Source: Thermoanaerobaculia bacterium (lineage in GTDB: Bacteria; Acidobacteriota; Thermoanaerobaculia; Gp7-AA8). Taken from it: a stretch of DNA of 64,000 nt. Below are positions 1-64,000 of this stretch, one piece after another. The stretch is from positions 24,345 through 88,344 of the forward strand of contig DASYJF010000145.1 in assembly GCA_035996815.1 (NCBI GenBank), in the 5' to 3' direction. The notes beneath the pieces were generated by a model. It was given only the letters and a program-made list of their open reading frames with translations. It was not told the DNA's origin and searched no databases. Position numbers and translations under genes: made by a program. The stretch's first letter is position 1; every line of letters starts with the position of its first letter.

Positions 1-80
1 CATTCTATCGCGAGCGATTTCTACATCCGGCAAGTCTGCTGGTGCGTAGTGGACGCGTTGAGTAAAATCGAAGCGCAATC

Positions 81-992
81 ATGAAATCTCGATTCTTCTT
101 TTCCGCGGCGCTGCTGCTTTGCGCCACCACAGGCTTCGCAAATCCGCCGCGCATCACATTCATGCGGACGATGGCGCCTGCACACGATCTCGCGCCGGCG
201 GAGAGTCTGGCCGTCATCTACGCGATCGGCGATAGCAACAAGATCGAGGGCTTCGTCGAACACTTCGTCGATCTCGTCGCGCGCGCCGGTCTTCTGCGCA
301 TCGCCAACGCTGTCGAGAATAACCACCACATGCTCGTCGACGATCTTTCGCTGCGCACCGTCCGCCGCGCGCATCCCGCGGACGCGTACCTCGGCATCAA
401 TCGTTTCACGTGCATTGGTACGGAGAGGAGTGCTGAAGGAAGCGAATACCTCGACAGCGGTGATCGCGTGAAGCGGATGCATCACTGGATCGACGCCGTC
501 TGCTCCGCGCGTATCGACGTGCTGAGCTCCGAGGGGAAGAAGATTTTGTCGTACACGGCGCGGGGCGAAGGGACCTCGCCGCGAGCGGTTTCGCTGTCGC
601 CAGACGAGCGCGATGTCGCGTTCGAACAAGCCGCGCGTTACGCCGCGGTCAGTGCGGCCGAGGGAATCACGCCGAGGTCGGTGCGCGAGACGATTGAACT
701 GGATGAGAACGCCCCGTCATTCGACGACGGATTTTCGATGGTGAGCTCGGAGCGGCTTGAAGATGCCCGCGCAATCTGGCAGGCAGCAGCAGTCCGTCAT
801 CGCAATTCCGCGCCGCTCTACTTCAACCTCGGCGCAGTCTCCGAAGCGATCGGCGATTTCAACGCTGCACGCGACTACTACGAGAAGGCGGCGAGCCTGT
901 CGCCGAAAGAACGCCGCTACGCAACGGAACTGCGGCTCTTCCATCGCCGCAATCTCACCGCAAATGAAAAGGCCGCCCGACGGCGGCCCTGA
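81..992 (+). CDS. Secreted hypothetical protein with a C-terminal TPR-like repeat
   Basis: N-terminal signal peptide (MKSRFFFSAALLLCATTGFA). C-terminal YFNLGAVSEAIGDFNAARDYYEKAASLSP is TPR-like. No other recognisable motif. Confidence 0.45.
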   Translation: MKSRFFFSAALLLCATTGFANPPRITFMRTMAPAHDLAPAESLAVIYAIGDSNKIEGFVEHFVDLVARAGLLRIANAVENNHHMLVDDLSLRTVRRAHPADAYLGINRFTCIGTERSAEGSEYLDSGDRVKRMHHWIDAVCSARIDVLSSEGKKILSYTARGEGTSPRAVSLSPDERDVAFEQAARYAAVSAAEGITPRSVRETIELDENAPSFDDGFSMVSSERLEDARAIWQAAAVRHRNSAPLYFNLGAVSEAIGDFNAARDYYEKAASLSPKERRYATELRLFHRRNLTANEKAARRRP

Positions 993-1040
993 TACTGAGC
1001 CGGAATGTTCGTCGCCTAAGAACGTTCTTAAAAGGCTCAA

Positions 1041-2675
1041 ATGACAGCACTTCCAACAGTTACGCCGCTGTCGAGCGCAGCCGCTGAACTCAGCCGCGAA
1101 GTCGCTCGCCGGCGCACGTTCGCCATCATTTCTCATCCAGACGCCGGCAAGACGACGCTGACGGAGAAGCTGCTGCTGTACGGCGGCGCGATCGAAATGG
1201 CCGGCGCCGTCCGCGCGCGCAAAGGGCAGCGCCACGCGACGTCCGACTGGATGGCGATGGAGCAGACGCGCGGTATCTCCATCACATCAACCGCGCTGCA
1301 GTTCGAATACGAGGGCTATTGCCTCAATCTGCTCGACACGCCCGGCCACGAGGATTTCAGCGAGGACACGTATCGAACGCTGGCCGCGACCGACAGCGCA
1401 GTGATGGTGCTCGATTCAGCAAAGGGCATCGAGCCGCAGACCCGCAAGCTGTTCGAAGTCTGCCGCATGCGCCAGATCCCGATCATCTGTTTCATCAACA
1501 AGCTCGATCATCCCGGCCGCGATCCGTTCGAGTTGCTGAGCGAGATCGAGAAGGAGCTGCACGTCGGCGCGGTGCCGATGAACTGGCCGATCGGCAGCGG
1601 CCCGAATTTTCAGGGCGTGTTCGACCTGCGCAAGCAACAGGTGCTCCGCTTCGCGCGCGCCGCGCACGGAGCCTCGGTCGCTGCGGTGACGGTCGGCGGC
1701 CTCGACGATCCGAAGCTCGAAGACGAAATCGGACCGACGGCGTGGCAGGAGCTTCGCGAAGCCGCGGAGCTGCTGTCCGGCGCCGGGGTCTTATTTGATC
1801 GCACTGAGTTCAATCACGGCCGAGTAATCCCGGTCTACTTCGGCAGCGCGATCAACAACTTCGGCGTCCAGCCGTTTCTCGATGCGCTGCTCGAATTCGC
1901 GCCTCCGCCCGCGCCGCGCATCGCACATGTCGGCGGCGAGGAGACGATCGTCGAAGCGACCAGCGACACGTTCACGGGCTTCGTCTTCAAAATCCAGGCG
2001 AACATGGACAAGCGTCATCGCGACCGGCTGGCGTTCATGCGTGTCTGCTCGGGGGTCTTCGAAAAGGACATGCTCGTTCACCACTCGCGGCTGAACCGCG
2101 AAGTTCGCATGACGCGTCCGCACAGGCTTTTCGCCCGCGAGCGCGAGACGATTGATCTGGCCTACCCCGGCGACGTGATCGGCTTCGTCAATCCCGGCCT
2201 TTTTCACATCGGCGATGCGGTTTCGTCCGGTGCGCCCGTCGAGTTCGCACCGATTCCGCGCTTCGCGCCGGAGCACTTCGCAACTCTGCGCGCGAAGCAG
2301 GTCACGCGGCAGAAGCAGTTCCAGAAAGGCCTCGCGCAACTCGAGGAAGAAGGCGTCATGCAGGTGCTCTCGCCGCACGAAGGATTGCGCAGCGAGCCGA
2401 TTCTGGCCGTCGTCGGCGAGCTGCAGTTCGACGTGATGCAGTCGCGGCTGGAGAGCGAGTACAACGTCGAAACGACGGTGACGGCGCTGCCGTACAAACT
2501 GGCGCGCTGGATCGACCGCGACGTTCACGAGGTGGCCACCAAACTGAATCTGCCCAGCCGCAGCAAGATCTGCATCGACAGCGCCGGCAGGGCGGTGGTG
2601 CTTTTCAGTTCGCAGTGGGAATTGGACTACGCCGAGAAGGAAAACCCGTCAGTCACGTTCCTTTTGGCTGCGTAG
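1041..2675 (+). CDS. prfC: Peptide chain release factor 3 (translational GTPase)
   Basis: RRTFAIISHPDAGKTTLTEKLLL P-loop, DTPGHEDF and NKLD GTPase motifs. Length 544 aa and layout match RF3. Confidence 0.9.
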   Translation: MTALPTVTPLSSAAAELSREVARRRTFAIISHPDAGKTTLTEKLLLYGGAIEMAGAVRARKGQRHATSDWMAMEQTRGISITSTALQFEYEGYCLNLLDTPGHEDFSEDTYRTLAATDSAVMVLDSAKGIEPQTRKLFEVCRMRQIPIICFINKLDHPGRDPFELLSEIEKELHVGAVPMNWPIGSGPNFQGVFDLRKQQVLRFARAAHGASVAAVTVGGLDDPKLEDEIGPTAWQELREAAELLSGAGVLFDRTEFNHGRVIPVYFGSAINNFGVQPFLDALLEFAPPPAPRIAHVGGEETIVEATSDTFTGFVFKIQANMDKRHRDRLAFMRVCSGVFEKDMLVHHSRLNREVRMTRPHRLFARERETIDLAYPGDVIGFVNPGLFHIGDAVSSGAPVEFAPIPRFAPEHFATLRAKQVTRQKQFQKGLAQLEEEGVMQVLSPHEGLRSEPILAVVGELQFDVMQSRLESEYNVETTVTALPYKLARWIDRDVHEVATKLNLPSRSKICIDSAGRAVVLFSSQWELDYAEKENPSVTFLLAA

Positions 2676-2762
2676 CGCGACAGAGCTTTTCACGCGGAGA
2701 CGCGGGGGCGCGGAGAAACCCGAATCCTCCTCCGCGTCTCCGCGACTCCGCGTGAAAAACGT
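2676..2762. repeat. Dispersed ~87-bp palindromic element, copy A, at the convergent junction prfC / GT39-like gene
   Basis: Internal inverted repeat ttttcacgcggagacgcgg / ccgcgactccgcgtgaaaa. Near-identical copy at 9430-9518. Confidence 0.6.
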
Positions 2763-4345
2763 CACCTTCGAAGCAGCATCGCGTTGAATCGCTCGCCGCG
2801 CCAGATGTTCTCAACGTGGTACTGCGCGCGCAGCAGCGCACCAGCCCGAAGGTCGTAATCGATGCCGAAGCCGCGCGCGCCGTACTCGCGCAGATCGCGG
2901 CTGACCATCAACACGCGATCAGGAGGATGCATCGTCAGCTCGCGCACGATCGCATCCTCCGTTTGCGGCGCATCGACTTCCACCGGCGTAAACGTGTGAA
3001 AGGAAAGTGTGGTCGGCACGTTCGCCAGATAGTTGATGGTGATGCCTTCCGGGATCACCGCCAGCGTCCCGCCCTGCACCGCGCCGATGACGCTGTTCAG
3101 CGTTCGCGCCCGATCAGCGTTCCAATCGTAAAAGATTCCCCGCGGCGACACGATCGCGTACCGCTTCTCCGCGTAGCGTTCGTGCTGTTGCCAGAGATCG
3201 CCGCCGGCGTTCGCGACGAATGGCGCGAGCCACAGGATGGCCATCACGTTCCGCCGCGGCAGATAGCAGAACAACGTGTATGCGGCCAGTGCGATCGTCG
3301 GAACCGTGAGCACGAAGCCGTACCAGGACGGCGAAACGTTCAACGGAATCCGGAGCGTGCAGGCCACCGAAAAGGCCGCGAAAATCACCAGCGGGCTCTC
3401 GCGGTCGCGCACGAGCGCCCATCCGAGCGCGATCCATTGCAGCACCGCCCAGGCCCGGAAGAAGGAATGGTCAGCGATCAGAACGGCAACGATCACGATG
3501 GCAATCGCCGCTAGCCAATGCCGCCATCGCTGCAGAAACAGAATCGCCGCGATGCCGGCAATGCCGGCGGCGATCTGCAGCAGTTGACCGCGCCAATCGG
3601 CGAATCCTGAGACGACCTCGAAGAAGTGCTTCGCCCGAGCACCGTGCTGCCACGCCGCAAAGACGTTCTCGCTCCACCAGTGCGTGTCGCGAAAGTAAAA
3701 CGCGACCGCCGCGATTGTCGCGATCATCGCGACGCAGTACGCCGCCAGTTGTCGCCACGAAATCCGCCTCGCTATCGTCAGGATGATTACGATCAACAAC
3801 CCCGCGACCGCGTACTCAAGCTTGCACCACGACGCCACTACCAGCGCGCTGATCGCGATCGCGTGCCGCGCGTGTACGAACGCGGCGAGCGCGATGCACA
3901 ACAACGTCATCCCTATCGTCACGCCGTAGCTGTACGGGAAGATGAAATTCGCGCCCCACGTCGACGCGCCGCAGAAGCACGTCGCCGCGAATGTCAGCGT
4001 CGCCGCGAATGCCGGCAACGGACGCCGTAACGCAATCCACAGCGATGCAGCAATCGTCGCCGACTGCGCGATCCCGATCGCCACATACGCCGTCAGCGAG
4101 TGACCGATCGCGCCGGTGATGAGCGCCAGCAAATACGGCGCAAGCGGCGGATATTGATAGCGGATGTCGCGATACAACTTCGCGCCGCGCGCAATCTGCT
4201 CCGGGATGTACAGATCGCGCCCCGTATCGATGATCGGATCGAGCCAGCGAGCGTAGGACTGGATGAATGCGAGCGCGGCGACGACAACAACGATTCCGAT
4301 GAAGACGGGTGTCAGGTGTCGGCTGTCAGGTGTCGGAGACTCATC
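2762..4345 (-). CDS. Polytopic membrane protein, GT39/ArnT-like glycosyltransferase fold (start uncertain, probably GTG)
   Basis: More than 10 predicted TM helices followed by a soluble C-terminal domain. The N-terminal 297 codons of the track ORF 2762..5275 overlap the upstream gene and are R/G-rich, so they were trimmed. Confidence 0.45.
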   Translation of the reverse strand, partial: DESPTPDSRHLTPVFIGIVVVVAALAFIQSYARWLDPIIDTGRDLYIPEQIARGAKLYRDIRYQYPPLAPYLLALITGAIGHSLTAYVAIGIAQSATIAASLWIALRRPLPAFAATLTFAATCFCGASTWGANFIFPYSYGVTIGMTLLCIALAAFVHARHAIAISALVVASWCKLEYAVAGLLIVIILTIARRISWRQLAAYCVAMIATIAAVAFYFRDTHWWSENVFAAWQHGARAKHFFEVVSGFADWRGQLLQIAAGIAGIAAILFLQRWRHWLAAIAIVIVAVLIADHSFFRAWAVLQWIALGWALVRDRESPLVIFAAFSVACTLRIPLNVSPSWYGFVLTVPTIALAAYTLFCYLPRRNVMAILWLAPFVANAGGDLWQQHERYAEKRYAIVSPRGIFYDWNADRARTLNSVIGAVQGGTLAVIPEGITINYLANVPTTLSFHTFTPVEVDAPQTEDAIVRELTMHPPDRVLMVSRDLREYGARGFGIDYDLRAGALLRAQYHVENIWRGERFNAMLLRR

Positions 4346-4383
4346 TCCCACGCCCAACTCCCGACTCCCCACTCCCCCGAATC

Positions 4384-5553
4384 TCACTCTTTCATCGTCT
4401 CCGGATCCACGCCCAGACTCCGGCATAGATCGACGTACGCAAACGGCGAAATCTCCGACGGCTTGATCTCGCTGCGGCCGCCCCAGAAAACGTTCGTGTA
4501 CGACACCGGCATCCCGATCTCGGCGAGGTAGTCGTCGATGGCGGCCTTGTGCGCGAGCACCGCATCCTTCTCCGTTCCGTGCGCGACCGCCATGATGTTC
4601 ACGTTGCGGAACTCCGGCCCCCCCTCGCGCCAGTAGCAATGCGTGAGGATGTCGAAGCGGCCGATCTCGCGCCCCGCCTCGATCTCGCGTCCCGGCGGCA
4701 CGGCCCAGTGGAACAGCGCGTTGAAACGCGTCACGCGTTCGCCGGTCTGCAGCGGCTTCACGTGCTCGAGAAACGTCGAGAAGCGCCCGATGACCTTGCG
4801 CGCGTTGAGCGACTCCGCCACTTCGAAGAATTGCTCCAGCGGCACTCCCGCTTCGGCGGCGCGAGTACGCCAGAGATCGCGCGTGAACTCCTCCGGCTCG
4901 ACCTCTCTCTTCAACGCGGTCAGCACGCGCCAATCGAGATCGGTCAGCGTCGCCTTGGTCGTGTCCTTCTCCTCGGCCAGTGCATCCGATTTCGATCCCG
5001 GCTCCATCCCCTTGCGGCGGACGTGACCGACGCCGAGGGCGAAGATGCGGTTCGCGGGCATCACGCGGAAATGTTCGGCGCCGGTGAGGCGGCCGATCAA
5101 AGCGCAATGCTTCTCGATCGAATACCCCTGCGGCACTTTCACCGTCGTCCACAACCGGTAGTTCGATCCGGGCGTAGCGGCGTCGGTGGAACGGATGACC
5201 ACGTGGCCGGAGAACGGATCGTCGTCCACCATGTACGCGAACGCCTCGTTGAGCTTCTCCTCCGGATACTGCCACGCCACCAGCGCACCCTCGGCGAGAT
5301 TCGTCGCCATCAGCGTCTGCCTTACTCGACGAATGGTCCCAGCGACGAGCATCGCCCGGATGCGCTCCATGACCGTCTCCGCATCGACGCCCGACTGCTC
5401 CGCGATCGTCCCGATCGGATCGCGCACGAATCCCTGAATGCGATCCTCGGAAACGGCCAGGATCTTCGCGTTGACGGGATCGGTATGGGCGATGGGGAGG
5501 TCAGTAACCGTGGACATAACGCTTCGAAGATTATCATGCAGGCCGTTTGACAA
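4384..5553 (-). CDS. Tandem Lrp/AsnC-like (HTH + ligand-binding) two-module protein, AhbAB/NirDL-like architecture
   Basis: Two repeated modules, each with an HTH-like segment (…AKILAVSEDRIQGFVRDPIGTIAEQSGVDAETVMERI… and …LDWRVLTALKREVEPEEFTRDLWRTRAAEAGVPLEQF…). Family assignment is tentative. Confidence 0.4.
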   Translation of the reverse strand: MSNGLHDNLRSVMSTVTDLPIAHTDPVNAKILAVSEDRIQGFVRDPIGTIAEQSGVDAETVMERIRAMLVAGTIRRVRQTLMATNLAEGALVAWQYPEEKLNEAFAYMVDDDPFSGHVVIRSTDAATPGSNYRLWTTVKVPQGYSIEKHCALIGRLTGAEHFRVMPANRIFALGVGHVRRKGMEPGSKSDALAEEKDTTKATLTDLDWRVLTALKREVEPEEFTRDLWRTRAAEAGVPLEQFFEVAESLNARKVIGRFSTFLEHVKPLQTGERVTRFNALFHWAVPPGREIEAGREIGRFDILTHCYWREGGPEFRNVNIMAVAHGTEKDAVLAHKAAIDDYLAEIGMPVSYTNVFWGGRSEIKPSEISPFAYVDLCRSLGVDPETMKE

Positions 5554-5582
5554 CGCTTCGCGCGCTGCCTTACCCTCACCGC

Positions 5583-5665
5583 TCCTGGACTGATTTGCGG
5601 GGCCGCTTGCAACCAGGTTAAAAAAAGCTAAAGAGCCGGCAGTAGGCCGTTCGACTCCGACTGAA
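5583..5665 (+). ncRNA. Candidate SAM-II/SAH-class riboswitch aptamer in the metH leader
   Basis: Putative promoter TTGACA(5547)-17 nt-TACCCT(5571). Hairpin cctgg…ccagg whose loop contains GCTTGC, and a 3' tail AAAAAAGCTAAAGAGC able to pair with the loop (pseudoknot), as I remember the SAM-II architecture. metH is a classic SAM-II/SAH riboswitch target. Confidence 0.35.
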
Positions 5666-5699
5666 GCCCCGCAATTTCAAGCGGGGCTTTTTCTTTTCT
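5666..5699 (+). terminator. Intrinsic terminator/attenuator hairpin 11 nt before the metH start codon
   Basis: gccccgc-aatttcaa-gcggggc stem-loop followed by a tttttcttttct U-tract. Confidence 0.6.
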
Positions 5700-5710
5700 G
5701 GAGATTCCGA

Positions 5711-8700
5711 ATGCCACAACCCGACCGTACCGCCGAACTTCGCGAACTGCTCGACCGCCGCATCCTCATTCTCGACGGCGCGATGGGGACGATGATCCAG
5801 CGCTACCGGCTCGATGAAGCCGGCTATCGCGGAACACAGTTCGCGACGCATTCGCGCGATCTCAAAGGCGCCAACGACATCCTCTGTCTCACGAATCCGA
5901 AGATCGTCGAAGAGATCCATCGCCAATATCTCGACGCCGGCGCCGACATCATCGAGACCAACACGTTCAACGCGCAGGCGATCTCGTTGGCCGATTACGA
6001 CCTCGTCGAATACGCCTACGACATCAACCTCGCCGCCGCGCGGCTTGCACGCGCCGCGTGCGACGCGTACTCGACTGCGGACCGTCCGCGTTTCGTGGCC
6101 GGCTCGCTCGGGCCGACCAACCGCACGGCCTCGCTCTCGCCCGACGTCAACAACCCTGCGTTTCGCGGCGTGTCGTTCGACGAGCTGGTCGACGCCTACT
6201 ACGACCAGATTCGCGGCCTCGTCGACGGCGGCTCAGACATCCTCATGCCGGAGACGACGTTCGATACGCTCAACCTCAAGGCCGCGCTCTTCGCGATCGA
6301 AAAGTACTTCGCCGACACCGGCATCCGCCTGCCGATCATCGCCTCGATCACCATCACCGACGCCTCGGGACGCACGCTTTCCGGACAGACCGTCGAAGCG
6401 TGCTGGAACTCGATCTCGCACGCGCCGCTCCTCGCCACCGGTATCAACTGCGCCCTCGGCGCGAAGGAGATGCGCCCGCACATCGAAGAGCTGGCGTCGA
6501 TCGCGCCGGTCTACCTCAGTTGCTATCCGAACGCCGGCCTTCCGAACGCGCTCGGCGAGTACGACCAGACGCCCGACGAGATGGCCGCGCTGCTGCACGA
6601 ATACGCCGGCAACAGCTGGATCAACATCGTCGGCGGCTGTTGCGGCACGACGCCCGATTTCGTTCGCGCCATCGCCGAAACCGTGAAGAGCTTTCCGCCG
6701 CGGAAGCCGCCGGTCATCGAGAAGCATCTGCGGCTCAGCGGACTGGAAGCGCTCACCGTCACGCCGGAGTCGAACTTCATCATGGTCGGCGAGCGCACCA
6801 ACGTCACCGGCTCGCCGAAGTTCGCGCAGCTCATCAAAGCAGGCGACATCGAGCCGGCGCTGGCAATCGCCAAACAGCAGATCGACGGCGGCGCGAACAT
6901 CCTCGACGTCAACATGGACGAGGGACTGCTCGACTCTGAGAAAGTGATGACGCACTTTCTGCACCTTGTCGCTTCGGAGCCAGACATCGCCCGCGTCCCG
7001 ATCATGATCGACTCGTCGAAATGGACGGTGCTCGAAGCGGGACTGAAATGCACGCAGGGAAAATCAGTCGTCAATTCGATCTCGCTGAAAGAGGGCGAAG
7101 AGAAGTTTCGCGAGCAGGCCCGCCTCATCAAACGCTACGGCGCGGCGGTGATCGTGATGGCGTTCGACGAACAGGGCCAGGCTGATTCGATCGAGCGCAA
7201 AGTCGCAATCTGTTCGCGGGCGTACGCGATCCTCGTCGACGAAGTTGGTTTCGATCCGACCGACGTCATCTTCGATCCGAATGTCCTCACCGTCGCCACC
7301 GGAATCGAAGAGCACAACAACTACGGCGTCGCCTTCATCGAAGCCGTCCGCCAGCTGCACGAGCGTTTTCCGCTGGCCAGTTTCTCCGGCGGCATCAGCA
7401 ACGTCTCGTTCTCATTCCGCGGCAACAAGACCGTGCGCGAGGCCATGCACGCCGCGTTTCTCTACCACGCCATCAAAGCCGGCCTGACCATGGGAATCGT
7501 CAACGCCGGGCAACTCGCGATTTACGACGAGATTCCGCCGGAGCTGCGCGATCTCGTCGAAGACGTACTGCTGAATCGCCGTTCCGACGCCACCGAGCGT
7601 CTGCTCACGTACGCCGATTCGATCAAAGGCCAAGGCGCAACGACCGCGAAGGAAGCAGAAGCGTGGCGCAGCGGAACCATCGAAGAGCGGCTCTCACACT
7701 CGCTCGTCAAGGGAATCATCGAGCACCTCGATGACGACGTCGAAGAAGCGCGGCAGAAGTATCCAAGCGCTCTCTCGATCATCGAAGGGCCGCTGATGGA
7801 CGGCATGAACGTCGTCGGCAATCTCTTCGGCGCCGGCAAGATGTTTCTCCCGCAGGTCGTAAAGAGCGCGCGCGTCATGAAGAAGGCGGTCGCGTATCTG
7901 CTGCCGTTCATGGAAGCGGAGAAAGCGAAAGCCGGCGATCTCTCACAGCGCGGCAAAGTGCTGATGGCGACGGTGAAGGGCGACGTTCACGACATCGGCA
8001 AGAACATCGTCGGCGTCGTTCTCGGCTGCAACAACTACGAAGTCATCGACCTCGGCGTGATGGTTTCGGCCGACAAGATTCTCGACACCGCCATTGCCGA
8101 AAAGGCCGACATCATCGGCCTCTCCGGCCTGATCACGCCGTCGCTCGATGAGATGGTTCACGTGGCGCGCGAGATGGAACGCCGCAGCTTCACCGTCCCG
8201 ATGCTCATCGGCGGAGCCACCACTTCCAAATTGCACACCGCCGTGAAAATCGCGCCGCGCTATTCGCACGCGACCGTCCACGTGCTCGACGCCTCGCGCG
8301 CCGTCGGCGTGGTCAGCACGCTGCTCTCCGATCGCAAGGACGAATTCGTCCGCGAGCGCAACGCCGAGTACGAGCATCTCCGCGAAGCGCAGGCCAAACG
8401 TCAGGATGTGGTGAAGATCCTGCCGCTCGAAACCGCGCGCCGCCGCAAACCATCGCTCACCTTTTCTCCCGACCGTCCACCCTTCCTCGGCGTGCGCGTT
8501 CTCGATGACGTTCCACTCGAACGCATCGAGCCGTTCATCGACTGGAATCCGTTCTTTTCCGCGTGGGAACTGCGCGGGCGCTTCCCGCAGATCCTCGACG
8601 AGCCGCGCGCGAAAGAGCTGTACGAAGACGGCCAGCACCTGCTGCGCGAGATCATCGACAACCGCCTGATCCGCGCCACCGCCGTCTACGGTTTCTGGCC

Positions 8701-9430
8701 CGCGAATTCAGTCAGTGACGATATCGAGCTTTACTCCGACGAATCGCGCAGCAACGTCATCGCCCGCTTCCACACGCTGCGGCAACAGCAGGAAACGAAC
8801 ACCGGCCAGAACTTCGCCCTCTCCGATTTCATCGCACCGAAGGAGAGCGGCATCATCGACTACGTTGGCGGCTTCGCCGTCACCGCCGGCATTGGAGTCG
8901 GCGACGTCGTCGCTCGATTCGAAAAAGATCACGACGACTACAACGCCATCATGACCAAAGCGCTCGCCGATCGTTTGGCCGAGGGGTTGACAGAGCTGCT
9001 GCACAAAGAGACGCGCGCCGGGTGGTACGCGCCGGATGAAAACCTGTCGAGCGACGAACTGATCGCCGAAAAGTATCGAGGCATCCGTCCCGCGCCCGGA
9101 TATCCCGCCTCGCCCGACCACACCGAAAAAGCCACACTCTTCTCACTCCTCGGCGCCGAGCGCGCCGGAATCGAACTGACCGAAAACTTCGCCATGATGC
9201 CCGCCGCTTCCGTCAGCGGCCTGTACTTCGCGCATCCGCAATCGAAATACTTCGCCGTCGGCAAAATCGGACGCGACCAGGTCGCGGATTACCACGTCCG
9301 CAAAGACATGCCGCTGCCAGCGATCGAACGCTGGCTCGCGCCGGCCCTGGCGTACGAGCCGGAGCAAGCCCCGGATCCAACTGTCTGCTCCTGCGGCGCT
9401 ACGCATGGTGCTGTCGCGGCAAAGAGCTAA
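5711..9430 (+). CDS. metH: Cobalamin-dependent methionine synthase
   Basis: 1239 aa. Hcy-binding [11 protein letters not shown], pterin-binding, B12-binding ([11 protein letters not shown]) and AdoMet-activation domains are all recognisable. Confidence 0.95.
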
Positions 9431-9518
9431 AAGCTTTTCACGCGGAGTCGCGGGGTCGCGGAGAAAAGCTCTCAACCTCCGCGTCTCCGCGTCTCCGCGC
9501 GAAAAGGTTCTCTGTCGC
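9430..9518. repeat. Dispersed ~87-bp palindromic element, copy B, at the convergent junction metH / TPR gene
   Basis: agcttttcacgcggagtcgcggggtcgcggagaaa…cctccgcgtctccgcgtctccgcgcgaaaagg. About 85% identical to copy A and ends with the inverted form of copy A's start. Confidence 0.6.
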
Positions 9519-9525
9519 TTGAACG

Positions 9526-12378
9526 CTACGGAGGTCCGAAGAGATCTTCTGGAATCTCAACGCGCGGCAGTTCAACCGATACCCGCAGCGGCAACGCGAT
9601 CGGCGGGTCGAGTTTCAAGCCAAGTGCGGAGGCGGGCAGCGTCTGAATTTCGCGCTTCGCGGCGATGCGCGGTTCGTTGATGCGCACGACGCCGCTGAAC
9701 TGCAGCGGCGCGAGCGCTGGGCGCGGGAGCGCGCGCAACACGTCGTCGAGCGCGGCGCGGTCGGCGGCGGGCATCGGCGCGAATGCGATGACTGGCAGCG
9801 GCTGCGGTGCGGTGGTGTGGATGACGCGCAGATCGCGTGCGTGCTCGGCGAGAAGCGGATTCGATTCGGAAACGAGCGCGGCGTCGGTGCGGCCGTACAG
9901 CGCGTTGGCGGCGGCGGTGACGTCGTCGGCAACGCGCGTGGTCACGTTGACGCCGTCATCGCCCAGGGCTTCCGAGCCGCTGATCGTCTTGCCGCGAAGA
10001 TCGGCGAGCGACTTCGCAGTGCTGCGAATCGGCACGATTACCTTGCACACGTACGTCGTATGTCCTTCGCGGCTGAATGCAAAGCGCGGCGCGAAATCGT
10101 GGGTGATGAATTCAGGGTTGGCGATGATCACGCCGATGCGATCGTGGTTCGCGGCGATGAACGCTCGCGCGTCGTCCGCGCGGCGAAAGAGTTCCGTCTT
10201 CAGCGGCAGTGACGACGCGCCGGCAAGACTCGCGACGATCGCCGTCGCAGCCTCGGCCAACTTCTTCTCCGTTTCCGCAGGCGTGTCGGGCAGGAAAACG
10301 ACGACGGTGTGACGCGGCGTAGGTGATGTTGGCTCCTCGGCGATTTCGTTCGCCGGTTGCGCGGCTTCGAGATTCTTTTTCGCGGCTGACTCGATCGCCG
10401 CCGGCAAATCGCCCGCGATGGAGCGGGAAAGCGACTCGCGCCCGTCGCTGCCCGTGATGAGATCAGCAGTCCCGCGGATGAAGAGCGCGACCGATTGTCT
10501 TCGTTCGTCCAGCGATGCCGCACGTTCCGCGAGCACGCGTGCACGGCGCGCAGCAGTTTCGTCCTGATGTTTCGCGGCCCGATCGAGTTCGTCCGCGGCT
10601 TGCGCGATCAGCGCGGCCGCCAGCGACTTCTTCGCGTGGCCGCAGACATCGGCTTCCGATCCAAGCGTCAGCTCGAGCACTGAACCTGCTCGGCGGCCCC
10701 ACGTGTCAGGGCATCGCATTGCATCGAGCAAGGACGCCGCATCGTCATATCTCCGTTCAGCAATCGCCACCTCGGCCGCCGCAAGTGACACTTCGCTCCA
10801 ATCGGCGAACGCTTTGTGGGCAGCGGCCAGGTGCGGCTTGGCGTCCGCCAACATTCCGAGTTGCCAGAAGAGAATCCCCGCATCGCCGCGCGCGATCGGC
10901 GAGGCACTCTGCGCGAGCGACTTCGCCGCAACATCGCGTTTGCCGTCGAGCGCGTCGAACACCGCTGTGACCTCGGGTGTCGTGATGTGCAACGCGCGCA
11001 GATTCGCGACCGTCGGATTCTGGCGCAGATTCACGACGCCGATTTCGGCGCGTAACGCCGGACGATCGGGCAGCGCTTCGAGCGCGGCACGTTCCGCGGC
11101 GAGTTCGCCTGCATCGCGCGCGACGAGCGCCCGCTCGAGCATCACGATGTTGTTTTGCAGTGCGCGTTGCAGCAGCGACTTTGCATCGTCCAGGCGTTGC
11201 TCGTGCCGCGCGATGCGTCCGAGGAGCAGCAGCGACTCGGCGTCGTTCGCATCAAGTTTCAAAACGTTTTCTAGCGACGCGCGTGCACCGGCGCGATCGC
11301 CGCGAATCAGTTGCGCGCGGCCGAGCATCTTCAGCGCGATGCGTTTCGAATCGGCGTCGAAGTGCGGCATGCCGTCGCGCAGCAGCTTGATCGCGTCGTC
11401 GTACTTTGCGGACTTGAACGCGATCGTGCCGAGGTGGAGATACGCAAGCGGCAGCGACTCGTCGCCGGCCAGCGCCTTGCGGTACTCCAACTGCGCGCGG
11501 TCGGTCTTGCCGGTCGTGAAAAAGAGAAAGCCGAGGTTGTAGTGAGCGGTGGTGCTGTCGTCGATGCTGGCCGCCTTCTGATACGCATCGATCGCTTCGG
11601 ACCACTTCTGCTGTTTCAGATAGATCGCGCCGAGGTTCGCATAGGCGCGGGCGTTGACGACTTCGACCGGTTGATGCGTCGTGAATGCCTGATCGATCGG
11701 CGCGAGAGCCATGCGATACGCGTCGAGCGCCGCGTCGTAGCGGCCGGCGTCGAAGAGCACCGCGCCGAGGTTGAAATAGGCGCGCAGAAACGTGTGATCG
11801 AGATCGGCCGCTTTGCGATACGCGGCGATCGCGTCATCCTTGCGGCCGAGCGCCACGAGCGTGTTGCCGAGGGTGAATTGGTACTTCGCATCGTCGGGCG
11901 CGAGTTGCGTGGCCTGTGTGATCGCGGCCATCGCGTCGTCGTTGCGATTGAGCGAACGAAGGATCGTCGCGCGCAGCGAGTAGAGCGCGGCATCGCGCGG
12001 CGTTTTCGCGATCGCCGCGTCGACGTATTTCAGCGCGTCGGCCGATTTCCCCAGTTGCTGCGCGGCCGCGGCGGCGTTGGAGAGCAGCGTCCGATCCGCG
12101 GGCGCTGCAGCGGTACCGCGCACGAAGGTGTCGTATGCCTCGGACACTTTCCCCTGCTTGAAGTAAAGCGCGCCGAGGTCCACGTACGCGGATGCGAGCG
12201 ACGGCGCGACTTCGATTACGCGGCGGTACTTCGCGACCGCATCGTCGATCCGATTCGCTTCGCGTGCGCGCTCGGCGTCTTCCATGAGACTGCGCGCGAC
12301 CTCGGGGATGTCCTCCTGAGCGCGCGCAACCGGCGCGACGATCGTCAGCGCGATCACTGCGGCAAGGACGAAGCGCAT
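9526..12378 (-). CDS. Secreted multi-TPR protein with a C-terminal periplasmic-binding-protein-like domain
   Basis: Signal peptide [21 protein letters not shown]. At least 10 TPR units (AYxNLGxxYxxxGxxxEAxxxYxKA). C-terminal ~300 aa resembles PhnD/SBP-type domains. Start trimmed to avoid overlap with purQ. Confidence 0.55.
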
Positions 12379-12382
12379 CCGC

Positions 12383-13078
12383 TCAGACCTTCGCCATCGC
12401 CGCGGCGATCGAACGGAAAATGCCGAAGCCGTCGGTGTTACCCAGCAGCGCTTCGGCACAACGCTCCGGATGCGGCATCATCCCGAGCTCGTTGCGGCCC
12501 GCGTTGCAAATGCCGGCGATGTTGCGCGCGGAACCGTTCGGATTCGCGTCGCGCGTGATGCGCCCCTCGGCATCGCAATAGCGAAAGATGACCTGTCGAT
12601 TGCGCTCGAGATCATCGAGCGTTGCGTCATCCGCGAAGTAGTTGCCTTCGCCATGCGCGATCGGAACACGCAGCACCGCGCCGCGCTCCAATTCGCACGT
12701 GAACGGCGTATCCGTCTCTTCGACACGCAGAAAAACGTCGCGGCCGAGGAAACGCAGATGCTGGTTGCGCATCAGCGCGCCGGGCAGCAGACCGGCCTCG
12801 GTGAGCACCTGAAATCCGTTGCAGATGCCGAAGACCATTCCGCCATCGGCCGCATGACGCCGGATCGGCTCCATCACCGGCGCGAACTTCGCCAGCGCGC
12901 CGGCGCGAAGGTAATCGCCGTACGCGAACCCGCCGGGGATGATCACGCAGTCGGCGCCACGAAGGTCCGTCTCCTTGTGCCACAGCAGTTCGACCTCGGC
13001 TTCGAGCACATCACGCGTCACGTGCACCGCGTCGTGATCGCAGTTCGAGCCGGGCAGGACGACGACGCCGAATTTCAT
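12383..13078 (-). CDS. purQ: Phosphoribosylformylglycinamidine synthase, glutaminase subunit
   Basis: [16 protein letters not shown]…GICNGFQ…HGEGN…PHPER: class-I glutamine amidotransferase triad in a PurQ-specific context. Confidence 0.9.
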
Positions 13079-13179
13079 GGCGCGCAAGTTTAGCGCGGGC
13101 TCGCGATGTAACGAACCCCGATGAGCCTGCAGTACTTCTTTACTACCGGAGATCGGGAGCAGGTCCTCCCAACACCAAA

Positions 13180-14543
13180 ATGGTCTTCAGGTCCAAAACG
13201 GATAGCGGCGAGATCAAGAAGCCGCAGCAGCAGAACTCGCGGGTTCCGCTGGTGATCACGATCGTGGCGCTGGCCGTGGTGGGGAGCGCCTACTACGTTT
13301 ATTACCGCCAGCACGCGGAGTACTACACCGGCCGGAATCTGCGCCTTCTCTCCATGCTCAGGTCGAAGGACGCGTGACGATGTTCTCGTCAGCCTGAAAG
13401 CTCAATCCGTTGGCGCGGGCACCTCCGGCAAGAAAATCGACGACATCTTCTCCACGCCGGGATTGAAGTTCGGACAATGTTCCGAAGAACTCCCGGCCGA
13501 GCTGCCGAAGCCGGGCCGCATCCAGATGCGGCGCGATGCCGTAGAAAGCGCGCGCGGTTGGAAAATGCGGCTGCGGGCGTATCTCGATCAACAGACGACA
13601 TGCGCGTCCGTCACGATCGACGATGTCGCTCGTCCGATCTTTACGCGCGACCTCGGCGCCGCCTTCGACGTGCTTCTCATAGCCAGGGAGGACGGCACCG
13701 TTCTGTACAGCATCCGTCCTCCTCCTGCGTCATCGACACTTCTCGGCAATCAAGATGAATGGATCGTGAAGCGGAAGAGCTCCCGCCCGTCGCGCCGATC
13801 AAATCAGCGGCGTCAATGACGGCCACGCTTCCGACCGCAGCGCCAGCCACAGATACTTCATCCGCGGACAAGAAATCCGCGAGCGACTCCTCAAGCAAAT
13901 CGGCCGTGATGACGGAACGCGACAACGGACCGCCGGTGCTGATCACCAATCTGAAGGCGCTGCAGAAACGAAAGGCCGGCTGGTTCTCGGGCTACGAGCC
14001 GGTCACTCCGGCATCGCTGACGATGGCCACCAGCGACATTACCGTGTCGCTCGGCGGCAGCGACTACGGGCTGTTTACGCAGCCCTACACCTACTCGCGA
14101 TTGCCGGCCAGCGTCCACGCCAGGAAGAGCAACGAGTGGGCGTCTGCGGATTGGTATCGGCATCGCGCTTTCGCTACGACGTCTTCGCCGTTTCGACGTC
14201 AATCGTCCTGATCGCAATCGCCATCGGCCTGCTGGCGCTTTGCTGCTGGCCGTATCTTCGGATCGCGCTCATTCATCCGAGTCAGCCTCTGGCAATCACC
14301 GACGTCGTACTTATCATCTTCTGCACCATCGTCGGCTCGGTCGTGATCACGCTGGCGCTGCTCGACGCGTTCGCCTACCGCGGCATCACGCAAACCGCTG
14401 ACGAACAACTGCAGAAGTTCGGCGACGCGGTGAACCGCGACTTCGCCCGCGACGTCAGCCGCGCCATGGAGACGTCCTCGCGGCAGCTCAACCAGAGGCC
14501 GGCGAAGTACGCCACGGCGCTGACCACAGGACTACGATCCTGA
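13180..14543 (+). pseudogene. Probable degraded sensor gene (TM – Cache-like periplasmic domain – TM – HAMP-like), broken into four frames and lacking an output domain
   Basis: Consecutive plus-strand ORFs in frames 1/2/1/3 (13180-13377, ~13376-13819, 13759-14211, 14136-14543). Together they read TM helix, …LLIAREDGTVLYS… and …ITVSLGGSDYGLFTQPY… (Cache-like), TM helix, HAMP-like segment, then stop. No kinase or MCP domain follows. Confidence 0.35.
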
Positions 14544-14616
14544 TGAAACTGGTCGGAGCATTCGCCGAAAAGCGCAGCGACGTGAACGCGTAGGGACGCG
14601 AAGGTGGGATCCGCCT

Positions 14617-14634
14617 GGCTCCGGCAGTAAGACG
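14617..14634. repeat. Distal att-like direct repeat of the tRNA-Asn 3' end (17/18 identical)
   Basis: Direct sequence comparison with 16583-16600. Confidence 0.65.
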
Positions 14635-14688
14635 AAGGACCCCTCACTTTGGTCACGCAACCCCGCGCGAGCAAAGAATGCCAAAAGA

Positions 14689-14925
14689 ATGGCAAAACAA
14701 CCGTATACTTCGACGACCATGGCGCGGCAGCCGAACCAGTTACCAACGGCGACCCTGACGGTGTCCACGACGCCGCAAGTGCTGCTGGAACTCGAACGCT
14801 TGGTTTCGACCGGCCATTTCGGAAAAAATACGGCGGATGCGGCCGAGAGAATCATCTCGACGTACTTGCATTCAGCGTTCGGAAGCGAAACTGCCAGCCC
14901 GAGAAACGCGACAAGCAACCGATAG
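14689..14925 (+). CDS. Small ribbon-helix-helix (CopG/Arc-like) putative regulator
   Basis: …TATLTVSTTPQVLLELERLVSTGHFGKNTADAAERIISTYL… fits the RHH beta-strand + two-helix pattern. Stop lies 17 nt before the next gene. Confidence 0.4.
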   Translation: MAKQPYTSTTMARQPNQLPTATLTVSTTPQVLLELERLVSTGHFGKNTADAAERIISTYLHSAFGSETASPRNATSNR

Positions 14926-14941
14926 GGGGTCCGGCACAGCG

Positions 14942-15691
14942 ATGCCCATCGACGATAAACGGTTATTGAAAAACGCTCCAATCGTCGAAGCGCTCATCGA
15001 TATTCGGGTAACGCCGGCGGACAGTTTCACTCAGACCCACCTGGAAGCTGTGAAGAGTCAGCTCGGCAAATTTTTTTCGTCCGTGGACGAACAAAAACAG
15101 GGTGAGCTGTTTTTTCAGATCGTCGAGGGCCGCGTCGCGGAGCCTCCGACGGTCGCCGACCGCGGCGTGACCGGTCTGCTGTTTCGGGCCACCGACCGTG
15201 AGGAGGCAGTGCAGGTTCAGGAAGGGGGCTTCGTATTCAGCAAACTCAGGCCTTACTCGAGCTGGGAAGACGTCTCCACTTCGGCTCGTCGGTACTGGGA
15301 GATTTACTCGTCTGCCATCCCGCTTAGGCAAGTGAATCGATTAGCAGTGCGATACATCAACCATTTTGTCGTACCGCGGCACAAGCAGATATCGGATTAC
15401 TTGGCGGCGCCGCCGGCCGTTCCGGAGGGCATCGAACCAGCGTCGCTGATGAACTCCCTATCGCGGTTGTTGCTTATTGGACCTGGAAATCTAGAAGCGA
15501 GACTTCAGCTGGCGTGTGACACAGCAGACTTCGGATCCAACGTGTTAATGGATATCGACTGCTTTCGCGCGGTGCAATTTGAGCCGTCCGCCGATACGTT
15601 CTGGCCGTCTCTGCAGGAACTTCGCGAGATGAAAAATCGTATCTTTTTCGGAAGCATCACCCGTTTTGCAGAAGAGGAGTTCAACAAATGA
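14942..15691 (+). CDS. TIGR04255-family-like hypothetical protein
   Basis: N-terminus …KNAPIVEALIDIRV… matches the conserved N-terminal signature I associate with TIGR04255. No catalytic motif identified. Start trimmed to MPIDDKRL. Confidence 0.5.
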   Translation: MPIDDKRLLKNAPIVEALIDIRVTPADSFTQTHLEAVKSQLGKFFSSVDEQKQGELFFQIVEGRVAEPPTVADRGVTGLLFRATDREEAVQVQEGGFVFSKLRPYSSWEDVSTSARRYWEIYSSAIPLRQVNRLAVRYINHFVVPRHKQISDYLAAPPAVPEGIEPASLMNSLSRLLLIGPGNLEARLQLACDTADFGSNVLMDIDCFRAVQFEPSADTFWPSLQELREMKNRIFFGSITRFAEEEFNK

Positions 15692-16188
15692 CTGCCGACA
15701 CCCCGTGGATCAATGTTGACCTGTTTGCCGGCGACTCGAGTACCGCGGTGGGAGTCGAGGCTCGATGCTTCGCGACCACAGAGCGCGAGATCATTTCGGA
15801 GTGGCTCGCGGCACCAATCACGGGCGCTCCCTTGCGCGACGGCCTTCGAGCGATCATGGAAGCGGCAAGTGAAACGCAGAGGACGAATTGGGACGGCAAC
15901 GGAGCGGCGCCTTTTAAACAGCGGGCATTACTCAACGCGGTACGGTTGCTGAAGCGACTTCCGGTAACCATGCCAGTCGATGATGTCTATGTTGATGCTG
16001 ATGGAGCCGTACTGCTTGAGTGGCAGACTTCGACCAAACGTTCCTTTACCGTAGCCGTCAACGAACATGGCGAACTGCACTTCGCCGGTGTGTTCGGGCT
16101 GAGCCGCCTTCGAGGCCGCGATATTTTTGTCGGCGACCGCGTACCTGAAAGCATCCGTCTTGGCATCCGCCGGGTGTTCGACGCGTGA
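15688..16188 (+). CDS. Hypothetical protein (166 aa), translationally coupled (ATGA overlap)
   Basis: ORF with a 4-nt overlap to the upstream gene. No recognisable motif. Confidence 0.5.
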   Translation: MTADTPWINVDLFAGDSSTAVGVEARCFATTEREIISEWLAAPITGAPLRDGLRAIMEAASETQRTNWDGNGAAPFKQRALLNAVRLLKRLPVTMPVDDVYVDADGAVLLEWQTSTKRSFTVAVNEHGELHFAGVFGLSRLRGRDIFVGDRVPESIRLGIRRVFDA

Positions 16189-16565
16189 CGATGTTTTCTG
16201 TCGTCGCCGCAGAATCTGCTGTTGCTCGGTTTCTCTTCAGCGGCCATCTGAAAGGAAGCCGCGTTCGCCCCAACGCTTTCATCCCGCCGGAACACGACCT
16301 TCGGCTGTCGGTGTGTGTTACGGACGACCTCACGACCCAGGACATTCACGCATGGGGCAAGCTGTACGCGTCGTCCCCTGATCGCGAAGCCAAAGGATTC
16401 GCGCTTCTTCACGTCTTTGATTTTCACGCGGAGGACCTCTCGGTCGAGCGCGACGACGACCCGCCGCGTCACGCAGAAGTCGCTGGTTGGCCCGCCGACA
16501 AAGAAGCTCGCCTCGATGTCGCGAAGCAACTCGTGCGTGCGATTGCGGAGATTCAGTTAGGTTGA
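16185..16565 (+). CDS. Hypothetical protein (126 aa), translationally coupled (GTGA overlap)
   Basis: 4-nt overlap with the upstream gene. Ends 18 nt from the tRNA 3' end. No recognisable motif. Confidence 0.45.
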   Translation: MTMFSVVAAESAVARFLFSGHLKGSRVRPNAFIPPEHDLRLSVCVTDDLTTQDIHAWGKLYASSPDREAKGFALLHVFDFHAEDLSVERDDDPPRHAEVAGWPADKEARLDVAKQLVRAIAEIQLG

Positions 16566-16582
16566 TTCGGCGCTTGGCGCCT

Positions 16583-16658
16583 TGGCTCCGGCAGTAGGAC
16601 TCGAACCTACGACCCACGGATTAACAGTCCGTTGCTCTACCAACTGAGCTATGCCGGA
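16583..16658 (-). tRNA. tRNA-Asn (anticodon GTT)
   Basis: Reverse complement gives TCCGGCATAGCTCAGTTGGTAGAGCAACGGACTGTTAATCCGTGGGTCGTAGGTTCGAGTCCTACTGCCGGAGCCA. The cloverleaf folds, the anticodon loop is CTGTTAA, and CCA is encoded. Confidence 0.9.
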
Positions 16659-16709
16659 GTACTTGCGGCGCGGCGGGCGGCGGACGATAGCAAAGCGTCG
16701 TCCACGCCG

Positions 16710-17171
16710 TCAACGTGGGGGCAAACCGAGGGGGGTGGCAGTGTATTTCGCGAGGGCGGAGGTCAGGCGCGGGAGCAAATCGGCGAGTTCGGAGTACTCG
16801 ATCAGGTCGATTTCGCGGTCGCCGGCGACCATGGCCGTGCAGCGCGATGTGTGCGCCGGCCGGTAGAGGCAGATGACCGGGATTCCGTAGCGGTAGCGGG
16901 CGGTGGCGATCTCGTATCCGACTCCCGTCGACGGCATCGACGCTTCGGCCACGAGCACGTCGGCGGCGGCGATCCAGGCGAGGTCGCGGTCGAAGATCGG
17001 GCAGGAGTCGAGCGCCTCGCCGGATGCGGTCACATGTTCCGCGGCTACTGCGCCGGCGAGCACGTGATGGCCTGCGGCTTCGAGTGCCGCGATGATCTCG
17101 CGATACAGCGCGACGTCGCCGCGGCCTCCGCTGATTGCGCCGGCGAAGTAGATCGTTCTTTTGACTTTCAT
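16710..17171 (-). CDS. 2'-deoxynucleoside 5'-phosphate N-hydrolase (DNPH1/Rcl-like; nucleoside 2-deoxyribosyltransferase superfamily)
   Basis: TIYFAGAISGGRGD…LYREIIAAL…DRDLAWIAAADVLVAEASMPSTGVGYEIATA…ICLYRP closely parallels the DNPH1 sequence as I recall it. Confidence 0.65.
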   Translation of the reverse strand: MKVKRTIYFAGAISGGRGDVALYREIIAALEAAGHHVLAGAVAAEHVTASGEALDSCPIFDRDLAWIAAADVLVAEASMPSTGVGYEIATARYRYGIPVICLYRPAHTSRCTAMVAGDREIDLIEYSELADLLPRLTSALAKYTATPLGLPPR

Positions 17172-17254
17172 CCTGCGTGAGCGCAGCGAGCGTCAGGATC
17201 TCCAGTTGGCGCGGTTCCACCGGAGATCCTGACGATCGCTGCGCTCACGCAGGA
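17170..17254. promoter_or_regulatory. 34-bp-arm near-perfect inverted repeat (1 mismatch, 17-nt spacer) over the start of the DNPH1-like gene and the rng leader
   Basis: atcctgcgtgagcgcagcgagcgtcaggatctcc … ggagatcctgacgatcgctgcgctcacgcaggat. Confidence 0.7.
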
Positions 17255-17270
17255 TAGAGTAGAAAAAACC

Positions 17271-18773
17271 ATGTCCCGCGAAATCGTCATCAACGCCGCC
17301 AAACACGAGTCCCGAATCGCCGTGCTCGATGAAGGGCAGGTCGTCGAGCTGTGGGTCGAGCGCACGCGGCATCGCACCATCGTTGGCAACATCTACAAAG
17401 GCCGCGTGACGAAAGTCCTCCCCGGCATGCAGTCGGCCTTCGTCGACCTCGGGCTGGAGCGCGACGCGTTTCTCTACGTCTCCGACGTCATCGAAGATCT
17501 CGAAGAGTTCGACAACGCCGATTCGAGCGACGACCTCACGCTCGACGACGTTCCGCAGCAGCGCGCCGAGGCATCCATTGCCGATCTGTTGCGCGAGGGG
17601 CAGGAGATTGTGGTGCAGGTGTCGAAAGACACGATCGCCGGCAAAGGCGCGCGCATCACCAGCCACATCACGCTGCCGGGGCGCTTCCTCGTGTACATGC
17701 CGACCGTCAACCACATCGGCGTTTCGCGGCGCATCGAGAACGAGGGCGAACGGACACGGCTCAAGGAGATCCTCGATCGCATTCGGCCGCCCGGCGCGGG
17801 AGGATTCATCGTCCGCACGGCCGGCGAGGAGCGCGAGGAGGATGAGTTCCGCGCCGATCTGAAATACCTCACCGACCTTTGGGAGCAGATCAAACGGAAG
17901 GGCGAGAAAGCCTCGGCGCCGACGGCGCTGCATCACGATCTCGATCTCGTCCTGCGCACGATTCGCGACGTGCTCTCTCCCGAGTTCAAGAGCGTGTGGG
18001 TCGATTCGGTCGATCAATATCAGCGCATTGTCGAGTTCCTCGATCAGATCCAGCCGAATCTCGTGTCGCGCGTTCGGCTCTACCGCCGCGATGAGCCGAT
18101 CTTCGAGGACTTCAGCATCGAAGCCGAGATCTTGAAGGCGCTGAAGTCGAAGGTGTGGCTTAAGTCCGGCGGCTACATCGTCATCAATCAGACCGAGGCG
18201 TTGGTCGCGATCGACGTGAACACGGGGAAGTACGTCGGCAAGAAGAATCTCGAGGAGACGGTCTTCAAGACGAACCTCGAAGCGGCCAAAGAAATCGTCC
18301 GCCAAATCCGCCTGCGCGACCTCGGCGGAATCATCGTGCTCGACTTCATCGACATGGAGGACCTCTCCAATCGCGAGCGACTCTTCGAAGCGCTCGAAAT
18401 CGAAATTCGCAAGGATCGATCGAAGACGAAGATCCTGCAGATCTCCGAGTTTGGCTTGATCGAGATGACGCGAAAGCGCGTGCGACAAAGTCTGGAACGC
18501 TCGCTGACGCAGGCCTGCCCGTATTGCGGAGGCAGCGGCCGGATCAAGTCGAATACGACGATTGCCTTCGAGATCTGGCGCGAACTCGCGAAACTGCACG
18601 ATCTGCACGAAGGGCAGGACGTCATCGTCCGCCTCAATCCCGTCGTCTACGGCTCCGTGCACAACGCGAACGATCCGATTTTCGAAGAGATCGAACGCAA
18701 CATGGGCGTGCACCTGGTATTCAAGCCGGACGACTCGCTACACCACGAGCAGTTCGATGTGATGCGAATTTGA
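17271..18773 (+). CDS. rng: Ribonuclease G (RNase E/G family)
   Basis: N-terminal S1 domain (GNIYKGRVTKVLPGMQSAFVDLG), DNase-I-like catalytic core, and a CPYCGGSG zinc link. 500 aa fits RNase G rather than RNase E. Confidence 0.85.
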   Translation: MSREIVINAAKHESRIAVLDEGQVVELWVERTRHRTIVGNIYKGRVTKVLPGMQSAFVDLGLERDAFLYVSDVIEDLEEFDNADSSDDLTLDDVPQQRAEASIADLLREGQEIVVQVSKDTIAGKGARITSHITLPGRFLVYMPTVNHIGVSRRIENEGERTRLKEILDRIRPPGAGGFIVRTAGEEREEDEFRADLKYLTDLWEQIKRKGEKASAPTALHHDLDLVLRTIRDVLSPEFKSVWVDSVDQYQRIVEFLDQIQPNLVSRVRLYRRDEPIFEDFSIEAEILKALKSKVWLKSGGYIVINQTEALVAIDVNTGKYVGKKNLEETVFKTNLEAAKEIVRQIRLRDLGGIIVLDFIDMEDLSNRERLFEALEIEIRKDRSKTKILQISEFGLIEMTRKRVRQSLERSLTQACPYCGGSGRIKSNTTIAFEIWRELAKLHDLHEGQDVIVRLNPVVYGSVHNANDPIFEEIERNMGVHLVFKPDDSLHHEQFDVMRI

Positions 18774-18857
18774 GGGAATGGGGGGTCGGGCGTCGGGGGT
18801 CGTAGAACCACACTTCCCCTCGGCACGCCCCGTGCAGTTTGACCGTGCCGAGCTGTC

Positions 18858-19160
18858 ATGTCTCTCGAAGATACGTTCACGAATCTCGCCTCCTTCCTGA
18901 ACAGCCTCGACGCCGAGGGGGAGCAGAAGTTCGAGCTGTCGCACTCGCTGGTGATCATCTGTCCCGACTGCGGCAAGAACATCGCCTTCCGCAACCGCTG
19001 CCCGAAGTGCGGCGGCAATTCGTGGATTCCGGCGGGACATTCAGGCGGGATTTTCGAGCAGATGAAAGCGCAGCGCTGGCGCACGGAGATGCAAAGCGAC
19101 GATGGGGATGACTCCGAGGTCGAAGTGCGTGAGCCCGAAGAAGCGCGCGCGGACGCGTAG
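18858..19160 (+). CDS. Small zinc-ribbon protein with an acidic tail, function unknown
   Basis: CPDCG…CPKCGG forms a four-Cys ribbon. Confidence 0.4.
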   Translation: MSLEDTFTNLASFLNSLDAEGEQKFELSHSLVIICPDCGKNIAFRNRCPKCGGNSWIPAGHSGGIFEQMKAQRWRTEMQSDDGDDSEVEVREPEEARADA

Positions 19161-19264
19161 CCGGCACGGCCGGCAGCGCTGGTTCCCTAAGGCTCCGCAA
19201 AGTTGGCTCTTCAAATCTTGTGTCGCGCGAATTGCCGGAGCAGAGGACTGAAAATCCTCGTGTC

Positions 19265-19549
19265 TTACGTATCCAATCCTTCGCGCAAGTACTCCTCCTC
19301 CATCAGCTGAACGAAGAGCATCTCGTACTCGCGCGAGCGTGACGCCGGCGGCTTTTTCATCGTGGCGATGCGCCGCCGGACGTTTTCCTCGCGCTCTTCT
19401 TCGCGTTTCAGCTCGTCGGCCAACGCGTGGGCGATCGACTGGCGGACCACTTCGCGCTCCTTGAGCAGGGTGACGGACCGCGTACGCGTCATCGCCTCCA
19501 GAAGGTCGCGCGCGAGCTGCGTCACGCGCTCGCGCGAGATTTTGTGCAT
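19265..19549 (-). CDS. DUF507-like small protein immediately downstream of gyrA
   Basis: Charged helical 94-aa protein co-oriented with gyrA, 25 bp after it. Family assignment is from memory. Confidence 0.4.
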   Translation of the reverse strand: MHKISRERVTQLARDLLEAMTRTRSVTLLKEREVVRQSIAHALADELKREEEREENVRRRIATMKKPPASRSREYEMLFVQLMEEEYLREGLDT

Positions 19550-19573
19550 GCGCGATTGTACGTCGGCGTAAGC

Positions 19574-22201
19574 CTAGTGAATCGTGTCGTCGTCAGGCGT
19601 TTCGGAATCGGTCGATTCGGCGTCGTCCGCGGGGATCTCGTCTTCGCCGTCGTCCTTGTCCACCAGTTTCACCGCAGCGACGACCAGATCGTTCTCGTCG
19701 ATGTTGATGACGCGAACTCCCTGCGTGCTGCGGCCGATGGAGCGGATGTCAGCGACGTTCGTGCGGATGATCATCCCCTGCTCGGTGATGAGCAGGACCT
19801 GGTCGTCTTCGAAGACGTACGAGATGCCCGCGACCTTGCCGTTTTTCTCGGTCGTCTTGATGTTGGTGACGCCGATGCCGCCGCGCGACTGCAGGCGATA
19901 CGCGGAAACCGGCGTGCGTTTGCCGAAGCCTTTTTCGGTGACGGTGAGGACCTGGCCGCGCTCATCGGAGGCGACGATCTCAACATCGTCTGATTCCGAA
20001 TCGTTCTCGACGATCTCCGGCTCTTCACCCTTGGCAGGCGGCTCGGGCACCGGCTCGCCCGAGGCAGGGAGCACGTCCATCTCGACGACAGAATCGCCTT
20101 CGCGGAGCGAGATGCCTTTCACGCCGGCGGCGCCGCGACCCATCGGACGGACGCCGTTTTCGTTGAAACGGATGGCCATGCCGTCGTGCGTGCCGATGAA
20201 GATCTCGTCGTCACCCTGCGAAAGGCGGACGGCGTAGAGATCGTCGCCTTCGTTGATATCGATGGCGATGATGCCGGTGGCGCGGACGTTCGAGAACGCC
20301 GTGAGCTCCGTCTTCTTGATCTTGCCGGCGCGCGTGACCATGACCACGTACTTCGCGTCGTTGAAATTGCGGATGGTGAGCAGCGCGCGAACGCTTTCAT
20401 TCTGTTCGACAGTCAACAAGTTGACGATCGCTTTGCCGCGCGCATTCGACGCGACCTCGGGGATCTGATGCACTTTGATCCAGTACAGCCGGCCGCGGTC
20501 GGTGAAGACGAGCACGTACGAGTGCGCGCTGGCGACGAAGAGGTGCTCGACGATGTCCTCTTCCTTCGTCTGCATGCCGATGCGGCCTTTGCCGCCGCGG
20601 CGCTGCGCGCGGTACAGCGACAGCGGCGAGCGCTTGATGTAGCCGCCACGCGACACGGTGATGACCATGTCTTCGTCGGCGATCATGTCTTCGATCGTGA
20701 TGTCGCTGGCCTGCGGGACGATCTCGGTGCGCCGCACGTCGCCGTACGCTTCTTTGATCTCGCGCAATTCGGCGCTGATGATGCCGAGGACGAGCGACTC
20801 CGATCCGAGGATCTCGCGAAGGCGGCGGATGGTGGCCTGAACTTCTTCGTACTCGGCGACGATCTTCTCGCGCTCGAGACCGGTGAGGCGCTGGAGGCGC
20901 ATGTCGAGAATGGCCTGCGCCTGCACGTCGCTGAACTGCCAGCGTTCGATCAACCCGCTCTTCGCTTCCTGCGGGTTGCGGCTGCCGCGGATGAGCGAGA
21001 TCAGTTCGTCCAGAACGTCGAGCGCTTTGACCAGACCTTCGAGGATGTGGGCACGCTCCTCGGCCTTGCGCAGGTCGTAGCGCGTACGGCGGACGACGAT
21101 CTCCTTGCGATGCTCGACGAAATGGTGCAGCAACGTCGGGAGGTCCATGACCTCCGGCTTGTTGTTGACGATGGCCAGGAAGATGATGCCGAACGTGGTC
21201 TGCATCTGCGTGTTGCGATACAGGTTGTTCAGCACGACCTCGGCGATTGCATCGCGCTTCAGTTCGATGACGATGCGCATTCCTTCGCGGTCGGATTCGT
21301 CGCGAAGATCGGAAATACCTTCAATGCGCTTGTCGTGAACCAGCTCGGCGATTTTCTCGAGCAGGCGCTTCTTGTTCGTCATGTACGGGATTTCCGTCAC
21401 GACGATCTGCTCGCGCTCGCTCTTTTTCTGCGTTTCGATTGCTGCCCGGGCGCGGACCTGAATGATTCCGCGGCCGGTGTTGTACGCCTCGTAAATCCCT
21501 TCCATGCCGAAAATGAAACCAGCAGTTGGGAAATCGGGGCCGGGCATCACAGCCATCAGCTCTTTCACTGACGCTTGCGGATTTTCCATGACCATGAGAC
21601 ACGCGTCGATCACCTCGCCGAGGTTGTGCGGCGGGATGTTCGTGGCCATGCCGACAGCGATACCCGAGGAGCCATTGACGAGGAGGTTCGGATACTTCGC
21701 GGGCAGTACAGCCGGCTCGCGTTCGGTACCGTCGTAGTTGGGGACGAAATCGACAGTTTCTTTGTCGATGTCGTCGCGCAACAGCTCTTCAGCGAGCCGC
21801 GTAAGGCGAATTTCCGTGTAACGCATTGCGGCCGGATTGTCGCCATCGACCGAGCCGAAGTTTCCCTGGCCGTCGACGAGCCGATAGCGCATCGAGAAAT
21901 CCTGCGCCATACGCACGATCGAGTCATAAATCGCGCTGTCGCCGTGCGGGTGGTACTTACCCATTACGTCGCCGACGATACGCGCCGACTTCTTATACGC
22001 TTTGCTCGCGGTGTTTCCTTGCTCGTACATCCCGTAAAGGATGCGGCGATGCACTGGCTTGAGGCCATCGCGGACGTCGGGCAGCGCGCGGCCAATGATG
22101 ACGGACATCGCGTAGTCGAGATACGACTTGCGCATCTCGTCTTCGATATTGACGGGATAGCGCTGCTCGTTGTGTGTTGTGTAATCGAAATCGTCGCTCA
22201 T
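19574..22201 (-). CDS. gyrA: DNA gyrase subunit A
   Basis: …[17 protein letters not shown]… (active-site Tyr region), beta-pinwheel repeats and an acidic C-tail. Confidence 0.95.
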
Positions 22202-22277
22202 GTTTAGTGGTCAGTGGCTAGCGGCTAGTGGTCAGGAAGCGCGGCCTTTCTGGCCACTGACCACTTGCCTCTGGCCA

Positions 22278-24746
<2,469 letters not shown>

Positions 24747-24872
24747 TCAATTGCTTTCCGGCGTTGGTTGTGGCGGTAGGTGGCGCGTCTCCCGACGAGC
24801 CCGATTGCTGAGGTTTTACGCCGCGGTCGATAACCTGAATTGTATCGCGATTATTGCGTTCCACGGAACGTT

Positions 24873-25979
24873 TCACGGCTTTTCGATTGCCGCCGTAACT
24901 CTCCCGTTTTCAATCAGTAAGCGCCGGTGCGGCCCAGTCTCCAGCGTTCGCAGGAAACGCTCCTTTGCAGACGTCGCAAAAACCTGCGTTTGAGCCGGGA
25001 GTTTGACGAGCAGTTGCTCGAGGATTTCAAGATCGAGCTCGGCGTCGATGTCGTCCAGTAAAAAGAGCGCCGTCTCATCGAAACGACGCCGGAAAAGGGC
25101 CAGTTTCGCGAACTTCAAAAAGAGCACGACCATCTTCTGCTCGCCGCCGGAAAGCACCTCGGCGGCCGGCCGGCCATCGATAGAAAACGCGAGGACGTCG
25201 CGCTGCGGCCCGACCAGCGACATGCGCGCGCGCAACTCGTCGCGCCGAATGCGCGGCAGATCGTCGACGGCGTTCGGCTTGTAGTCGATCGCCAGATTTC
25301 GAATGTGATACCGATGCTCCGCGACGATTTGCGCGAACGCACCGCTCAGCGCCTCGGCATACGACGCCCGCCCGCGCTGTAGCGGCGCGGCGGCGTTCGA
25401 GAGCTCCTCATCCCAGGCATTGAGCGACGACGTGCTCCCGCTGGCCAGCAACGCGTTGCGTTGGCGCAATGCGCGGCCGTAGCGGCTGACCGCTTCGAGG
25501 TAACTCGGATCGACGCTGGCGATGCCGCGGTCGAGAAAGCGCCGCCGTTCTTCCGGCGCGCCGCGCAGGATGTCAAGCCGCGCTGACGAGTACGCGAAGA
25601 CGCTCATCGCATTCACATACGCCGGCAGCGTCACGCGCTCGCCGTTGATCAGCAGCGCGCGGCGCCGCGTCTCGCCTGTCTCCAGGCCGACGGAGAGCGT
25701 CTTGTCGACGCCGAATCGGTGCAGCACGCCAGTGACGAACACGCTCGGCGATCCGAACTGGAACACGCTGCCGATGCGCGCGGTGCGAAACGATTTCGTC
25801 GTAGCCAGAAAGTAGATCGCTTCGAGCAGGTTCGTCTTTCCCTGCCCGTTCCGACCGACCACGATGTTGACCTGATCGTGAAAGGCCACCTCTTCCGCGC
25901 CGAGGTTGCGGAAGGACTGAGTTGTGAGGTTACGGAGAATCAAATGGGATCCTGAAGAGGCTGCGAAGAAACGCTGCAA
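24873..25979 (-). CDS. recF: DNA replication and repair protein RecF (true start probably ~30 nt inside the ORF)
   Basis: Walker A GRNGQGKTNLLEAIYF, signature LSGGEQK, Walker B LLLDD. Confidence 0.85.
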   Translation of the reverse strand: MQRFFAASSGSHLILRNLTTQSFRNLGAEEVAFHDQVNIVVGRNGQGKTNLLEAIYFLATTKSFRTARIGSVFQFGSPSVFVTGVLHRFGVDKTLSVGLETGETRRRALLINGERVTLPAYVNAMSVFAYSSARLDILRGAPEERRRFLDRGIASVDPSYLEAVSRYGRALRQRNALLASGSTSSLNAWDEELSNAAAPLQRGRASYAEALSGAFAQIVAEHRYHIRNLAIDYKPNAVDDLPRIRRDELRARMSLVGPQRDVLAFSIDGRPAAEVLSGGEQKMVVLFLKFAKLALFRRRFDETALFLLDDIDAELDLEILEQLLVKLPAQTQVFATSAKERFLRTLETGPHRRLLIENGRVTAAIEKP

Positions 25980-25994
25980 CTCGCCGCGCGGGCG

Positions 25995-26204
25995 CGCGCG
26001 AAGGCGCGCTTCACAAGCCTAGCCCCGCGCTTGGCGCGGGGAAAACGAACGTGGCCGAATTGCGTGGCCGCGGAGTCGGCCACCACGAAGTGCTCGCGTA
26101 GCGTGACGCTTTGTAGCGGGCCGCCTCCGCGGCCGCACATTGTTGGCACTCCCATACCCCGCGCTGAGCGCGGGGCTAAGATTGTCGAGCGCGCCTTCGC
26201 GCGC
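25995..26204. repeat. ~210-bp structured element: two ~47-bp inverted arms (each containing GC hairpins) around a 115-bp core, filling the dnaN–recF spacer
   Basis: 25995-26041 is approximately the reverse complement of 26157-26204. Each arm carries its own hairpin, ccccgcgc-ttgg-cgcgggg and ccccgcgc-tgag-cgcgggg. Confidence 0.55.
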
Positions 26205-26250
26205 TGGTGCACGCTGAGGCGTAGATTTTCCCGCAACCTCTGACGCCGGC

Positions 26251-27381
26251 TCACGCCGTCAAACGCATCGGCATGACGACGTACAAATACTCGTACGCCA
26301 GATCTGCGTCATTCGACGACGGTCGGCCGATGCACTGGCTGTTCTCGTCCTTCAGATCGAGGGAAACCTGCTGCGTGTCGCAGACGCTCAAAAAGTCGGT
26401 CACGTACGCCGCGTTGAGGCCGACGAAGAACGGGTTGCCGGCGTAGTCGATGGGAACTGTCTCGCGCGCGTCGCCGAGCTCCGGATTGGTTGACGACACC
26501 GTCAGTTTGCCCGGCGCGAAATCGAATCGCACCGCGCGCGTGCGCTCGTTGGCGACGAGCGAGATGCGGCGGATCGTGGCCAGCAGCCGCTCGCGGTCGA
26601 CGAGGACTTTGCGATCGTTGTCGCGAGCGATGACTTCCATGTAGTTCGGAAAGTTGACGTCGATCATGCGCGCCAGCAGTCGGCGGTCGGCAGCCTCGAA
26701 GAAAAGGTGATTCTCGGAGACGCCGAATCGGACGTTGCCGTCTTCGCCGGCTTCGAGTCGCAGGATCTCTTCCATCGCCTTGCGGGGGATGAGAATGGTC
26801 AGGTCGGCGTCTTTCGACTTGCCGTTGCTGCTTTGCGGGAAGTTGATCAGCGCCATCCGATGGCCGTCGGTGGCCACCATCTCCATCTTGGCCGGTTGAA
26901 CCTTCAGCAGCGCGCCGTTGAGCTGAAAGCGCGTCTCCTCGTGCGTGATGGCGAACTTCACCTTGGCCACCATCGTTTTCAATTCTTCGAGCGGGATGTC
27001 GTACGACTGCGTCGCGTTCACCGTCGGCAGCGTCGGGTAGTCCTCGGCGGGCAATCCCAGGAGCCGGAACTTGGCGGTGCCGGAGTCGACGAGCAGCGAG
27101 TTGTTTTCCTGAAGGGTGATGTGAACGTCTTCGTCGGGCAGCGAGCGGACGATGTCGAAAAGGCGTTTCGCTTCGATGGTGACGCCGCCGGGCGCGGTGA
27201 CGCGCGCGGCGCAGGAGCTGAGGATGGTGACGTCGAGATCCGTTGCAGCCATCTGCAGCCGTCCGTCGGCGGCGCGGAGCAGAACATTCGAAAGGATCGG
27301 AATCGTGGAGCGTTTTTCGACGACTCCCTGGCAAAGCTGCAACTCTTTCTGAAGATCAGCTTTTGCGACGGTCAGCTCCAT
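26251..27381 (-). CDS. dnaN: DNA polymerase III beta sliding clamp
   Basis: 376 aa. MELTVAKADLQKEL…ATDLDV…: three-domain clamp architecture. Confidence 0.9.
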   Translation of the reverse strand: MELTVAKADLQKELQLCQGVVEKRSTIPILSNVLLRAADGRLQMAATDLDVTILSSCAARVTAPGGVTIEAKRLFDIVRSLPDEDVHITLQENNSLLVDSGTAKFRLLGLPAEDYPTLPTVNATQSYDIPLEELKTMVAKVKFAITHEETRFQLNGALLKVQPAKMEMVATDGHRMALINFPQSSNGKSKDADLTILIPRKAMEEILRLEAGEDGNVRFGVSENHLFFEAADRRLLARMIDVNFPNYMEVIARDNDRKVLVDRERLLATIRRISLVANERTRAVRFDFAPGKLTVSSTNPELGDARETVPIDYAGNPFFVGLNAAYVTDFLSVCDTQQVSLDLKDENSQCIGRPSSNDADLAYEYLYVVMPMRLTA

Positions 27382-27429
27382 GTCTCTTCCTTCAGAACAA
27401 AAGTCTTTTTAGTTAGTCGTGGAAGCAGT

Positions 27430-27628
27430 GGATGCGTGCGGAAAAACCTGGCATCGGGCTGCAAAGGTTTCGAAAGTATAGCAGTTCCTTCCGGAGTGAA
27501 ACTGCGGGTTTCGTCGCGGAAAAGCGAAGGAGATTTCCTCCGTTTTCCGCAGTCGTCGGGCATCGCGCGAGCGGCGCCTTTTTTGTCCGCAGGATTTGGT
27601 GGGACGTTTCCGCAGGGGCTGTGGATTT
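27430..27628. promoter_or_regulatory. Putative oriC module 1: a cluster of at least 6 DnaA-box-like 9-mers (TTTTCCGCA family) in the dnaN–dnaA spacer
   Basis: tgcggaaaa 27437-45; gcggaaaag 27516-24; ttttccgca 27543-51; ttgtccgca 27583-91; gtttccgca 27606-14; tgtggattt 27620-28. Confidence 0.45.
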
Positions 27629-28935
27629 CATCGAAACTGATTCATCAGCCCTTCGAGCACGCGCGCGAACTGCGGATCGTTCTGCATCTTCTCGTCGATC
27701 TTTTCGACCGAGTACATCACCGTCGAGTGATGCTTGTTATTGAAGACGCGGCCGATCTCCGGGTACGACAGATCCGTCAGGTGCTTGCAGAGATACATGG
27801 CCACCTGGCGCGGGAAGGCGACCGTCTGCGCGTTCGACTTCGACTTCAGATTCGTGACCGTCGTTCCGTAGTGCGCGGCGACGACGCGCATGATCTCGGT
27901 CGACGTAATCGGCTTGTTTTCCTTCGACAGCAGTTCTTTCAACGCTTCCTTCGTCAGTTCGAGTGAAAGGTGCTTTTGCCCTGCCATCGAGGCGTACACG
28001 ACGATGCGGTTGAGCAGTCCTTCCAGTTCGCGAATGTTCGTGCGCACGCGCTCGGCCACGAACAGCGCCGCGTCCTGCGGTAGATCGATCGTTCTCTCAT
28101 CGGCTTTTTTGCGGAGGATAGCCACCTTGGTCTCGAGGTCCGGCGGCTGGATGTCGGCGATGAGGCCCCATTCGAATCGCGAGCGAAGGCGCTCCTCGAG
28201 CGTCGTGATTTCTTTCGGCGGAGCATCCGAGGTGAAGACGATCTGCTTCTGGGCCTCGTAGAGCGCGTTGAAGGTATGGAAGAACTCCTCCTGCGTCTGC
28301 TCTTTGCCCGCCAGGAACTGAATGTCGTCGAGAAGCAGCGCGTCCACCTTGCGATAGCGGTCGCGGAACTGCTGCATGCGGTCGTAACGGATTGAGGTAA
28401 TGAACTCCGTGACGAAGGAGTCGGCCGACATGTAGACGATTTTCGATCCGGACATACTGTCGCGAAGCTGTTGGCCGATGGCTTGGATCAGATGGGTCTT
28501 GCCCAATCCGGCGCCGCCATAGATGAAGAGCGGATTTAAGGATCTCGCTGGATTCTCCGCGATCGACTTCGACGCCGCGAAGGCCAGCTCGTTCGACTTG
28601 CCGACTACGAACGTCTCGAACCGGTAGCGCGGATTGAAAATCGAGAGGGGCAGGTCGGTCGGCGGCGGTCCGAGCGGGACGTTCATCTCGCTGGTGCCCT
28701 CGGTGTCGGCGACGAGGTGCAGGTTGAGATGATCCGTCGACATCTCGTCGAGGATGGATCGGATCTGCTGCGCGTAGTTCTGGCGGATCTCGGACACGAA
28801 CCGCTGGGAAGGGACGCTTACGTCGATCGTGTCGCCCTTCTGGGCGAGGAAACGGGTCGGAGCGAACCACGTCTCAAATTGAGTCCTGTCAATGGTTTGC
28901 TCCAGCCGGTCGAGGACTTGCTTCCAGAGATTCAT
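27628..28935 (-). CDS. dnaA: Chromosomal replication initiator DnaA (start at MNLWKQV; the upstream 88 codons of the track ORF only translate a microsatellite)
   Basis: AAA+ Walker A GGAGLGKTHL and a domain IV HTH (…VAFPRQVAMYLCKHLTDLSYPEIGRVFN…HSTV). Confidence 0.9.
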   Translation of the reverse strand: MNLWKQVLDRLEQTIDRTQFETWFAPTRFLAQKGDTIDVSVPSQRFVSEIRQNYAQQIRSILDEMSTDHLNLHLVADTEGTSEMNVPLGPPPTDLPLSIFNPRYRFETFVVGKSNELAFAASKSIAENPARSLNPLFIYGGAGLGKTHLIQAIGQQLRDSMSGSKIVYMSADSFVTEFITSIRYDRMQQFRDRYRKVDALLLDDIQFLAGKEQTQEEFFHTFNALYEAQKQIVFTSDAPPKEITTLEERLRSRFEWGLIADIQPPDLETKVAILRKKADERTIDLPQDAALFVAERVRTNIRELEGLLNRIVVYASMAGQKHLSLELTKEALKELLSKENKPITSTEIMRVVAAHYGTTVTNLKSKSNAQTVAFPRQVAMYLCKHLTDLSYPEIGRVFNNKHHSTVMYSVEKIDEKMQNDPQFARVLEGLMNQFR

Positions 28936-29130
28936 CGCGGATTTCACAGAGGGCACGGCCAAGTCCACTGACTCTAATAATCCGCAGCTTTTCAACACCT
29001 GCGGAAAATCCGGACCTGAAAAAGGGGAGGCGAAGATAGCACAAACGTAGGAGTGGGGAGTGGCATTGGGATCCTCGGGAGTCGGGAGCCGGAAGCCCGG
29101 AGATTGACGAAGGGATATGCGTTCGCCTTT

Positions 29131-29172
29131 CCGACCCCCGACCCCCGACCCCCGACCCCCGACCCCCGACCC
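29131..29172. repeat. Hexanucleotide microsatellite (CCGACC)x6 plus one imperfect unit, upstream of dnaA; G-rich on the opposite strand (GGGGGTC)n
   Basis: Read directly. Flanked by the inverted pair gtaggagtggggagtgg (29047-63) / ccactccccactccctac (29198-215). Confidence 0.85.
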
Positions 29173-29326
29173 CCGAGGCCCCGATCTCCCACTCCCCACT
29201 CCCTACACCCCACTCCCCGGAATAGCCCGCTATGACCAATGGTTCCGCCCCGTCGCTGGCTGGTTTGACGACCTTCCGACCCGCCGCTATACTCCCCGCC
29301 TTCTTTTTCAGAAGCTTAAGGAAATC

Positions 29327-29461
29327 ATGAAGCGTACATTTCAGCCGAATAACCGCCGCCGCAAGCGCACGCACGGCTTTCTGGTCCGGATGCGGACCAA
29401 AGACGGGCAGGCGGTGCTTTCACGGCGCCGCCGCAAGGGCCGCAAGCGCCTGGCGGTCTAG
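29327..29461 (+). CDS. rpmH: 50S ribosomal protein L34
   Basis: [44 protein letters not shown]. Confidence 0.9.
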
Positions 29462-29464
29462 CCT

Positions 29465-29863
29465 TTGTCAGCCGATGCCGGCGGACGTTCCGCCAGCTCC
29501 GAGGCTCTGCCGAAAGAGAAACGATTGGCCAAACGCCGCGAGTTCCTTCGCGTCTACGAAGCCGGCCGCAAACTCTTTTCCCGATACAGCGTACTGTTCT
29601 ATGCCGCGAACGACCTCCCGTATTCGCGCATCGGCATCACCGCGACAAAAAAAAGTGGCAAGGCAAATGTGCGCAACCGGCTGAAACGGTGGACCCGCGA
29701 GGTCTACCGGCGTCAGCGCGGTCCCCTCGACCTCGACAGCCGCTCGCTCGACGTCGTCGTCAACGTGAAGCCAAATGCCGTGCAGGCGTCGTTCGGCGAC
29801 TACAGCCTCGACCTGCAACGCGCGCTCAAGCGCGTCGTGACCGAGAGCGGCGCCACCCGATGA
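29465..29863 (+). CDS. rnpA: RNase P protein component
   Basis: Position directly after rpmH, basic RNR motif (KANVRNRLKR), size ~130 aa. Confidence 0.8.
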   Translation: MSADAGGRSASSEALPKEKRLAKRREFLRVYEAGRKLFSRYSVLFYAANDLPYSRIGITATKKSGKANVRNRLKRWTREVYRRQRGPLDLDSRSLDVVVNVKPNAVQASFGDYSLDLQRALKRVVTESGATR

Positions 29864-29866
29864 GCC

Positions 29867-30076
29867 ATGCGCGCCCTCGCTCTCGCCCCGCTCCGTTTCT
29901 ACAAGCGATTTCTCTCCCCGCTGCTGCCGCCGATGTGCCGCTTCGATCCCACCTGCTCGATTTACATGATGCAGGCGATCGAAAAGCACGGCACACTGCG
30001 CGGCGTCTGGCTCGGCATCCGGCGCCTGGCGCGTTGCCACCCGTTCAATCCTGGAGGTTGGGACCCCGTCCCTTGA
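29867..30076 (+). CDS. yidD: Membrane protein insertion efficiency factor YidD
   Basis: …[33 protein letters not shown]… signature. Confidence 0.85.
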
Positions 30077-30077
30077 G

Positions 30078-31745
30078 ATGGAAAAACGAATCTTTGCGGC
30101 AGTACTGATCTCGATCGGATTCCTGTGGCTGTGGGCGGCTGTGGCGCCGAAGCTCTTTCCCGATCTGATGAAAAAGCCGGTGCCGGCGGCGACTTCGACC
30201 ACGACAACTGCGACGACTGCTTCTTCGCAGCCGCCGCCAGTGACCGCGACAACAACCACAACCGCGACGCCGGCCGTCGAAGCGCCGGTTACTGCTGCTG
30301 CCGTCGCCCCGATTGCTGCGACCGCGCAGACGATCACGAAGGTCGGGTCGCCCGACTTCGTGGCGAAGTTCTCGAACCGCGGCGCCGAGCTGGTCTCGTT
30401 TCAGCTCACGCACTACAAAGCGAAGCCGAGCGACAAGAACGATCAGACGAACGTCGAGCTGGTCAAAGAGCGTGAGCCGGGTCGCACCGACTATCCGTTC
30501 GCCATCGAAGCGACCGACGCCAACTTCATGCATCGCGCGAACGCGGCGCTGTACGCCGTCCGCGAGTTCGACGAAAAGGGCACACATGTCGTCGAGTACC
30601 AATGGTCCGACGGCGCGCATGCGGTGACCAAGACCTTTCGCTTCACCGGCGAGTACCTCTTCAACTTCGCGGTGTCCGTTACGCCGCCGCTTCCGTACCG
30701 CGTCGCCATCGGTCCCGGAATCCGCACACTCGGGCCTGACGAAAAGGACAACCAGTTCATCGTCACGGGCAACGGTGTCGTGCAGCGCGACGACAGCCTG
30801 AAGAGCATCAATCGCGAGAAGGCCGACACGCTGAGCATCTTCCCGGCCGTGCAGTACGTCGGCATCCAGGACAACTACTTCCTCTCCGTCTTGCGTCCGG
30901 AGAAGTCGGCCGGCGCGATCATCCGCGCGATCGACGTCCCCGCGGTCGAGAAAAAAGAGAAACGACGCGAGCTCTACGCCGCCGTCAACGCGGCGCCGGA
31001 CGGCAACGTCTCCGGCGCGGCATTCTTCGGCCCGAAAGAGGCTAAGGTCGTCGATCGCTACGGCTTCGAAAAGACGCTGCAGCTCGGCGTCTTCGGCATC
31101 ATCGCCCGCTTCTTCCTCGCTGCTCTGCTCTGGCTGAACAAGTTCACGAAGAACTACGGCTGGGCCATCATCGTCCTGACTCTCATCATCAAACTCGTGC
31201 TCTATCCGCTGCAGCACAAGTGGCTGATCGGCATGAAGAAGATGCAGAAGCTGCAGCCGAAGCAGGAGGCGATCAAGGCCAAGTACAAGAAGGCCAGGAC
31301 CGATCCCGAGCAGAAGCAGAAGATGAACATGGAGATGATGAAGCTGTACCAGCAGGAAGGGATCAATCCTGCCGGCGGCTGTCTCCCGTTCGTGCTGCAA
31401 ATCCCGATTCTGTGGGGCTTCTACGGTCTGCTGTCGCACGCCATCGAGCTGCGCGGCGCGCCCTTCATCTTCTGGATTCACGACCTGTCGATGAAGGACC
31501 CGTACTACATCACGCCGCTGCTGATGACGGTTACGATGTTCATCCAGCAGGCCATCACGCCGTCGACGGCGGATCCGGCGCAGAAGAAGATGTTCATGAT
31601 CATGCCGCTGGTGATGGGATGGATTTTCAAGGAGTTCCCGACCGGCGTCGTGCTTTACTGGCTGATGCAGAATCTGCTGACGATCGTGCAGCAGCTCCTG
31701 ATGAACAAATTCACCGATCCCGCGGCCGCGCCGCCGGGAAAATGA
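30078..31745 (+). CDS. yidC: Membrane protein insertase YidC
   Basis: N-terminal TM, large periplasmic domain, and a conserved C-terminal 5-TM core (…GWAIIVLTLIIKLVLYPL…GCLPFVLQIPILWGFY…). Confidence 0.9.
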   Translation: MEKRIFAAVLISIGFLWLWAAVAPKLFPDLMKKPVPAATSTTTTATTASSQPPPVTATTTTTATPAVEAPVTAAAVAPIAATAQTITKVGSPDFVAKFSNRGAELVSFQLTHYKAKPSDKNDQTNVELVKEREPGRTDYPFAIEATDANFMHRANAALYAVREFDEKGTHVVEYQWSDGAHAVTKTFRFTGEYLFNFAVSVTPPLPYRVAIGPGIRTLGPDEKDNQFIVTGNGVVQRDDSLKSINREKADTLSIFPAVQYVGIQDNYFLSVLRPEKSAGAIIRAIDVPAVEKKEKRRELYAAVNAAPDGNVSGAAFFGPKEAKVVDRYGFEKTLQLGVFGIIARFFLAALLWLNKFTKNYGWAIIVLTLIIKLVLYPLQHKWLIGMKKMQKLQPKQEAIKAKYKKARTDPEQKQKMNMEMMKLYQQEGINPAGGCLPFVLQIPILWGFYGLLSHAIELRGAPFIFWIHDLSMKDPYYITPLLMTVTMFIQQAITPSTADPAQKKMFMIMPLVMGWIFKEFPTGVVLYWLMQNLLTIVQQLLMNKFTDPAAAPPGK

Positions 31746-31754
31746 TCAACGGAC

Positions 31755-32630
31755 GTGACGATGGCTCAACGATTCGAAGGTAAGAATCTCGACGAAGCAC
31801 TGACGATGGCGTCCGAAGCGTTCGGCGTCGACCGCGTGCAACTGACCTATCACGTAGTCCTGGAGAAGAAGGGTTTTCTCGGCGGCTTCAAACGCGTGGT
31901 CGTGGAAGCCGAAGTAAATGAGCGGCCGATCGCGGCCGCGGTTCAGGAGGCAGCAGCGCCAGCTCCCGGCGCGGCGCGGCGTCCCGGTGGTGGCGGCGGA
32001 CGTGGTCGTGGCAATCGCGATCGCGATCGTGGACGAGGACGCGGCGGAGATGGCGGCAATCGTGGCCCGCGTTCCGGCGGCGGCAATCGCGCTCCTCGGC
32101 GCGAAACCGCCGACGACTTTCAGACCGGCGACTTCGAACGCTTCGCCGGCGACATCCCCGAGCAGGGCCCGGAGTCCGAGCAGGCCGGCGTCGTGCGCGC
32201 CTGGTATTCGCGCGTTGTCGAACTGGCGAAACTGCAGCTGGAAATCCGCACCGAAGAGAATGAGACGCAGGTCATCGTACGGCTGTTCGGTGGAGATGCG
32301 CGGCTGCTGACCGAGGAACACGGCGAGCTTCTCGACGCGCTGCAGGTCCTCGGCAACAAAGCGCTCGTGGGCAGCAAAGTCGAAAAAGAGATCGAGCTGA
32401 ATTGCGAGGCGTTCAAAGAGCGCCGCGCCGAGCAGCTCGCGGAGAAGGCGAAGGAACTCGCGGATCGCGTGCGCAGCAGCGGACGCGAACAACTGCTTCC
32501 GGCGATGACGCCGATCGAGCGCCGCATCGTCCATCTCGCGCTGCAGGAAGACGCCGACGTCACGACGGAGTCGCGCGGCGAGGGGTTCTACAAGCGGGTG
32601 GCGGTTGTGATGCGCGGCGCGGCGGAGTAG
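31755..32630 (+). CDS. jag: Jag/KhpB-type RNA-binding protein (Jag-N, KH, R3H) with an RG-rich linker
   Basis: Jag N-domain MAQRFEGKNLDEALTMASEAFGV, C-terminal R3H (…TESRGEGFYKRVAV), position after yidC. Confidence 0.75.
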   Translation: MTMAQRFEGKNLDEALTMASEAFGVDRVQLTYHVVLEKKGFLGGFKRVVVEAEVNERPIAAAVQEAAAPAPGAARRPGGGGGRGRGNRDRDRGRGRGGDGGNRGPRSGGGNRAPRRETADDFQTGDFERFAGDIPEQGPESEQAGVVRAWYSRVVELAKLQLEIRTEENETQVIVRLFGGDARLLTEEHGELLDALQVLGNKALVGSKVEKEIELNCEAFKERRAEQLAEKAKELADRVRSSGREQLLPAMTPIERRIVHLALQEDADVTTESRGEGFYKRVAVVMRGAAE

Positions 32631-32640
32631 TTTCCGCGGC

Positions 32641-33951
32641 GTGGCATCCGAACTCGACACCATCGTCGCTCCCGCAACGCCGCTCGGCAGGGGAGCGCTT
32701 GCGATCGTCCGCATCGATGGTCCGCGCAGCGCTGCGATTCTCGAGAAGCTCGGGAGTATTACGCCGGATGCGCGTCTCGCCACCCTGGCGCAGCTAAGTC
32801 TGGACGGCGAGCCGCTCGATGAGTGCATCGCCATCCGTTACGCCGCGCCGCATTCGTTCACCGGCAACGATCTCGTCGAGTTGACGCTGCACGGAAGTCC
32901 GTTGCTCGTCGAGCGCATCATCGCCGCGATCATCGAATGCGGCGCGCGTCTCGCGGAACCGGGTGAATTCACTGAACGCGCCGTGCTGAACGGCAAGCTC
33001 GATCTCGTGCAAGCGGAGTCGATCGCCGATCTCATCAACTCCCGTACCGCGCTTCAAGCGAAGCTCTCCCTCGGCAATCTGCACGGCGTGTTGAGCCGGC
33101 GTGCCGCGGCGGTGCGCGAGTCGCTGCTGCACGTGATCTCGCGACTCGAGGCCGCGCTCGATTTTTCGGAGGAGGGATACGAGTTCATCACCCGCGACGA
33201 TGCGCGCGCCGAGATTGAACGCGCGATGGCCGAGACCGAGGCGTTGGCGGAAACGTATCGCCGCGGACGGGCCACGACATCCGGCCTGACGGCCGTTATC
33301 CTCGGCCGGCCGAACGCCGGCAAGTCGACGCTGCTGAATCGCCTGGTTGGCAGTGACCGCGCCATCGTCACGCCGATTCCGGGGACGACGCGCGACATCG
33401 TCCGCGAAACGATCGAAATCGGCGGTCTGCCGGTGACGATCGCCGATACCGCCGGACTCCGGACGAGCGGCGATGTCGTCGAGGAGATCGGTGTCGCGCG
33501 CGCCCGCGAAGCGGCTGCGAGCGCGGACATCATTCTTTATCTGGTCGATGCGAGCGTGGGCTTGAGGCTGGAGGACGAGCTGGCGGCGTTTCCGGATGCA
33601 ATGGTTATTTACACAAAGACTGACCTCGCTGCGGCGCCGCAAGGCGCTCTCGGCATTAGTGTTACGGCCGAGCGCGGTATAGAAGCGTTGCTGGGCCGAC
33701 TCGATTCGATCGTCCGCGATGAGTTTGCTGCTCCGGAAGGCAGCCTCGTCAATGAGCGGCAGCGGCAAGCCGTGCTCGGTTGCAAAGAAGCGCTTTCGAC
33801 TGCTTTGGCGTCCCTTCATGCTCAGCTCGACGAACCGGTCATCCTCGTCGACCTCTACCGCGCCGCAACGTCGCTCGGACTCCTCACCGGCGCAATCACC
33901 CAAGAGCACGTCTTCACGGAGATCTTCTCGAAGTTCTGCATCGGGAAGTGA
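32641..33951 (+). CDS. mnmE: tRNA modification GTPase MnmE
   Basis: IVAPATPLGRGALAIVRI, G-domain GRPNAGKSTLLN, C-terminal …CIGK. Confidence 0.9.
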   Translation: MASELDTIVAPATPLGRGALAIVRIDGPRSAAILEKLGSITPDARLATLAQLSLDGEPLDECIAIRYAAPHSFTGNDLVELTLHGSPLLVERIIAAIIECGARLAEPGEFTERAVLNGKLDLVQAESIADLINSRTALQAKLSLGNLHGVLSRRAAAVRESLLHVISRLEAALDFSEEGYEFITRDDARAEIERAMAETEALAETYRRGRATTSGLTAVILGRPNAGKSTLLNRLVGSDRAIVTPIPGTTRDIVRETIEIGGLPVTIADTAGLRTSGDVVEEIGVARAREAAASADIILYLVDASVGLRLEDELAAFPDAMVIYTKTDLAAAPQGALGISVTAERGIEALLGRLDSIVRDEFAAPEGSLVNERQRQAVLGCKEALSTALASLHAQLDEPVILVDLYRAATSLGLLTGAITQEHVFTEIFSKFCIGK

Positions 33952-33981
33952 GCGCGCGCGGGCGACTGTTCCACGTGAAAC

Positions 33982-35883
33982 ATGTTCGACGTGATTGTGA
34001 TTGGCGGAGGGCACGCCGGCGCTGAGGCTGCCCGCGTTTGCGCCCGCGGCGGCGCCCGTGTCGCGCTGCTGACGATGCTGCGCGACGCCATCGGCCGCAT
34101 GTCGTGCAACCCTGCCATCGGCGGCCTCGCCAAGGGCAACCTCGTCAAAGAGATCGACGCCCTCGGCGGTTTGATGGGGGAGGCAACCGACCGCGCAGGC
34201 ATCCAGTTCAAGGTGCTGAATCGATCGAAGGGTCCTGCCGTGCAGGGTCCGCGCGCGCAATGCGATCGCGATCTCTACGCCGACGCCGTCCAACAGATTT
34301 TGATCGATGAGCCGAACATCACCATCATCGAAGGATCCGCGACATCGCTCGTGCACGACGGCAAGTCCGTCAGCGGCGTGATGCTCAAAGACGGAACCCG
34401 CCTCGACGCGCGCGCCGTCATCGTCACCACCGGAACGTTCCTTCGCGCATTGATGCACTCCGGCGAAGTGAAAACCGTTGGCGGCCGCTTCGGCGAACCG
34501 GCGGCGGAGACGCTCTCCGACTCGCTACGCACCCTAGGCCTGAAACTCGGTCGCCTCAAGACCGGAACGCCACCTCGCGTCGACCGCACCACCGTCGATT
34601 TCTCAAAGCTCGAAGAAGCGCCAGGCGACGCCAAGCCGCGTCCGTTCTCCATCCTCACCGATGCACTGCCGCTTCCGCAGGTGCTCTGTCATCTGACCTA
34701 CACGAGCGAAATCGCGCACGAGTTGATCCGAGCCAACCTCCATCGCGCGCCGATATACTCGGGCCAGATTCACGCCACCGGTCCGCGCTACTGCCCGTCC
34801 ATCGAAGACAAGGTGGTGCGCTTCGCGGAGAAGGAGCGCCATCAGGTCTTCGTCGAGCCGGAGGGCCTGACGCATCCCTGGCTCTACATGAACGGCATCT
34901 CGACGTCGTTGCCGCCGGATGTCCAGGACGCCGTCGTCCGTTCTCTGCCCGGTTTCGAAAAAGCCGTCATCGCGCGCTACGGATATGCGGTCGAATACGA
35001 CTTCGTGAACCCCGAGCAGCTCGATCCGACGCTCCAGGTTCGCGGAGTTGACGGCCTTTTCCTCGCGGGCCAGATCAACGGCACCTCGGGATACGAAGAG
35101 GCGGCCGCGCAGGGACTCCTGGCCGGAATCAACGCGCTGCAGAAGATCCGCGGCGGCGATCCGGTCATCCTGCGTCGCGACCAGGCCTACGCCGCGGTGA
35201 TGATCGACGACCTCGTCACGCAAGGTACCGAGGAGCCGTATCGAATGTTCACCTCTCGCGCCGAGCACCGCCTGCTCCTCGGCTGCGACTCCGTTTACGA
35301 GCGGCTGTCGCCGGTCGCGGAGCGGCTGGGGATTCTCGACGATGAGCGCAAACGACGCGTCGAGCAGCGCATCGCACGCATGCAGCGGGCAAGAGCAGCG
35401 GCGGAAACCACCGTGACGCCGGACCGCGAAACGCTGGCGTGGCTGTCGGCTGCGAGCATCACATTAAATGAGAAGTCGTCGATCGCCCGGCTCATGCAGC
35501 GCGCCGATTTCGACCTCGCCGGCTTCACCGACGCGTGCGCGAACGTGCTCCCGGAGGTTGCGGAGTCGTTTCGCGTGCTCACGGAGGAAGAGTCGGATGG
35601 CGTCGTCAGTCAGCTTCGCTACGCCGGCTATATCGACCGGCAGCAGCGCGAAGCGGCGCGGCAGGCGGACGAGGAAGGCGTGCAAATCCCGGCCGACATG
35701 TCGTACGGCTTGCCGGGACTGTCGCGGGAAATGGTCGAGAAACTGAGCTTCGTCCGGCCGGTTTCACTCGGACAAGCCAGCCGCATCCCCGGCGTCACGC
35801 CCGCGGCGATCTCGATTGTGCGGATGCACCTGCGGCGCGGCGGTCGTGAAGAGTCCCGCACCTGTCATCCTGAGAGGGTGTGA
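33982..35883 (+). CDS. mnmG: tRNA uridine 5-carboxymethylaminomethyl modification enzyme MnmG (GidA)
   Basis: FDVIVIGGGHAGAEAA FAD fold, …GPRYCPSIEDK…. Confidence 0.95.
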   Translation: MFDVIVIGGGHAGAEAARVCARGGARVALLTMLRDAIGRMSCNPAIGGLAKGNLVKEIDALGGLMGEATDRAGIQFKVLNRSKGPAVQGPRAQCDRDLYADAVQQILIDEPNITIIEGSATSLVHDGKSVSGVMLKDGTRLDARAVIVTTGTFLRALMHSGEVKTVGGRFGEPAAETLSDSLRTLGLKLGRLKTGTPPRVDRTTVDFSKLEEAPGDAKPRPFSILTDALPLPQVLCHLTYTSEIAHELIRANLHRAPIYSGQIHATGPRYCPSIEDKVVRFAEKERHQVFVEPEGLTHPWLYMNGISTSLPPDVQDAVVRSLPGFEKAVIARYGYAVEYDFVNPEQLDPTLQVRGVDGLFLAGQINGTSGYEEAAAQGLLAGINALQKIRGGDPVILRRDQAYAAVMIDDLVTQGTEEPYRMFTSRAEHRLLLGCDSVYERLSPVAERLGILDDERKRRVEQRIARMQRARAAAETTVTPDRETLAWLSAASITLNEKSSIARLMQRADFDLAGFTDACANVLPEVAESFRVLTEEESDGVVSQLRYAGYIDRQQREAARQADEEGVQIPADMSYGLPGLSREMVEKLSFVRPVSLGQASRIPGVTPAAISIVRMHLRRGGREESRTCHPERV

Positions 35884-35912
35884 AGAAATGTGGCCCAATT
35901 TCGTGCGAAGCA

Positions 35913-36058
35913 CTTTGGAGTGCGGTGGCGATCGAGCCACCGCTTTGGGAGGGCGGTGGAACTGTGACAACTCGCAGTGTGTGATGCTTGCTCGATCGTC
36001 GCGATGGTTACCGTCATCCTCCCTCCCAAAGCGGTGGCTCGATCGCCACACTCCAAAG
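35913..36058. repeat. ~145-bp palindromic element (41-bp arms, ~64-bp spacer) in the mnmG–rsmG spacer
   Basis: ctttggagtgcggtggcgatcgagccaccgctttgggaggg … ccctcccaaagcggtggctcgatcgccacactccaaag. Each arm also contains the self-complementary gtggcgatcgagccac. Confidence 0.6.
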
Positions 36059-36174
36059 CTTCGCGAAATATGCCGTGAGTCGTGTAAGCACGAAGCCGTC
36101 CTACCTTTCTTCACAAGCTCGGAGCCGCCGGAACGGCGCAGGCGAAATGACAGTGGTCCCGCGGTGCAGAAGCC

Positions 36175-36741
36175 GTGAGTCGCGACTGTCGGCTGGAGAC
36201 GTACAAGCGCGAGCTTCTGCGTTGGAACGAGCGGATCAACCTCATCGGTCCGGAGGCAAAGGAAAATATCGACGCCCACATCGACGAAGCGGTCATTGCG
36301 GCGAACATCCTGAAGCCGTCCGGCAACGTGCTCGACTTCGGCAGCGGGGGAGGATTGCCGGCCATTCCGATGGCAATCGTCTCGCCCGACGCGCGGTTTC
36401 ACCTCGTCGAAGCCGACAAGAAAAAGTGGGCGTTCCTGAAACACATCGTGCGGGCGTGCGAATTGAACGCTGTGATTTACGGTGATAGATTGGCGCGCGC
36501 CGTGACGCGGTTCCCGCCTGAGCTTCGATTTTCCCTGGTTACTTCGCGCGCAGTCGGAAATCCCGAGGAATGGGTGCCGTCGCTGGTGCCATGGATGGAG
36601 CGGGGCGGGCGCGTAGCACTCTTTCAAAGCAATCCGGACGTTCCTGGGATCAACGGTTTCGCGAAAAGCGAAGTCTTTCCGCTTCCCCGGGGAACCTCGA
36701 ATTTCCTCGTCACGCTCACGTTCCACGTGGAACAACACTAG
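36175..36741 (+). CDS. rsmG: 16S rRNA (guanine527-N7)-methyltransferase RsmG (GidB)
   Basis: SAM-binding LDFGSGGGLPAIP and gid-operon context. Confidence 0.85.
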   Translation: MSRDCRLETYKRELLRWNERINLIGPEAKENIDAHIDEAVIAANILKPSGNVLDFGSGGGLPAIPMAIVSPDARFHLVEADKKKWAFLKHIVRACELNAVIYGDRLARAVTRFPPELRFSLVTSRAVGNPEEWVPSLVPWMERGGRVALFQSNPDVPGINGFAKSEVFPLPRGTSNFLVTLTFHVEQH

Positions 36742-37509
36742 ATGTCGAAAATCATCGCACTCGCGAATCAGAAGGGCGGGGTCGGCAAGACCACCACCGC
36801 CATCAACCTCGGCGCTTCTCTCGCCGCGTGCGAGCGGCGCGTGCTGCTGGTTGACCTCGATCCGCAGGCGAACGCGACTTCGGGCATTGGCGTGACCGAG
36901 GCGGATCCGTCAATGTACGACGTGCTCATCGAGAACATGCCGATCAGCGAGATCATCCGGCCGACGGAAATCCCGACGCTGTTTCTCGCGCCGTCGTCGG
37001 TTGACCTGGTCGGCGCCGAGGTCGAGCTGCGCGATGCAATCGGACGCGAGTACTACCTCAAGCGCGTGCTCGAACCGATCGCCGCCGACTACGACTACAT
37101 CCTCATCGACTCGCCGCCATCGCTCGGATTGCTCACGGTCAATGGCCTCACCGCGGCGAACTCCGTGCTCGTCCCGCTGCAGGCCGAGTACTTCGCACTC
37201 GAGGGCGTCTCGCAGCTGCTTGCGACGATCGATCGCGTCAAAAGCGCTGTGAATCCCTCGCTCGACGTCGAAGGCATCGTGCTGACGATGTACGACGAGC
37301 GGATCAATCTGGCGCGGCAGGTCGCGGAAGAAGTCCGCAACCACTTCGGCGAGAAGGTCTACAAGACCGTCATTCCGCGGAACGTCCGGCTCAGCGAAGC
37401 GCCGTCGTTCGGCAAACCGATTATTCTTTACGACATCCGCTCGCGCGGCAGCGAAGCGTACGTCAGTCTGGCCAGGGAGTTCATTCAGCGCGCGGAGAAC
37501 GTGATCTGA
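36742..37509 (+). CDS. parA: Chromosome partitioning ATPase ParA/Soj
   Basis: Deviant Walker A KGGVGKTTT. Confidence 0.9.
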   Translation: MSKIIALANQKGGVGKTTTAINLGASLAACERRVLLVDLDPQANATSGIGVTEADPSMYDVLIENMPISEIIRPTEIPTLFLAPSSVDLVGAEVELRDAIGREYYLKRVLEPIAADYDYILIDSPPSLGLLTVNGLTAANSVLVPLQAEYFALEGVSQLLATIDRVKSAVNPSLDVEGIVLTMYDERINLARQVAEEVRNHFGEKVYKTVIPRNVRLSEAPSFGKPIILYDIRSRGSEAYVSLAREFIQRAENVI

Positions 37510-38375
37510 TGATCCACAAGAAAGTGCTCGGCCGCGGTCTCGGCGCTCTCATCCCGCAACGGCAGGAGGCGCCGGTCGAGTCGCACGCGACGCAGGGGCT
37601 GGCCGAGATTCCGATCTCGCAGATTCAGCCGAATCCCTTCCAGCCGCGCAAGACGTTCAACGAAGCGTCGATCGACGAGCTGGCGCGCAGCGTCCGCGAG
37701 CACGGCATCGTGCAGCCGCTCGTCGTCACGCGCGCCGGCGACAAGTACAAGCTCATCGCCGGCGAGCGCCGCTTCCGCGCCGCGCAGAAGGCCGGCCTGA
37801 CCACGGTCCCCGTCCTCATCAAAGAGATGATGGCCGAGGGCGACGCGCTGCAGATCGCGCTCATCGAAAACATCCAGCGCGAAGACCTGAACCCGATCGA
37901 AGAGGCGATGGCGTATCACCAGCTCCACGACGATTTTCAATTGACGCAGGAGGAGATCTCACGCCGCGTCGGCAAGGAGCGCTCGACCGTCGCCAACTTC
38001 CTGCGGCTTCTCAAGCTGCCCGATCCGGTCAAGAAGCTGCTCGCGTCCGGACAGCTCTCGATGGGTCATGCACGCGCATTGCTCGCGATTGAGTCGCCGA
38101 AGAAGCAGGAGCAGCTCGCCGAACGCGTTGTCCGCAAGAACCTCAACGTCCGGCAGACGGAGATGCTCGCTTCGGAAAGCTCGCCGAAGACGGCGGAAAA
38201 GAAAGAGAAAGAGAAGGACGTCTTCACGCGCGACGCGGAAGACAAGCTTCAAAGGACTTTACGAACGAAAGTTGAAATCGACCGCAGACGCCGAGGGGGT
38301 GTGATTCACATCCGCTACGGCAGCGAAGACGAACTGATTCGCGTCGTCGATGAGCTCATGGGACGGCGACGGTAA
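37509..38375 (+). CDS. parB: Chromosome partitioning protein ParB/Spo0J
   Basis: ParB box GERRFRAA and an HTH. Confidence 0.9.
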   Translation: MIHKKVLGRGLGALIPQRQEAPVESHATQGLAEIPISQIQPNPFQPRKTFNEASIDELARSVREHGIVQPLVVTRAGDKYKLIAGERRFRAAQKAGLTTVPVLIKEMMAEGDALQIALIENIQREDLNPIEEAMAYHQLHDDFQLTQEEISRRVGKERSTVANFLRLLKLPDPVKKLLASGQLSMGHARALLAIESPKKQEQLAERVVRKNLNVRQTEMLASESSPKTAEKKEKEKDVFTRDAEDKLQRTLRTKVEIDRRRRGGVIHIRYGSEDELIRVVDELMGRRR

Positions 38376-38376
38376 T

Positions 38377-38760
38377 ATGGGAGCAGAGATGAAGAACAAG
38401 AGTGGTGAACTGAACGGCTTTCTCGATCGCGGCTCGTCGTTTCGCGGCGAGCTGGAATTCGAAGACACGATGCGCATCGACGGCCGTTTCAACGGCAAGA
38501 TCATGACGAAGAATGAGCTGATCGTCGGCGAGAGCGCGCAGATCGAGGGCGAGATCCACGCCGGCCGCATCGCCATCAGCGGCACGGTCGTCGGCAAGAT
38601 CATCGCGGCGCAGCGCGTCGAGATCCATCGCAACGGCAAGGTCTACAGCGACATCGACACGCCCGCGCTGATCATCGAGGAAGGCGCGATCTTCCAGGGC
38701 AACTGCGTGATGGGCGACAAGAAGCCGGCGCTGGTGACGAACATCGCTGCAAAGGCGTGA
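38377..38760 (+). CDS. Bactofilin
   Basis: Beta-helical repeat core (…IDGRFNGKI…GESAQIEGEIHAGRIAISGTVVGKI…VEIHRNGKVYSDI…). Start chosen to avoid overlap with parB. Confidence 0.7.
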   Translation: MGAEMKNKSGELNGFLDRGSSFRGELEFEDTMRIDGRFNGKIMTKNELIVGESAQIEGEIHAGRIAISGTVVGKIIAAQRVEIHRNGKVYSDIDTPALIIEEGAIFQGNCVMGDKKPALVTNIAAKA

Positions 38761-38799
38761 CGCTGCGGTGCGAGCATCGACTGCAGCAATATGACAAAC

Positions 38800-38967
38800 G
38801 ATTGCAGAGCTGCGATCGGTGATTACGGAGCTGCGATCGGCGATTACAGAGTTTCGATCGACGATTACAGAGTTGCGATCAACGATTACAGAGCTGTGAT
38901 CGATGATTACAGCGATGTCCAGATTTGTCGCAGAGCTGTAATGGCTGATTACAGCTACGTCTGGATG
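38800..38967. repeat. 21-bp-period tandem array A (5 good + 3 degenerate units; consensus gattacagagctgcgatcggc)
   Basis: Read directly. The array is contiguous with no unique spacers, so it is not a CRISPR. Confidence 0.8.
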
Positions 38968-39015
38968 TTGAACACCAGTTCTAAATCAGGACACATTAGG
39001 ACACGATTCTGACAG

Positions 39016-39597
39016 CTACCACCCTCGCATCCTCGCGGTCAGCACGATCGCCTCAGGGATCGTGTACACATCCTCGGCGCCGAGCGCGTCTTCCCATTGC
39101 AGGTCCCAGGCGGCGGCTTCGCGATCGCCTTGCGGCGCGTCCGTGAAATTCAACTCGCAGACATCGCCGATGTACTCGTCCGCATTGCGCAGCGGCAAAC
39201 CGAACGTGCGGCAGACCAGAGGACGGTTGTCGTACATCAGGCACTCGCCGCGCTCGTTCAGATTCGGACAAGGCGTCGACGCGGTGCGCTCGAAGAACGC
39301 GTCCTTCTCCTCGGGTGCACAATCGCGAAGATCAGGATGATTGGACGCCGCGATGATCTCCTGCGACCGTCGAATGACCATCTTCCGCCGCGACGGATGC
39401 AGTTTCTCCAGACCCTCAGCAATCAGTGGAACGTCGCCGGAGCCGATCTCGAACAGGCCGTAGCAACAGAGCGAACATCCGCGTCCGCACTGCAGGTTCT
39501 GCGGCTGCGACTCGACGACAGACCGGAAGAAATCGTCGGCGCGATCGAGGATGCGCGTGTACGTTTCGTCCGGCGATTTCGTGGACACGCGACGCAC
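39016..39597 (-). CDS. YkgJ-family Zn/Fe-S cluster-like protein (CxxCxxCC), divergent from the atp operon
   Basis: …CGRGCSLCCYGLF… and …CRTFGLPLR… motifs. The upstream 183 codons of the track ORF are antisense to atpF' and were trimmed. Confidence 0.5.
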   Translation of the reverse strand: MRRVSTKSPDETYTRILDRADDFFRSVVESQPQNLQCGRGCSLCCYGLFEIGSGDVPLIAEGLEKLHPSRRKMVIRRSQEIIAASNHPDLRDCAPEEKDAFFERTASTPCPNLNERGECLMYDNRPLVCRTFGLPLRNADEYIGDVCELNFTDAPQGDREAAAWDLQWEDALGAEDVYTIPEAIVLTARMRGW

Positions 39598-39699
39598 AAC
39601 CGGTGAGGTGACAACCTTCTTTCCCTTGTGGTATACAACCGCCGCCTCGGGGTTGGGCGCGGCTCTCACGTGCCCGTTTTTCCGGCTCCAAACATTTCT

Positions 39700-40134
39700 A
39701 TGCAAATCAATTTGACGCCCGATTACTCTCTGCTCGCGATCATGGTGATTTTCATCCTGAACTACCTGATCGTGCGCAAGTTCTTCCTGCAGCCGATCAA
39801 TCAAGTGATCGAGGCGCGGGAAACTGAGGTGCGCTCGGCGAACGACATCTACGAACAGTCGATGCTGCGCTTTCAGGAAGCGACGACGCAGATGGAGGAG
39901 AAGCTCCACGCTGCCCGTCACGCCGCCGCCGATGTGCGCGACCGCTTTCGACGCGAGGCTGCCGCGTACCGCACCACGGTCGTCACCAAAACCCATGACG
40001 ACGCCAACGCCATCGTCGGCGAAGCGGACCAGAAACTGAGCGCCGACGTCGCCACAGCGCGCGCGAAGATCGTCACCGAGTCGGAGTCGCTGGCGCGCCT
40101 GGCCGCCGAGCGCATCCTCGGGAGGCCGGTCTGA
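39700..40134 (+). CDS. F-type ATP synthase subunit b'
   Basis: Single N-terminal TM (LLAIMVIFILNYLIV) plus a long charged helix. First gene of the atp cluster. Confidence 0.6.
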   Translation: MQINLTPDYSLLAIMVIFILNYLIVRKFFLQPINQVIEARETEVRSANDIYEQSMLRFQEATTQMEEKLHAARHAAADVRDRFRREAAAYRTTVVTKTHDDANAIVGEADQKLSADVATARAKIVTESESLARLAAERILGRPV

Positions 40135-40787
40135 TGCGCCGCGCAATCTTCATTCTTCTATTGCTCGTTCCCGCGATTCTTTTCGCGCAGACGAACCACG
40201 CGAACGATGCGAACAACGTCGCGCATGGAGCAGAAAAGGCTGCGCACGAAGTGGCCCATCCGAACGAAGCTCACGGCGGCGAGCACGAGGCGCCGAAGAC
40301 CTACTTCGGCATCCCCGGCTGGATTCTGAAGCTCGCCAACATGCTCCTCTTCCTCGGCGTGCTCGGATGGTTCCTCGGAGGTCCGATCAAGAAAGCGCTC
40401 ATCGACCGCCGCGTGCAGATTCAGGCCGATGCCGAAGAGGCCAAAGCCCGTCGCGCCAAAGCCGACCAGCTTGCGACCGACATCCAGGCGCGGCTCACGC
40501 AGATCGAGAACGACGTTCGCGGCATTCAGGAGCGCGCGCAAGCCGAGGGCGAAAAGCAGAAGAGAGAGTTGATCGCGGCCGCGGAAGCCGAGGCGCAGAA
40601 GATCCTGCAGTCAGCGCGGAACGAGGTCGACAACCGTTTGAAGCGCGCGCGGCACGAGCTGACCGAATACGCCGGCGAACTGGCCACGCAGCGCGCGGAA
40701 CAGATCCTTCGCGAGAAAGTCACGGATAACGATCGCGAACGCCTCTTCGATGAAAGCGTTCGCGAAGTGGCGGAGGCGCGCTCATGA
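40134..40787 (+). CDS. atpF: F-type ATP synthase subunit b (with an unusual His-rich N-terminal extension)
   Basis: TM helix + coiled coil. Stop overlaps the atpH start. Confidence 0.7.
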   Translation: MRRAIFILLLLVPAILFAQTNHANDANNVAHGAEKAAHEVAHPNEAHGGEHEAPKTYFGIPGWILKLANMLLFLGVLGWFLGGPIKKALIDRRVQIQADAEEAKARRAKADQLATDIQARLTQIENDVRGIQERAQAEGEKQKRELIAAAEAEAQKILQSARNEVDNRLKRARHELTEYAGELATQRAEQILREKVTDNDRERLFDESVREVAEARS

Positions 40788-41317
40788 TCCGCCGTTTCGC
40801 AAGGCCGTACGCCCGCGCCATCATGGACGTCGCCGGCTCGCCGGAAAAAGCGGCGACGCTTCGCGACGAGCTGACACAGTTCGAACAGGTCCGCAAATCG
40901 TCGACCGACTTGCAGTTGATGTACGCGAACCCCGGCATCGAACACGGGTCGAAGACCAAGGTCACTGCCGCGATTGCCAAGCGCCTCGGTCTTTCGGACT
41001 TCGCCGTCCGTCTGCTCGACGTGCTCATTCAGAACCGCCGTATCAACGACCTGAGCGACATCGTGGCCGGACTGGCGACGATGATCCGTGACGCCACCGG
41101 CGTCGTCGCCGCCGACGTCCGTTCGGCCAGCAAGCTGTCATCGAAAGAAGAGGGCGAGCTGCGGGCCATGCTGGAGAAAAAGGTCGGAGCGAAGATCGAC
41201 CTCGACGTCACCGTCGATCCGACGCTCATCGGCGGCTTCGTCGCCAAAATCGGCAGCGAGGTCTTCGACGCCTCGGTGGCCGGCAAAATCGAGAAATTCC
41301 GCGAGTCATTAGCGTGA
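40784..41317 (+). CDS. atpH: F-type ATP synthase subunit delta
   Basis: OSCP-like 177 aa, position between b and alpha. Confidence 0.8.
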   Translation: MIRRFARPYARAIMDVAGSPEKAATLRDELTQFEQVRKSSTDLQLMYANPGIEHGSKTKVTAAIAKRLGLSDFAVRLLDVLIQNRRINDLSDIVAGLATMIRDATGVVAADVRSASKLSSKEEGELRAMLEKKVGAKIDLDVTVDPTLIGGFVAKIGSEVFDASVAGKIEKFRESLA

Positions 41318-41350
41318 AGCGTTTGTCATGATGCATTTCCGGGAGACTTT

Positions 41351-42889
<1,539 letters not shown>

Positions 42890-42895
42890 GCACAC

Positions 42896-45234
<2,339 letters not shown>

Positions 45235-45243
45235 GGAATCCGG

Positions 45244-45663
45244 ATGGCCGACGCACTTCCGACCAAGATCAACCTCACCGTCGTCACGCGCGAACGGAAG
45301 ATTATCGACATCGAAGTCGATGAAGTCGTGTTGCCCGCGAGCGACGGTGAGATCGGCGTGCTCCCCGGCCACACTCCCCTCCTGACGACGCTGAAGATCG
45401 GCCAGATGCGCTACCGCGTCGGCGGCACGTTCCATCGCATGGTCCTCTCATGGGGCTTCGCCGAAGTGCTTCCTGATCGCGTGATCGTGCTCGCCGAGCG
45501 CGGCGTGCTGGCCAGCGAGATCGATCCGGCCGCCGCCGAAGCCGAACGCATCGCCGCGGAGAAAGAGCTGCAGTACCTCTCATCGCACGATCCCGAGTTC
45601 AATCGCGTCGAAGCGCGGCTGGAAGAGTCGGTGGCGATGATCGGCATCGGCCGCGATCACTGA
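45244..45663 (+). CDS. atpC: F-type ATP synthase subunit epsilon
   Basis: 139 aa, position and beta-sandwich + helical hairpin pattern. Confidence 0.85.
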   Translation: MADALPTKINLTVVTRERKIIDIEVDEVVLPASDGEIGVLPGHTPLLTTLKIGQMRYRVGGTFHRMVLSWGFAEVLPDRVIVLAERGVLASEIDPAAAEAERIAAEKELQYLSSHDPEFNRVEARLEESVAMIGIGRDH

Positions 45664-45710
45664 GGCAGCGGCGTTAAGCTTGCATCGCGTTGCGCGACGT
45701 TTCGTCCAAT

Positions 45711-46370
45711 ATGGAATCCTGGCTCGACCACTTTGCGTCGACGAATTTTCGTCGTAGCAGCGACACGGCGCACGATCTCAAGACGCCGCTGAATGTCGCC
45801 GTGCTCAATCTCGAGCTGCTGCGCATGCGCGTGTCCAAGCTGACCGGCGGCGAGGATGAGAAAGTCAACGCGTATGCGAAAGCGATCGAACAGGAGCTGC
45901 GTCGTATGGCGCGGATTTTCGACACCTTCTTCGTTCTTTCGACGCCTCCGAAAGATGATGAAGAGCCGGCCGAGATTGACCTCTGTCCGCTGTGCACCGA
46001 GGCCGCTGCCGGCATGAAATACGAGCTGGTCGGTGTCGATGGTTCGTTCAAAATCCGGGGCCACGATTCCAGAATTCGTCAGGCGCTCAAGATGTTTTTC
46101 GAGGGCACGTCGCGCGTGTTGGACGAGATCGGACGTAGCTCTTCGGTCGAACGAATGCCGGGGCGTTTCACGGTAGCAGTCACCGGCAAACCGTCGTCGT
46201 CCGACTTCGAAATCACGAAGATCTTCAAGTTCTACTACACGGATTCGGCAGGAAATGCGGACCTCTCGCTCGCCGCTGCGCGCCTCATCGCGGAAACGTA
46301 CGGCGGTGAGCTCAACGCTCTGGAGGAACGTGATAAGGTTTCGATCAGGTTGTCCTTCCCAGGTGAATAG
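45711..46370 (+). CDS. Cytoplasmic (sensorless) histidine kinase
   Basis: H-box HDLKTPLNVAVLNLELL and an HATPase_c region. No TM or sensor domain. Confidence 0.65.
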   Translation: MESWLDHFASTNFRRSSDTAHDLKTPLNVAVLNLELLRMRVSKLTGGEDEKVNAYAKAIEQELRRMARIFDTFFVLSTPPKDDEEPAEIDLCPLCTEAAAGMKYELVGVDGSFKIRGHDSRIRQALKMFFEGTSRVLDEIGRSSSVERMPGRFTVAVTGKPSSSDFEITKIFKFYYTDSAGNADLSLAAARLIAETYGGELNALEERDKVSIRLSFPGE

Positions 46371-47753
46371 ATGAAGAAAGTGCTGATCGTTGATGACGAC
46401 CGCGCGACGAGCGCCGGCATGGCCGACGTTGTCGAAGAGTGGGGCTACGAAGCGGAAGTCGCCGACACGGTGAAAGCCGGCTGGAGCTCCGTCTCGAAGA
46501 TGGTCCCGGACGTCGCCATCGTTGATCTCAAGCTCCCCGACGGTTCCGGCCTCGATCTGCTGCATCGCATCAAGGAAACGTATCCCGACGTCTCGGTCGT
46601 GATTCTCACCGGCCATGCCACCGTCGACTCGGCCGTCAAGGCCCTCAAGGTCGGTGCTGAGGATTACGTCACCAAGCCGGTCGACCTCCCTCGCCTGCAG
46701 GTCATCCTCAAGTCTGTCGAAGACAAACAGATGATGAAGCAGGAGATCCTCGAGCTTCGCCGCCAGCTTCAGAAGATGGGCGCGCTCGGTCATCTGGTCG
46801 GCAAGTCACCGCGGATGCAGAAGCTCTTCGAAGAGATCGAGATGGTCGCGAACACCGACGCGAACGTCTTCATCGTCGGCGAGTCGGGATCGGGCAAGGA
46901 AGTCGTCGCGAACACGATCCACTCGTTGTCGCGCCGGCGCCTCAAGCCGTTCATCGCCTTCAACTGCGGCGCGATCTCGCCGACGTTGATCGAGTCCGAG
47001 ATCTTCGGCCACGAGAAAGGCGCCTTCACGAACGCCATCAAACGCCGCGAGGGCTACTTCGAAGTGGCCAAGGGCGGCACGGTCTTCCTCGACGAAATCA
47101 CCGAGATGCCGATCGAGCTGCAGGTCAAACTTCTGCGTGTTCTCGAGGAAGGGAAGTTCCGCCGCGTCGGCGGCAATGAAGAGATCTACATCGAAGCGCG
47201 CGTCATCGCCGCGTCGAATCGCGATCCGCAGAAGGCGATCGTCGACGGCAAGATGCGCGAGGATCTCTACTACCGGTTGAATGTCTTCCCGATCGAGGTT
47301 CCGCCGCTGCGCGAGCGCCTCGAAGACATCCCGCTCTTCTCTCACTTTTTCCTGCAGAAGTTGAATGAGACGGAAGAGAAGAAGGTCGAGAACATCGAAG
47401 CCGACTTCATCGAAGCTCTTCAACAATACGAGTGGCCGGGCAACGTCCGCGAGCTGCGCAATGTAATTAACCGCGCGTTCATCATGGCCCGCGGCGCCAG
47501 CCTCACCGTCGAATGCCTCCCCGACAAACTCCTCGGCGCGCGCAGGCGCAGGACACGTGACGGCGTCATGATCCCGCTCGGCCAGCCGATGGAAGAGGTG
47601 GAGCGCATCGTCATCGAAGAGACGCTCCAGATGACCGACGGCGACCGCCGCAAGACCGCCGAGATCCTGGGGATCTCTTACAAGACGCTCTACAACAAGA
47701 CGAAAAAGTACAAGGCCGCCGGCGGCGGAGACGACGACGAAGAAGACGCGTAG
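46371..47753 (+). CDS. Sigma-54-dependent response regulator (NtrC family: REC–AAA+–HTH)
   Basis: REC Asp pocket (DDD…D…K), GESGSGKE Walker A, GAFTNA, C-terminal Fis-type HTH. Confidence 0.85.
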   Translation: MKKVLIVDDDRATSAGMADVVEEWGYEAEVADTVKAGWSSVSKMVPDVAIVDLKLPDGSGLDLLHRIKETYPDVSVVILTGHATVDSAVKALKVGAEDYVTKPVDLPRLQVILKSVEDKQMMKQEILELRRQLQKMGALGHLVGKSPRMQKLFEEIEMVANTDANVFIVGESGSGKEVVANTIHSLSRRRLKPFIAFNCGAISPTLIESEIFGHEKGAFTNAIKRREGYFEVAKGGTVFLDEITEMPIELQVKLLRVLEEGKFRRVGGNEEIYIEARVIAASNRDPQKAIVDGKMREDLYYRLNVFPIEVPPLRERLEDIPLFSHFFLQKLNETEEKKVENIEADFIEALQQYEWPGNVRELRNVINRAFIMARGASLTVECLPDKLLGARRRRTRDGVMIPLGQPMEEVERIVIEETLQMTDGDRRKTAEILGISYKTLYNKTKKYKAAGGGDDDEEDA

Positions 47754-47907
47754 TCACAGCTAAACTCCACAGCCAGTAGCATTTTTGGCCTTCCTGACGT
47801 CGCGGTGCTATCGTCCGCGCTCGATCAATCCGATGCCCCGCGTACGCGCGTGCCTCATGCACGCGCGAGGAATTCCGGCGTCGGCGTGGAAGGTTGGGCG
47901 TTCCGCA

Positions 47908-50343
47908 ATGGCCAAAAACCTCGTCATCGTCGAGTCTCCCGCGAAAGCGAAGACGATCAACAAATTCATCGGCAGCGACTACATCGTCAAAGCTTCCGTC
48001 GGTCACGTCCGCGATCTGCCGAAGAGCGACCTCGGCGTCGACGAGGAGACCTTCGAGCCAACCTACGAGATTCTCGAGGGCAAGGAAAAGGTAGTCGCCG
48101 AGCTGCGTGCAGCCGCGAAAAAAGCCGACATCGTCTACATCGCCTCTGACCCTGATCGCGAGGGAGAAGCGATCGGCTGGCACGTGATGAACCTCCTCGG
48201 CGGCGACTCGAAGAAGGTCCGCCGCATCCTCTTCCACGAGATCACGAAGAACGCGGTCCGCAAGGCCATCGATCAGCCGGGCGAGATCGACATGAATAAG
48301 GTCAACGCGCAGCAGGCCCGGCGCGTGCTGGACCGCCTGGTCGGCTACAAGCTCTCGCCGCTACTCTGGGACAAAGTCCGCCGCGGTCTCTCCGCCGGCC
48401 GCGTGCAATCGGTGGCGATGAAGATGATCGTCGACCGCGAGGAAGCGATCAAAGCGTTCGTCCCCGAGGAGTATTGGACGTTCGCGGCGAAACTCGCGGC
48501 TGGAGTGCCGCCGCAGTTCATCGCCAAGCTTTCAAAGGTCGACGGCAAGAAAGCCGACGTCACGAACGAAGAACAGGCGCGCGTCATCGAGACCGTCCTC
48601 AAGTCGGGCAAGTACGTCGTCGAGTCGGTCGCCCGCAAGGAAAAGAAACAGACGGCCGCGGCGCCGTTCATCACTTCGACGCTGCAGCGCACCGCGTACA
48701 ACCGCTTCAAGTATCCCGTGAAGCGGACGATGCAGATCGCTCAGAAGCTTTACGAAGGCAAAGAGCTTGGCTCTTTCGGCCACGTCGGCCTGATCACCTA
48801 CATGCGTACCGACTCAGTACGTATCAGCGACGATGCGATCGCCGAAGTTAGAGAATATATCGGCGCGAAATACGGTGCTGATATTCTCCCCGAAAAGCCG
48901 AACGTATATCGTGTCAAGAAAGCTGCACAGGCGCAGGAAGCCCACGAGGCCGTCCGCCCCACGTCGCTGGAATTCGATCCGGAGAAGATCAAGGACCACC
49001 TCACCCGCGAGGAGTACAACCTCTACAAGCTGATCTGGGATCGCTTCGTCGCATCGCAGATGAAGCCGGCCCTGTTCGACGTCACCGATGTCGACATCCG
49101 CAACGCCGCCTATACCCTTCGCGCCTCGGGTGAAGTGCTGAAGTTCGCCGGGTTCCTGGCGGTCTTTCGGGACGCGACGGTGGAAGGCGCCGAGGACGAC
49201 GAAGAGAAGCCGGACGACAGCAAGGCGCTGCCGGCGATGAACGAAGGCGACGCATTGTCGCTCATCAACCTCGACACGCGTCAGAACTTCACCCAGCCGC
49301 CGCCGCGCTACACGGAAGCGACACTCGTGAAGGCGCTGGAAGAGAACGGAATCGGACGTCCGTCGACGTACGGCTCGATCATGACCACGATCCAGACCCG
49401 CGACTACACCTACAAGTCGGACGGCAAGTTCTTTCCGACGCAGCTCGGCATGCTCGTCACCAAGCTCCTCAAGCAGTCCTTCGGCGACATCATCGACGAA
49501 GGCTACACGGCGGAACTGGAGCAGAAGCTCGACGAAATCGAAGAAGGTCAGGTCGAATGGCACGAGGCCATGCGCGACTTTTCCGTCAAATTCAACAAGG
49601 ACTTAGCGCGAGCCGGCAAAGAGATGGTGGAAGTTAAGCGGACCGGCGTGGAGACCGACGAGATCTGCGAGAAGTGCGGCTCACCGATGGCCATCAAGTT
49701 TGGGCGCTTCGGCGAGTTCCTGGCTTGCTCGAACTATCCCGAGTGCAAGAACACGAAGGAAACCGCGCGCGGCGATGTCGCCGAACAGCCTGAGGGCGAG
49801 ACGATCATCTGCGACAAATGCGGCAAGCCGATGCAGCTCAAACGCTCGCGCTTCGGTCAGTTTTACGCCTGCACCGGCTATCCCGATTGTAAGAACACGA
49901 AAGACCCGCGCCTGCTGAAAGCCGACATCCCCACCGAGCCGCAGCCGCCCTGCGAGAACTGCGGCAAGGAGATGGTGCTCAAGTCCGGCCGCTACGGTCC
50001 GTTCTTCTCCTGCTCCGGCTATCCCGACTGCAAGACCATTCGCAAGATCGGCGGCGGCAAGGGCACGCCTCCGAAGCCGACCGGCGTGAAATGTGAGAAA
50101 TGCAACGAGGGCGAACTCGTCGAACGCCGTTCGCGCCGCGGCATCTTCTTCTCCTGCTCGCGCTATCCGAAGTGCGATTTCGCGCTGAACAATCAGCCCG
50201 TTCCGCGTCCGTGTCCGACGTGCGCGGCGCCGTATCTGCTGGAGAAGGAAACCAAGCGCGAGGGGCACATCGAGTACTGCAACAATCCGGAGTGCGGCTA
50301 CCGCGCGCCGATTGCTGCGATGCCGAATGCGGCAAATGAATAG
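47908..50343 (+). CDS. topA: DNA topoisomerase I with five C-terminal zinc ribbons
   Basis: Toprim MAKNLVIVESPAKAKTI, active-site region, repeated CxxCG…CxxYPxCK ribbons. Confidence 0.9.
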   Translation: MAKNLVIVESPAKAKTINKFIGSDYIVKASVGHVRDLPKSDLGVDEETFEPTYEILEGKEKVVAELRAAAKKADIVYIASDPDREGEAIGWHVMNLLGGDSKKVRRILFHEITKNAVRKAIDQPGEIDMNKVNAQQARRVLDRLVGYKLSPLLWDKVRRGLSAGRVQSVAMKMIVDREEAIKAFVPEEYWTFAAKLAAGVPPQFIAKLSKVDGKKADVTNEEQARVIETVLKSGKYVVESVARKEKKQTAAAPFITSTLQRTAYNRFKYPVKRTMQIAQKLYEGKELGSFGHVGLITYMRTDSVRISDDAIAEVREYIGAKYGADILPEKPNVYRVKKAAQAQEAHEAVRPTSLEFDPEKIKDHLTREEYNLYKLIWDRFVASQMKPALFDVTDVDIRNAAYTLRASGEVLKFAGFLAVFRDATVEGAEDDEEKPDDSKALPAMNEGDALSLINLDTRQNFTQPPPRYTEATLVKALEENGIGRPSTYGSIMTTIQTRDYTYKSDGKFFPTQLGMLVTKLLKQSFGDIIDEGYTAELEQKLDEIEEGQVEWHEAMRDFSVKFNKDLARAGKEMVEVKRTGVETDEICEKCGSPMAIKFGRFGEFLACSNYPECKNTKETARGDVAEQPEGETIICDKCGKPMQLKRSRFGQFYACTGYPDCKNTKDPRLLKADIPTEPQPPCENCGKEMVLKSGRYGPFFSCSGYPDCKTIRKIGGGKGTPPKPTGVKCEKCNEGELVERRSRRGIFFSCSRYPKCDFALNNQPVPRPCPTCAAPYLLEKETKREGHIEYCNNPECGYRAPIAAMPNAANE

Positions 50344-50460
50344 CATTACGCATTCGATTGCCTAAATCGATATTCATTCGATTTAAATTAACTCCGATTT
50401 AGCAGCGCTTATTAACGCGCTACTCCTCCGCGCTAAACTCCCGGTTACGGAGGTCCATCC

Positions 50461-51966
50461 ATGACGAACGCTTCCTCGCGCGCCTGGCGCTGCGTCGCCG
50501 CGCTGTCGTTCTTTGCTGCCGCATCGTCGTTCGCGCAGCCGGCCCTGAACGTTTCCGACCGCGTCATGCTGCGCCAGGTGCTGCAGGCGATGCCGAAGGG
50601 CGGTGACCTGCACAATCATCTCTCGGGATCGGTCTACGCCGAGTACTACCTCAAGTACGCCGCGGATGACGGAATCTGCGTCGATTCCGCGAGGCTCACC
50701 ATCACGCAATGCGCGACGACGCAACCCGCCGCGAATCCATCGACGACGACGTCGATTGTTCCGGCAGCGACCGTCTTCGCGCCGTACACCTCGCTCTACG
50801 GCGACATGCTCGACGCCTTGTCGATGCGCCAATTCCACCCGGGTCGGGAAACAGGTCACGATCACTTCTTCAACACCTTCGGCAAGTTCAGCGCGGTCTC
50901 GAAGACGCACGTCCCCGAGATGCTCACGCAGGACGTGTGGCGGCTTGCCACCGAGAACGTCGACTATCTCGAAACGATCTTCGCCCCCGACTTCGGCAGC
51001 GCTCGCGACCTGCTAAAGGTCGTCAAACCGGACCAGTCCTTCACCGAAATGCGGACTGCCATGATGCAGAGCGGTCAGGTGCCGCCGATCATCGCCGCGT
51101 CACGCGCGGTGATCGACCACGCCGAGGCATGGATGCGCGACAACCTGCATTGCGGCACCGCGAACGCGCAGCCCGGGTGCGACTCCACGGTGCGTTACAT
51201 CTACGAGTTGCATCGCGGTGTGCCGCTGCAACAACTCTTCGCCGAGATGGTGGTCGGCTACGAGCTCGCCAGCGCCGATCCGCGCGTGGTCGGCCTCAAT
51301 CCGGTCATGCCCGAGGACAGCTACATCTCGATGCATGACTTCGACGATCAGATGAAGATGTTCGCATTTTTTCATCAGCTCTATCCGAAGATTCACCTCT
51401 CCACGCACGCCGGCGAGCTCACGCCTGGCCTTGTCGAGCCCGAGGGTCTGCGCGACCACATCCGCGACTCGGTGATGATCGCCGGCGCCGAGCGCATCGG
51501 CCACGGTGTCGACATAACGTACGAAGACGATGCCGTCGGATTGCTGAAGACGATGGCAAGCCGCCATGTCGCCGTCGAAATCTGCCTCACCAGCAACGAC
51601 GTAATCCTCGGCGTTTCCGGCAAGGCGCATCCTCTCCGCTACTACCTCGCCGCTGGAGTCCCCGTCGCGCTAGCCACCGACGATCCCGGCGTTTCGCGCG
51701 ACGACATGACCAACCAGTACATGCGCGCCGTGCAGGATCAGGGCCTCGACTACGCCACGCTCAAACGACTGGCGCGCAACAGTCTCGAATTCTCCTTCGC
51801 CGAGGGGGAGTCGCTCTGGTGGAATCACGACTATTCGAAAATGAATAGCGCCTGCGGCGAAACGTCATCGTCCACGTGCAAGACGTTTCTTGCCGCGAAT
51901 ACGAAAGCGCGCATCGAATTGCGGCTGGAGCAGCGGCTACGCGACTTCGAGGCGACCTGGAAGTGA
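50461..51966 (+). CDS. Secreted adenosine-deaminase-family protein (ADGF/CECR1-like)
   Basis: Signal peptide; GDLHNHLSGS metal-binding motif of the ADA/AMPD superfamily; ~500 aa. Confidence 0.55.
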   Translation: MTNASSRAWRCVAALSFFAAASSFAQPALNVSDRVMLRQVLQAMPKGGDLHNHLSGSVYAEYYLKYAADDGICVDSARLTITQCATTQPAANPSTTTSIVPAATVFAPYTSLYGDMLDALSMRQFHPGRETGHDHFFNTFGKFSAVSKTHVPEMLTQDVWRLATENVDYLETIFAPDFGSARDLLKVVKPDQSFTEMRTAMMQSGQVPPIIAASRAVIDHAEAWMRDNLHCGTANAQPGCDSTVRYIYELHRGVPLQQLFAEMVVGYELASADPRVVGLNPVMPEDSYISMHDFDDQMKMFAFFHQLYPKIHLSTHAGELTPGLVEPEGLRDHIRDSVMIAGAERIGHGVDITYEDDAVGLLKTMASRHVAVEICLTSNDVILGVSGKAHPLRYYLAAGVPVALATDDPGVSRDDMTNQYMRAVQDQGLDYATLKRLARNSLEFSFAEGESLWWNHDYSKMNSACGETSSSTCKTFLAANTKARIELRLEQRLRDFEATWK

Positions 51967-53073
51967 CGACAGAAATGCCCGCACCGGCTCGGTGATCAGG
52001 CCGTAGTCGATGAGGAACGTGTCGTGGCCGTTCGGTGACGAGATCCGCTCGTGCTGAACCGGCGTGCCATTCGCGGACATCGCTGCTTCGACGCGCTCGA
52101 CTTCGCTGACTGGAAAGAGCCAGTCGGTGTCGAAGGAGACGAGCAGCGTGCGGCCCTGCCATTTCGCGAAGGCCTGCTGGAGCGAACCGTGCTGCTCCTC
52201 GAGGTCCATTTCATCCATCGCAGCCTGGACGCGGATGTAGGAATTCGCGTCGTACTGCGAGGCGAATTTGCGGCCCTGATGTTCAAAGTACGAATCGATC
52301 TCGAACTGGCGGGTGTCACCGCGGCGGCGCCGTCCGAACTTCGATTGCAGCGACTGCGCCGAGAGATACGTCATGTGTCCGACCATGCGTGCGATCTGAA
52401 GGCCGCGCAACGGTTCGCGGATGTCGTAGTAGTCGCCGCCGTTGAAGCGCGCGTCGCTCTCGATCATCTTGCGTCCGATCACATGCCACGCGATGCCCTG
52501 TACCGGCACCGCGGGGCCGGCCGCCATGGTGATGATCGAATCCATGAAGTCGGGATAGCACGTGGCCCACATCAGCACCTGCATCCCGCCGAGGGAGCCG
52601 CCGGCGACGGCAAGGAGGTGTGTGATGCCGAGCCGATCGAGGAGGATTTTCTGCGAATGCACCATGTCCTCGATCGCGGGCCATGGATAGCGCGAGCCGT
52701 ACGGTCTGCCCGTAGCCGGATCGATCGATTCAGGCGAGGTCGTTCCGTAGCAGGAGCCGGGGATGTTCGCGCAGATCACGAAGTACTTGTCGAGATCGAT
52801 GCCTTTGCCGTGACCGATCAGGCCGTCCCACCAGCCGGGACGTTCGTCGGCGGAGTCGGCGTACCTGCCGGCGGCATGCGCGCTTGCGGAGAGCGCGTGG
52901 CAGACCAGGATCGCATTCGACTTGTCGGCATTCAGCTCGCCGAATGTTTCGTAACGGATCGAGAACGGCGCGATGGTCTGACCGTGCTGGAAGCGAAAGC
53001 CGTCATCAAGGACAAGGTCTTTCGGTGGAGCAGCGCGGAGCGACGTCGGCATCGGAGCGACGAAGGATGTCAC
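51937..53073 (-). CDS. metX: Homoserine O-acetyltransferase
   Basis: Alpha/beta hydrolase with nucleophile elbow GGSLGGMQ, 378 aa, MetX-like N-terminus. Confidence 0.8.
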   Translation of the reverse strand: MTSFVAPMPTSLRAAPPKDLVLDDGFRFQHGQTIAPFSIRYETFGELNADKSNAILVCHALSASAHAAGRYADSADERPGWWDGLIGHGKGIDLDKYFVICANIPGSCYGTTSPESIDPATGRPYGSRYPWPAIEDMVHSQKILLDRLGITHLLAVAGGSLGGMQVLMWATCYPDFMDSIITMAAGPAVPVQGIAWHVIGRKMIESDARFNGGDYYDIREPLRGLQIARMVGHMTYLSAQSLQSKFGRRRRGDTRQFEIDSYFEHQGRKFASQYDANSYIRVQAAMDEMDLEEQHGSLQQAFAKWQGRTLLVSFDTDWLFPVSEVERVEAAMSANGTPVQHERISSPNGHDTFLIDYGLITEPVRAFLSSLPGRLEVA

Positions 53074-54695
53074 TCCTGACGCTCGCGCTTCAACTGTCCT
53101 TCGTAGATACGCCGGACTTCGTCGATCGTGGAGATTTGATCGACCGTCTTGTCGTCGCGCAGGTGGGCGATGCGCGGGAAGCGAAGTGCATAGCCGGACT
53201 TGTGTCGCTTCGACTCCTGGATACGATCGAACGCGATCTCGAGAACGATGGTCGGTTCGACGGTGAGGACCGGACCATAGCCGCCTGTGGTCGTGGCCAG
53301 AAAGTGCTCGGTGAGGAGCGCGATCTCGACGTCGGTGAGGCCGGAGTAGGCCTTGCCGATGTTCACGAGCTCATTGTCGCGGCGGACGGCGAATGTGACG
53401 TCGGAGAGAACCGCGCGCCGTTTGCCGTGACCGTACTCGGCGGCGGTGACGACGCAGTCGAGCGTGGCCAGAGCTTTCTTGTATTTGAGCCACGACTTGC
53501 CGCGGCGGCCGGGCGTGTAGATCGAGTCGGGCGCCTTGACGACAAGCCCTTCGTTCGCGCGAGCGCGGGCGGCGTCGAACAGTTCGTCCACATGCGCGCC
53601 GTCGCGGACTTCCGATTGATTCGTAAAGCGGATGGCCGGATTGCTGCCGACGATGCCGCGCAGTTTCGCCAGCCGTTCTCGTAGCGGCGTTTCGAAGAGG
53701 ACTTCGCCATCGAGAAAGAGGATGTCGAACGCGAAGAAAACCACCGGCGCATCGCGAAGGAGAGCTTCCGAAACCTTGCGCCGTCCGAGCCGCTTCTGGA
53801 TCGTGACAAACGGAAGGACGCGATCGCTGAACGCGACGATCTCACCGTCGAGAACGGCGGAGTGTCCGAGCTTGCGCGCTGCGGCTTCCAACTCAGGAAA
53901 GCGGTGCGTGACGTCATCGAGCGTCCGCGAGTAGATGCGCACCTCATCCGGCGATGCGTGGATCTGCGCGCGCACGCCGTCGTATTTGTCATCGGCGAAC
54001 GCACCCGCGCCGAGCATGGCTACGATTTCATCCGGATCCTCTTCCGGCTGCGCGAGCATGAACGCGAAGGGATGGAACAGATTCATGCGCGCCGAGTCGA
54101 GCGCGTCCGAACGCGCCAGCAGCGCCGCGGCTCCGATGTCGCCCGTGAGCATGTTCGCGCGGCGCACTGCCGCCAGCGGCCGGTCGAATGCTTTTGCAAT
54201 CGCAGATTCGACGAGCCCTTCCTGCAGTCCGATGCGGAACTCGCGCAGCAGAATCTTGACGACGAAGCGGACGCCCTGCGCATCGAGTTTCCGCAACAGC
54301 GCCACCAGAACGATCTTCTTCTCGCCCGGTCCCGAAGTCGCCGCGAGCCGCTCGAACGTCTCCCCGACCTCGGCCAGCGTCACCGTGCGCGTTGGATCGT
54401 CCTCGAACAACTCAGCAACCGTGTCGCCGGCATCGCCGTACTTTGACCACGCCGCCCAAACTTCATCCGACGGACGTCCGGTCACCTCGACGATCGCGTC
54501 ACTCAGCGTCGCACCGCCGACGCCAACCGTGCGCTGGTCTTTGCGGGGAAACGCCGATCCGGAGAAGAAGACCACGGCTCGCTCCAGCGATGCGTCGTCG
54601 AGCGCGACCAGGTAACCCGCCAGCAACCGTTCCTTCTCCGACTTTTTTGTCGTCGCGGCGATGGCGTTGGCTGTTTTGCAGAAATCGGCAAGCAT
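53070..54695 (-). CDS. ATP-dependent DNA ligase
   Basis: Motif I KYDGVRAQIH (adenylation lysine), OB and DNA-binding domain layout. Start trimmed to MLADFCKTANAI. Confidence 0.8.
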   Translation of the reverse strand: MLADFCKTANAIAATTKKSEKERLLAGYLVALDDASLERAVVFFSGSAFPRKDQRTVGVGGATLSDAIVEVTGRPSDEVWAAWSKYGDAGDTVAELFEDDPTRTVTLAEVGETFERLAATSGPGEKKIVLVALLRKLDAQGVRFVVKILLREFRIGLQEGLVESAIAKAFDRPLAAVRRANMLTGDIGAAALLARSDALDSARMNLFHPFAFMLAQPEEDPDEIVAMLGAGAFADDKYDGVRAQIHASPDEVRIYSRTLDDVTHRFPELEAAARKLGHSAVLDGEIVAFSDRVLPFVTIQKRLGRRKVSEALLRDAPVVFFAFDILFLDGEVLFETPLRERLAKLRGIVGSNPAIRFTNQSEVRDGAHVDELFDAARARANEGLVVKAPDSIYTPGRRGKSWLKYKKALATLDCVVTAAEYGHGKRRAVLSDVTFAVRRDNELVNIGKAYSGLTDVEIALLTEHFLATTTGGYGPVLTVEPTIVLEIAFDRIQESKRHKSGYALRFPRIAHLRDDKTVDQISTIDEVRRIYEGQLKRERQE

Positions 54696-54745
54696 CGTGA
54701 TTGAGTATGATCGCCCGGCAAAATTCAGACCGGGATGAGGCTTAC

Positions 54746-55675
54746 ATGAAAACGAAAGTGACCGTTGTCGGTGGCGGCAACGTCGGCGCGACCGTAGCGC
54801 AGGGAATCGCACTCAAAGAACTCGCGGACGTCGTCGTCGTCGACATCGTCGAAGGCGTTCCGCAGGGCAAGACGCTCGACCTGATGGAAACCGCGCCCGT
54901 CGAGAAATACGACTCGATCCTGCGCGGCACGAACGGCTACGACGAGACTGCCGATTCGGACGTCGTCGTCATCACCGCCGGCCTCCCGCGCAAGCCAGGC
55001 ATGAGCCGCGACGATCTGCTTTGGAAAAACGAAGAGATCGTGGCCGGCGTCACGCGCGAGATCGTGAAGCGCTCGCCGAACGCGATCCTGGTCATCGTTT
55101 CCAATCCGCTCGACGCCATGTGCGAAGTGGCCCGCCGCGTCTCCGGCTTCCCTCGCGAGCGCGTCATCGGCATGGCCGGCGTCCTCGACTCCGCCCGCAT
55201 GCGCGCCTTCATCGCCATGGAGCTGAACGTCTCCGTCGAAAACACCCACGCCTTCGTCCTCGGCGGACACGGCGACACGATGGTCCCGCTGCCGCGCTAC
55301 TCGACCGTCGCCGGAATCCCGATCACTGAGCTGATTTCGAAAGAACGCATCGACGCCATCGTCACCCGCACGCGCAACGGCGGCGCGGAGATTGTCAATC
55401 TCCTCAAGACGTCCGCCTGGTACGCGCCCGGCGCGGCGACGGTGGAGATGGTCGAAGCGATCCTCAAAGACAAGCGCAAGATCCTACCGTGCGCCGCGTA
55501 CCTGACCGGCGAGTACGGCTTTAACAACCTCTACGTCGGCGTACCGGTAAAGCTCGGCTGCAATGGCATCGAGCAGATCATCGAGATCACCCTGACCGAG
55601 GAGGAGAAGGCAGCGCTGCAGAAGTCGGCGGATGCGGTTCGGGAGTTGTTCGACACACTGAAGATCTTGGCGTAA
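54746..55675 (+). CDS. mdh: Malate dehydrogenase (LDH-like)
   Basis: [11 protein letters not shown] Rossmann fold, substrate loop [13 protein letters not shown]. Confidence 0.9.
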
Positions 55676-55682
55676 CCTGCTG

Positions 55683-56060
55683 ATTCAAAACACAATCTCC
55701 TTGAATCGCAGACAAATCCTCTGATTCAGTCGACAGACTCTCTGGGTCGTTAGACAGACTTTTTGGATCGTTAGACACAGTTTTTGGACCGCGAGACATA
55801 CTTTCTGGGTCGTTAGACACACTTTTTGGATAGCGAGACCCACTCTCTGGATAGCGAGACAGACTCTTTGGGTCGCTAGACAGATTGATTCGATCGGATG
55901 ACCCACTTCATGGGTCGACTGACATACTTTTGGATCGCTAACCAAACTTCCTGGGTCAGCAGACAGGCTCTTTGGGTCAATCGGCAATACGCTTGGGCCG
56001 CTCAACTCGTGGTTTGGTTCGGTAGATCAACCGTTTGATCGGTAGGCGTGCAGGATCGGC
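55683..56060. repeat. 21-bp-period degenerate tandem array B (~17 units; consensus tggatcgttagacagactttt), lower GC than its surroundings
   Basis: Read directly. The units are contiguous and degenerate, with no spacers. Confidence 0.75.
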
Positions 56061-56131
56061 CGCTCACTACGCCGTACTGCTGGCTCGGAATGACCGCGAG
56101 ATCGCGTTGTTAGAATGGCGGCTATCCCTCC

Positions 56132-57055
56132 ATGAAAAAGCTCGTCATCGACATCGAAACCGTCGGCACTCCCTGGGAAGAGCTTGATGCCTACGTCCGC
56201 GAGTACCTGATCAAAGGACTCAGCGATGGGGATGCTGAGGAGACGAGGCGCGCGGGCGGATTGTCGCCGTTCCGCGGACGCATCATTGCCATCGGCGTCA
56301 TCAACATCGAAGACGGTCGCTCGTGCGCCATGTACGAGGTGCCGGGGCAGACGCAGATTTCGGTCGAGAAGGCCGGCCAGCGAACCTACATCTCGGGTAG
56401 TGAGAAGCAGATCCTCGAAAAGTTCTGGGAGTTCTTCGAGGGTGATTCGCGCTTCATCACCTTCAACGGCCGGCAGTTCGACGGTCCATTCCTGATGATC
56501 CGTTCCGCGATCAACGGCATCATTCCGAAGCGCGACTTGGTCGGGTATCGCTACGGCTATCACCCGAACTGCGATCTGCGCGAAGCGCTTAACTTCTTCG
56601 GCACCACGAACGCGCGGCAGTTCAAATTCAACCTCGACCTCGCTTGCAAAGTCTTCGGTGTCGAGACGTCGAAGGGCGAAGGGCTCGATGGGCGTTCGGT
56701 CGAGACATGGTATCGCGCCGGACGGCATCGCGAGATTGCTGATTACTGCCTCGATGACGTTCGAGCCACGTGCGAGTTGTACGAGAAGGTCGCGACGTCG
56801 CTGCTCATGTTCAACAAGGAGTTTCGCGAGGCCGAGGAGCGCGCTGCGCGGATGCGGCGTCAGTCAGAGTTGCCGCTGGCGCCGTCGAACGAAAGCTTGT
56901 TCATCGAGTCGGTGACGAAGACCTCGATCGCGCTTTCCGAGTCGCTCGATGCGCCCGAGCCGGTGGCCGTGATCACGGGCACGCTCGAGGCCGTCGTTCT
57001 GGAAAAGCTGATTCGTCCAGCCGATGAAGAGGAAGAGATTCCGTCCGGCGTGTGA
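56132..57055 (+). CDS. RNase H-like 3'-5' exonuclease (PolB-exonuclease-like)
   Basis: Exo I motif LVIDIETVG, Exo II FNGRQFDGPFL, Exo III YCLDDVRAT. Confidence 0.6.
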   Translation: MKKLVIDIETVGTPWEELDAYVREYLIKGLSDGDAEETRRAGGLSPFRGRIIAIGVINIEDGRSCAMYEVPGQTQISVEKAGQRTYISGSEKQILEKFWEFFEGDSRFITFNGRQFDGPFLMIRSAINGIIPKRDLVGYRYGYHPNCDLREALNFFGTTNARQFKFNLDLACKVFGVETSKGEGLDGRSVETWYRAGRHREIADYCLDDVRATCELYEKVATSLLMFNKEFREAEERAARMRRQSELPLAPSNESLFIESVTKTSIALSESLDAPEPVAVITGTLEAVVLEKLIRPADEEEEIPSGV

Positions 57056-57077
57056 CGCCCGTGCGTAAAATGCGCGC

Positions 57078-58367
57078 GTGAAACTGTTTCGCGGCCGGAT
57101 TTTTTCGCCGATTGCTGATCCCTTCACCGTCGATCCGGCGAAGTCGTATGTCTACTACGACGACGGCTTTCTGGCAGTCGACGGCGATCGGATCACCGGC
57201 GTCGGTGCATGGCGCGACGTTCCGCGGCAGAGCTCGACGCTGACGCAACTCGGACGCGATGTCCTCATCACGCCGGGATTTGTCGACACGCACCTTCACG
57301 CGCCGCAGCTCGAGATGATCGGATCGTACGGCGGCGACCTGCTCGAGTGGCTTAACCGCTACACGTTTCCGACCGAGGCCAAGTTCAGCGATCCGAAGCA
57401 TGCGGAGATGGTGGCGCGTATCTTTTTCGAGGAGCTGCTGCGCAACGGGACGTTGTGCGCGCTGATCTTTTCCACGATTCACGAACGCGCCACGGAGATT
57501 TTTTTCGAGGAAGCGGAGCGGCGCGGATTCCGGGCAATCATCGGCAAGACGATGATGGATCGCAATGCGCCGCCCTCGTTGCTGGAAACGCCGAAGCAGT
57601 CGTACGACGAGAGCCGCGCGCTACTTCAGAAATGGCACAAGCGTGGACTGCTGCGTTACGCGATCACGCCGCGCTTCGCGCCGACGTCGACGCCGGAGTT
57701 GCTCGAAGCGGCGGGACAACTCAAGCGCGAGTTCCCGGATGCGTACGTTCACTCGCACATCTCCGAGAATCGCAACGAGGTGCAGTGGGTTCACGACCTC
57801 TTCCCCGAGGCCGAGTACGCGGATGTGTACGATCGGTATGGCCTGCTCGACGAGCGCAGCGTCCTCGCGCACGGCGTCCACCTGACGGAAGAAGAGCTGG
57901 AACTACTCGCGCATCGCGGCACGCGCATCGCGCACTGCCCGAATTCAAACCTCTTCCTCGGCAGCGGCCTTTTCCGCCTTCACCACACGCTCGAAGCCGG
58001 CGTCGTCGTCGGCCTCGGCACGGACATTGGCGCAGGCACGACGCCGTCGATGTTCACGACGATGTCGGACGCGTACAAAGTCCAGCAGGTACAAGGCGTG
58101 TCGCTGACTCCGTTTCACCTCTGGTACCTGGCCTCGCTCGGCGGGGCGCGCGCGTTGTCGCTGGATGCCGAGTCCGGCAGTCTGGAGCCTGGCAAGTCGG
58201 CCGACTTTCTCCAGCTCGATCTGAAGTCGACACCGCTCGTTGCCTTGCGAAGCGAACGCGCATCCTCGGTCGAAGATCTCCTCGCCGGACTGATCTTCAC
58301 CGCCGACGATCGCGTCGTCCGCGAGTGCTGGATCGCCGGGCAAGTGGTCGCGACGCGGAGCCCGTGA
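57078..58367 (+). CDS. guaD: Guanine deaminase
   Basis: Amidohydrolase HxH (FVDTHLHAPQ), HSHISEN, HCPNSN, GLGTDIGAG. Confidence 0.8.
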   Translation: MKLFRGRIFSPIADPFTVDPAKSYVYYDDGFLAVDGDRITGVGAWRDVPRQSSTLTQLGRDVLITPGFVDTHLHAPQLEMIGSYGGDLLEWLNRYTFPTEAKFSDPKHAEMVARIFFEELLRNGTLCALIFSTIHERATEIFFEEAERRGFRAIIGKTMMDRNAPPSLLETPKQSYDESRALLQKWHKRGLLRYAITPRFAPTSTPELLEAAGQLKREFPDAYVHSHISENRNEVQWVHDLFPEAEYADVYDRYGLLDERSVLAHGVHLTEEELELLAHRGTRIAHCPNSNLFLGSGLFRLHHTLEAGVVVGLGTDIGAGTTPSMFTTMSDAYKVQQVQGVSLTPFHLWYLASLGGARALSLDAESGSLEPGKSADFLQLDLKSTPLVALRSERASSVEDLLAGLIFTADDRVVRECWIAGQVVATRSP

Positions 58368-58455
58368 GTGGATTAGTGGATTCGTCGATTAGTAGATTAG
58401 GACGCTGCTTGGGGATCTCCGCTCTAATCGACTAATCCACCAATCGACTAATCAC
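58368..58455. terminator. Long imperfect palindrome built from GATTAG/CTAATC units (32-bp arms, 23-nt spacer) right after guaD
   Basis: gtggattagtggattcgtcgattagtagattag … ctaatcgactaatccaccaatcgactaatcac. Confidence 0.5.
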
Positions 58456-58501
58456 TGTTACTGGCAGCGCTCTTGCGCCGTCTCAGGCGCAGGAGGCACC
58501 A

Positions 58502-59794
58502 ATGAACAAGTTACGAGCGATCTTCGCGTTCGCGGCGCTGTCGGCTGTCGCCGCTTTCGGACAGGATCGTACTGTCTGGCGGACGAGTGGCGATGTGCAG
58601 GAAGGCGGCCGAGGCACGATCGTCGGCACGGTTGCGGACACGCAGAACGGGCGCGCCCGGATGGTCGTGACGCCGGACAGTGCGCTGAGCGATCAGATTA
58701 CCGTCGATACCGATTCGGTCTCGACCCAGTACAACGGCTTCGGCGGGACGATCAACGGCGCGCCGGAGATCTTCGTCGGCGCGACCGGCTTCAACGAAGT
58801 GCGCACCGGCGACCGCGTCGAAGTCCGCGGCGTCGCCATCGGCGGCGGCATCATCCGCGCCGAACGCGTCACGCTCCTCGGCCGCGCCGTCGCGGCGCCG
58901 CAGACAGGGATCGGACAGACGCGCACGCCGACCTCGATCTCGACTCCGACCGCGTCGGGCACGACGCCGAGCACCGCGCCGGACCGCATCGGCCGCGTCG
59001 AAGGTGTTCTGCAGCAAATCAACCCTGAGGAAGGGCGGCTGGTCGTCGTCACCGATCGCCGTGAAGTGCTGACTGTCCGCACGCCGCAGGGAACGCCGGT
59101 CCGCTATCACGGCGATACGTACCGCATTTCGAATCTCGAAGTCGGCGACCGCATTCGCATCGAACCGGAAGGCGGCGCGGCGGTGACCGGAAATGAAATC
59201 CGGGCGCGGTCGATCGAAGTGACGCAGAGCTCCCAGGAAACGAACGGCACCTCGGCATCGCGCGGCGTCGGTGCGCTGACGGGACGCGTGACGCGCGTCG
59301 ATCGGACGAACAATGCGATCCAGCTCGACACCGGGCGCGGCACGATCGCGGTCGATCTTCGAAGCGCCGCCGATCCAAGCGGACGTCCAGTCCGTGGCCG
59401 CGATGTTCAGGCCGGTGATCAGGTCGAGCTGAGCGGGTCGTACAGCGGCGCGACGTTTGTGGCCACGACCATTCGCTTTACGGATGACAGCGGAACGACG
59501 ATCGAACAAGGACCCGCGACCGCGGTGCCCGACAACATCCCCGCCGACCTCGGAGTGGTGACGCTCTACGGGACCGTGGCGCAGACGCTCGGCGACAGTC
59601 CGCAACTCGTGCTGCGAGACACGCAGAACAACAATAGGACGGTGCGCGTCTACGCACTCGACGACCTGCTGGTACGCACGAAAGGCGGGACTTACACGAC
59701 CGCCGATAAGTTGAAGGCGAGCGATTCGGTGGTGATCAAGGCCTACCGCGACATGGATGGGAACTACATCGCGCAGACGATCAGGATTCGGTGA
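58502..59794 (+). CDS. Secreted protein with repeated beta-rich modules (DUF5666-like)
   Basis: Signal peptide. Recurring …GDRVEVRGV…/…GDRIRIEPEGG…/…GDQVELSGS… modules. Confidence 0.45.
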   Translation: MNKLRAIFAFAALSAVAAFGQDRTVWRTSGDVQEGGRGTIVGTVADTQNGRARMVVTPDSALSDQITVDTDSVSTQYNGFGGTINGAPEIFVGATGFNEVRTGDRVEVRGVAIGGGIIRAERVTLLGRAVAAPQTGIGQTRTPTSISTPTASGTTPSTAPDRIGRVEGVLQQINPEEGRLVVVTDRREVLTVRTPQGTPVRYHGDTYRISNLEVGDRIRIEPEGGAAVTGNEIRARSIEVTQSSQETNGTSASRGVGALTGRVTRVDRTNNAIQLDTGRGTIAVDLRSAADPSGRPVRGRDVQAGDQVELSGSYSGATFVATTIRFTDDSGTTIEQGPATAVPDNIPADLGVVTLYGTVAQTLGDSPQLVLRDTQNNNRTVRVYALDDLLVRTKGGTYTTADKLKASDSVVIKAYRDMDGNYIAQTIRIR

Positions 59795-59874
59795 TTCTTT
59801 GTGGCTCAGACGGACCCGTCTGAGTCACAATTATTTGGAATAACACCTCTCCCGCAAACGTCGAACACTTTGCG

Positions 59875-60222
59875 ATGGAAAAGCCCGTTCGACGCACCCT
59901 GCTCCCCGGTGTTTCAGACGCCGGAGCGCCTCCTCCCGTCGTCATCGATTCGCGCGCCGTCGTCGCAAGGGCAAGGCGCCGCGCGATTGTCCGCGATGTC
60001 ATCGATCTCCTACTCCTAATCTGCGTCGACGGGCTTTTCCTACGCTGGAATCACGCACACGTTCCCTTCCTCAACCGCTACGATTCGCTCGTTGTGCTGC
60101 TTGCACTGAACGCGATACTGGTCTGCTACGTGTGGCTCGCGCGCGCGATGCCGCGTTGGACCGCACGCAAGGTCGCGTCGACCTGGTGCCTCGCCGAGCG
60201 CACGCGCTTCTTCCGCGGCTAA
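59875..60222 (+). CDS. Small hypothetical membrane protein
   Basis: Two hydrophobic helices. The stop overlaps the stop of the convergent large membrane gene. Weakly supported. Confidence 0.3.
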   Translation: MEKPVRRTLLPGVSDAGAPPPVVIDSRAVVARARRRAIVRDVIDLLLLICVDGLFLRWNHAHVPFLNRYDSLVVLLALNAILVCYVWLARAMPRWTARKVASTWCLAERTRFFRG

Positions 60223-63200
60223 CTCGGCTCTGCCGCGTGCGTCGCGGCTTTCCGGATCACGAACTTCTGCAGCAGCACGCCGACGAGCAGGAGCGAGATC
60301 GTCAGGCCGAGGAGCGAGGCCACGCGATAGAGGCCGCCGAGCCGCGCGAGGTCGTGCAGGAAACACTTCAGCACTGTGACGAGCAGCAGGAAGATCGCGG
60401 CGACGCGCGACGCGCGGCTGTGCAGGACGAGTCCGGTCACGAGCATCGCCACCGCGAAGAGCGCCCAGCCGATCGTATACGTCAGATCCTGCGCCAGCGA
60501 TGACGAGAGGAAGTTGAACGTCAGCGTCGGACCGGCCGAGTAGAAATCGGCGATCTCGATGTTGACGAGCAGGAAGAGCAGGATGGCGCCGCCCGCATTC
60601 GCGCCTGGACGCGCGACGTTGAACTCCGCCGCGTCTTTCTCCGGCAGGAGCCACGCTGCCACGAAGAATGCTGCGACGCTGACGAGGTACGTGTAGAGAT
60701 ACCAGTTCACGATCGCATGATGACTGGCCGGGTGGTACGAGAGCACGGCCGGATTGACGGAGAGCCGCACGAATGCCGCAGCGAGGAGCGCGCCGGACCA
60801 CGCCAGCAATCCGCGGTGCGGAATGCGGCGGTAAAGCCAGACCAGCGCCGCCCCTTCCAGCGCCCAGCCGATGGTGATCCATTGCTTTTCGAGTTGCAGC
60901 GGAATGGCGATAGTGATGAACGCGAGCGCAGCAGCAGCGGTGAGCGCGAGGCGCGAGAGGAACCGCTCGCTTGCCGGCTCGATCCGCAGCAGACGCCAGA
61001 CGAGCAAGAGCATCAACGCGGCCTGGAAGACGGGCAGCAGGCCGATCGCGTAGCCGTAGCCTGCGTCCTCGATCGCTCTTCGCGCGAAAACGAAGAACGG
61101 CACTGCAGCCAGCACTGCCGCGAGGTACGGTTGGATGAATCGCTTCGCGCGCGTGCCGAGAAGCAGCGGATAGGCGACGAAGATTGCGTAGACCGCGGCG
61201 GCGAAGATCAGCTGCTGCGCCGGCGTGTGCGTGCGCGACAACGCCGTTCCGAGCGCGAGGAGAGCGACGGCGAGGATCGCCAGATCGTGCAGCTCCATGA
61301 TCCACGCCACCGCGAGCATAGCGATGCCGACGATGAGATGTGCCGCCAGCAGCGATCCGAAAATCGGTGTCGATGCGACGCCTCCGGCGATGATGAGCAC
61401 GATGTCGCCGAGTCCCAGAGCAACGAACGCGGCGACATTGAAGCGACGGTCGATCCGGAACCAGAGCAGCGCGATCGCGCAGACGGCGATTGTGGCGACG
61501 AATGCGGTCACCGGCCACGGCATCGCCTTCGCGTCGGCCGCCCACGCCATCAGCACGAGCTGCGACGCTGCCAGGGCCGCGGTCATCAAAGTCGCGCGGC
61601 GCAAGTACATCGCAGCGATGCCGATGGCGATGTCGAGCACGAACATCACCGCGAACAACGGCCATGGAGGAAAAGCAAGATGCGGTTGGATGGCGATCGC
61701 AAAGAGAAAGAGATGTCCGATCAGGCCGAGGTAGGTCGTGCTGGTGTCGCCGTCCTCGCCGCGGGCGATAAAAACGCCGCCGCCGACCGCGAGCAATGCG
61801 AAGCCGCCGATCACGATCAGAGCGGAGACGAGACTGGCCAAGTTCAGTGCGGTCGAGCACCAGACCGTGATCACGATCCAGGAGAGGACGATTGCCGACG
61901 CGGCGAGAATCGCGCGCTGTCGCGGCTTCGACTGCGCGATCGCGCCGATGTTGATGATCGCCAGCACGATCGCGAGGATCCACAACGCGTGCGGCGCGGT
62001 GTCGCCGATCGTCAGGAAGAAGAGGACGCCGACCGATCCAAGGACCAGGGCCATCATCGTTCGCTGCGAAACGATGTCGCGTCCGAGGCGCCGCGCGATG
62101 ATCGGAACCGCAAGGAACAGCAGCGCGAACGCGGCGTAGATGAGGAGCGCCGTCGTCAGCGTCGCCGGCTTCACGTTGTCCGCCGACCACACACCCTCGG
62201 CCACGATCGCCAGGAACGCGGCGATCGCGTAGCCCGCGCCGGCGCTGTGCCCGATCGCGTACGCAGCGATGATCGCGACGAGCACGAAGAGCGTTCCGAA
62301 CAGCAGCATTGGCGCGGATGCGGGGATCGGCAGCATCGCCAACGCCGGAAAGAGCAGCAAGAAGGCCGGAGCGACGATCGTCTTCGGAATCGAAGTGAAA
62401 TGCGACAGCGCGAGCTGGATCACAACGAATGCCGCGATCCACGCCAGCACCGCCGGCCAAGCCGCGGGCGTGTACGACGTCACTCGCCAGACCACGAGAA
62501 CCAGCGCGATCGTGGCGCCGCCGAGAAGGTGCAGCCAGATCGGCCCGCGGAAGATCGCGATCACAGAAAGGCCGGTGGTGATGAAGAGCAGAAAAGTGAA
62601 GAGGATGTTGTACTGCACGCCGTAGCTCGAAACGGCGGCGACGTAGATCGCGAAGAGCAGCGGCAGGCCGGCCGAGGAGATCGCGGCGAAGTCGAAGCGC
62701 CGTTGCGCCTCGTCCGCACGGCGCCGCATCCAGAGCGAGGCCGCCGCCGCGGCCGCGAGCAGGACGAAGATCGACACCGCCAGCGGAAGTTGCGCCGCGG
62801 TGAAGTACTTGCTGATCCAGCTCCATTCGTAGATGACCGTGAAGACGACGCTCAGCGCAGTGAGCAGCGGCCAGCGGCGCTGAATCGCCACAAACAGCAC
62901 CCCGACGTTGAGCAGCAGCAGATACGAAAAGAGCGCGACCGGTTTGTTTTCGCCGGTCGACAGCAACGCCGGCGTTGCGAATCCGCCGACGAGTCCGAGC
63001 AGGGCGATGAAGACGGAGTCGCGCCGGATCGACAGCAGCACCGCGATCGCGGTCACGATCAGCATCAGCACGAACACCGCGCTGGCCGGCAGCAAATGCC
63101 AGAGCGCGTGCATCGCGAAGAGCGTCGCGTAGAGGATCGCGATGCCCGCACCGTCCATCGCGTTCGCGGTGAACGCGTAGTCGCGCGCGACGCGAAGCTC

Positions 63201-63701
63201 GCAAACGAGCAGCAGGATGATGCCGGTAACGATGCCGATCCATGCGCGTACTGTTGGACTGAGCCAGTGTTGATCAAGCGAGTAGCTGAGGAGAAAAAGC
63301 ATTGCCAGAACCAGCGCGATGCCGGCGATCCAGGAGAAAAGCTTGACGCCGATCAGTGACTCCCAATCGAACGGTTTGCGGAGTGTTGGGCGTGGGGGGT
63401 GGGGCGTGGGAGGCGGCGGCTCGGGAATCGGTTCCGCTTCGAACGCGGTGATTGGTTCGGGCTGTGGAGCAATGATCGGCTCAGGTTCCGGCGGGGGCGT
63501 GACGATGAACGGCGCCGCCATCGGTTCCGGCCGTGGTTCGACCGGAGGCGCCGCGGGTTCCTTGATGGAAGCCCGATCCAACCGGCGTCGCACCTCGGCA
63601 AGCTCCGCGAGTGCTTTGCTCGCACGGCTCGACGCCTGAATCGCCACGGCGAACGCGATCACCGCGAAGATCGCGACCAGAGCAATCACACAGCCTTGCA
63701 T
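60219..63701 (-). CDS. Large polytopic membrane protein (DUF2339-like) with a Pro/Glu-rich N-terminal linker
   Basis: 1160 aa, more than 25 TM helices. The N-terminal PEPEP/PPPTP low-complexity region lies after one TM helix. Confidence 0.55.
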   Translation of the reverse strand: MQGCVIALVAIFAVIAFAVAIQASSRASKALAELAEVRRRLDRASIKEPAAPPVEPRPEPMAAPFIVTPPPEPEPIIAPQPEPITAFEAEPIPEPPPPTPHPPRPTLRKPFDWESLIGVKLFSWIAGIALVLAMLFLLSYSLDQHWLSPTVRAWIGIVTGIILLLVCELRVARDYAFTANAMDGAGIAILYATLFAMHALWHLLPASAVFVLMLIVTAIAVLLSIRRDSVFIALLGLVGGFATPALLSTGENKPVALFSYLLLLNVGVLFVAIQRRWPLLTALSVVFTVIYEWSWISKYFTAAQLPLAVSIFVLLAAAAAASLWMRRRADEAQRRFDFAAISSAGLPLLFAIYVAAVSSYGVQYNILFTFLLFITTGLSVIAIFRGPIWLHLLGGATIALVLVVWRVTSYTPAAWPAVLAWIAAFVVIQLALSHFTSIPKTIVAPAFLLLFPALAMLPIPASAPMLLFGTLFVLVAIIAAYAIGHSAGAGYAIAAFLAIVAEGVWSADNVKPATLTTALLIYAAFALLFLAVPIIARRLGRDIVSQRTMMALVLGSVGVLFFLTIGDTAPHALWILAIVLAIINIGAIAQSKPRQRAILAASAIVLSWIVITVWCSTALNLASLVSALIVIGGFALLAVGGGVFIARGEDGDTSTTYLGLIGHLFLFAIAIQPHLAFPPWPLFAVMFVLDIAIGIAAMYLRRATLMTAALAASQLVLMAWAADAKAMPWPVTAFVATIAVCAIALLWFRIDRRFNVAAFVALGLGDIVLIIAGGVASTPIFGSLLAAHLIVGIAMLAVAWIMELHDLAILAVALLALGTALSRTHTPAQQLIFAAAVYAIFVAYPLLLGTRAKRFIQPYLAAVLAAVPFFVFARRAIEDAGYGYAIGLLPVFQAALMLLLVWRLLRIEPASERFLSRLALTAAAALAFITIAIPLQLEKQWITIGWALEGAALVWLYRRIPHRGLLAWSGALLAAAFVRLSVNPAVLSYHPASHHAIVNWYLYTYLVSVAAFFVAAWLLPEKDAAEFNVARPGANAGGAILLFLLVNIEIADFYSAGPTLTFNFLSSSLAQDLTYTIGWALFAVAMLVTGLVLHSRASRVAAIFLLLVTVLKCFLHDLARLGGLYRVASLLGLTISLLLVGVLLQKFVIRKAATHAAEPS

Positions 63702-63776
63702 GGAGTGCTCAAAGGATACACGCGCAAATGAAAAGGCCCGCCGAAGCGGGCCTTTCGAATCGCGGATGTGAGTTTC

Positions 63777-64000
63777 TCAGGCTTTGTTCGCCTTGGGAGC
63801 AAGCAGCATTTCGCGGCCGACGAGGTACAGCAACAGGATCAGCACGAGGAACGGGATGCAGGACATCAGGTCGGAGTGCCCGCCGGACACGAACGGATTT
63901 TTCTCGGCGAACTTGTCGAGGCTGGCGTTGAAGTTCGTCACCCACGCCACCTTGTCCTGAAGACCGGCGATGAACGCGATCAGGATTCCGGCGATCGCGC
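63777..64000 (-). CDS. Partial CDS (C-terminal ~74 aa) of an unidentified membrane protein; continues beyond the window
   Basis: Open frame on the minus strand reading …AIAGILIAFIAGLQDKVAWVTNFNASLDKFAEKNPFVSGGHSDLMSCIPFLVLILLLYLVGREMLLAPKANKA* with its stop at 63777-63779. Confidence 0.3.
   Translation of the reverse strand, partial: AIAGILIAFIAGLQDKVAWVTNFNASLDKFAEKNPFVSGGHSDLMSCIPFLVLILLLYLVGREMLLAPKANKA

Follow-up and report, generated by a model that had tools for sequence, protein, structure and literature searches.

The question raised by the window, that is, by the whole 64,000-nucleotide stretch of DNA that was analysed, is what the two long palindromes are that fill the convergent gene junctions behind prfC and metH, an earlier note having taken them for bidirectional terminators that might also belong to a repeat family. 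The reading which we favour, and to which we would assign a probability of roughly 0.6, is that these hairpins are ORF-less derivatives, MITE-like or rRNA-intervening-sequence (IVS)-like in nature, of cassettes in which the same arms bracket a gene of the GxxExxY family. The repeat-family reading proved to be much broader than the earlier note had guessed, and the link to GxxExxY is the part worth following.

Architecture of the window palindromes

Two palindromes were found where the earlier note had placed intervals of about 87 bp, with cores at 2687-2758 and 9435-9505. Copy 1 is a 72-bp palindrome on the plus strand (2687..2758) and is composed of foot, units, loop, units and foot. Its forward arm (2687-2715, plus strand) starts with the left foot TTTTCA (2687-2692), followed by the units CGCGGAG (2693-2699), CGCGGGG (2701-2707) and CGCGGAG (2709-2715), which are separated by the single bases a and g; a loop of 14 nt, AAACCCGAATCCTC (2716-2729), leads to the reverse arm (2730-2758), in which three CTCCGCG units with the spacers t and a (2730-2752) precede the right foot TGAAAA (2753-2758). 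Copy 2, a 71-bp palindrome (9435..9505, plus strand), has the same layout, with a forward arm of TTTTCA, CGCGGAG, CGCGGGG and CGCGGAG and a t in both spacers (9435-9463), a 13-nt loop, AAAAGCTCTCAAC (9464-9476), and a reverse arm of three CTCCGCG units and the right foot CGAAAA (9477-9505). Each arm is made up of a TTTTCA foot and three head-to-tail octamers, the octamer being CGCGGAG with one spacer base N, and the period of eight was also picked up by Tandem Repeats Finder.

Arm complementarity amounts to 90% in copy 1 and to 90-93% when arms of different copies are compared; in both copies the arms form a 29-bp stem with one to three mismatches, the CGCGGGG in the second unit of the left arm giving rise to a G.T mismatch. 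The long GC-rich hairpins described in the earlier note were confirmed by folding, as the RNA of either strand is predicted to form a hairpin of -52.9 to -63.3 kcal/mol (z -5.6 to -8.0), a stability that was matched by none of 200 shuffled sequences; the motif itself was never found in shuffled sequences. Outside the core of copy 1 the flank GCGACAGAGC (2677..2686, plus strand) is part of a weaker outward extension of the palindrome and is found again, as its reverse complement, on the right side of copy 2, where the flank GGTTCTCTGTCGC (9506..9518, plus strand) pairs with AGAG upstream of that copy and matches the family-wide right extension GTGAAA-ccGTTCTCt.

The two copies had been described as sharing about 85% identity and as being inverted forms of each other, and both statements hold in part. 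The identity applies to the 72-nt cores in the same orientation (84%, or 62 of 74 columns, as compared to 78% when inverted), but not to the full intervals originally noted, over which it amounts to 69% in the same orientation and 75% in the inverted one. Inversion applies to the outer flank GCGACAGAG, which precedes copy 1 and, as its reverse complement, follows copy 2, but not to the core asymmetries typical of the family (CGCGGGG in left-arm unit 2 and GAGAAA(A) opening the loop), which are on the plus strand in both copies. The call of an inverted form was probably made because the GCGACAGAG flank is situated on opposite sides of the two copies; in a near-perfect palindrome, orientation is hard to define.

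No third copy of the element was found in the 64-kb window, and the window plus 9 kb holds two. An isolated exact 13-mer, TTTTCACGCGGAG, representing the foot and one unit, does lie in an ORFan frame at a distance of 150 nt from a tRNA gene, as the earlier note had it for a gene of an islet, albeit on the plus strand at 16421..16433 rather than at 16419-16431. A second unit and a partner arm were looked for at this position and neither was present. As the exact match occurred in 0 of 100 shuffles it is not a chance expectation, and it may be a relic of the element. The region that contains it (13400-16600) encodes ORFs without a Pfam match, has a G+C content of 0.56-0.60 as compared to 0.62-0.67 nearby, and ends beside the tRNA gene (16586-16658, minus strand), which suggests that it may be an integrated islet.

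The window harbours other repeats as well. A second gene-less hairpin with octamer arms, built from another unit, is present at 58367-58453 (four copies of AGTGGATT, a loop and four inverted TAATCCAC-like copies) between the co-directional ORFs 57078-58367 and 58502-59794, and its predicted folding energy is -40 to -42 kcal/mol (z -3.0 and -5.4). A different long palindrome at 17170-17255 (ATCCTGCGTGAGCGCAGCGAGCGTCAGGATCTCC...) has arms of 37 nt, 95% complementary, separated by a loop of 12 nt, and two further inverted repeats occur at 35925-36049 and 25968-26230, one having 32-nt arms that are 97% complementary and 61 nt apart, the other 74-nt arms that are 76% complementary and 115 nt apart. 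Intergenic tandem heptamer arrays at 4306-4377, 18781-18802, 29131-29218 and 63388-63410, with the units GGTGTCA, CCCACTC (at 4347 and again at 29188), CCGACCC (6.6 copies), GGGGGTC and GGGCGTG and with one G-rich strand, resemble the STRR or quadruplex-type repeats of cyanobacteria and Xanthomonas. Tandem Repeats Finder also reported 21-nt repeats at 38778-38924 and 55711-56003 (5.5 and 7.3 copies) which, if coding, would specify 7-residue protein repeats.

The arm family and the GxxExxY cassettes

Loci were collected with an arm pattern of 20 fixed bases, CGCGGAGNCGCGGNGNCGCGGAG, to which the prefix TTTTCR was added for metagenome contigs. Matches were present in at least 119 genome contigs, at least 120 viral contigs and at least 120 metagenome contigs, with multiple copies on single large contigs (at least three on one of 4.08 Mb), and the element therefore belongs to a dispersed repeat family, as the earlier note had supposed, rather than to a local duplication. 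Hosts among the matches listed include Bryobacterales, Terriglobia, Pyrinomonadaceae, Vicinamibacterales and Thermoanaerobaculia, as well as many Sphingomonadales, Parvibaculum, Planctomycetota, Verrucomicrobiota, Gemmatimonadota, Chloroflexi and cyanobacteria. Outside the search pattern, 62-69% of arms had TTCA at positions -4 to -1, and purines made up almost all spacers. The sister units CGCAGAG, CGCGAAG, CACGAAG and CACAGAG were encountered in the same loci, the arms of one pair usually consisting of the same variant. The spacing between forward and reverse arm was mostly below 150 nt (range 6 to about 250 nt), with 14 nt being the commonest value in the metagenome set, and arm pairs more than 300 nt apart were rare. 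Spacer bases were Watson-Crick paired in only about 50% of hairpins and covariation was weak, so that constraint looks unit-by-unit rather than helix-wide. A set of 58 short hairpins exhibited the same quirks as the window copies, namely the TTTTCA foot, CGCGGGG only in left-arm unit 2 and GAGAAAA in the 5' part of the loop, and since these quirks are non-structural their common occurrence points to common descent and not to convergence.

At the Rfam gathering score the window yielded only a tRNA and nothing for the element, which at E<=10 obtained generic long-hairpin matches of 10.9-25 bits against thresholds of 42-124. A blastn search of the element against plasmids returned just three weak matches, probably owing to the low-complexity filter, and nothing relevant was found in the literature for the arm sequence or for the tail peptide described below. 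At four loci (L093, L259, L332 and L351) one long stop-free frame spans the whole hairpin, and some copies may lie in-frame inside genes.

For some unpaired arms a small ORF was seen to start about 10 nt further on. When the ORFs next to arms were clustered all against all, the recurrent neighbours were phage or GTA-like structural gene clusters, which reflect the make-up of the viral collection, and GxxExxY, the sole small family recurring across phyla. All GxxExxY genes in the arm-selected loci (six of six) were bracketed by arms and all belonged to one family, TIGR04256 'GxxExxY protein' / PF13366 PDDEXK_3, which is PD-(D/E)XK-like. The cassette consists of a forward arm of TTCA and three CGCGGAG+R octamers, about 10 nt, a gene of about 125 amino acids, and a reverse arm of three Y+CTCCGCG octamers and TGAA; the two metagenome cassettes L375 and L384 have this same arm-gene-arm layout. 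The forward arm stops shortly before the start codon, so that its GGAG is located at the position of a ribosome-binding site. The reverse arm is located at the 3' end of the ORF and encodes the C-terminal tail of the protein, PSASPRLRVN being the in-frame translation of CCCTCCGCGTCTCCGCGCCTCCGCGTGAAC; such tails were found by a loose pattern in 111 of the best 120 homologues of one cassette protein, and in about 117 by eye. Reading frames that end in ...SASPRLRVN, or that consist of FTRRRGDAE-like strings, are accordingly to be regarded as read-through of repeat arms.

The link extends to plasmids, among which tblastn identified eight records with GxxExxY, and all four matches of at least 38% identity had tandem C-R-C-R-R-A-G octamer arrays that lay at the gene or next to it. 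In Sphingomonas parapaucimobilis the gene is positioned between fabD and fabG with arms on both sides and TTCAC/GTGAA feet; Bacteroides finegoldii has CACAGAG, CGCAGAG and CACGGAG units on both sides with the same feet; Bernardetia has CACAGAG arms on both sides without a clear foot; and in Gemmatirosa a CGCAGAG-type hairpin closely follows the gene, which has no more than a partial unit on its upstream side. Of the four plasmid genes that are more distant (30-36% identity), the one in Treponema is accompanied by one inverted unit and those in Fusobacteria, Prevotella and Persicobacter by flanking direct repeats. Named homologues that are 72-81% identical come from Gemmatimonadales, Ignavibacteria and Hydrogenedentota, a distribution which fits horizontal transfer, and multiple horizontal transfers have been noted for the GxxExxY family (PMC3424549).

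The family is very large, with at least 7,980 GxxExxY/PDDEXK_3 homologues at E<=1e-10, and its association with the arms appears to be undescribed in the searchable literature. A structure model reached a pLDDT of just 65 and the fold search was uninformative, so that the putative nuclease activity rests only on the Pfam assignment. Several of the proteins (P0126, P0131, P0141 and others, from JGI) carry the label 'iron complex transport system substrate-binding protein', which is contradicted by a domain content of PF13366 only and looks like a propagated mis-annotation.

The 64-kb window itself encodes neither a GxxExxY protein nor a four-helix-bundle protein, and the connection between its hairpins and the cassettes runs through related loci. 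Of these, L033, likewise from Thermoanaerobaculia, reads TTCA-CGCGGAG-A-CGCGGGG-A-CGCGGAG-AAAAGCG-ATG and then, as far as the contig extends, encodes a GxxExxY N-terminus; its left half agrees with that of the window hairpins and of the 58 short hairpins related to them, the CGCGGGG unit and the AAAAGC that opens the loop being among the shared features. At L092 only some 15 C-terminal codons and the reverse arm are left, and L248, L360 and L358 have degenerate arms; these four loci represent decay intermediates.

In the mechanism that we propose, the arm-bracketed GxxExxY cassette would be the full-length form, and the window copies would be forms from which the gene has gone and in which the arms are joined by a short loop. 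By analogy with ORF-carrying 23S rRNA intervening sequences, the cassettes would be selfish units that move horizontally, the GxxExxY protein would act on the arms, and the hairpins would have arisen by loss of the ORF with subsequent spread or persistence as MITE/REP-like DNA, being either copied as miniatures or left behind as scars. The rarity of arm pairs more than 300 nt apart implies that ORF-bearing forms are a small minority, and hairpins far outnumber cassettes, which is a caveat to this scheme. The derivation may run in either direction, from cassette to hairpin or by insertion of a gene into a hairpin, neither of which is proven, and the hairpins may just as well be remnants of cassettes that decayed in place, formed without transposition.

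This last possibility has a stricter form, according to which every hairpin is the scar of an ORF deleted between its arms and the gene-less form never moved itself. Long inverted repeats around 400 nt are known to be deletion-prone, and such deletion would agree with the decay intermediates L092, L248 and L360 and with the lack of a target-site duplication. It would not readily explain why loop length is tightly clustered around a mode of 14 nt, nor why loops from many loci and genomes are alike (GAGAAAA..C, with a similar 3' end), as copying of one gene-less ancestor accounts for alike loops more easily than do many independent deletions; the numerical excess of hairpins over cassettes also argues against it. 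We regard the stricter form as unlikely.

Returning to the derivation from GxxExxY cassettes, it can be extended, tentatively and with somewhat less than even odds, to the proposal that GxxExxY and its arms constitute an unrecognised class of small selfish elements distributed over many bacterial phyla, in which the protein would recognise or cut its own arms, the hairpins of the window, the Geobacter sites discussed below and probably some heptamer or octamer arrays would be non-autonomous offspring, and the ORF-bearing rRNA IVS would be a sister case.

Gene junctions and competing readings

Copy 1 starts 11 nt past the stop codon of prfC (2673-2675) and ends 3 nt short of the stop codon (2762-2764) of a convergent gene of 531 amino acids, while copy 2 starts 4 nt past the stop codon of metH (9428-9430) and ends 20 nt short of the stop codon (9526-9528) of a convergent TPR gene. 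The label 'GT39-like' that the 531-aa gene had been given could not be confirmed, as no Pfam family matches this gene. Judging by PrfC homologues, of which the named ones are about 80% identical, the organism belongs near Thermoanaerobaculia (Acidobacteriota).

The orthologous prfC junction was compared in the relatives L362/L363, L364 and L365. The element is absent from L364 (PrfC 93% identical) and from L365 (91%), in which the convergent genes overlap by 15 and 12 nt, respectively; in the window these gene ends do not overlap, and the C-termini that they encode are the same. In L362/L363 (95%) the prfC junction is occupied by an unrelated palindrome, CCTGGGA.CGCGGGCGTCCCGCCCGC..., which is also found at the metH junction of L364. 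Members of this other palindromic family (CCTGGGA.CGCGGGCGTCCCGCCCGC ... inverted) are situated at L362 11626-11705 and L364 18745-18825, at the junctions that hold the CGCGGAG element in the window, and in L362 the end of the convergent gene extends into the palindrome. L365 has a sister hairpin of CGCGAAG units at another convergent junction. Comparison of the prfC and metH junctions among these relatives indicates a fast turnover of intergenic palindromes in the lineage, and the element appears, from the same alignments, to have been gained recently at the prfC junction. A defined insertion junction was not found: at prfC a putative 12-mer target duplication is only 8-9/12 similar and too weak to call, and no direct repeat is present outside the feet in either window copy or in the 58-member alignment.

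Since both copies fill convergent junctions, 3-20 nt from four stop codons, and are very stable on both strands, it may seem natural to regard them as bidirectional intrinsic terminators that were selected at convergent gene ends, and in agreement with this, the 13 class 2 site pairs of Geobacter metallireducens listed in the available text of PMC2700814 include 10 between co-directional genes and three between convergent genes (3'/3') but none between divergent genes (5'/5'). The earlier note's proposal of bidirectional terminators is nevertheless not supported in its canonical sense. On both strands a T run lies 5' of the stem and an A-rich flank 3' of it (GTGAAAAAC, GCGAAAAGG), leaving no 3' T/U tract on either strand. 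A consensus terminator scan of the window reported neither element, although it did report 5663-5690, upstream of metH, where a 10-bp G+C-rich stem is followed by TTTTTCTTTT, a textbook arrangement which indicates that the genome does have classical sites of hairpin and T-tract. The relatives with 91-93% identical PrfC do without a hairpin, their gene ends overlapping, and the same arms bracket a gene elsewhere.

Both window copies lie downstream of genes, but the settings of other family members may argue against terminator function as well. By crude ORF calls, they occur between co-directional, convergent and apparently divergent genes and in both orientations, and also inside operons and directly upstream of start codons and of -10-like TACAAT boxes. 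The orientation of the element relative to flanking genes (++/--) came to 16/16, 4/9 and 11/20 under three home-made ORF-calling schemes, which tells us that all contexts occur and nothing beyond that. In related loci from soil bacteria (L277, L312, L322 and L333) the hairpin gives way on its right side immediately to a TACAAT box, and an ATG follows after another 7-10 nt, which suggests promoters of leaderless genes abutting the element. We consider the terminator reading improbable, and such hairpins should not be labelled terminators in annotation. In mRNAs of prfC and metH, and of the genes convergent with them, the stem of 29 bp would instead represent a 3' stem-loop or an RNase III substrate; by stopping 3' exonucleases, or by being cleaved by RNase III, it could shape the mRNA 3' ends.

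A further reading, to which we attach a similarly low likelihood, is that the arms are binding sites for a host nucleoid protein or global regulator of the IHF/HU type and that the palindrome is incidental. Sites in G. metallireducens that are paired on opposite strands at variable distance were catalogued by Aklujkar et al. 2009 (PMC2700814) in classes which, in the available text, include 4x GTTGCTYN, 3x TCTCCGTS (21 pairs) and 5x MTYCTGA, with IS110-family elements adjoining class 1 sites, and regulator binding of this kind was the authors' guess, including for the paired 3x TCTCCGTS sites. The spacers, which are purine or pyrimidine according to arm and only about 50% Watson-Crick paired, are in keeping with a constraint that acts unit-wise, and composite arms are not always nested (at L042 the order is A B C ... 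B' C' A'). No binding protein is known, however, and the variants CGCGGAG, CGCGAAG, CGCAGAG and CACAGAG coexist, with both arms of a pair usually being of the same variant; moreover, gain and loss between close relatives is unlike a conserved regulon, and a host factor would not predict linkage to one small gene family. Finally, the idea that the two copies are due to chance or to local duplication and have no wider family, which could appeal to the presence of only two copies in the 64-kb window, is refuted by the arm-motif scans and the 58-hairpin alignment, given hundreds of related copies elsewhere, no motif match in shuffles and the CGCGAAG-type sister hairpin in the 91% relative.

Comparison with known repeat systems

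The RAYT-mobilised REP/REPIN elements are likewise short, extragenic, multi-copy palindromes of lineage-specific presence that fold into stable hairpins, often follow stop codons and lack a target-site duplication. They differ in having a GTAG or CGTC tag, and in the present family the arm is a tandem repeat and not itself a palindrome; no unpaired GTAG/CGTC tag was found in family elements, in which the feet TTTTCA and TGAAAA pair with each other. An association with RAYT/Y1 transposases was rejected, as phmmer searches with IS200 TnpA and RayT over 2.8 Mb of arm-containing loci returned two weak matches, neither of them bracketed by arms, and none within the window; at L321 a RAYT-like ORF is located about 100 nt from a GTAG-tagged REP instead.

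MITEs offer another parallel in that they measure 70-300 bp, outnumber their full-length form and have terminal inverted repeats in common with a longer gene-carrying element, as is the case here with the arms that bracket GxxExxY. The partner gene in this instance is PF13366 PDDEXK_3 / TIGR04256 and not a known transposase, and no target-site duplication accompanies the window copies or the 58 aligned members. Integron attC sites differ: the core sites RYYYAAC ... GTTRRRY are absent, the ends being TTCAC...GTGAA, and the ORF lies between two arms instead of preceding them. Short tandem heptamers (STRR, TAACTGA of Beggiatoaceae and GGGNATC; PMC4679880, PMC4692102) are also intergenic 7-8-mers spread over distant phyla, but are mostly direct arrays with a 7-nt unit and no paired inverted arm, and no gene linkage has been reported for them. 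In the cyanobacterial loci L020, L074 and L087 CGCGGAG arrays stand beside heptamer arrays.

The class 2 sites of Geobacter come close to the window arms in design, both consisting of three tandem octamers paired on opposite strands at variable spacing. The window arms read 3x (T/A)CTCCGCG, and TCTCCGCG differs from TCTCCGTS at position 7 (C as compared to T), and also at position 8 when S is C. The Geobacter sites, too, lie between co-directional or convergent genes, with several sister classes of 7-8-mers per genome, but the available text of PMC2700814 reads them as IHF/HU-type sites and reports no link to a gene family. A later explanation of these paired sites was not found in the literature, and paired tandem 7-8-mer repeats have been noted for years in Geobacter, cyanobacteria, Beggiatoaceae and Xanthomonas without being explained. 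For these repeats and for the very large GxxExxY/PDDEXK_3 family alike, the fixed link to arms provides a testable hypothesis, that is, that the GxxExxY protein acts on the arms and that the hairpins are its gene-less derivatives.

The closest described design is the IVS of the Coxiella 23S rRNA, which has been called selfish and in which a small ORF is bordered by inverted repeats forming a 28-bp stem with one mismatch that is cut by RNase III (PMC4990558). The rRNA IVS of Coxiella and Leptospira (PMC4990558) combine terminal inverted repeats, a stem of 28-29 bp with a single mismatch and a small ORF, are described as selfish and horizontally acquired, and also exist in ORF-less forms; correspondingly, a long stem of about 28 bp surrounds a short loop in the window copies and an ORF in the cassettes. 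The differences are that the window elements are located between protein genes and not in rRNA, that the cassette ORF specifies a GxxExxY (PD-(D/E)XK-like) protein rather than a four-helix-bundle protein, and that the arms are tandem 8-mers, unlike those of IVS. At L345 (5560-6400) an ORF for a four-helix-bundle protein resembling that of 23S rRNA IVS is placed between inverted tandem octamers, of the AGCTCTTA type upstream and the TAAGAGCT type downstream, so that the tandem-octamer cassette design of GxxExxY recurs there with another gene and another unit. The link between arms and gene also bears on where rRNA intervening sequences come from.

Follow-up and report, generated by a model that had tools for sequence, protein, structure and literature searches.

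The SAM-II riboswitch (RF00521; SAM_alpha, the metA motif of Corbino et al. 2005) is mostly associated with terminators (PMC2258182; PMC6061858). Its promoter usually lies a few nucleotides before helix P1, and the terminator is located between P2 and the open reading frame (Corbino 2005, PMC1273637). Where PMC2258182 and PMC1273637 treat its distribution, the class is placed in the alpha-, beta- and gamma-Proteobacteria and the Bacteroidetes. The lineage studied here is not described in the literature that we searched for SAM-II or RF00521 together with Acidobacteria. A long-loop variant, RF01726, was described from Bacteroidetes and marine metagenomes (Weinberg et al. 2010). The gene-control mechanism of SAM-II was experimentally unestablished as of 2007 (PMC2258182) and unstudied before the 2022 work on Sinorhizobium meliloti (PMC9373788). 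In the metZ leader of this organism, SAM binding is predicted to make the terminator fold and to yield a terminated small RNA (PMC9373788).

Here we analyse the leader of a cobalamin-dependent methionine synthase gene, metH, in the window, that is, the whole stretch of 64,000 nucleotides examined. The leader is very probably a SAM-II-class S-adenosylmethionine riboswitch, predicted to act most likely as a transcriptional OFF switch for metH. With RF00521, the full model of which can be aligned, it shares P1, GAUUU, GCUUGCA, an A-rich L3, GCUAAAG, and P2a, as well as the promoter shortly before P1, the terminator between P2 and the open reading frame, and a methionine/SAM gene downstream. In contrast to RF00521, the window copy has a 5-bp P1 (CCUGG), an L3 shorter by 2 nt, and a P2a of 3 bp instead of about 5–6; in 60% of SAM-II riboswitches, P2a has 5 bp and is rich in C-G (PMC6061858). 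It also scores below the RF00521 threshold, its host belongs to the Acidobacteriota (class Thermoanaerobaculia), and the G-tract of its loop would double as an antiterminator strand.

The RF01726 variant has the A-run followed by GCUAAAG in common with our leader, whereas the inner loop stem of its model is unsupported in the window sequence. The S. meliloti metZ and metA leaders (Scheuer et al. 2022) likewise place a Rho-independent terminator after a SAM-II aptamer. They differ in host, gene and expression-platform sequence, the metA terminator is apparently SAM-independent, and in the window leader, aptamer loop and terminator are linked by a covarying antiterminator. SAM-V (RF01826; Huang and Lilley 2018) resembles the predicted structure in its H-type pseudoknot, major-groove triplex and SAM pocket; in contrast, it is translational, with a 2-bp P2a containing the Shine-Dalgarno sequence and an extra P3. 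Leaders of the SAM-I class (S-box, RF00162) before metH and yitJ follow the same regulatory logic and have the same target genes, but form an unrelated four-way-junction fold that is absent from the window. SAM-I elements precede the next-closest MetH homologues, mostly from Bacteroidota, at 7 of 20 loci.

Covariance-model matches

Both SAM-II covariance models from Rfam align over their full length to positions 5584–5637, RF00521 with 32.1 bits (gathering score 36) and RF01726 with 35.9 bits (gathering score 44). The whole-window E-values are 0.0022 and 0.004, respectively, and the local E-values are near 1e-5 for both. The signature elements GAUUU, GCUUGCA, the A-rich linker, and GCUAAAG are all found. 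This signal is visible in E-value mode only: at gathering scores, a scan of the whole window yields one tRNA as its sole match and does not report SAM-II. The gathering score marks an operating threshold chosen by curation, not a feature of the structure, and the E-values are still significant. Since the match lies below the gathering scores, dismissing the leader for want of a covariance-model hit, as the first-pass annotation had suggested, would wrongly reject the finding.

The same annotation had left the class open between SAM-II and SAH. The two models aligned from end to end, with the core nucleotides kept, bear out SAM-II, whereas the SAH class finds no match. Neither SAH (RF01057) nor SAM/SAH (RF01727) nor SAM-V (RF01826) is among the 11 matches at E <= 10 in a scan of positions 5480–5730, and none of the three models appears at E <= 0.1 in the whole-window scan.

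We scanned 28 relatives, namely L001–L008 and 20 diverse members from metagenomes; a gathering score is reached by L157 alone (RF00521, 36.1 bits). RF01726 is the top-scoring model for most family members, with 28–40.6 bits, all below its gathering score. In the Acidobacteriota lineage to which the window copy belongs, the copies fall slightly short of the standard cut-offs; L017, a canonical SAM-II element before a Burkholderiales metH, scores 42 bits.

Aptamer architecture

The features of the leader are collected in Table 1. The cctgg/ccagg hairpin with GCTTGC in its loop, noticed at first pass, is P1, with GCUUGC at 5605–5610. An A-rich tail proposed to pair with this loop is also present (AAAAAAAGCUAAAGAGC, 5620–5636). 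In place of a simple pairing between GCUUGC and the tail, the solved structures of SAM-V and SAM-II lead, by homology, to a register in which UUGC would pair with GC[U]AA, leaving the U bulged, followed by P2a (GGC:GCC).

Table 1 Features of the metH leader, in positions of the window
Feature	Start	End	Strand	Description
-35-like hexamer TTGACA	5547	5552	+	Read from sequence
-10-like hexamer TACCCT	5571	5576	+	18-nt spacer; read from sequence
P1 hairpin	5584	5617	+	CCUGG (5584–5588) : CCAGG (5613–5617), closing a 24-nt loop
L1 GAUUU	5592	5596	+	Aligned to conserved GAUUU of RF00521 and RF01726
Antiterminator strand UUGCGGGGC (predicted)	5595	5603	+	Inside P1 loop; overlaps two triplex U and P2a 5' strand
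P2a 5' strand GGC	5601	5603	+	Pairs with GCC 5635–5637; register homologous to RF00521 consensus CCGGCC:GGCCGG
P2b 5' strand UUGC	5607	5610	+	Predicted to pair with GC[U]AA 5627–5631; aligned to conserved GCUUGCA
L3 A-rich linker UUAAAAAAA	5618	5626	+	Aligned to GUUAAAcAA of RF00521, 2-nt deletion
3' pseudoknot strand GCUAAAGAGCC	5627	5637	+	P2b 3' (5627–5631) and P2a 3' (5635–5637)
Variable linker, aptamer to terminator	5638	5662	+	Small predicted hairpins; poorly conserved in alignment A1
Intrinsic terminator	5663	5699	+	GAAGCCCCGC (5663–5672), 8-nt loop, GCGGGGCUUU (5681–5690), U tract to 5699; terminator scan
Shine-Dalgarno GGAG	5700	5703	+	7 nt before ATG; GGAG/GGAGA conserved in A1
metH	5711	9430	+	Cobalamin-dependent methionine synthase, 1239 aa; predicted target of the leader

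The positions of P2b and of the bulged U were mapped from the SAM-V structure, where U20 pairs with A48 and U19 with A49, and U47 is bulged (PMC6061858). By analogy with the structures of SAM-V and SAM-II (PMC6061858), L1 may provide the U-rich third strand of a ligand-binding triplex, and U5629 is the presumed partner of the SAM adenine.

P1 is 97.8% paired in the family alignment. Among the 116 unique leaders in the matches listed, CCUGG/CCAGG is found in 96 and the compensated form GCUGG/CCAGC in 13; at columns 4:39 of alignment A3, 22 rows have a CG pair and 11 a GC pair. This covariation amounts essentially to one base pair inside a closely related clade. Compensatory changes are seen in both P1 and P2a, and pairing is kept in 98.6% of their cells. 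All three P2a pairs form except in 2 of the 21 loop/tail types (9 leaders), with compensatory changes in L097 (GCC:GGC) and L146 (UCC:GGA). The P2b strands are complementary and all four pairs are invariant; since they were also fixed by the search pattern of the metagenome set, this helix is without covariation support. GAUUU of L1 is invariant in the 9 sequences found via the protein, as is the 3' pseudoknot strand in relatives found in this way.

An alternative P2a register, GCCG (5602–5605) with CGGC (5637–5640), is formed in the majority types. We do not take it for the homologous helix: many minor types lose it with no compensating change, L146 loses it entirely, and the RF00521 consensus has another register.

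Gene context and promoter

The downstream open reading frame encodes all five MetH domains (Pfam S-methyl_trans, Pterin_bind, B12-binding_2, B12-binding, and Met_synt_B12; E-values from 2e-19 to 1.3e-113), in agreement with its previous naming as metH. Absence of the leader before metH in close relatives had been put forward as a refutation of the riboswitch; the element is found at the same distance from the gene in 8/8 of the closest genomes (Thermoanaerobaculia/Acidobacteriota), for whose identification the MetH protein alone was used. In these relatives the core motifs do not vary, while MetH is at 73–78% identity and the flanks differ.

A pattern scan of metagenomes added at least 120 loci, for a total of 116 unique leaders among the matches listed, and the downstream genes were assigned by tblastn. 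Within this set, metH follows 87 leaders, and its start can also be seen in the short flanks of 3 others. A fusion of homocysteine methyltransferase and MetF follows in 12 cases and metF in 1, while 13 of the 116 leaders have too little downstream sequence to be classified. No unrelated gene is found downstream of the 103 classifiable leaders among the matches listed.

Upstream of P1, the TTGACA and TACCCT hexamers previously reported as a promoter can be read in the sequence, separated by 18 nt and not by the 17 given then. A consensus promoter scan did not report this promoter, as TACCCT fits TATAAT at only 3/6 positions. Of the 115 unique upstream regions among the matches listed, essentially all have a TANNNT hexamer 19–22 nt ahead of the T of UGAUUU, and 79 have a TTGACA-like hexamer (<=2 mismatches) 16–18 nt upstream of the -10-like hexamer. 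We infer that transcription starts at approximately 5581–5583, 1–3 nt before P1. The combination of promoter, leader and terminator is not due to chance, since two SAM-II models match the site and all eight related genomes have the element in the corresponding position.

Terminator and predicted antiterminator

The terminator hairpin and the U tract ending 11 nt before the metH ATG, recognized at first pass, are confirmed; the stem alone has a folding energy of -19.4 kcal/mol. A terminator is found in 99/106 unique leaders among the matches listed. It is altogether absent in some family members (L003 type), and in L132 the tail of the aptamer adjoins the ATG.

The loop segment 5595–5603 is complementary to the terminator 5' arm at 5666–5674 (GCCCCGCAA), giving a 9-bp duplex of -19.3 kcal/mol (family mean for this pairing, -19.2 kcal/mol). 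The flanks of this pairing covary, with 2.53 contiguous pairs against 1.93 ± 0.09 when permuted; none of 5000 permutations, in which kinship is ignored, reaches the observed value. When the window transcript is truncated at 5676, its minimum-energy fold is the antiterminator pairing; across the family, this pairing gives at least 6 pairs of the truncated minimum-energy fold in 91/102 leaders among the matches listed. The truncated folds of the canonical Burkholderiales example (L017) show no such loop-to-terminator pairing, and we therefore do not claim this design to be general for SAM-II.

The leader combines a G+C-rich hairpin and U tract with an antiterminator that excludes this hairpin and overlaps the triplex U residues and P2a of the predicted ligand-bound aptamer, as expected of an expression platform with a predicted dependence on ligand. 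The attenuation control suggested earlier is in line with the conserved terminator and with the covarying alternative pairing, the response to ligand being predicted. The two states differ little in energy, with -41.7 kcal/mol for the terminator and -37.9 kcal/mol for the antiterminator. As the terminator state is favoured at equilibrium, the model needs kinetic control. The energy of the antiterminator with P1 in place is not computable, because the antiterminator would itself be a pseudoknot if P1 persists.

In the proposed mechanism, the aptamer would fold as an H-type pseudoknot with P1 closing the loop. P2b and P2a would arise from pairing between the 3' half of the loop (GGC...UUGC) and GC[U]AA...GCC downstream, and GAUUU would be the third strand in the groove of P2b, creating the SAM pocket. 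Without SAM, the G-rich segment UUGCGGGGC would be free and could pair with GCCCCGCAA once the 5' arm of the terminator is transcribed, blocking the terminator so that RNA polymerase would read into metH. In the presence of SAM, five nucleotides of 5595–5603 would be taken up by the triplex and P2a, leaving the terminator 5' arm to pair with GCGGGGCUUU and transcription to stop in the U tract.

Alternative explanations

The leader could instead carry a SAM-II aptamer next to a terminator that is constitutive, or that mainly yields a stable riboswitch-derived small RNA, with metH regulated elsewhere, at translation or at the promoter, as reported for the S. meliloti metA leader. We consider this unlikely. 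It has a precedent in S. meliloti, where a terminator 3' of a SAM-II aptamer is predicted to be SAM-unresponsive and generates small RNAs (PMC9373788), and it agrees with the equilibrium fold of the window leader, P1 plus terminator. A constitutive terminator would, however, leave the conserved antiterminator complementarity, its covariation with the terminator flank, and its presence in the nascent-transcript fold of most leaders unaccounted for. Translational control does exist in the family, in the L003 type without a terminator and in L132 with its tail at the ATG, but in the window GGAG lies outside the aptamer and the terminator stem, and no structure that would sequester it is apparent. 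Leader-peptide attenuation is unlikely as well: the leader contains no AUG or GUG, and its sole open frame starts from UUG and runs for 8 codons, none of them Met.

The choice of metH as a target would also suit a sensor of SAH, or of SAM and SAH both, that turns metH ON when SAH accumulates, as metH is a known SAH riboswitch target in some Proteobacteria and SAM/SAH aptamers are small pseudoknots too. Such a sensor is very improbable here, given the lack of any SAH, SAM/SAH or SAM-V match at E <= 10 and a terminator/antiterminator logic that suits an OFF switch. Moreover, the alignment to SAM-II includes the UU/AA positions of the U:A.U triples facing the sulfonium, which are the basis of SAH rejection (PMC6061858, PMC1273637). 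That the likeness to SAM-II is fortuitous, and the conserved promoter, leader and terminator are controlled by a protein or unregulated, is scarcely credible. Scores under the curated thresholds and sparse covariation within the clade would fit this reading; it is opposed by the full-length alignment of two independent models, by core motifs that stay invariant while MetH and the flanks diverge, by the exclusive association with methionine-cycle genes, and by L157, which does reach the RF00521 threshold. A SAM-II riboswitch that attenuates metH transcription is the reading that we retain.

Significance

Our results overturn nothing known: SAM-II as a class, the ligand it binds, the genes it controls and its use of terminators were all established before. 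The Acidobacteriota elements could represent a distinct SAM-II subtype, a tentative and rather doubtful proposal, in which a 3-bp P2a is combined with a P1-loop G-tract taking part in two mutually exclusive pseudoknots, either the SAM-bound P2/triplex or a 9–11-bp antiterminator with the terminator 5' arm. If true, this subtype would offer an explicit, covariation-supported switching mechanism for transcriptional SAM-II, the platform logic of which is so far poorly defined, and would extend SAM-II to a phylum missed by standard annotation.

The family provides a clean, covariation-supported model for the coupling of a SAM-II pseudoknot to an intrinsic terminator. Default Rfam annotation would leave the window leader unannotated, together with a large soil acidobacterial family of metH/yitJ-like leaders with at least 120 metagenome loci. 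As only 1 of the 28 relatives reaches a gathering score, methionine and SAM regulation in the Acidobacteriota would falsely look riboswitch-free.

The metH leader and its assignment to the SAM-II class

The intergenic region at 5518–5710 separates two divergently oriented genes, one of them metH, whose ORF contains S-methyl_trans, Pterin_bind, B12-binding_2, B12-binding and Met_synt_B12 domains (E-values 2e-19 to 1e-113). The region holds a structured leader, as the first-pass annotation had observed: the promoter hexamers, a hairpin with GCUUGC in its loop, the tail and a terminator are all found in the sequence 5200–6000. The terminator U tract does stop 11 nt upstream of the metH ATG, and the two hexamers are in place with a spacer of 18 nt, not the 17 nt proposed. 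An 837-aa minus-strand ORF without a Pfam match (2762–5275) overlaps the AsnC_trans_reg2/NirDL-like gene (4384–5517, minus strand) in a different frame and is probably a GC-rich shadow frame.

Features of the metH leader and flanking genes (window positions)
Feature	Position	Strand	Sequence or remark
AsnC/NirD-like gene	ATG at 5517	−	
−35-like hexamer	5547–5552	+	TTGACA
−10-like hexamer	5571–5576	+	TACCCT
P1 hairpin	5584–5588 / 5613–5617	+	CCUGG/CCAGG, GCUUGC in loop
G-rich loop segment	5595–5603		UUGCGGGGC, between GAUUU and GCUUGC
P2a	5601–5603 with 5635–5637	+	GGC with GCC, register of RF00521 consensus
P2b (proposed pairing)	5607–5610 with 5627–5631	+	U5607 U5608 G5609 C5610 with G5627 C5628 (U5629) A5630 A5631
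Leader tail	5620–5636	+	AAAAAAAGCUAAAGAGC
Terminator arms	5663–5672 / 5681–5690	+	GAAGCCCCGC / GCGGGGCUUU, U tract ends at 5699
Complement of loop segment	5666–5674		GCCCCGCAA, in terminator 5' arm
Shine-Dalgarno	5700–5703	+	GGAG
metH	5711–9430	+	1239-aa ORF, all five MetH domains

The leader is very probably a SAM-II-class, SAM-responsive transcriptional OFF switch. Two SAM-II models match it from end to end in an E-value-mode scan: RF00521 (SAM_alpha) at 5575–5651 with 32.1 bits (cut-off 36) and RF01726 (SAM-II long loop) at 5579–5641 with 35.9 bits (cut-off 44). Their E-values are about 1e-5 in a local scan of the leader, and 0.0022 and 0.004, respectively, for the whole 64-kb window and all 4227 Rfam families. 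At gathering thresholds, the Rfam scan of the whole window reported tRNA only and no riboswitch. The alignment retains the conserved blocks GAUUUG, GCUUGCA, GUUAAA and GCUAAAG; small deletions relative to the model occur at three places (loop, L3 and 5' of P2a) and, along with a shorter P1, probably explain the low score. An SAH-class riboswitch had also been considered in the first-pass annotation; the SAH, SAM/SAH and SAM-V models gave no match in the leader scan even at E ≤ 10, and the covariance models support the SAM-II reading, at scores below gathering, and not the SAH one.

Relatives were searched with the N-terminal domain of MetH, one genome per species, independently of the RNA. The closest loci belong to eight MAGs labelled Thermoanaerobaculia or Acidobacteriota (the former is a class within the latter by lineage look-up), with protein identities of 73–91%. 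All eight keep the leader, with a sub-threshold SAM-II match ~55–145 nt upstream of the metH ATG, a near-invariant aptamer core, and divergent flanks and linker. The match is absent at more distant metH loci, in a Blastocatellia MAG and in MAGs labelled Dadabacteria, Planctomycetales and Actinomycetota.

A larger family in metagenomes

A degenerate sequence pattern for the Acidobacteriota SAM-II variant yielded at least 120 metagenome loci, many with JGI soil-type sample names and some with leaders identical to that of the window. Together with the genomes, the family comprises at least 129 instances and at least 116 unique leaders. Assignment of downstream genes by tblastn placed metH after 87 of the 116 unique leaders listed, and three more with short flanks visibly begin metH; twelve precede a 620-aa homocysteine-methyltransferase/MetF fusion (YitJ-like), one precedes metF, and 13 have downstream sequence too short for classification. 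No leader listed with enough downstream sequence precedes an unrelated gene. The search itself required GAUUU, GCUUGC, the A-run and GCUAAAGAG; their conservation is therefore uninformative in the metagenome set and was judged only from the eight protein-ascertained genomes. In an Rfam scan of 20 diverse members, a single one attains the gathering score (L157, RF00521, 36.1 bits), and the Acidobacteriota lineage as a whole therefore lies just below the curated cut-offs. The published SAM-II distributions consulted cover Proteobacteria and Bacteroidetes (PMC2258182, PMC1273637, Weinberg et al. 2010), and the literature searched, which did not include the distribution figure of McCown 2017, contained no description of SAM-II in Acidobacteria. 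The leader is a correctly recognized known riboswitch class, represented by a new member or lineage below standard thresholds, and not a new kind of element.

Promoter and aptamer structure

A consensus promoter scan of the window leader reported no promoter. Essentially all 115 unique upstream regions listed have a TANNNT hexamer 19–22 nt upstream of UGAUUU, and 79 have a TTGACA-like hexamer 16–18 nt further upstream; these conserved positions would place the transcription start 1–3 nt upstream of P1. The promoter position in the window agrees with the near-consensus −35/−10 elements a few nucleotides upstream of P1 in SAM-II (Corbino et al. 2005, PMC1273637).

Among the leaders listed, P1 is CCUGG/CCAGG in 96 and, by compensatory change, GCUGG/CCAGC in 13; in L146 it is altogether different (AGCAC/GUGCU). 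In P2a, which measures 3 bp in the window leader, in contrast to 5 bp in 60% of SAM-II riboswitches (PMC6061858), L097 (GCC:GGC) and L146 (UCC:GGA) show compensatory changes. In 36 representative sequences, 98.6% of cells are paired (94.8% in shuffles), two pairs show both-sided changes, and P2b, which the search pattern fixed in metagenome members, is invariant. By analogy with the solved SAM-V and SAM-II structures, U5629 would be a bulged residue contacting the SAM adenine, and the GAUUU strand would add a third base to each of the two U:A pairs of P2b, giving U:A.U triples beside the sulfonium.

A candidate loop-to-terminator switch

SAM-II was described in 2005 upstream of methionine and SAM genes, with terminators after P2 (PMC1273637); it is mostly regarded as transcriptional (PMC6061858), and termination upon SAM binding is predicted for S. 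meliloti metZ (PMC9373788). In the present family, an intrinsic terminator lies 3' of the aptamer in 99 of the 106 listed leaders with enough downstream sequence. The G-rich loop segment of the window leader is complementary to the terminator 5' arm (duplex −19.3 kcal/mol; arm–arm duplex −20.8 kcal/mol), and the mean for loop and arm is −19.2 kcal/mol over 75 distinct combinations among the leaders listed. The flanks of the two segments covary across the family (GGGGCAGC with GCUGCCCC in L085, GGGGCUG with CAGCCCC in L086, GGGGUCG with CGACCCC in L120, GGGGCGG with CCGCCCC in L112, and GGGGGCCGC with GCGGCCCCC in L092). Contiguous pairs past the G-run average 2.53, compared with 1.93 ± 0.09 when permuted (59 distinct combinations among the leaders listed), a value attained in 0 of 5000 permutations by a statistic that ignores sequence relatedness.

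For the window transcript ended at 5676, the predicted minimum-energy fold is the antiterminator, and 91 of 102 leaders listed are predicted to form it with at least 6 pairs in the shortened transcript. In the full window leader, the predicted energies are −41.7 kcal/mol for the terminator state and −37.9 kcal/mol for the antiterminator state. The antiterminator shares U5595 and U5596 (triplex) and G5601–C5603 (P2a) with the ligand-bound fold, which makes the two mutually exclusive; the switch we propose on this basis is of the OFF type and under kinetic control. In the direction of regulation that we infer, bound SAM would lock the loop in the pseudoknot and triplex, the terminator would form and metH would not be transcribed; in its absence, the loop would capture the terminator 5' arm and allow read-through into metH. 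We consider this specific antiterminator likely on the basis of covariation and predicted folds.

Five leaders with the loop GCGUGGCC have no terminator (L003, L093, L125, L172 and L187; e.g. L003 1893–2012). A predicted helix of post-aptamer GGCGUUCGUC with GACGACGCC at the Shine-Dalgarno/start region suggests a translational platform in this L003-type subclade. In L132 (about 6497–6580), the aptamer tail AAAGAGCC, also given as GCUAAAGAGCC, runs straight into the metH ATG, and the purine-rich P2 3' strand probably doubles as ribosome-binding site; L132 has the layout that is classic for translational SAM-II, inside an otherwise terminator-using clade.

Repeats and other hairpins

Repetitive or palindromic insertions, among them hairpins of AUCCCGAGCGAAGCGAGGGAU and stretches of units resembling GCGTTAGG, separate terminator and downstream gene in L106, L153, L154, L160 and L171, leaders lengthened to 140–190 nt; they may be small mobile repeats. 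Two relatives have long hairpins ~1.4 kb 5' of metH (L001 534–618, L005 556–628), which match several miRNA-precursor models sub-threshold on both strands and may be palindromic repeats resembling those in the window. There, an 84-nt near-perfect palindrome (17171–17254, plus strand; hairpin −70.4 kcal/mol, z = −11.7), ~500 nt from a tRNA gene (16586–16658), could represent either a REP/MITE-like element or a strong terminator active in both directions. A 155-nt minus-strand hairpin (29049–29203; −112 kcal/mol, z = −9.0), with tandem (GGGGGUC)n as one arm, overlaps long minus-strand ORFs (27628–29199 and 28889–29374) and matches a plant miRNA model sub-threshold (45.6 bits, cut-off 168).

SAM aptamers at other metH loci

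SAM-I (RF00162, S-box) lies upstream of metH in seven of 20 further MetH loci, mostly Bacteroidota. The SAM-I matches before the next-closest MetH homologues reach 61–77 bits (L009–L014, L028, L032; about 1520–1900); beside Bacteroidota, these hosts include one MAG of Ignavibacteria and another labelled Janthinobacterium. Also among the 20 loci, a Burkholderiales MAG (L017) has a canonical SAM-II before metH (42 bits, 1864–1941), and loop-to-terminator pairing is absent from the folds of its shortened transcripts; we do not claim this design as general for SAM-II. The antiterminator of the Acidobacteriota SAM-II leader is unusually legible. The SAM-I aptamers at seven loci and the SAM-II of L017 therefore place metH under SAM-riboswitch control in several phyla and, as judged from sequence, the class of SAM aptamer in front of orthologous metH genes differs from phylum to phylum.

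Follow-up and report, generated by a model that had tools for sequence, protein, structure and literature searches.

Four plus-strand ORFs in alternating frames (13180-13377, 65 aa; 13463-13819, 118 aa; 13759-14211, 150 aa; 14136-14543, 135 aa) follow one another in the window, which is the whole 64-kb stretch of DNA analysed, and they lie beside a small islet at a tRNA-Asn gene. The question that this locus raises is whether these ORFs are small genes in their own right or the debris of a larger one. Judged from its sequence, the interval 13180-14593 (+) is one broken gene and not a set of separate small genes, and it is very likely a unitary pseudogene, young and non-functional, that derives from a gene conserved in Thermoanaerobaculia between purQ and tRNA-Asn. 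In support of this, the conceptual protein obtained by joining the frames matches P0001 (638 aa) with 69% identity over 96% of the query (phmmer, E 2e-183), and P0003 and P0005 also match it over more than 90% of the query. Taken alone, none of the four short ORFs gave a Pfam match, a result that is uninformative until the frames are joined. The original prediction had read the ORFs jointly as one inactivated, membrane-bound sensor-type gene, and this part of it stands, since they are collinear with single long proteins.

Moreover, a frameshift-tolerant search against intact genes, performed by tblastn with the intact L006 orthologue (1466 aa) against the whole window, gave five collinear pieces with E values from 5e-73 to 2.5e-4 (the range 5e-73 to 2e-32 is also quoted for this tiling). 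Residues 1-63 of the L006 protein align with 13180-13368 (+ frame 1, 84% identity), residues 64-204 with 13355-13765 (+ frame 2, 61%), residues 191-369 with 13714-14241 (+ frame 1, 47%, E 2e-32), residues 332-445 with 14142-14483 (+ frame 3, 88%) and residues 1449-1466 with 14537-14590 (+ frame 2, 94%). Since the L006 protein tiles the locus across frames, the reading of one gene in pieces is real and far beyond chance. The same search revealed no second copy of the L006-type gene within the 64-kb window. The longest ORF in the region has 150 aa, against the single uninterrupted ORF of ~1,330-1,530 aa that would mark an intact gene, and translation from the original ATG stops at the TGA at 13375-13377, so that the original start can give only a 65-residue peptide. 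The short ORFs have no independent homologues of their own length, and their exact-sequence clusters hold only copies from the same genome, as befits fragments of one gene. In the public record the pieces are annotated as the hypothetical proteins VGQ65_24870, VGQ65_24875 and VGQ65_24880, which should become one pseudogene.

The position of the pseudogene is orthologous to that of the intact gene. Collinear blastn alignments with L001, L006, L007, L018 and L019, together with tRNA scans, show purQ (12383-13087, minus strand) upstream and, on the downstream side, tRNA-Asn followed by the deoxyribosyltransferase gene, the conserved order being purQ, the gene, tRNA-Asn, nucleoside deoxyribosyltransferase and RNase E/G. 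The tRNA-Asn is also the downstream neighbour of the gene in L001, L006, L007, L009 and L011.

The small deletions were mapped base by base by alignment with the syntenic relatives L001 and L002, plus an alignment of the 3' end. Where three frameshifts had been proposed, this base-level alignment revealed five frame-breaking deletions, of 7, 7, 1, 1 and 1 bp. Segment 1 (13180..13358, + frame 1) carries the ATG, the cytoplasmic N-terminus and TM helix 1, roughly the first 60 codons of the ancestral gene, and it ends at the first 7-bp deletion (13358..13359, +), the first frameshift, where the relatives read CACCGCG or CACGGCG. Segment 2 (13359..13385, plus strand, third frame) is a stretch of 27 nt encoding QVEGRVTMF; it was recognised by three-frame translation against P0001/P0002 and by the alignment, and, lying as it does between both 7-bp deletions, it had been overlooked originally. 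The second 7-bp deletion (13385..13386, +; TCCGACT in the relatives) is followed by segment 3 (13386..13766, + frame 2), the first half of extracytoplasmic module 1. A 1-bp deletion at 13766..13767 (+; GATCG-TGA in the window versus GATCGACGA in the relatives) leads into segment 4 (13767..14140, + frame 1), which comprises a variable linker and the second half of module 1, and another at 14140..14141 (+; TGGG-CGTC versus TGGATCGTC) leads into segment 5 (14141..14469, + frame 3), which spans TM helices 2 and 3 and runs ~30 residues into the long N-terminal helix of dCache_1. The fifth small deletion, of 1 bp, lies between 14534 and 14535 (+), within the native 3' end.

The largest lesion is internal. 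According to the blastn breakpoints, homology to the intact genes ends at 14469, after the letters GCCATGG of segment 5, and restarts at 14511, and the missing interior amounts to ~3.0 kb or roughly 1,000 codons, equivalent to 2602-5599 of L006 and 11288-14300 of L001. The native 3' end (14511..14593, +) comprises the last ~18-27 codons, with the fifth small deletion inside, and closes with the native stop TAG at 14591-14593; it matches L001 14300-14422, L006 5599-5719 and L007 9452-9576 (blastn). Retained on the 3' side are these last codons, the TAG stop, a 22-nt spacer and the first 18 nt of the tRNA-Asn 3' end (14616-14633), and alignment shows L001 and L006 to be arranged in the same way at their islet-free sites. 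Since the native stop, the spacer and the tRNA-end repeat are kept, the gene is internally deleted and not 3'-truncated. Thus, of the truncated sensor gene proposed originally, the single broken gene is upheld, and the truncation is refuted by the restart of homology at 14511 and by the native stop and spacer.

Note that the two ends of this deletion are joined through an inverted remnant of the lost interior (14473..14520, minus strand), whose counterpart in the intact genes lies ~390-430 nt upstream of the stop codon. The filler 14473-14511 is identical at 38/39 positions to L007 9146-9108 on the reverse strand and, when the remnant is extended to 14520, it is identical at 44/48 positions to L018 7722-7675, also on the reverse strand, the length of the remnant being 39-48 nt depending on the relative compared. 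The right-hand junction falls inside a short microhomology, the last ~10 nt of the remnant overlapping the restarted native sequence. This junction structure is a direct observation, and it was probably produced by a template switch or a microhomology-mediated event, which would have generated a complex deletion of 3.0 kb and left the inverted fragment at the junction.

This anatomy also bears on the domain labels that the ORFs had been given. The helix originally described as HAMP-like aligns to the start of the dCache_1 profile, from position 4 onward, and is instead the beginning of a dCache_1 domain nearly all of which is deleted in the window. The dCache_1 domain, located between TM3 and TM4, is not present in the window product, since the corresponding segment is deleted, and the frame-corrected 429-aa product gave no Cache or HAMP match at E<=10. 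The segments described as Cache-like, LLIAREDGTVLYS and ITVSLGGSDYGLFTQPY, lie in module 1. This module has no detectable Cache sequence similarity, although the secondary structure predicted for it could belong to a PAS/Cache-like fold; the label is not supported by sequence and may or may not apply to the fold. In four members module 1 gave no Pfam match at E<=10, and its interpretation as a sequence duplicate of the dCache module (module 2) was rejected on the basis of an hhalign probability of 0.4% and the negative Pfam search at E<=10. The AF2 models predict for module 1 a long helix followed by two alpha/beta sub-domains (pLDDT ~85-95). Finally, the lack of a kinase, MCP or GGDEF output had been taken as a result of truncation. 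Intact members do not have such domains either and, therefore, the missing output is a property of the family and not an effect of truncation.

Could the lesions have arisen in the assembly? It had been proposed as an alternative that the frameshifts belong to the assembly, and the breaks are indeed in it, but they recur elsewhere. The JGI contig L021 (173 kb) is 100.000% identical to the window over 10,198 bases and the Logan contig L022 is 100.000% identical over 8,432 bases, in both cases with every lesion included. Moreover, the flanking genes have the same lengths as in the relatives (metH 1239, RNase E/G 500, gyrA 875 and deoxyribosyltransferase 153 aa). With three assemblies agreeing in every base and intact genes on either side, the lesions are unlikely to be an artefact of the assembler. 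For the organism to have an intact ~4.4-kb gene, the frameshifts and the 3-kb gap would have to come from assembly collapse or read errors, and we regard this as very improbable. In its favour, the source is a metagenome-derived MAG, and the three identical assemblies may share a single read set (SRR11678566, JGI 3300035671), in which case the fault may be peculiar to that sample, or the consensus may have caught a minority allele or one not yet fixed. Frame breaks are also found in other metagenomic contigs of the same gene family: L002 has its own 10-bp deletion in the gene, L001 has a gene with a single 1-nt shift and in L004 the gene is in three pieces, which reflects either repeated independent decay or contigs that are error-prone at this locus. 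However, the three assemblies come from three different pipelines, two 7-bp deletions and a deletion with an inverted insert of 39-48 nt are atypical of read errors, and across more than 15 kb around the locus about 9 neighbouring genes are undamaged and match their orthologues in length. A further candidate for a frameshifted copy, P0007/L003, was rejected because it comes from an error-ridden long-read contig in which metH is in at least 4 pieces.

Another explanation ties the loss to the neighbouring islet. The tRNA-Asn (GTT; 16583..16658, minus strand; ARAGORN) is the integration target, and the distal att-like repeat noted in the original prediction is real: the attL-like copy of the tRNA-Asn 3' end is 18 nt long (14616..14633), is identical to 16583-16600 at 17/18 positions and starts 22 nt after the stop codon of the pseudogene. 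The islet itself (14634..16582, plus strand, 1.95 kb) lies outside the pseudogene and serves here as context. It had been suggested that the gene was inactivated in connection with the history of the island, or that it represents a second, older island layer. Either version, whether the tRNA-Asn island truncated or inactivated the gene on integrating, on excising or while decaying, or the gene is an older layer of it, would fit with the gene adjoining the islet, with the distance of 22 nt between its stop and the distal repeat, and with the failure to find an integrase or recombinase in any islet ORF (Pfam, NCBIfam and PHROGs), which marks the islet as itself eroded. The comparison with the relatives refutes the proposed link, for which hardly any chance remains. 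In L018, L019 and L020 the islet is present, 89-95% identical and collinear, directly after an intact gene of 1469 or 1494 aa, with shared islet genes of 249/166/124 aa between that gene and the tRNA-Asn. Since the islet lies beside intact genes in these three genomes, it is older than the decay and not its cause. Conversely, it is absent from L001, L006 and L007, where the tRNA site is empty, the gene is intact or nearly so and its stop lies 19-23 nt from the tRNA-Asn, indicating that the gene is a conserved chromosomal neighbour of the tRNA in islet-free genomes. Because the gene retains its native 3' end and the distal repeat still follows after the native spacer, integration neither truncated nor disrupted the gene. 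In addition, the endpoint of the large deletion does not coincide with the att site, four of the lesions lie 0.5-1.3 kb from the islet, and there is no sign of an older layer, the missing DNA being interior gene sequence. Thus, adjacency to a tRNA islet does not imply causation.

That the fragments are functional as they stand, either as a set of novel small proteins of the membrane or as one gene read by programmed frameshifting or by ribosomal bypass, has next to no chance of being right. In its favour, the public record lists them as distinct hypothetical proteins, and conservation remains very high once the frames are corrected. Against it, they are without homologues of the same short lengths (the clusters being copies of one genome), and ~1,000 codons have been lost, among them those for the dCache and cytoplasmic domains. 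Programmed frameshifting was rejected because two thirds of the gene are missing and the five shifts occur at unrelated sequences, share no slippery motif and are conserved in no relative.

The pseudogene reading is thus preferred, and the sequence also indicates how old the decay is. The frame-corrected translation keeps 81/82 of the positions that are conserved at >=90% in the family, the single one lost falling within a 7-bp deletion; the median for intact members is 2 mismatches at the same positions. Nei-Gojobori dN/dS between the pseudogene and its relatives is 0.21-0.33, only marginally above the 0.14-0.26 found among intact copies, and we infer relaxed selection from the lesions and not from the substitution patterns. 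Taken together, the 81/82 conserved residues and the dN/dS values indicate that the inactivation is recent when set against the ~15% by which the DNA differs from that of the closest relatives sampled. Each of the six lesions is a deletion. Bacterial genomes have a well-known deletional bias, which this pattern fits, and the deletion-bias model of bacterial pseudogenes is reportedly that of Mira, Ochman and Moran. The decay was very likely an independent loss, under relaxed selection and with the usual deletion bias, and the fragments presumably have no useful expression.

As occurs with bacterial unitary pseudogenes, the remnant lies in situ at the orthologous position with its neighbouring genes intact, its lesions are all deletions and its pieces have been annotated as several 'hypothetical proteins'. 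In contrast with typical examples, the window copy is very young, with 81/82 conserved residues intact, and its junction is complex and carries a short inverted remnant. The phenomenon itself is ordinary; the locus is, however, a cleanly documented case of a gene lost very recently from an uncultured lineage of Acidobacteriota, and one of its lesions bears a template-switch-like inverted remnant. The corrected anatomy and annotation come with a first architectural description of the parent family, which alone is mildly novel.

The parent family, as yet uncharacterised, occurs widely in Thermoanaerobaculia. A scan of the GTDB species representatives with the TM2/TM3 block as query gave 13 loci, all in Thermoanaerobaculia or Acidobacteriota MAGs; 10/13 carry the gene as one uninterrupted ORF of 1327-1474 aa (intact in L006-L015), and 2 others are cut by contig ends. 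The protein search identified ~90 near-full-length members of 1,250-1,530 aa, annotated as 'cache domain-containing protein' or 'hypothetical protein', of which P0008, P0015 and P0020 are examples (~1,330-1,530 aa). The only Pfam/NCBIfam signal in intact members is dCache_1 (PF02743) at aa ~412-668, between TM helices, starting at aa 412-414 in L006 and L007, with scores near the gathering threshold (36-48 bits for a cut-off of 45; 47.7 bits in P0005). HAMP (PF00672), HisKA/HATPase_c, MCPsignal and GGDEF were all absent from the Pfam and NCBIfam matches of the intact proteins of L006, L007, L009, L012, L014 and L016.

Two confident AF2 models, built on an 80-sequence alignment, reached pLDDT 82.4 with pTM 0.76 and pLDDT 82.4 with pTM 0.73. 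In these models the N-terminal part is arranged as TM1, an extracytoplasmic alpha/beta module, TM2 and TM3 and the dCache module, and the C-terminal part as more TM helices with an extra-membrane domain, a TM helix, a cytoplasmic alpha/beta domain, a helical, winged-helix-like region and two C-terminal TM helices. The intact protein is, as modelled, polytopic with about 12 TM helices, ~6 of which would follow dCache_1 together with a further extra-membrane domain. Foldseek gave matches to dCache ligand-binding domains at a probability of 1.0. A sequence-profile search of the PDB gave nothing meaningful (best E 0.13), the Walker A motif [GA]xxxxGK[ST] is absent from the cytoplasmic domain of 81 full-length members, and a literature search for Thermoanaerobaculia with 'Cache domain' found no papers.

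As in the dCache_1 receptors PctA, Mlp37/Mlp24, Tlp3 and DctB, intact members have the dCache_1 domain between TM helices. Unlike dCache_1 chemoreceptors and sensor kinases, they are without MCP-signal, HisKA/HATPase, GGDEF and HAMP domains, they have an extra N-terminal extracytoplasmic module without detectable Cache sequence similarity and a predicted ~12 TM helices, and the window copy has lost nearly the whole dCache. The cytoplasmic domain was compared with AAA+ initiator/loader-type folds, namely the DnaI/DnaC helicase loader (5he8), the RFC small subunit (2chg/1iqp), MuB (4bs1), DnaA domain III (8btg/2z4r) and the Walker-type ATPase PABY2304 (2qen). Unlike these, it has no Walker A and no sequence-level family match and is set between TM helices, and the AAA+-like domain is wholly missing from the window. 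Tentatively, the intact parent might be an undescribed type of transmembrane receptor, found only in Thermoanaerobaculia and related Acidobacteriota and nearly always beside tRNA-Asn, in which one or two extracytoplasmic sensor modules (one of them dCache) would connect through ~12 TM helices to a cytoplasmic Walker-A-less AAA+-like domain with a winged-helix-like region, in place of the classical kinase, MCP or cyclase outputs. If this were true, the sensing function lost here, and possibly lost independently in L002 and L004, would be dispensable and tied to particular environments. The predicted architecture, with its dCache, polytopic membrane region and AAA+-like cytoplasmic module, could guide work on the family.

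Finally, the islet carries a 78-aa ORF, a gene at 14942-15691 that belongs to the TIGR04255 family (NCBIfam, E 3e-33) and two small genes at 15688-16188 and 16191-16565. Weak, paired PADLOC matches to PDC-M32A and PDC-M32B (E ~1e-3) were observed for the two small genes; literature searches found no papers for TIGR04255 and only one mention, an unrelated one, for PDC-M32. The 2.3-2.7 kb that separate the gene from tRNA-Asn in L010 and L012 were considered as related islets and rejected, since they hold single unrelated large genes. Unlike tRNA-targeted genomic islands, the islet measures only 1.95 kb and is without integrase, and its distal repeat is degenerating in L019 and gone in L018. Like them, it has the 17/18 repeat of the tRNA-Asn 3' end, a presence/absence polymorphism among relatives, sporadically distributed cargo (the TIGR04255 family) and a lower G+C, which the composition profile puts at 0.54-0.58 against 0.62-0.67 in the flanks.

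The islet located between the tRNA-Asn gene and the repeat of its 3' end encodes three overlapping, co-directional genes (window 14942-16565). The first of these (14942-15691) encodes a TIGR04255-family protein (E 3e-33), while the second and the third (15688-16188 and 16191-16565) gave weak PADLOC matches to PDC-M32A (E 1e-3) and PDC-M32B (E 9e-4), respectively, which are the two components of a single PADLOC candidate defence system. The islet trio may form a small module with a defence or toxin-like role. Note that the same three genes are also carried by the related loci L018, L019 and L020. The islet also has an ORF of 78 aa at its distal edge (14689-14925). This ORF is predicted as a gene in both the JGI and the Logan copy of this locus, and the Pfam and PHROG searches returned no match for it.

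On the other side of the receptor gene, the related locus L001 carries a 4.2-kb insertion (L001 5829-9855) that separates this gene from purQ. Thus, the purQ side of the gene is a variable spot too. This insertion codes for two small proteins and for an NB-ARC/STAND NTPase of 1029 aa that carries TPR repeats; the NTPase gene may be an Avs-like defence gene.

Other metagenomic copies of the receptor gene have frame breaks of their own: a 10-bp deletion at ~10925 in L002, a 1-nt shift at ~11845 in L001, and two breaks, at ~3330 and ~4500, in the JGI contig L004. These could represent repeated independent losses of the gene or assembly errors. In L004, highly repetitive DNA is present on either side of the receptor gene (1500-2900 and 7000-8185), with WGQTF/GSDLRLSG-like repeats read in all frames.

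A 37-nt inverted repeat (95% complementary, with a 12-nt loop) was observed at 17170-17255, between the deoxyribosyltransferase and the RNase E/G genes. Its hairpin has a folding energy of -74 kcal/mol (z -12.3), and the repeat is also kept in the related loci L006, L007 and L018. This structure may be a bidirectional terminator or regulatory element, or else an autoregulatory structure in the 5'-UTR of RNase E/G. Finally, a palindromic, REP-like element of ~75 nt (TTTTCACGCGGAG.CGCGGGG.CGCGGAGA...) occurs twice in intergenic DNA of the window, at 2684-2761 and 9435-9509; the two copies form long hairpins (-53 kcal/mol with z -7.5, and -55 kcal/mol with z -8.2, respectively). These elements are kept 3' (downstream) of metH in L001, L002 and the error-ridden contig L003.

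Follow-up and report, generated by a model that had tools for sequence, protein, structure and literature searches.

The 64-kb window (the whole stretch of DNA analysed here) contains one tRNA gene detectable by ARAGORN, an intact tRNA-Asn(GTT) on the minus strand (16583-16658), and beside it lies a small islet with four co-oriented ORFs of 78, 249, 166, and 126 aa on the plus strand. The earlier note described four co-oriented genes joined by start/stop overlaps; the four ORFs and their orientation stand, and two of the junctions do overlap (genes 2 and 3 by ATGA, genes 3 and 4 by GTGA), but 16 nt lie between genes 1 and 2. Upstream, a conserved control region (14676-14711, plus strand) is kept in the window and at loci L001, L004, and L010, and contains an inverted repeat, TGCCA-N6-TGGCA (14679-14694), and a −10-like TATACT box (14704-14709), while L008 and L011 carry other palindromes at the position of the inverted repeat. 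No match to the sigma-70 consensus was found in this region, which, judged from its sequence, would hold the promoter and operator of the operon. Gene 1 (14719-14925, plus strand) encodes 68 aa, or 78 aa if translation starts at 14689; sequence conservation among homologues makes position 14719 the more likely start, because the conserved TATACT box falls inside the longer ORF. At the other end, a GC-rich hairpin read from the sequence, GGCGC-TTG-GCGCC (16569-16581, plus strand), sits between the gene 4 stop and the repeat described below. L001 carries a similar palindrome, and the hairpin may act as a terminator or as a core-type site for a recombinase.

Gene families and predicted folds

The gene 1 product is small and basic, with a sequence pattern of the beta-alpha-alpha (RHH-like) kind, and is probably an autoregulator of the operon. 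Neither Pfam (at E up to 1) nor the PDB (searched with a 9-sequence profile) gave a match, such that the RHH-type assignment of the earlier note went without HMM or PDB support, the residue pattern and the upstream palindromes being all that points to it. The gene is dispensable, as it is truncated in L001 and absent from L007 and most distant loci.

Gene 2 (14942-15691, plus strand; 249 aa) belongs to the TIGR04255 family, a resemblance previously suspected from its N-terminus and now borne out across the full-length NCBIfam profile (116.3 bits, with the cutoff at 30; E 1.9e-33; alignment over positions 2-252 of its 252). A confident structural model predicts a duplicated beta-alpha-beta4-alpha arrangement forming a TBP-like saddle whose strands carry many invariant charged residues, the invariant residues being E16, D20, R22, R133, R137, N140, R175, D204, D206, and K231. 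The modelled fold is also like those of guanidino kinases, AdoMet decarboxylase, and Glu-Cys ligase; it could be that of a TBP-like binder or of a guanidino-kinase-like enzyme. A literature search found no mention of TIGR04255.

Gene 3 (15688-16188, plus strand; 166 aa), which overlaps gene 2 at the ATGA, has a helical N-terminal half followed by a W-D-G-Y-G-A motif and a five-stranded alpha+beta domain in its predicted fold, which resembles the TriTu immunity protein and type III secretion system chaperones; its family comprises 2,054 clusters at 50% identity. Gene 4 (16185-16565, plus strand) may start at GTG 16185 (126 aa) or at ATG 16193 (124 aa), and contains invariant His96 and Trp102 within a PPRHAxIxGWPxxK motif. 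It is always partnered with a gene-3-type domain, and this pair is found with other heads at L153 and L154. Genes 2-4 appear to be translationally coupled and under purifying selection (dN/dS 0.09-0.15).

Beyond the gene 2 family, database searches were largely negative. Pfam matched none of the four window proteins, nor any of 59 gene 4 and 100 gene 3 relatives; PHROGs and NCBIfam returned nothing usable for genes 1, 3, and 4; PDB sequence-profile searches with genes 1-4 gave no significant match; and no homology to known toxin or antitoxin families appeared in Pfam, NCBIfam, PADLOC, or PHROGs. A word-indexed homologue search under-reported genes 3 and 4 (two and four hits, respectively), which was mended by local HMMs and an exhaustive search.

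Site-specific insertion at the tRNA-Asn 3′ end

The 3′-terminal 18 nt of tRNA-Asn (16583-16600; plus-strand letters TGGCTCCGGCAGTAGGAC) form a proximal att core, and an att-like copy matching it at 17 of 18 positions lies at 14616-14633, with host DNA on its left and island DNA on its right. ARAGORN and a repeat scan confirmed this previously noticed repeat, whose distal coordinates had been one off. The core has only two matches in 64 kb at ≤3 mismatches, where shuffles expect 0.02, so it is no chance match, and within this stretch it is not the common genomic motif that the earlier note had thought might undo its claim. Between the copies lies an island of 1,949 bp (14634-16582, plus strand) with a GC content of 0.576 against 0.62-0.64 in the flanks, which places it within the lowest 0.5% among equal-sized windows of the stretch.

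The earlier note had proposed aligning the tRNA-Asn loci of relatives in search of an empty site, and such sites exist in three close relatives (L091, L093, and L099), where the 18-nt core is present once and aligns to both repeats of the window, fixing the distal copy, and the intervening 1,949 bp are missing in three-way alignment with base-precise junctions. About 50 relatives have tRNA-Asn beside the same anchor gene and none of them has the cassette, while no cassette remnants, which would be a sign of deletion derivatives, were seen at the empty sites. The stretch 14634-16582 is a horizontally acquired islet, inserted site-specifically at the tRNA-Asn 3′ end as had been claimed. It entered by conservative site-specific recombination within the 18-bp core, which kept the tRNA intact and left a partial tRNA copy at the far end.

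The window islet encodes no recombinase. Searches of its four proteins against Pfam, NCBIfam, and PHROGs matched no recombinase, and the absence of Pfam matches likewise bears out the earlier observation that the cassette lacks integrase, transposase, and phage structural genes. A crude motif screen found no recombinase motifs in the window or within 4.5 kb of the site in ~20 siblings, and no integrase pseudogene or fragmented integrase is visible at the islets.

The same 18-nt core flanks unrelated integrase-less islets in sister genomes L101, L108, and L129. Two of these islets carry complete Type II restriction-modification (R-M) systems at the tRNA-Asn core, namely Vsr, a C5-methylase, and NaeI in L101, and an N4/N6-methylase and BamHI in L108. 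Their tRNA-like repeats differ in length, and the islets have no arm sequence in common. Since the same core brackets unrelated integrase-less cargo, we infer that the window islet was integrated in trans, through an integrase that is encoded elsewhere or has since disappeared, rather than by a cassette-encoded recombinase; this fits the earlier proposal of a satellite mobilised in trans or a remnant. The attP of any such trans-acting integrase would be expected to contain the core GTCCTACTGCCGGAGCCA, and the excised islet would have the predicted circular junction ...GGCGCCT-TGGCTCCGGCAGTARGAC-GAAGGACCCC..., which was not found in viral contigs.

An alternative for its spread, though not for its function, is that the cassette moves only by homologous recombination through conserved flanking genes, with the 18-nt repeat as a relic of one ancient integration. 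The slot between the anchor gene and a dCache gene is indeed hypervariable among siblings, which fill it with a variety of small inserts and no integrase, and the distal repeat of L001 is already decaying (15 of 18 positions). Synonymous divergence from L001 is 0.13-0.16 for the cassette of the window but 0.29 for the host gene next to it, a difference that speaks for the insertion and would also suit later exchange. This alternative nevertheless fails to account for the perfect repeats of 18-43 nt that enclose different cargo at this one site, or for the independent islets, also repeat-flanked, at further t(m)RNA genes of other phyla (see below), and we consider it unlikely; it is compatible with the main explanation given in the last section.

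Distribution of the trio and kinship with PDC-M32

The module is no one-off, its genes 2-4 being a widespread and conserved trio. The TIGR04255 protein, gene 3, and gene 4 are kept together in 73 of 85 surveyed loci from many phyla, nearly everywhere with the ATGA overlap of genes 2 and 3, and the spread is sporadic (418 hits in 185,579 species genomes, across many phyla). Three further genomes have integrase-less islets of 2-2.5 kb with the trio as sole cargo, located at tmRNA with a perfect 25-nt repeat (L010), at tRNA-Leu with a perfect 35-nt repeat whose distal copy has ~60 nt of imperfect tRNA similarity (L021), and at tRNA-Val with a ~27-nt repeat (L007). The trio is also the sole cargo of two islets at non-tRNA sites, with imperfect flanking repeats of 75-110 nt. 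Within 1.5 kb of the cassette, t(m)RNA genes are enriched 3.9-fold (P 1e-4), with 11 of 12 pointing their 3′ end towards it. About 85% of cassette copies have neither a tRNA nor a flanking repeat, and the immediate neighbours in 80 loci are ordinary housekeeping genes, with neither defence islands nor mobile elements next to it; a defence-island context was rejected on account of these neighbours.

The att-flanked islets span 1.7-2.7 kb, and their repeats measure 18 nt in the window, 25 nt in L010, ~27 nt in L007, 35 nt in L021, and 30-43 nt in the sister islets. Because these lengths vary and distal copies extend into imperfect tRNA-like sequence, target-site duplication of a casposon- or transposon-like kind was rejected, and such extensions are what an attP borne by the element would be expected to leave.

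The trio might itself be mobile, with gene 2, 3, or 4 (e.g., the TBP-like gene 2) acting as a site-specific recombinase of a new kind, directed at the 3′ ends of t(m)RNA genes. Such an activity would account for islets with the trio as sole cargo at tRNA-Asn, tRNA-Val, tRNA-Leu, tmRNA, and two non-tRNA sites, and for the enrichment and orientation of adjacent t(m)RNA genes; moreover, the predicted saddle of gene 2, with its many invariant charged residues, is a fold that serves DNA binding elsewhere. However, the same 18-nt scar surrounds R-M cargo without the trio, so the trio is not needed for such islets, and a cassette-encoded integrase was for this reason rejected as the main explanation. 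Further, the sequences of genes 2-4 and the predicted folds of genes 2 and 3 are unlike tyrosine, serine, DDE, HUH, and Cas1 recombinases, the target genes vary between copies despite similar gene 2, most copies lack repeats, and variable repeat lengths with imperfect extensions fit attP × attB recombination rather than a fixed target-site duplication. Self-mobility therefore seems to us very improbable.

Relatives of the cassette are rare on phages (one of 50,697 records) and plasmids (3 of 72,556 records), and 5 of 2.9 million viral contigs have one. Phage cargo was rejected, as the lone phage record is labelled UNVERIFIED_ORG and runs into PAAR- and DUF4123-like (by motif only) type VI secretion genes, probably host flank, and as the five viral contigs mostly have the relatives within a few kb of a contig end. 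The cassette of L086 had no match in E. coli genomes.

Kinship to a named defence candidate was found with PADLOC's PDC-M32. Gene 3 weakly matches PDC-M32A (positions 271-336 of 375, E 1e-3) and gene 4 weakly matches PDC-M32B (positions 15-111 of 123, E 9e-4), and gene 2 has no match to PDC-M32A. Across the families, 46 of 75 gene 3 relatives match PDC-M32A and 8 of 59 gene 4 relatives match PDC-M32B, with a best E of ~1e-6. Profile similarity thus supports genes 3 and 4 as distant homologues of the C-terminal part of PDC-M32A and of PDC-M32B, respectively, while the window genes lack the confident full-length adjacent hits to both that define membership of the system. Fusion of genes 2 and 3 as the origin of PDC-M32A was rejected, as longer proteins with the gene 3 domain have no TIGR04255 match.

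A candidate conflict module and its place among known systems

We propose, at about an even chance, that the cassette is an islet inserted in trans that carries a toxin-antitoxin-like conflict module serving anti-phage defence and/or addiction. An integrase from elsewhere, or since lost, would have inserted the islet, yielding a CIME-like or satellite-like minimal element. Its single operon would start with the small, dispensable, and probably autoregulatory gene 1, followed by the translationally coupled genes 2-4. Gene 4, with its invariant His and Trp, and the C-terminal domain of gene 3 would form the conserved core pair, in which gene 4 is the putative effector and the immunity/chaperone-like gene 3 domain a putative neutraliser or adaptor, while the TIGR04255 protein would be an exchangeable head that either senses a signal or bears an enzymatic activity on its conserved beta-sheet face.

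Support for a defence or addiction role is circumstantial, and is strengthened by the complete Type II R-M systems in two sister islets and by the distant homology of genes 3 and 4 to PDC-M32A/B. Also counted in its favour were the sporadic spread, the conserved trio with its ATGA overlap, the low dN/dS, the gene 3 fold, and the other heads at L153 and L154; counted against it were the weak and partial PADLOC matches, the housekeeping neighbours, the rarity on phages and plasmids, and the ambiguous gene 2 fold. For the explanation as a whole, the many copies with neither tRNA nor repeat and the missing excised-circle junction in viral contigs were also counted against.

Alternatively, the islet may be the decayed remnant of a larger integrase-bearing island at tRNA-Asn that lost everything but the operon, whose role would then be accessory physiology (stress response, small-molecule metabolism, or regulation) and not defence or addiction. 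Loss of integration genes with attL and attR retained is a published route to CIMEs (PMC5704250), and the housekeeping neighbours of the cassette elsewhere, the likeness of the gene 2 fold to metabolic enzymes such as those named above, and the ~85% of copies that, being free of repeats, resemble settled chromosomal genes would all suit such a history. Yet the islets are extremely compact (17 nt from the gene 4 stop to the core in the window, 47 nt in L010) and free of integrase pseudogene fragments, and four different t(m)RNA genes have this minimal cargo between repeats, so that identical trimming would have had to happen four times. In addition, the perfect match of two of the repeats, over 25 and 35 nt, favours recent events, and the two R-M occupants of the same slot and the PDC-M32 kinship point to conflict biology. 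On balance, we find this reading of a remnant with non-conflict cargo rather doubtful.

Returning to the conflict module, a broader joint reading can be put forward only tentatively, as one that we think possible but improbable. It holds that the trio is a new and widespread anti-phage or addiction family, built as an exchangeable head on an adaptor-effector pair with PDC-M32 as a sister architecture, and that att-flanked islets are a distinct class of trans-moved cassettes, whose integrases target t(m)RNA genes and sustain an integron-like cassette economy there. This joint reading rests on the sharing of one tRNA-Asn core by at least four unrelated cargoes, together with the trio at tRNA-Val, tRNA-Leu, and tmRNA.

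Should the trio prove to serve defence or addiction, it would be a new family whose folds have not been met in such a role, and the orphan families TIGR04255 and PDC-M32 would gain their first functional context. More generally, the islets suggest that small conflict modules, including complete R-M systems, can move as minimal cassettes between att sites by means of a borrowed integrase, a route of defence-gene exchange that genomic-island finders requiring an integrase would miss.

Among known systems, compact Type II R-M modules are regarded as selfish or addictive mobile units. They share with the cassette the att-flanked slot itself (L101 and L108), small size, a tight operon, sporadic occurrence, and low GC, whereas the cassette has no methyltransferase or nuclease homology. 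Tripartite toxin-antitoxin-chaperone systems and toxin-immunity pairs likewise consist of small coupled genes, with a DNA-binding-like regulator upstream and, as in the predicted fold of gene 3, an immunity- or chaperone-like partner, but the cassette has no homology to known toxin, antitoxin, or SecB-like chaperone families. PDC-M32, made up of PDC-M32A (375 aa) and PDC-M32B (123 aa), resembles genes 3 and 4 as an adjacent co-oriented gene pair; its similarity to the cassette through PDC-M32A is limited to ~65 residues, and the cassette has its head as a separate protein, of the TIGR04255 family. PDC-M32 is so far no more than a candidate defence system, and the sole literature mention that we found lists it as a PADLOC hit in Sinorhizobium prophages, with no functional data (PMC12429752).

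As to mobility, tRNA-integrated islands, prophages, and tycheposon-type islands with partial-tRNA repeats carry a tyrosine recombinase beside the tRNA (bioRxiv 10.1101/2020.12.28.424599). The window islet, with its att repeats and empty sites, has the marks of a classical tRNA-integrated island, and shares with these islands and tycheposons the t(m)RNA 3′ end, the distal partial tRNA copy, often a defence cargo, and reuse of the site, but they bring their own integrase, whereas the window islet and its sister islets carry none. CIMEs are att-flanked elements without integration and transfer genes, decay products of ICEs and IMEs that are known mainly from Firmicutes and are mobilised once a related ICE integrates beside them (PMC5704250). 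The islet matches them in having attL/attR-like repeats at a tRNA 3′ end with no integrase or transfer genes, and differs from their ICE/IME ancestry in that no ICE or IME gene traces are seen, the islets span just 1.7-2.7 kb, and several unrelated cargoes use the same core in the sister genomes.

The tRNA-Asn islet and its empty counterpart

ARAGORN finds a sole tRNA in the window, a tRNA-Asn(GTT) on the minus strand at 16583-16658, and the 18 nt of its 3′ terminus, encoded CCA included, recur at 14616-14633 with one mismatch. The repeat from which the earlier note had argued for integration is real. As to the alternative raised there, a common genomic motif, the 64 kb contain just two copies at up to three mismatches (0.02 expected by chance), which bracket the island. 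Four co-oriented ORFs (genes 1 to 4) lie between the copies. The start/stop overlaps ascribed to the whole set hold for genes 2/3 (ATGA) and 3/4 (GTGA) and not for genes 1 and 2, which are 16 nt apart. The GC content of the island is 0.576, against 0.62-0.64 in the flanks, which places it in the bottom 0.5% of same-sized windows within this 64-kb window.

The window derives from a metagenome-assembled genome of Thermoanaerobaculia (Acidobacteriota), and we fetched 60 related loci using as anchor the housekeeping gene adjoining the tRNA, which is nucleoside 2-deoxyribosyltransferase-like. A tRNA-Asn lay beside the anchor in about 50 of the 60, and homologues of genes 1-4 were absent from all of these. 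At the closest empty site, L091 (anchor protein 94% identical), a single core copy aligns to both window repeats and window positions 14634-16582 are missing, giving a junction order that is exact to the base: host flank, 18-nt core, island, 18-nt core, and remaining tRNA. Insertion at the tRNA site is therefore borne out; the observation made in the earlier note is confirmed and its interpretation supported. What lies at the site is a real islet with clean boundaries and no integrase, and its cargo is a regulator together with a widespread, uncharacterised module of three genes.

At this tRNA-Asn site, the cassette is confined to a narrow sub-lineage comprising the window and the relatives L001/L002 and L003, and decay of the distal repeat is already visible in L001 (15/18). 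Between the window and L001, synonymous divergence is 0.13-0.16 in the cassette (14942-16188) and 0.29 in the adjacent host gene (16710-17171), counts being small, and identity is 85% in the upstream flank versus 93% over the cassette and downstream flank. Because cassette divergence is about half that of the host gene and identity differs in this way, the data hint at later acquisition or recombinational exchange. On the 5′ side of the island, a large dCache-type sensor gene (13180-14590) is a window-specific pseudogene, with pieces in frames 3, 2, 1, 3, 2, 1 and a deletion of about 3 kb that removes residues ~466-1478; the missing ~3 kb are still present in L091. Since L001 has both the cassette and an intact copy (1,494 aa), this decay is independent of the insertion; alternatively, it could be an assembly artefact.

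Conservation and spread of the module

Gene 2 proved to be a TIGR04255 family protein, the likeness noticed earlier, with hundreds of relatives. When each species was represented by a single genome, 418 relatives turned up among 185,579 species, in Acidobacteriota, Chloroflexota, Desulfobacterota, Planctomycetota, Gemmatimonadota, Nitrospirota, Proteobacteria, and other phyla. For gene 3, searching exhaustively yielded 2,054 clusters (50% identity) at E up to 1e-3. By local HMMs, genes 2, 3, and 4 co-occur in the same order in 73 of 85 loci, and those lacking the full trio lie mostly at contig ends, apparently, judging by coordinates. The ATGA overlap of genes 2 and 3 is kept in nearly all loci, and dN/dS between the window and L001 is 0.09 for gene 2 and 0.15 for gene 3.

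Gene 1, by the same HMMs, was detected in the 10 closest of the 85 loci and no others, and no profile supports its earlier assignment as an RHH protein. It is dispensable, because the L001 copy (6529-6735) is prematurely stopped by an in-frame TAA at codon 8, genes 2-4 being intact, and because it is missing from L007 (4478-5000), where promoter-like sequence and a ACACGGACAGA tandem repeat are left. In another Thermoanaerobaculia genome (L008/L012, 3153-3545 and 2615-3169), the four-gene cassette lies ~1.2 kb from a Gp49 (HigB-like) and HTH pair, with several small unknown ORFs around.

Elsewhere, the trio is the sole cargo of three islets of 2-2.5 kb, each bracketed by repeats of another RNA gene: in L010 the 3′ end of a tmRNA (25 nt, perfect), in L021 tRNA-Leu (35 nt, perfect), and in L007 tRNA-Val (about 27 nt). 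The distal copy in L021 runs on into ~60 nt of imperfect tRNA-like sequence, as one would see with an attP carried by the element rather than with a target-site duplication. At L028, the trio sits between imperfect direct repeats of ~75 nt (5553-5713 and 7788-7948), which are intergenic and share a perfect core of 21 nt, and no tRNA or Rfam family was called there. At L085, the trio lies 3′ of a minimal nucleotidyltransferase gene (MNT-type, by motif only), ~110 nt of whose 5′ end is imperfectly repeated downstream of the trio (2140-2250 and 4650-4780; 21-nt perfect core), and this may reflect an att site within a protein gene, or two MNT loci that have rearranged with each other. Reverse-complement controls gave matches of ≤13 nt, except one of 29 nt at L054 that we read as palindromic, REP-like sequence. 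With all loci pooled, the density of t(m)RNA genes in the 1.5 kb around the cassette is 3.9-fold that found farther away (12 vs 3.1 expected, P about 1e-4), and 11 of the 12 point their 3′ end towards it (p 0.003); about 85% of cassette copies have neither tRNA nor repeat.

Unrelated cargo in the same tRNA-Asn slot

Three sister genomes carry a second core copy 1.7-2.7 kb beyond tRNA-Asn, identical in L101 and L108 and with a single mismatch in L129. Two of the islets hold complete Type II R-M systems, with Vsr, a C5 DNA methylase, and a NaeI-family endonuclease in L101 (7581-10170) and an N4/N6 methylase and a BamHI-family endonuclease in L108 (7578-9275); the third (L129, 5168-7857) encodes a TIG-domain protein, a membrane protein, and a pseudopilin-like protein. 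None of the three includes an integrase. Their distal tRNA-like copies range in length from 30 to about 43 nt (18 nt in the window), and they share no common arm sequence. As the same core brackets unrelated integrase-less cargo, the scar can arise without the trio. Small inserts of other kinds occupy this slot in more siblings (L098, +254..+1182 after the tRNA; L114 and L145, +46..+1653; L100, +63..+1233; L110; L146), none with a recognisable second repeat. By N-terminal motifs only, they include an RHH-like 132-aa protein paired with a NUDIX-like one of 178 aa, an RHH-like 93-aa protein paired with a DUF3800-like one of 163 aa, a Uma2-like nuclease, and several small genes of Xre-like type.

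The statement that the cassette has no integrase stands, in that family and profile searches found no recombinase resemblance in its four proteins. A crude screen found no tyrosine-recombinase motif within 4.5 kb in ~20 siblings or across the 64-kb window, and no excised-circle junction of the islet was found in viral contigs. We infer either integration in trans or later loss of the integrase. Such integrase-less islets are a second, independent point of interest.

Possible function and relation to known systems

The adjacent genes 3 and 4 give concordant weak matches to the PADLOC phage-defence candidate pair PDC-M32A and PDC-M32B. Across the two families, 46 of 75 gene 3 relatives match PDC-M32A (best E 1.8e-6) and 8 of 59 gene 4 relatives match PDC-M32B (best E 1.1e-6). 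We read this as distant homology and not as membership, PDC-M32 being itself only a candidate. AlphaFold models of genes 2 and 3 are confident (pLDDT 92.5 each). The 13 invariant columns of the gene 2 alignment and its many conserved Arg, Asp, and Glu on strands suggest a ligand-binding or catalytic sheet, and in the gene 4 family His96 and Trp102 are invariant within PPRHAxIxGWPxxK. At two loci (L153 and L154), longer proteins ending in a gene-3-type domain each precede a gene that is clearly homologous to gene 4 (E 4e-45 and 2e-41) and no TIGR04255 gene is present, so the conserved core is the gene-3-domain and gene 4 pair, with an exchangeable head. On Crinalium plasmid pCRI9333.03 (L152, 5001-6831), a TIGR04255 gene is followed, with a 4-nt overlap, by 182-aa and 171-aa genes that match neither gene 3 nor gene 4 profiles; the head thus pairs with other partners too.

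Given this core with its exchangeable head, and given that R-M systems occupy the slot in sister genomes, the most likely reading of the trio is a toxin-antitoxin-like module of defence or addiction, one to which we give about an even chance, with putative roles for the individual genes. Against it, ordinary housekeeping genes adjoin the cassette in 80 loci, and the module is rare among phages, plasmids, and viral contigs. The single "phage" record, "Ralstonia phage YO139_2" (ON170239.1 31529-36642; UNVERIFIED_ORG), has a TIGR04255 gene and a gene 3 homologue at its end, and was rejected as phage carriage: the genes that follow resemble, by motif, type VI secretion genes (PAAR and DUF4123), and the region is probably host DNA past the prophage.

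The closest published concept is the cis-mobilizable element (CIME), att-flanked and without integration or transfer genes (PMC5704250). The islet studied here and its sister islets are far smaller than the CIMEs described and show no ICE or IME remnants. What is extended here is two known kinds, the tRNA-site islet and the candidate conflict system.

Follow-up and report, generated by a model that had tools for sequence, protein, structure and literature searches.

Judged by the layout of their sequence features, the described replication origins that come closest to the locus analysed here appear to be those of Firmicutes. In B. subtilis and C. difficile (incA/B plus incC; oriC1 plus oriC2) DnaA boxes flank dnaA within an rnpA-rpmH/dnaA/dnaN gene context, and unwinding takes place on the dnaA-dnaN side, where a tandem pair of boxes is followed by a GC spacer, CTA trios and AT-rich DNA. 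In the Bacillus model the box pair directs DnaA onto trinucleotide repeats (3'-GAT-5', with CTA opposite), next to which lies the AT-rich DNA (PMC8287927, PMC6669920, PMC7561715). The rules given for such a basal unwinding system (BUS) allow the box at most two mismatches to the species motif, with an optional weaker second box, a fixed orientation and a distance of at most 16 bp from the trios; and they demand at least three consecutive trios with A as the middle base (3'-NAN-5'; NTN on the top strand) (Richardson 2019, Pelliciari 2021).

DnaA boxes of the TTTTCCACA type are found in Cyanobacteria and Deinococcus and, as described below, in most Acidobacteriota. Actinobacterial origins, such as those of Mycobacterium and Streptomyces, occupy the dnaA-dnaN spacer, have TTGTCCACA boxes and belong to genomes of high GC content. 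DnaA also regulates its own gene, and in E. coli and B. subtilis the DnaA boxes concerned are found at the dnaA promoter or shortly past it. The box consensus for M. tuberculosis is YWRTCCACA (cited in PMC5043019), while in Thermotoga maritima, whose DnaA has the 12-mer box AAACCTACCACC, substitutions in domain IV occur together with a changed box (PMC6669920). The literature searched contains no description of an oriC from Acidobacteriota, nor experimental binding or replication data for one.

Here we describe a dnaA-dnaN spacer (27382-27627) from this phylum which we consider likely to be the chromosomal replication origin, or at least its unwinding part, with G7-variant boxes (that is, with G at box position 7) and a putative operator upstream of dnaA. 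Its sequence features mark it as a predicted DnaA-dependent origin of the standard dnaA-dnaN type, at the standard place.

Gene order and comparison set

The window, by which is meant the whole 64-kb stretch of DNA analysed, has a GC content of about 62%, and its DnaA matches with 100% identity a protein annotated from a metagenome-assembled genome of a Thermoanaerobaculia bacterium. The closest species-representative genome is also from Thermoanaerobaculia, with a DnaA that is 72% identical, which points to an uncultured member of the Acidobacteriota. Pfam assignments place gyrA (19574-22201), gyrB (22278-24746), recF (24873-25979), dnaN (26251-27381) and dnaA (27628-28935, encoding 435 aa) on the minus strand. 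On the plus strand there follow rpmH (29327-29461), then rnpA, yidD, yidC, jag, mnmE and mnmG in this order, and further along parA (36742-37509) and parB (37509-38375). The synteny gyrA-gyrB-recF-dnaN-dnaA / rpmH-rnpA-yidD-yidC-jag-mnmE-mnmG-...-parA-parB, which had been claimed in an earlier sequence-only reading of this DNA, is confirmed by these assignments. Of two parS-like sites, at 33967-82 and 36719-34, the former differs from the consensus at one position.

Over the 64 kb GC skew, whether raw, cumulative or taken at third codon positions, follows gene orientation; a coding-strand bias of C over G dominates it, and no usable replication signal emerges from a window as short as this. 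A search of positions 26000-31000 against Rfam at a relaxed threshold returned sub-threshold matches only, and so supported no RNA element: the matches were generic hairpin (miRNA) models on a repeat hairpin, and AsdA, matched within the dnaA coding sequence at 29.6 bits where the gathering score is 52.

The comparison set consisted of 160 loci encoding relatives of DnaA, to which were then added 12 close relatives with 75-95% identity in DnaA. These 12 were obtained from a protein database search together with their contigs; pattern scans of genomes and metagenomes alone gave three relatives above 65% identity. The clade as discussed here comprises 14 genomes, namely the window and 13 relatives whose DnaA is 72-95% identical, and the dnaA-dnaN spacer was aligned across 12 genomes.

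An array of DnaA boxes between dnaA and dnaN

The spacer between dnaA and dnaN is 246 bp long, and its commonest 7-mer, counted without any prior motif, is GCGGAAA, with four copies. Five 9-mers within one mismatch of TTTTCCGCA are present, where the remainder of the window predicts 0.058 (Poisson P ~5e-9), and in 5000 dinucleotide shuffles of the spacer five matches were never reached. No other 250-bp stretch of the 64 kb has more than two such matches, no other cluster of boxes is found, and every exact copy of TTTTCCGCA in the 64 kb, three in all, adjoins dnaA. The enrichment of the 9-mer over its background, on which the origin call had been made to depend, is therefore seen for TTTTCCGCA-type boxes when the spacer is set against the rest of the window. 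Two details of the sequence-only reading need correction. It had counted at least six 9-mers within two mismatches of TTATCCACA, where we count four, none of them within one mismatch; and it had described the change at box position 7 as C to G, but TTATCCACA has A at this position and the change is from A to G. A scan with the E. coli consensus gave no match within one mismatch in either of the spacers flanking dnaA, so that this consensus is the wrong yardstick for them.

Where at least three DnaA boxes in intergenic DNA beside dnaA or dnaN are asked of an oriC, this spacer has six clear boxes (a to f) and two weak ones (e' and f'). Box a, AAATCCACA (27620-27628, minus strand), shares 1 nt with the dnaA stop codon and has A at position 7 (A7) in all nine close relatives in which the box is present, its forms in the clade being AAATCCACA and ATTTCCACA. 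Box b, GTTTCCGCA (27606-27614, plus strand; TGCGGAAAC in dnaA orientation), has G7 in 12 of the 12 relatives that possess it, including L172, whose copy CTGCGCAAAA is otherwise degenerate. Position 7 of box c, TTGTCCGCA (27583-27591, plus strand; TGCGGACAA in the dnaA-orientation alignment), is G in nine genomes and A in four. Box d, TTTTCCGCA (27543-27551, plus strand), forms an inverted pair with box e, TTTTCCGCG (27515-27523, minus strand), which is conserved as TT[TC]TCCGC[AG]. Box d has TGCGGAAA without change in every one of the 12 aligned genomes, 10 of which have the full CTGCGGAAAA; a TGCGGAAAA is found there in L001 as well. Next comes the degenerate, box-like e', AAACCCGCA (27503-27511, minus strand), a putative box that lies within the conserved GAAACCCGCAG; GAAACCCGCA from this region is conserved in 10 of the 12 aligned genomes. 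Box f, TTTTCCGCA (27437-27445, minus strand), is the stronger member of the pair beside the unwinding site: it is TTTTCCGCA in WIN-L168, and its TCCGC core is present in 12 of 12 aligned genomes. The weak second box f', GCATCCACT (27427-27435, minus strand), lies 1 nt past box f and is conserved as CGCATC[CT]AC, being written CGCATCCAC in the clade order of conserved islands. Boxes b to d point in one direction and boxes e to f' in the other.

The 12-genome alignment gives the same picture as a footprint, since conservation falls on the boxes, a promoter-like 30-mer, the trios and the ribosome-binding site, and the segments between the boxes cannot be aligned. In dnaA orientation the order of the islands is a, b, c, d, e, GAAACCCGCAG, the 30-mer, f, f', CTA-like triplets, an A-rich stretch and the dnaN ribosome-binding site. 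A possible dnaA terminator, the central GGAGG-AAAT-CTCC hairpin lying between boxes d and e, was rejected, because L164 shows no compensatory changes in it; only the boxes are conserved in that segment.

The motif TTTTCCGCA departs from every published DnaA box, and in the literature searched no report links it to DnaA, so it might be supposed that the TGCGGAAA repeats are bound by some other protein. We regard this as very improbable. The position, orientation and spacing of the repeats match arrangements of DnaA boxes elsewhere, and relatives carry TTTTCCACA or TGTGGAAAA at sites where the window has the G7 forms. A binder other than DnaA was rejected on this last ground, the motif being interchangeable with the canonical TGTGGAAAA/TTTTCCACA at orthologous sites: occurrence of the G7 and A7 forms at the same sites speaks for their being read by a single protein, DnaA. 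The comparison thus supports the assignment of the spacer 9-mers as DnaA boxes.

The predicted unwinding module

Between the box pair and dnaN lies a degenerate DnaA-trio array, 5'-TAG T TAG TCG TGG AAG CAG-3' (27410-27428, plus strand). In dnaA orientation it reads CTG CTT CCA CGA CTA A CTA, followed by AAAAG, and it is overlapped by the box pair TTTTCCGCA-c-GCATCCACT. A search for a DNA-unwinding element near the boxes, which had been proposed as a check, led to a candidate after the box pair and trios, in a short AT-rich stretch of about 25-30 bp (27385-27414) immediately ahead of the start of dnaN, whose ribosome-binding site it overlaps; the segment 27390-27414 ranks third among the least stable 25-mers of the 64 kb (top 0.03%).

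Set against the BUS rules, the box pair conforms: TTTTCCGCA has no mismatches to the clade motif and is accompanied by GCATCCACT, in the orientation seen in Bacillales and in other Acidobacteriota. The trios of the window conform less well, with only two consecutive trios obeying the middle-base rule where at least three are demanded. The orthologous arrays in L161, L167, L168, L170 and L001 satisfy the trio rule, and L001, L167, L168 and L170 have the canonical CTA CTA CTA; examples of the module in relatives are CTACTACTACCACTACTAAAAAG (L001) and CTGCTTCCACTACTACTAAG (L167). The module is also found in other Acidobacteriota (L026, L051, L054 and L061; in L054 as AGATCCACA-ggcgc-CTACTACTACTAG) and in the Firmicutes loci sampled, from Bacillales and Clostridia, for example as TTATCCACAAATCCACA-gcc-CTACTACTATTACTA. 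Common to them all are the order and orientation of box pair, short GC spacer, CTA-type trios, AT-rich DNA and dnaN, in agreement with the module as published (PMC8287927, PMC7561715). By homology and position, then, the predicted unwinding module is present in the window genome, where it is weak by the formal rule.

Relative to B. subtilis and C. difficile, the window has the box TTTTCCGCA in place of TTATCCACA, its trios are degenerate, its AT-rich stretch is very short (in a genome of 62% GC), and an invariant putative promoter is found inside the spacer. It resembles Actinobacterial origins in its scarcity of AT-rich DNA and in its many closely placed boxes, which depart from the E. coli consensus; the Actinobacterial boxes, however, keep A7, and the operator-box trio described below is not known in this form upstream of dnaA in Actinobacteria.

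The putative promoter is contained in a 30-mer, GGAACTGCTATACTTTCGAAACCTTTGCAG (27459-27488, minus strand), in which the sequence TGcTATACT (27475-27483) resembles an extended -10 element directed towards dnaN. In the nine closest aligned genomes, with DnaA 77-100% identical, 29 of the 30 positions (GAACTGCTATACTTTCGAAACCTTTGCAG, GAACTG...) are identical. On either side of dnaA promoter-like elements are interspersed with the boxes, and regulation of dnaA and dnaN transcription by DnaA would likewise predict boxes there. On these grounds it could be argued that the boxes are only transcriptional operators of the two genes, and that replication starts elsewhere, as GC skew gives no local support for an origin within the 64 kb. 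The oriC does not lie beside dnaA in some bacteria, E. coli and Caulobacter among them. We nevertheless think this reading improbable. To our knowledge the combination of box pair, trio array and AT-rich DNA, here conserved as far as Firmicutes, has no role in transcription control; eight boxes exceed what an operator requires; parS sites lie nearby and the origin synteny is complete; and over roughly 30 kb to either side no second box cluster occurs. Boxes, unwinding module, nearby parS and synteny together uphold the placing of the predicted oriC inside the window.

A triple-box element upstream of dnaA

Clusters of DnaA boxes had been reported to flank dnaA on both sides, and both were found, one in the spacer 27382-27627 and the other at 28978-29008, upstream of dnaA. 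The inverted pair described there in the sequence-only reading exists (TAATCCGCA, TGCGGAAAA), but it is situated 3 nt to the right of the positions given for it, at 28978-28986 and 29000-29008, and the pair is really a trio, composed of TAATCCGCA (28978-86, plus strand), a middle box TTTTCAACA (28989-28997, plus strand) at 11-bp spacing, and TTTTCCGCA (29000-08, minus strand). The AT-richer DNA that had been placed next to it is modest, and the least stable DNA in this region (29300-29324) belongs to the promoter or leader of rpmH. A further box-like sequence, AAATCCGCG (28936-28944, minus strand), lies directly before the dnaA ATG; it is retained in the closest relatives only and is no more than a possible box.

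A putative dnaA promoter is marked by the extended -10 sequence TGcTATCTT (29033-29041, minus strand), which is conserved as TGCTA[TG]NNT in 14 of the 14 clade members. The three boxes follow 25-55 bp downstream of this -10 element, and after them comes the start codon. On the other strand a promoter-like site for rpmH, TTGACG-17-TATACT (29265-29293, plus strand), includes GAGTATAG, which is conserved in relatives.

The trio is one instance of an element TTTCCACA-NN-TGTGGAAAA-NN-TGTGGA found upstream of dnaA in the relatives and in about 40 Acidobacteriota loci; many Acidobacteriota have it as TTTCCACA-NN-TGTGGAAAA-N2-3-TGTGGAA. Its exact counterpart in the window is TTTTCCGCA-gg-TGTTGAAAA-gc-TGCGGATTA, and every intermediate form is seen in close relatives, such as TTTTCCACA-ga-TGTGGAAAA-gt-TGTGGATTA in L164 and TTTTCCGCA-gg-TGCGGAAAA-gc-TGTGGATTT in L165. 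The simplest reading is that the upstream boxes form an autoregulatory operator of dnaA, since a position in the dnaA leader just past the -10 element is a natural place for autorepression by DnaA. As in E. coli and B. subtilis, the boxes follow shortly after the (putative) dnaA promoter; the window differs from those systems in having a fixed triple-box element, with one box facing two at a spacing of 11-12 bp, which is shared by much of the phylum. Such a phylum-wide triple-box operator would appear to be new.

The alternative is that the origin is truly bipartite, like those of B. subtilis, H. pylori and C. difficile, with the upstream cluster (as oriC1) and the spacer (as oriC2) both bound by DnaA, dnaA looped out between them, and both clusters needed. 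The in-silico description of a bipartite origin, with a cluster on each side of dnaA and an unwinding element in only one of the two (PMC7561715), fits this locus, the upstream trio is strongly conserved, and the rnpA-rpmH-dnaA-dnaN context is that of Firmicutes. The upstream cluster of the window, however, amounts to three boxes in 31 bp in the dnaA leader, compared with 9-19 boxes in clostridial oriC1 (PMC7561715); it has no trio array or unwinding element; and its boxes occupy the classic position for autorepression. In addition, position 7 of the operator boxes switches freely between A and G among close relatives and that of the origin boxes does not, which suggests that the two clusters are under different constraints, the looser one on the upstream cluster. 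A functionally bipartite origin is thus possible but in our view rather unlikely. The term bipartite, which the sequence-only reading had used, is apt in the in-silico sense of two clusters split by dnaA; as a statement about function it names a possibility only, the upstream cluster being explained equally well by autoregulation.

A clade-specific G at box position 7

Most boxes around dnaA in other Acidobacteriota are of the TTTTCCACA type. The boxes of the window share with this type the T at position 3 and the TCC-CA core, and differ from it in that position 7 is G at most origin boxes of the window's clade. From this comparison the origin boxes are a clade-specific variant, TTTTCCGCA, apparently derived from the phylum's TTTTCCACA form by change of A7 to G. 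In the dnaA-dnaN spacers of the 14 clade genomes position 7 is G in 53 boxes, A in nine and T in one; among other Acidobacteriota it is G in 26 of 329 (~8%) and A in ~85% (Fisher P 7e-33, a value uncorrected for shared ancestry). The earlier suggestion of a lineage-specific DnaA box is therefore sustained, in that G7 predominates in the clade and is kept at orthologous origin sites.

The distribution of G7 within the clade is not uniform. Boxes b, d and f always have G7, box e deviates only in L162 (A) and L001 (T), and box a always has A7. In the upstream operator boxes of the 14 genomes, by contrast, position 7 is G in 12 and A in 18, A and G having been swapped several times across the same divergence. 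Fixation of G at boxes b, d and f while the operator boxes switch suggests that G is held by selection at the origin, and that A7 and G7 are probably not equivalent there.

One way to account for this is that the G7 boxes are deliberately weak sites which need ATP-DnaA or cooperativity, like the low-affinity sites of E. coli oriC, rather than the preferred targets of an altered DnaA, and that the A7 boxes (box a, and operator boxes in relatives) are strong anchors. The fixed pattern just described speaks for this account, as does the E. coli consensus TTWTNCACA, in which high affinity depends on A7 (PMC5835720); and the same DnaA helix is found alongside operators that are all A7 in L164, L167, L168 and L170-172. 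It is harder to reconcile with the fact that the box beside the unwinding site, the better-conserved one in modules of the Bacillus type, is G7 here, or with the changes that the contact residues of DnaA have undergone in this clade; and affinity cannot be read off sequence. We consider this account possible, but somewhat unlikely.

The changes in DnaA concern the recognition helix of domain IV, which in E. coli is RDHTTVLHA (residues 432-440). In the window the helix is KHHSTVMYS, which aligns to RDHTTVIHA of B. subtilis DnaA (8BTG) and is the same in 117 of the 120 closest DnaA homologues, the residues that correspond to E. coli positions 433, 435 and 439 being His, Ser and Tyr in the clade. 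The positions of DnaA that contact bases are 399, 423, 432-435 and 438-439 (PMC5043019); contact positions were taken from this list only, with no residue assigned to base 7. Comparison of the helix among Acidobacteriota by tblastn showed His for Asp433 throughout the phylum and Ser for Thr435 commonly; Tyr for His439 is, within the Acidobacteriota sample, found in this clade only. The helix change correlates with G7 boxes in the clade, as a single evolutionary event. Two unrelated lineages with Tyr439 (L070 and L076) have A7 boxes, so that the link between helix and box rests on that one event.

It is tempting to suggest that initiator and origin have co-evolved, that the helix KHHSTVMYS, with His433, Ser435 and Tyr439, reads G7, and that the fixed pattern of G7 and A7 represents sites of graded strength. 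This can be offered only tentatively, and we would sooner doubt it than rely on it. A precedent is provided by Thermotoga maritima; there the box is a changed 12-mer, whereas in the window the change is confined to a single position, A7 and G7 coexist, and a change in specificity is putative. The clade-wide change of A7 to G in the DnaA box, and its association with an altered recognition helix, appear to be new, no earlier report of such a box having been found in the literature searched.

Proposed mechanism and implications

From the sequence features, their enrichment and their conservation we infer DnaA binding, unwinding, promoter activity and autoregulation at this locus. DnaA would bind the array of six clear and two weak boxes, and ATP-DnaA would spread from the tandem pair f/f' (TTTTCCGCA-c-GCATCCACT) onto the DnaA-trio strand (plus, 27410-27428). 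As in the basal unwinding system of Bacillus, this spreading would open the AT-rich stretch 27385-27414 before dnaN. The extended -10 promoter between e' and f would direct transcription through the module into dnaN, and the three upstream boxes (28978-29008) in the dnaA leader would act as an autoregulatory operator.

For genome annotation, predictors based on the E. coli box would give this origin a poor score, there being no box within one mismatch. The clade motif TTTTCCRCA, in combination with the module of box pair, trios and AT-rich DNA, would provide a direct handle for annotating origins in metagenome-assembled genomes of Thermoanaerobaculia, and annotation of the origin aids the estimation of growth rates from read-depth ratios. 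The pattern of A7 and G7, with the changed helix, offers a small and testable case of an initiator and its origin drifting together; and if the tentative co-evolutionary reading were true, this clade would exhibit natural switching of DnaA-box specificity, with affinity graded by a single base.

A composite DnaA-box element and an altered recognition helix in Acidobacteriota

Upstream of dnaA lies a composite triple DnaA-box element, TTTCCACA-NN-TGTGGAAAA-N2-3-TGTGGAA, in which one box is opposed to the other two. The element was found in this position in about 40 of 150 loci (for example L002-L007, L012 and L085-L097), and its conservation spans several classes of Acidobacteriota; it appears to be undescribed. 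Domain IV of DnaA in the Acidobacteriota members of L002-L160 uniformly reads K-H-H-[ST]-T-V-x-H-S, while the matching segment in Firmicutes and E. coli is R-D-H-T-T-V-x-H-A; the base-contacting residue Asp433 is replaced by His throughout the Acidobacteriota sample.

A conserved 30-mer in the origin spacer

The spacer between dnaN and dnaA contains, on the minus strand at 27459-27488, the 30-mer GGAACTGCTATACTTTCGAAACCTTTGCAG. The nine genomes nearest to this one in the alignment agree at 29 of its positions, with divergence of up to 23% between their DnaA proteins. Such conservation is well beyond what a -10 element alone would need, and the 30-mer may in addition be a binding site for another origin factor.

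Candidate sites and repeats elsewhere in the window

Two parS-like palindromes were located, TGTTCCACGTGAAACA directly ahead of mnmG (33967-33982; one mismatch to the consensus) and CGTTCCACGTGGAACA directly ahead of parA (36719-36734; three mismatches), against a chance expectation for such matches of about 0.18. Following parB, a small ORF (38350-38760) looks bactofilin-like on inspection of its sequence, and downstream of it are 5.5 tandem copies of the 21-bp unit ACGATTACAGAGCTGCGATCG (38798-38912). Another array of 21-bp units, with some 7-8 copies, occupies 55732-55907 and also shows a higher-order period of 63 bp.

AsdA is an antisense RNA of dnaA mRNA. The Rfam match to it on the plus strand at 28463-28521 scores 29.6 bits, below the gathering score of 52, and falls within the conserved ATPase-coding portion of dnaA; it is most likely due to coding-sequence similarity.

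Among the relatives, a palindromic MITE-like element, CATCCTGAGCGAAGCGAAGGATCT ... AGATCCTTCGC ... GCTCAGGATGA, occurs in related copies inserted directly past the dnaA stop codon in two different genomes (L162, 2509-2630; L001, 3810-3930), the latter having a second copy upstream of dnaA (about 2210-2380).

A variable repeat hairpin between rpmH and dnaA

The promoters of rpmH and dnaA are divergent, and in the DNA that separates them tandem heptamers make up a long hairpin (29047-29216; arms GGAGTGGGGAGTGG / CCACTCCCCACTCC; z = -2.9 for the DNA fold), which includes 6.6 copies of CCCCCGA (29131-29176) and 4.4 of CCCACTC (29188-29218). Its dnaA-sense strand carries runs of at least five G, which might fold into a G-quadruplex. 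In the close relatives compared (L161, L162, L166 and L171), other repeat hairpins, differing in sequence, stand at the same place upstream of dnaA; L162, for instance, has 15 copies of GGTTGCCG, and L166 has repeats of CGCGAGAC. The site has the appearance of a hypervariable hot spot for insertions adjoining the origin.
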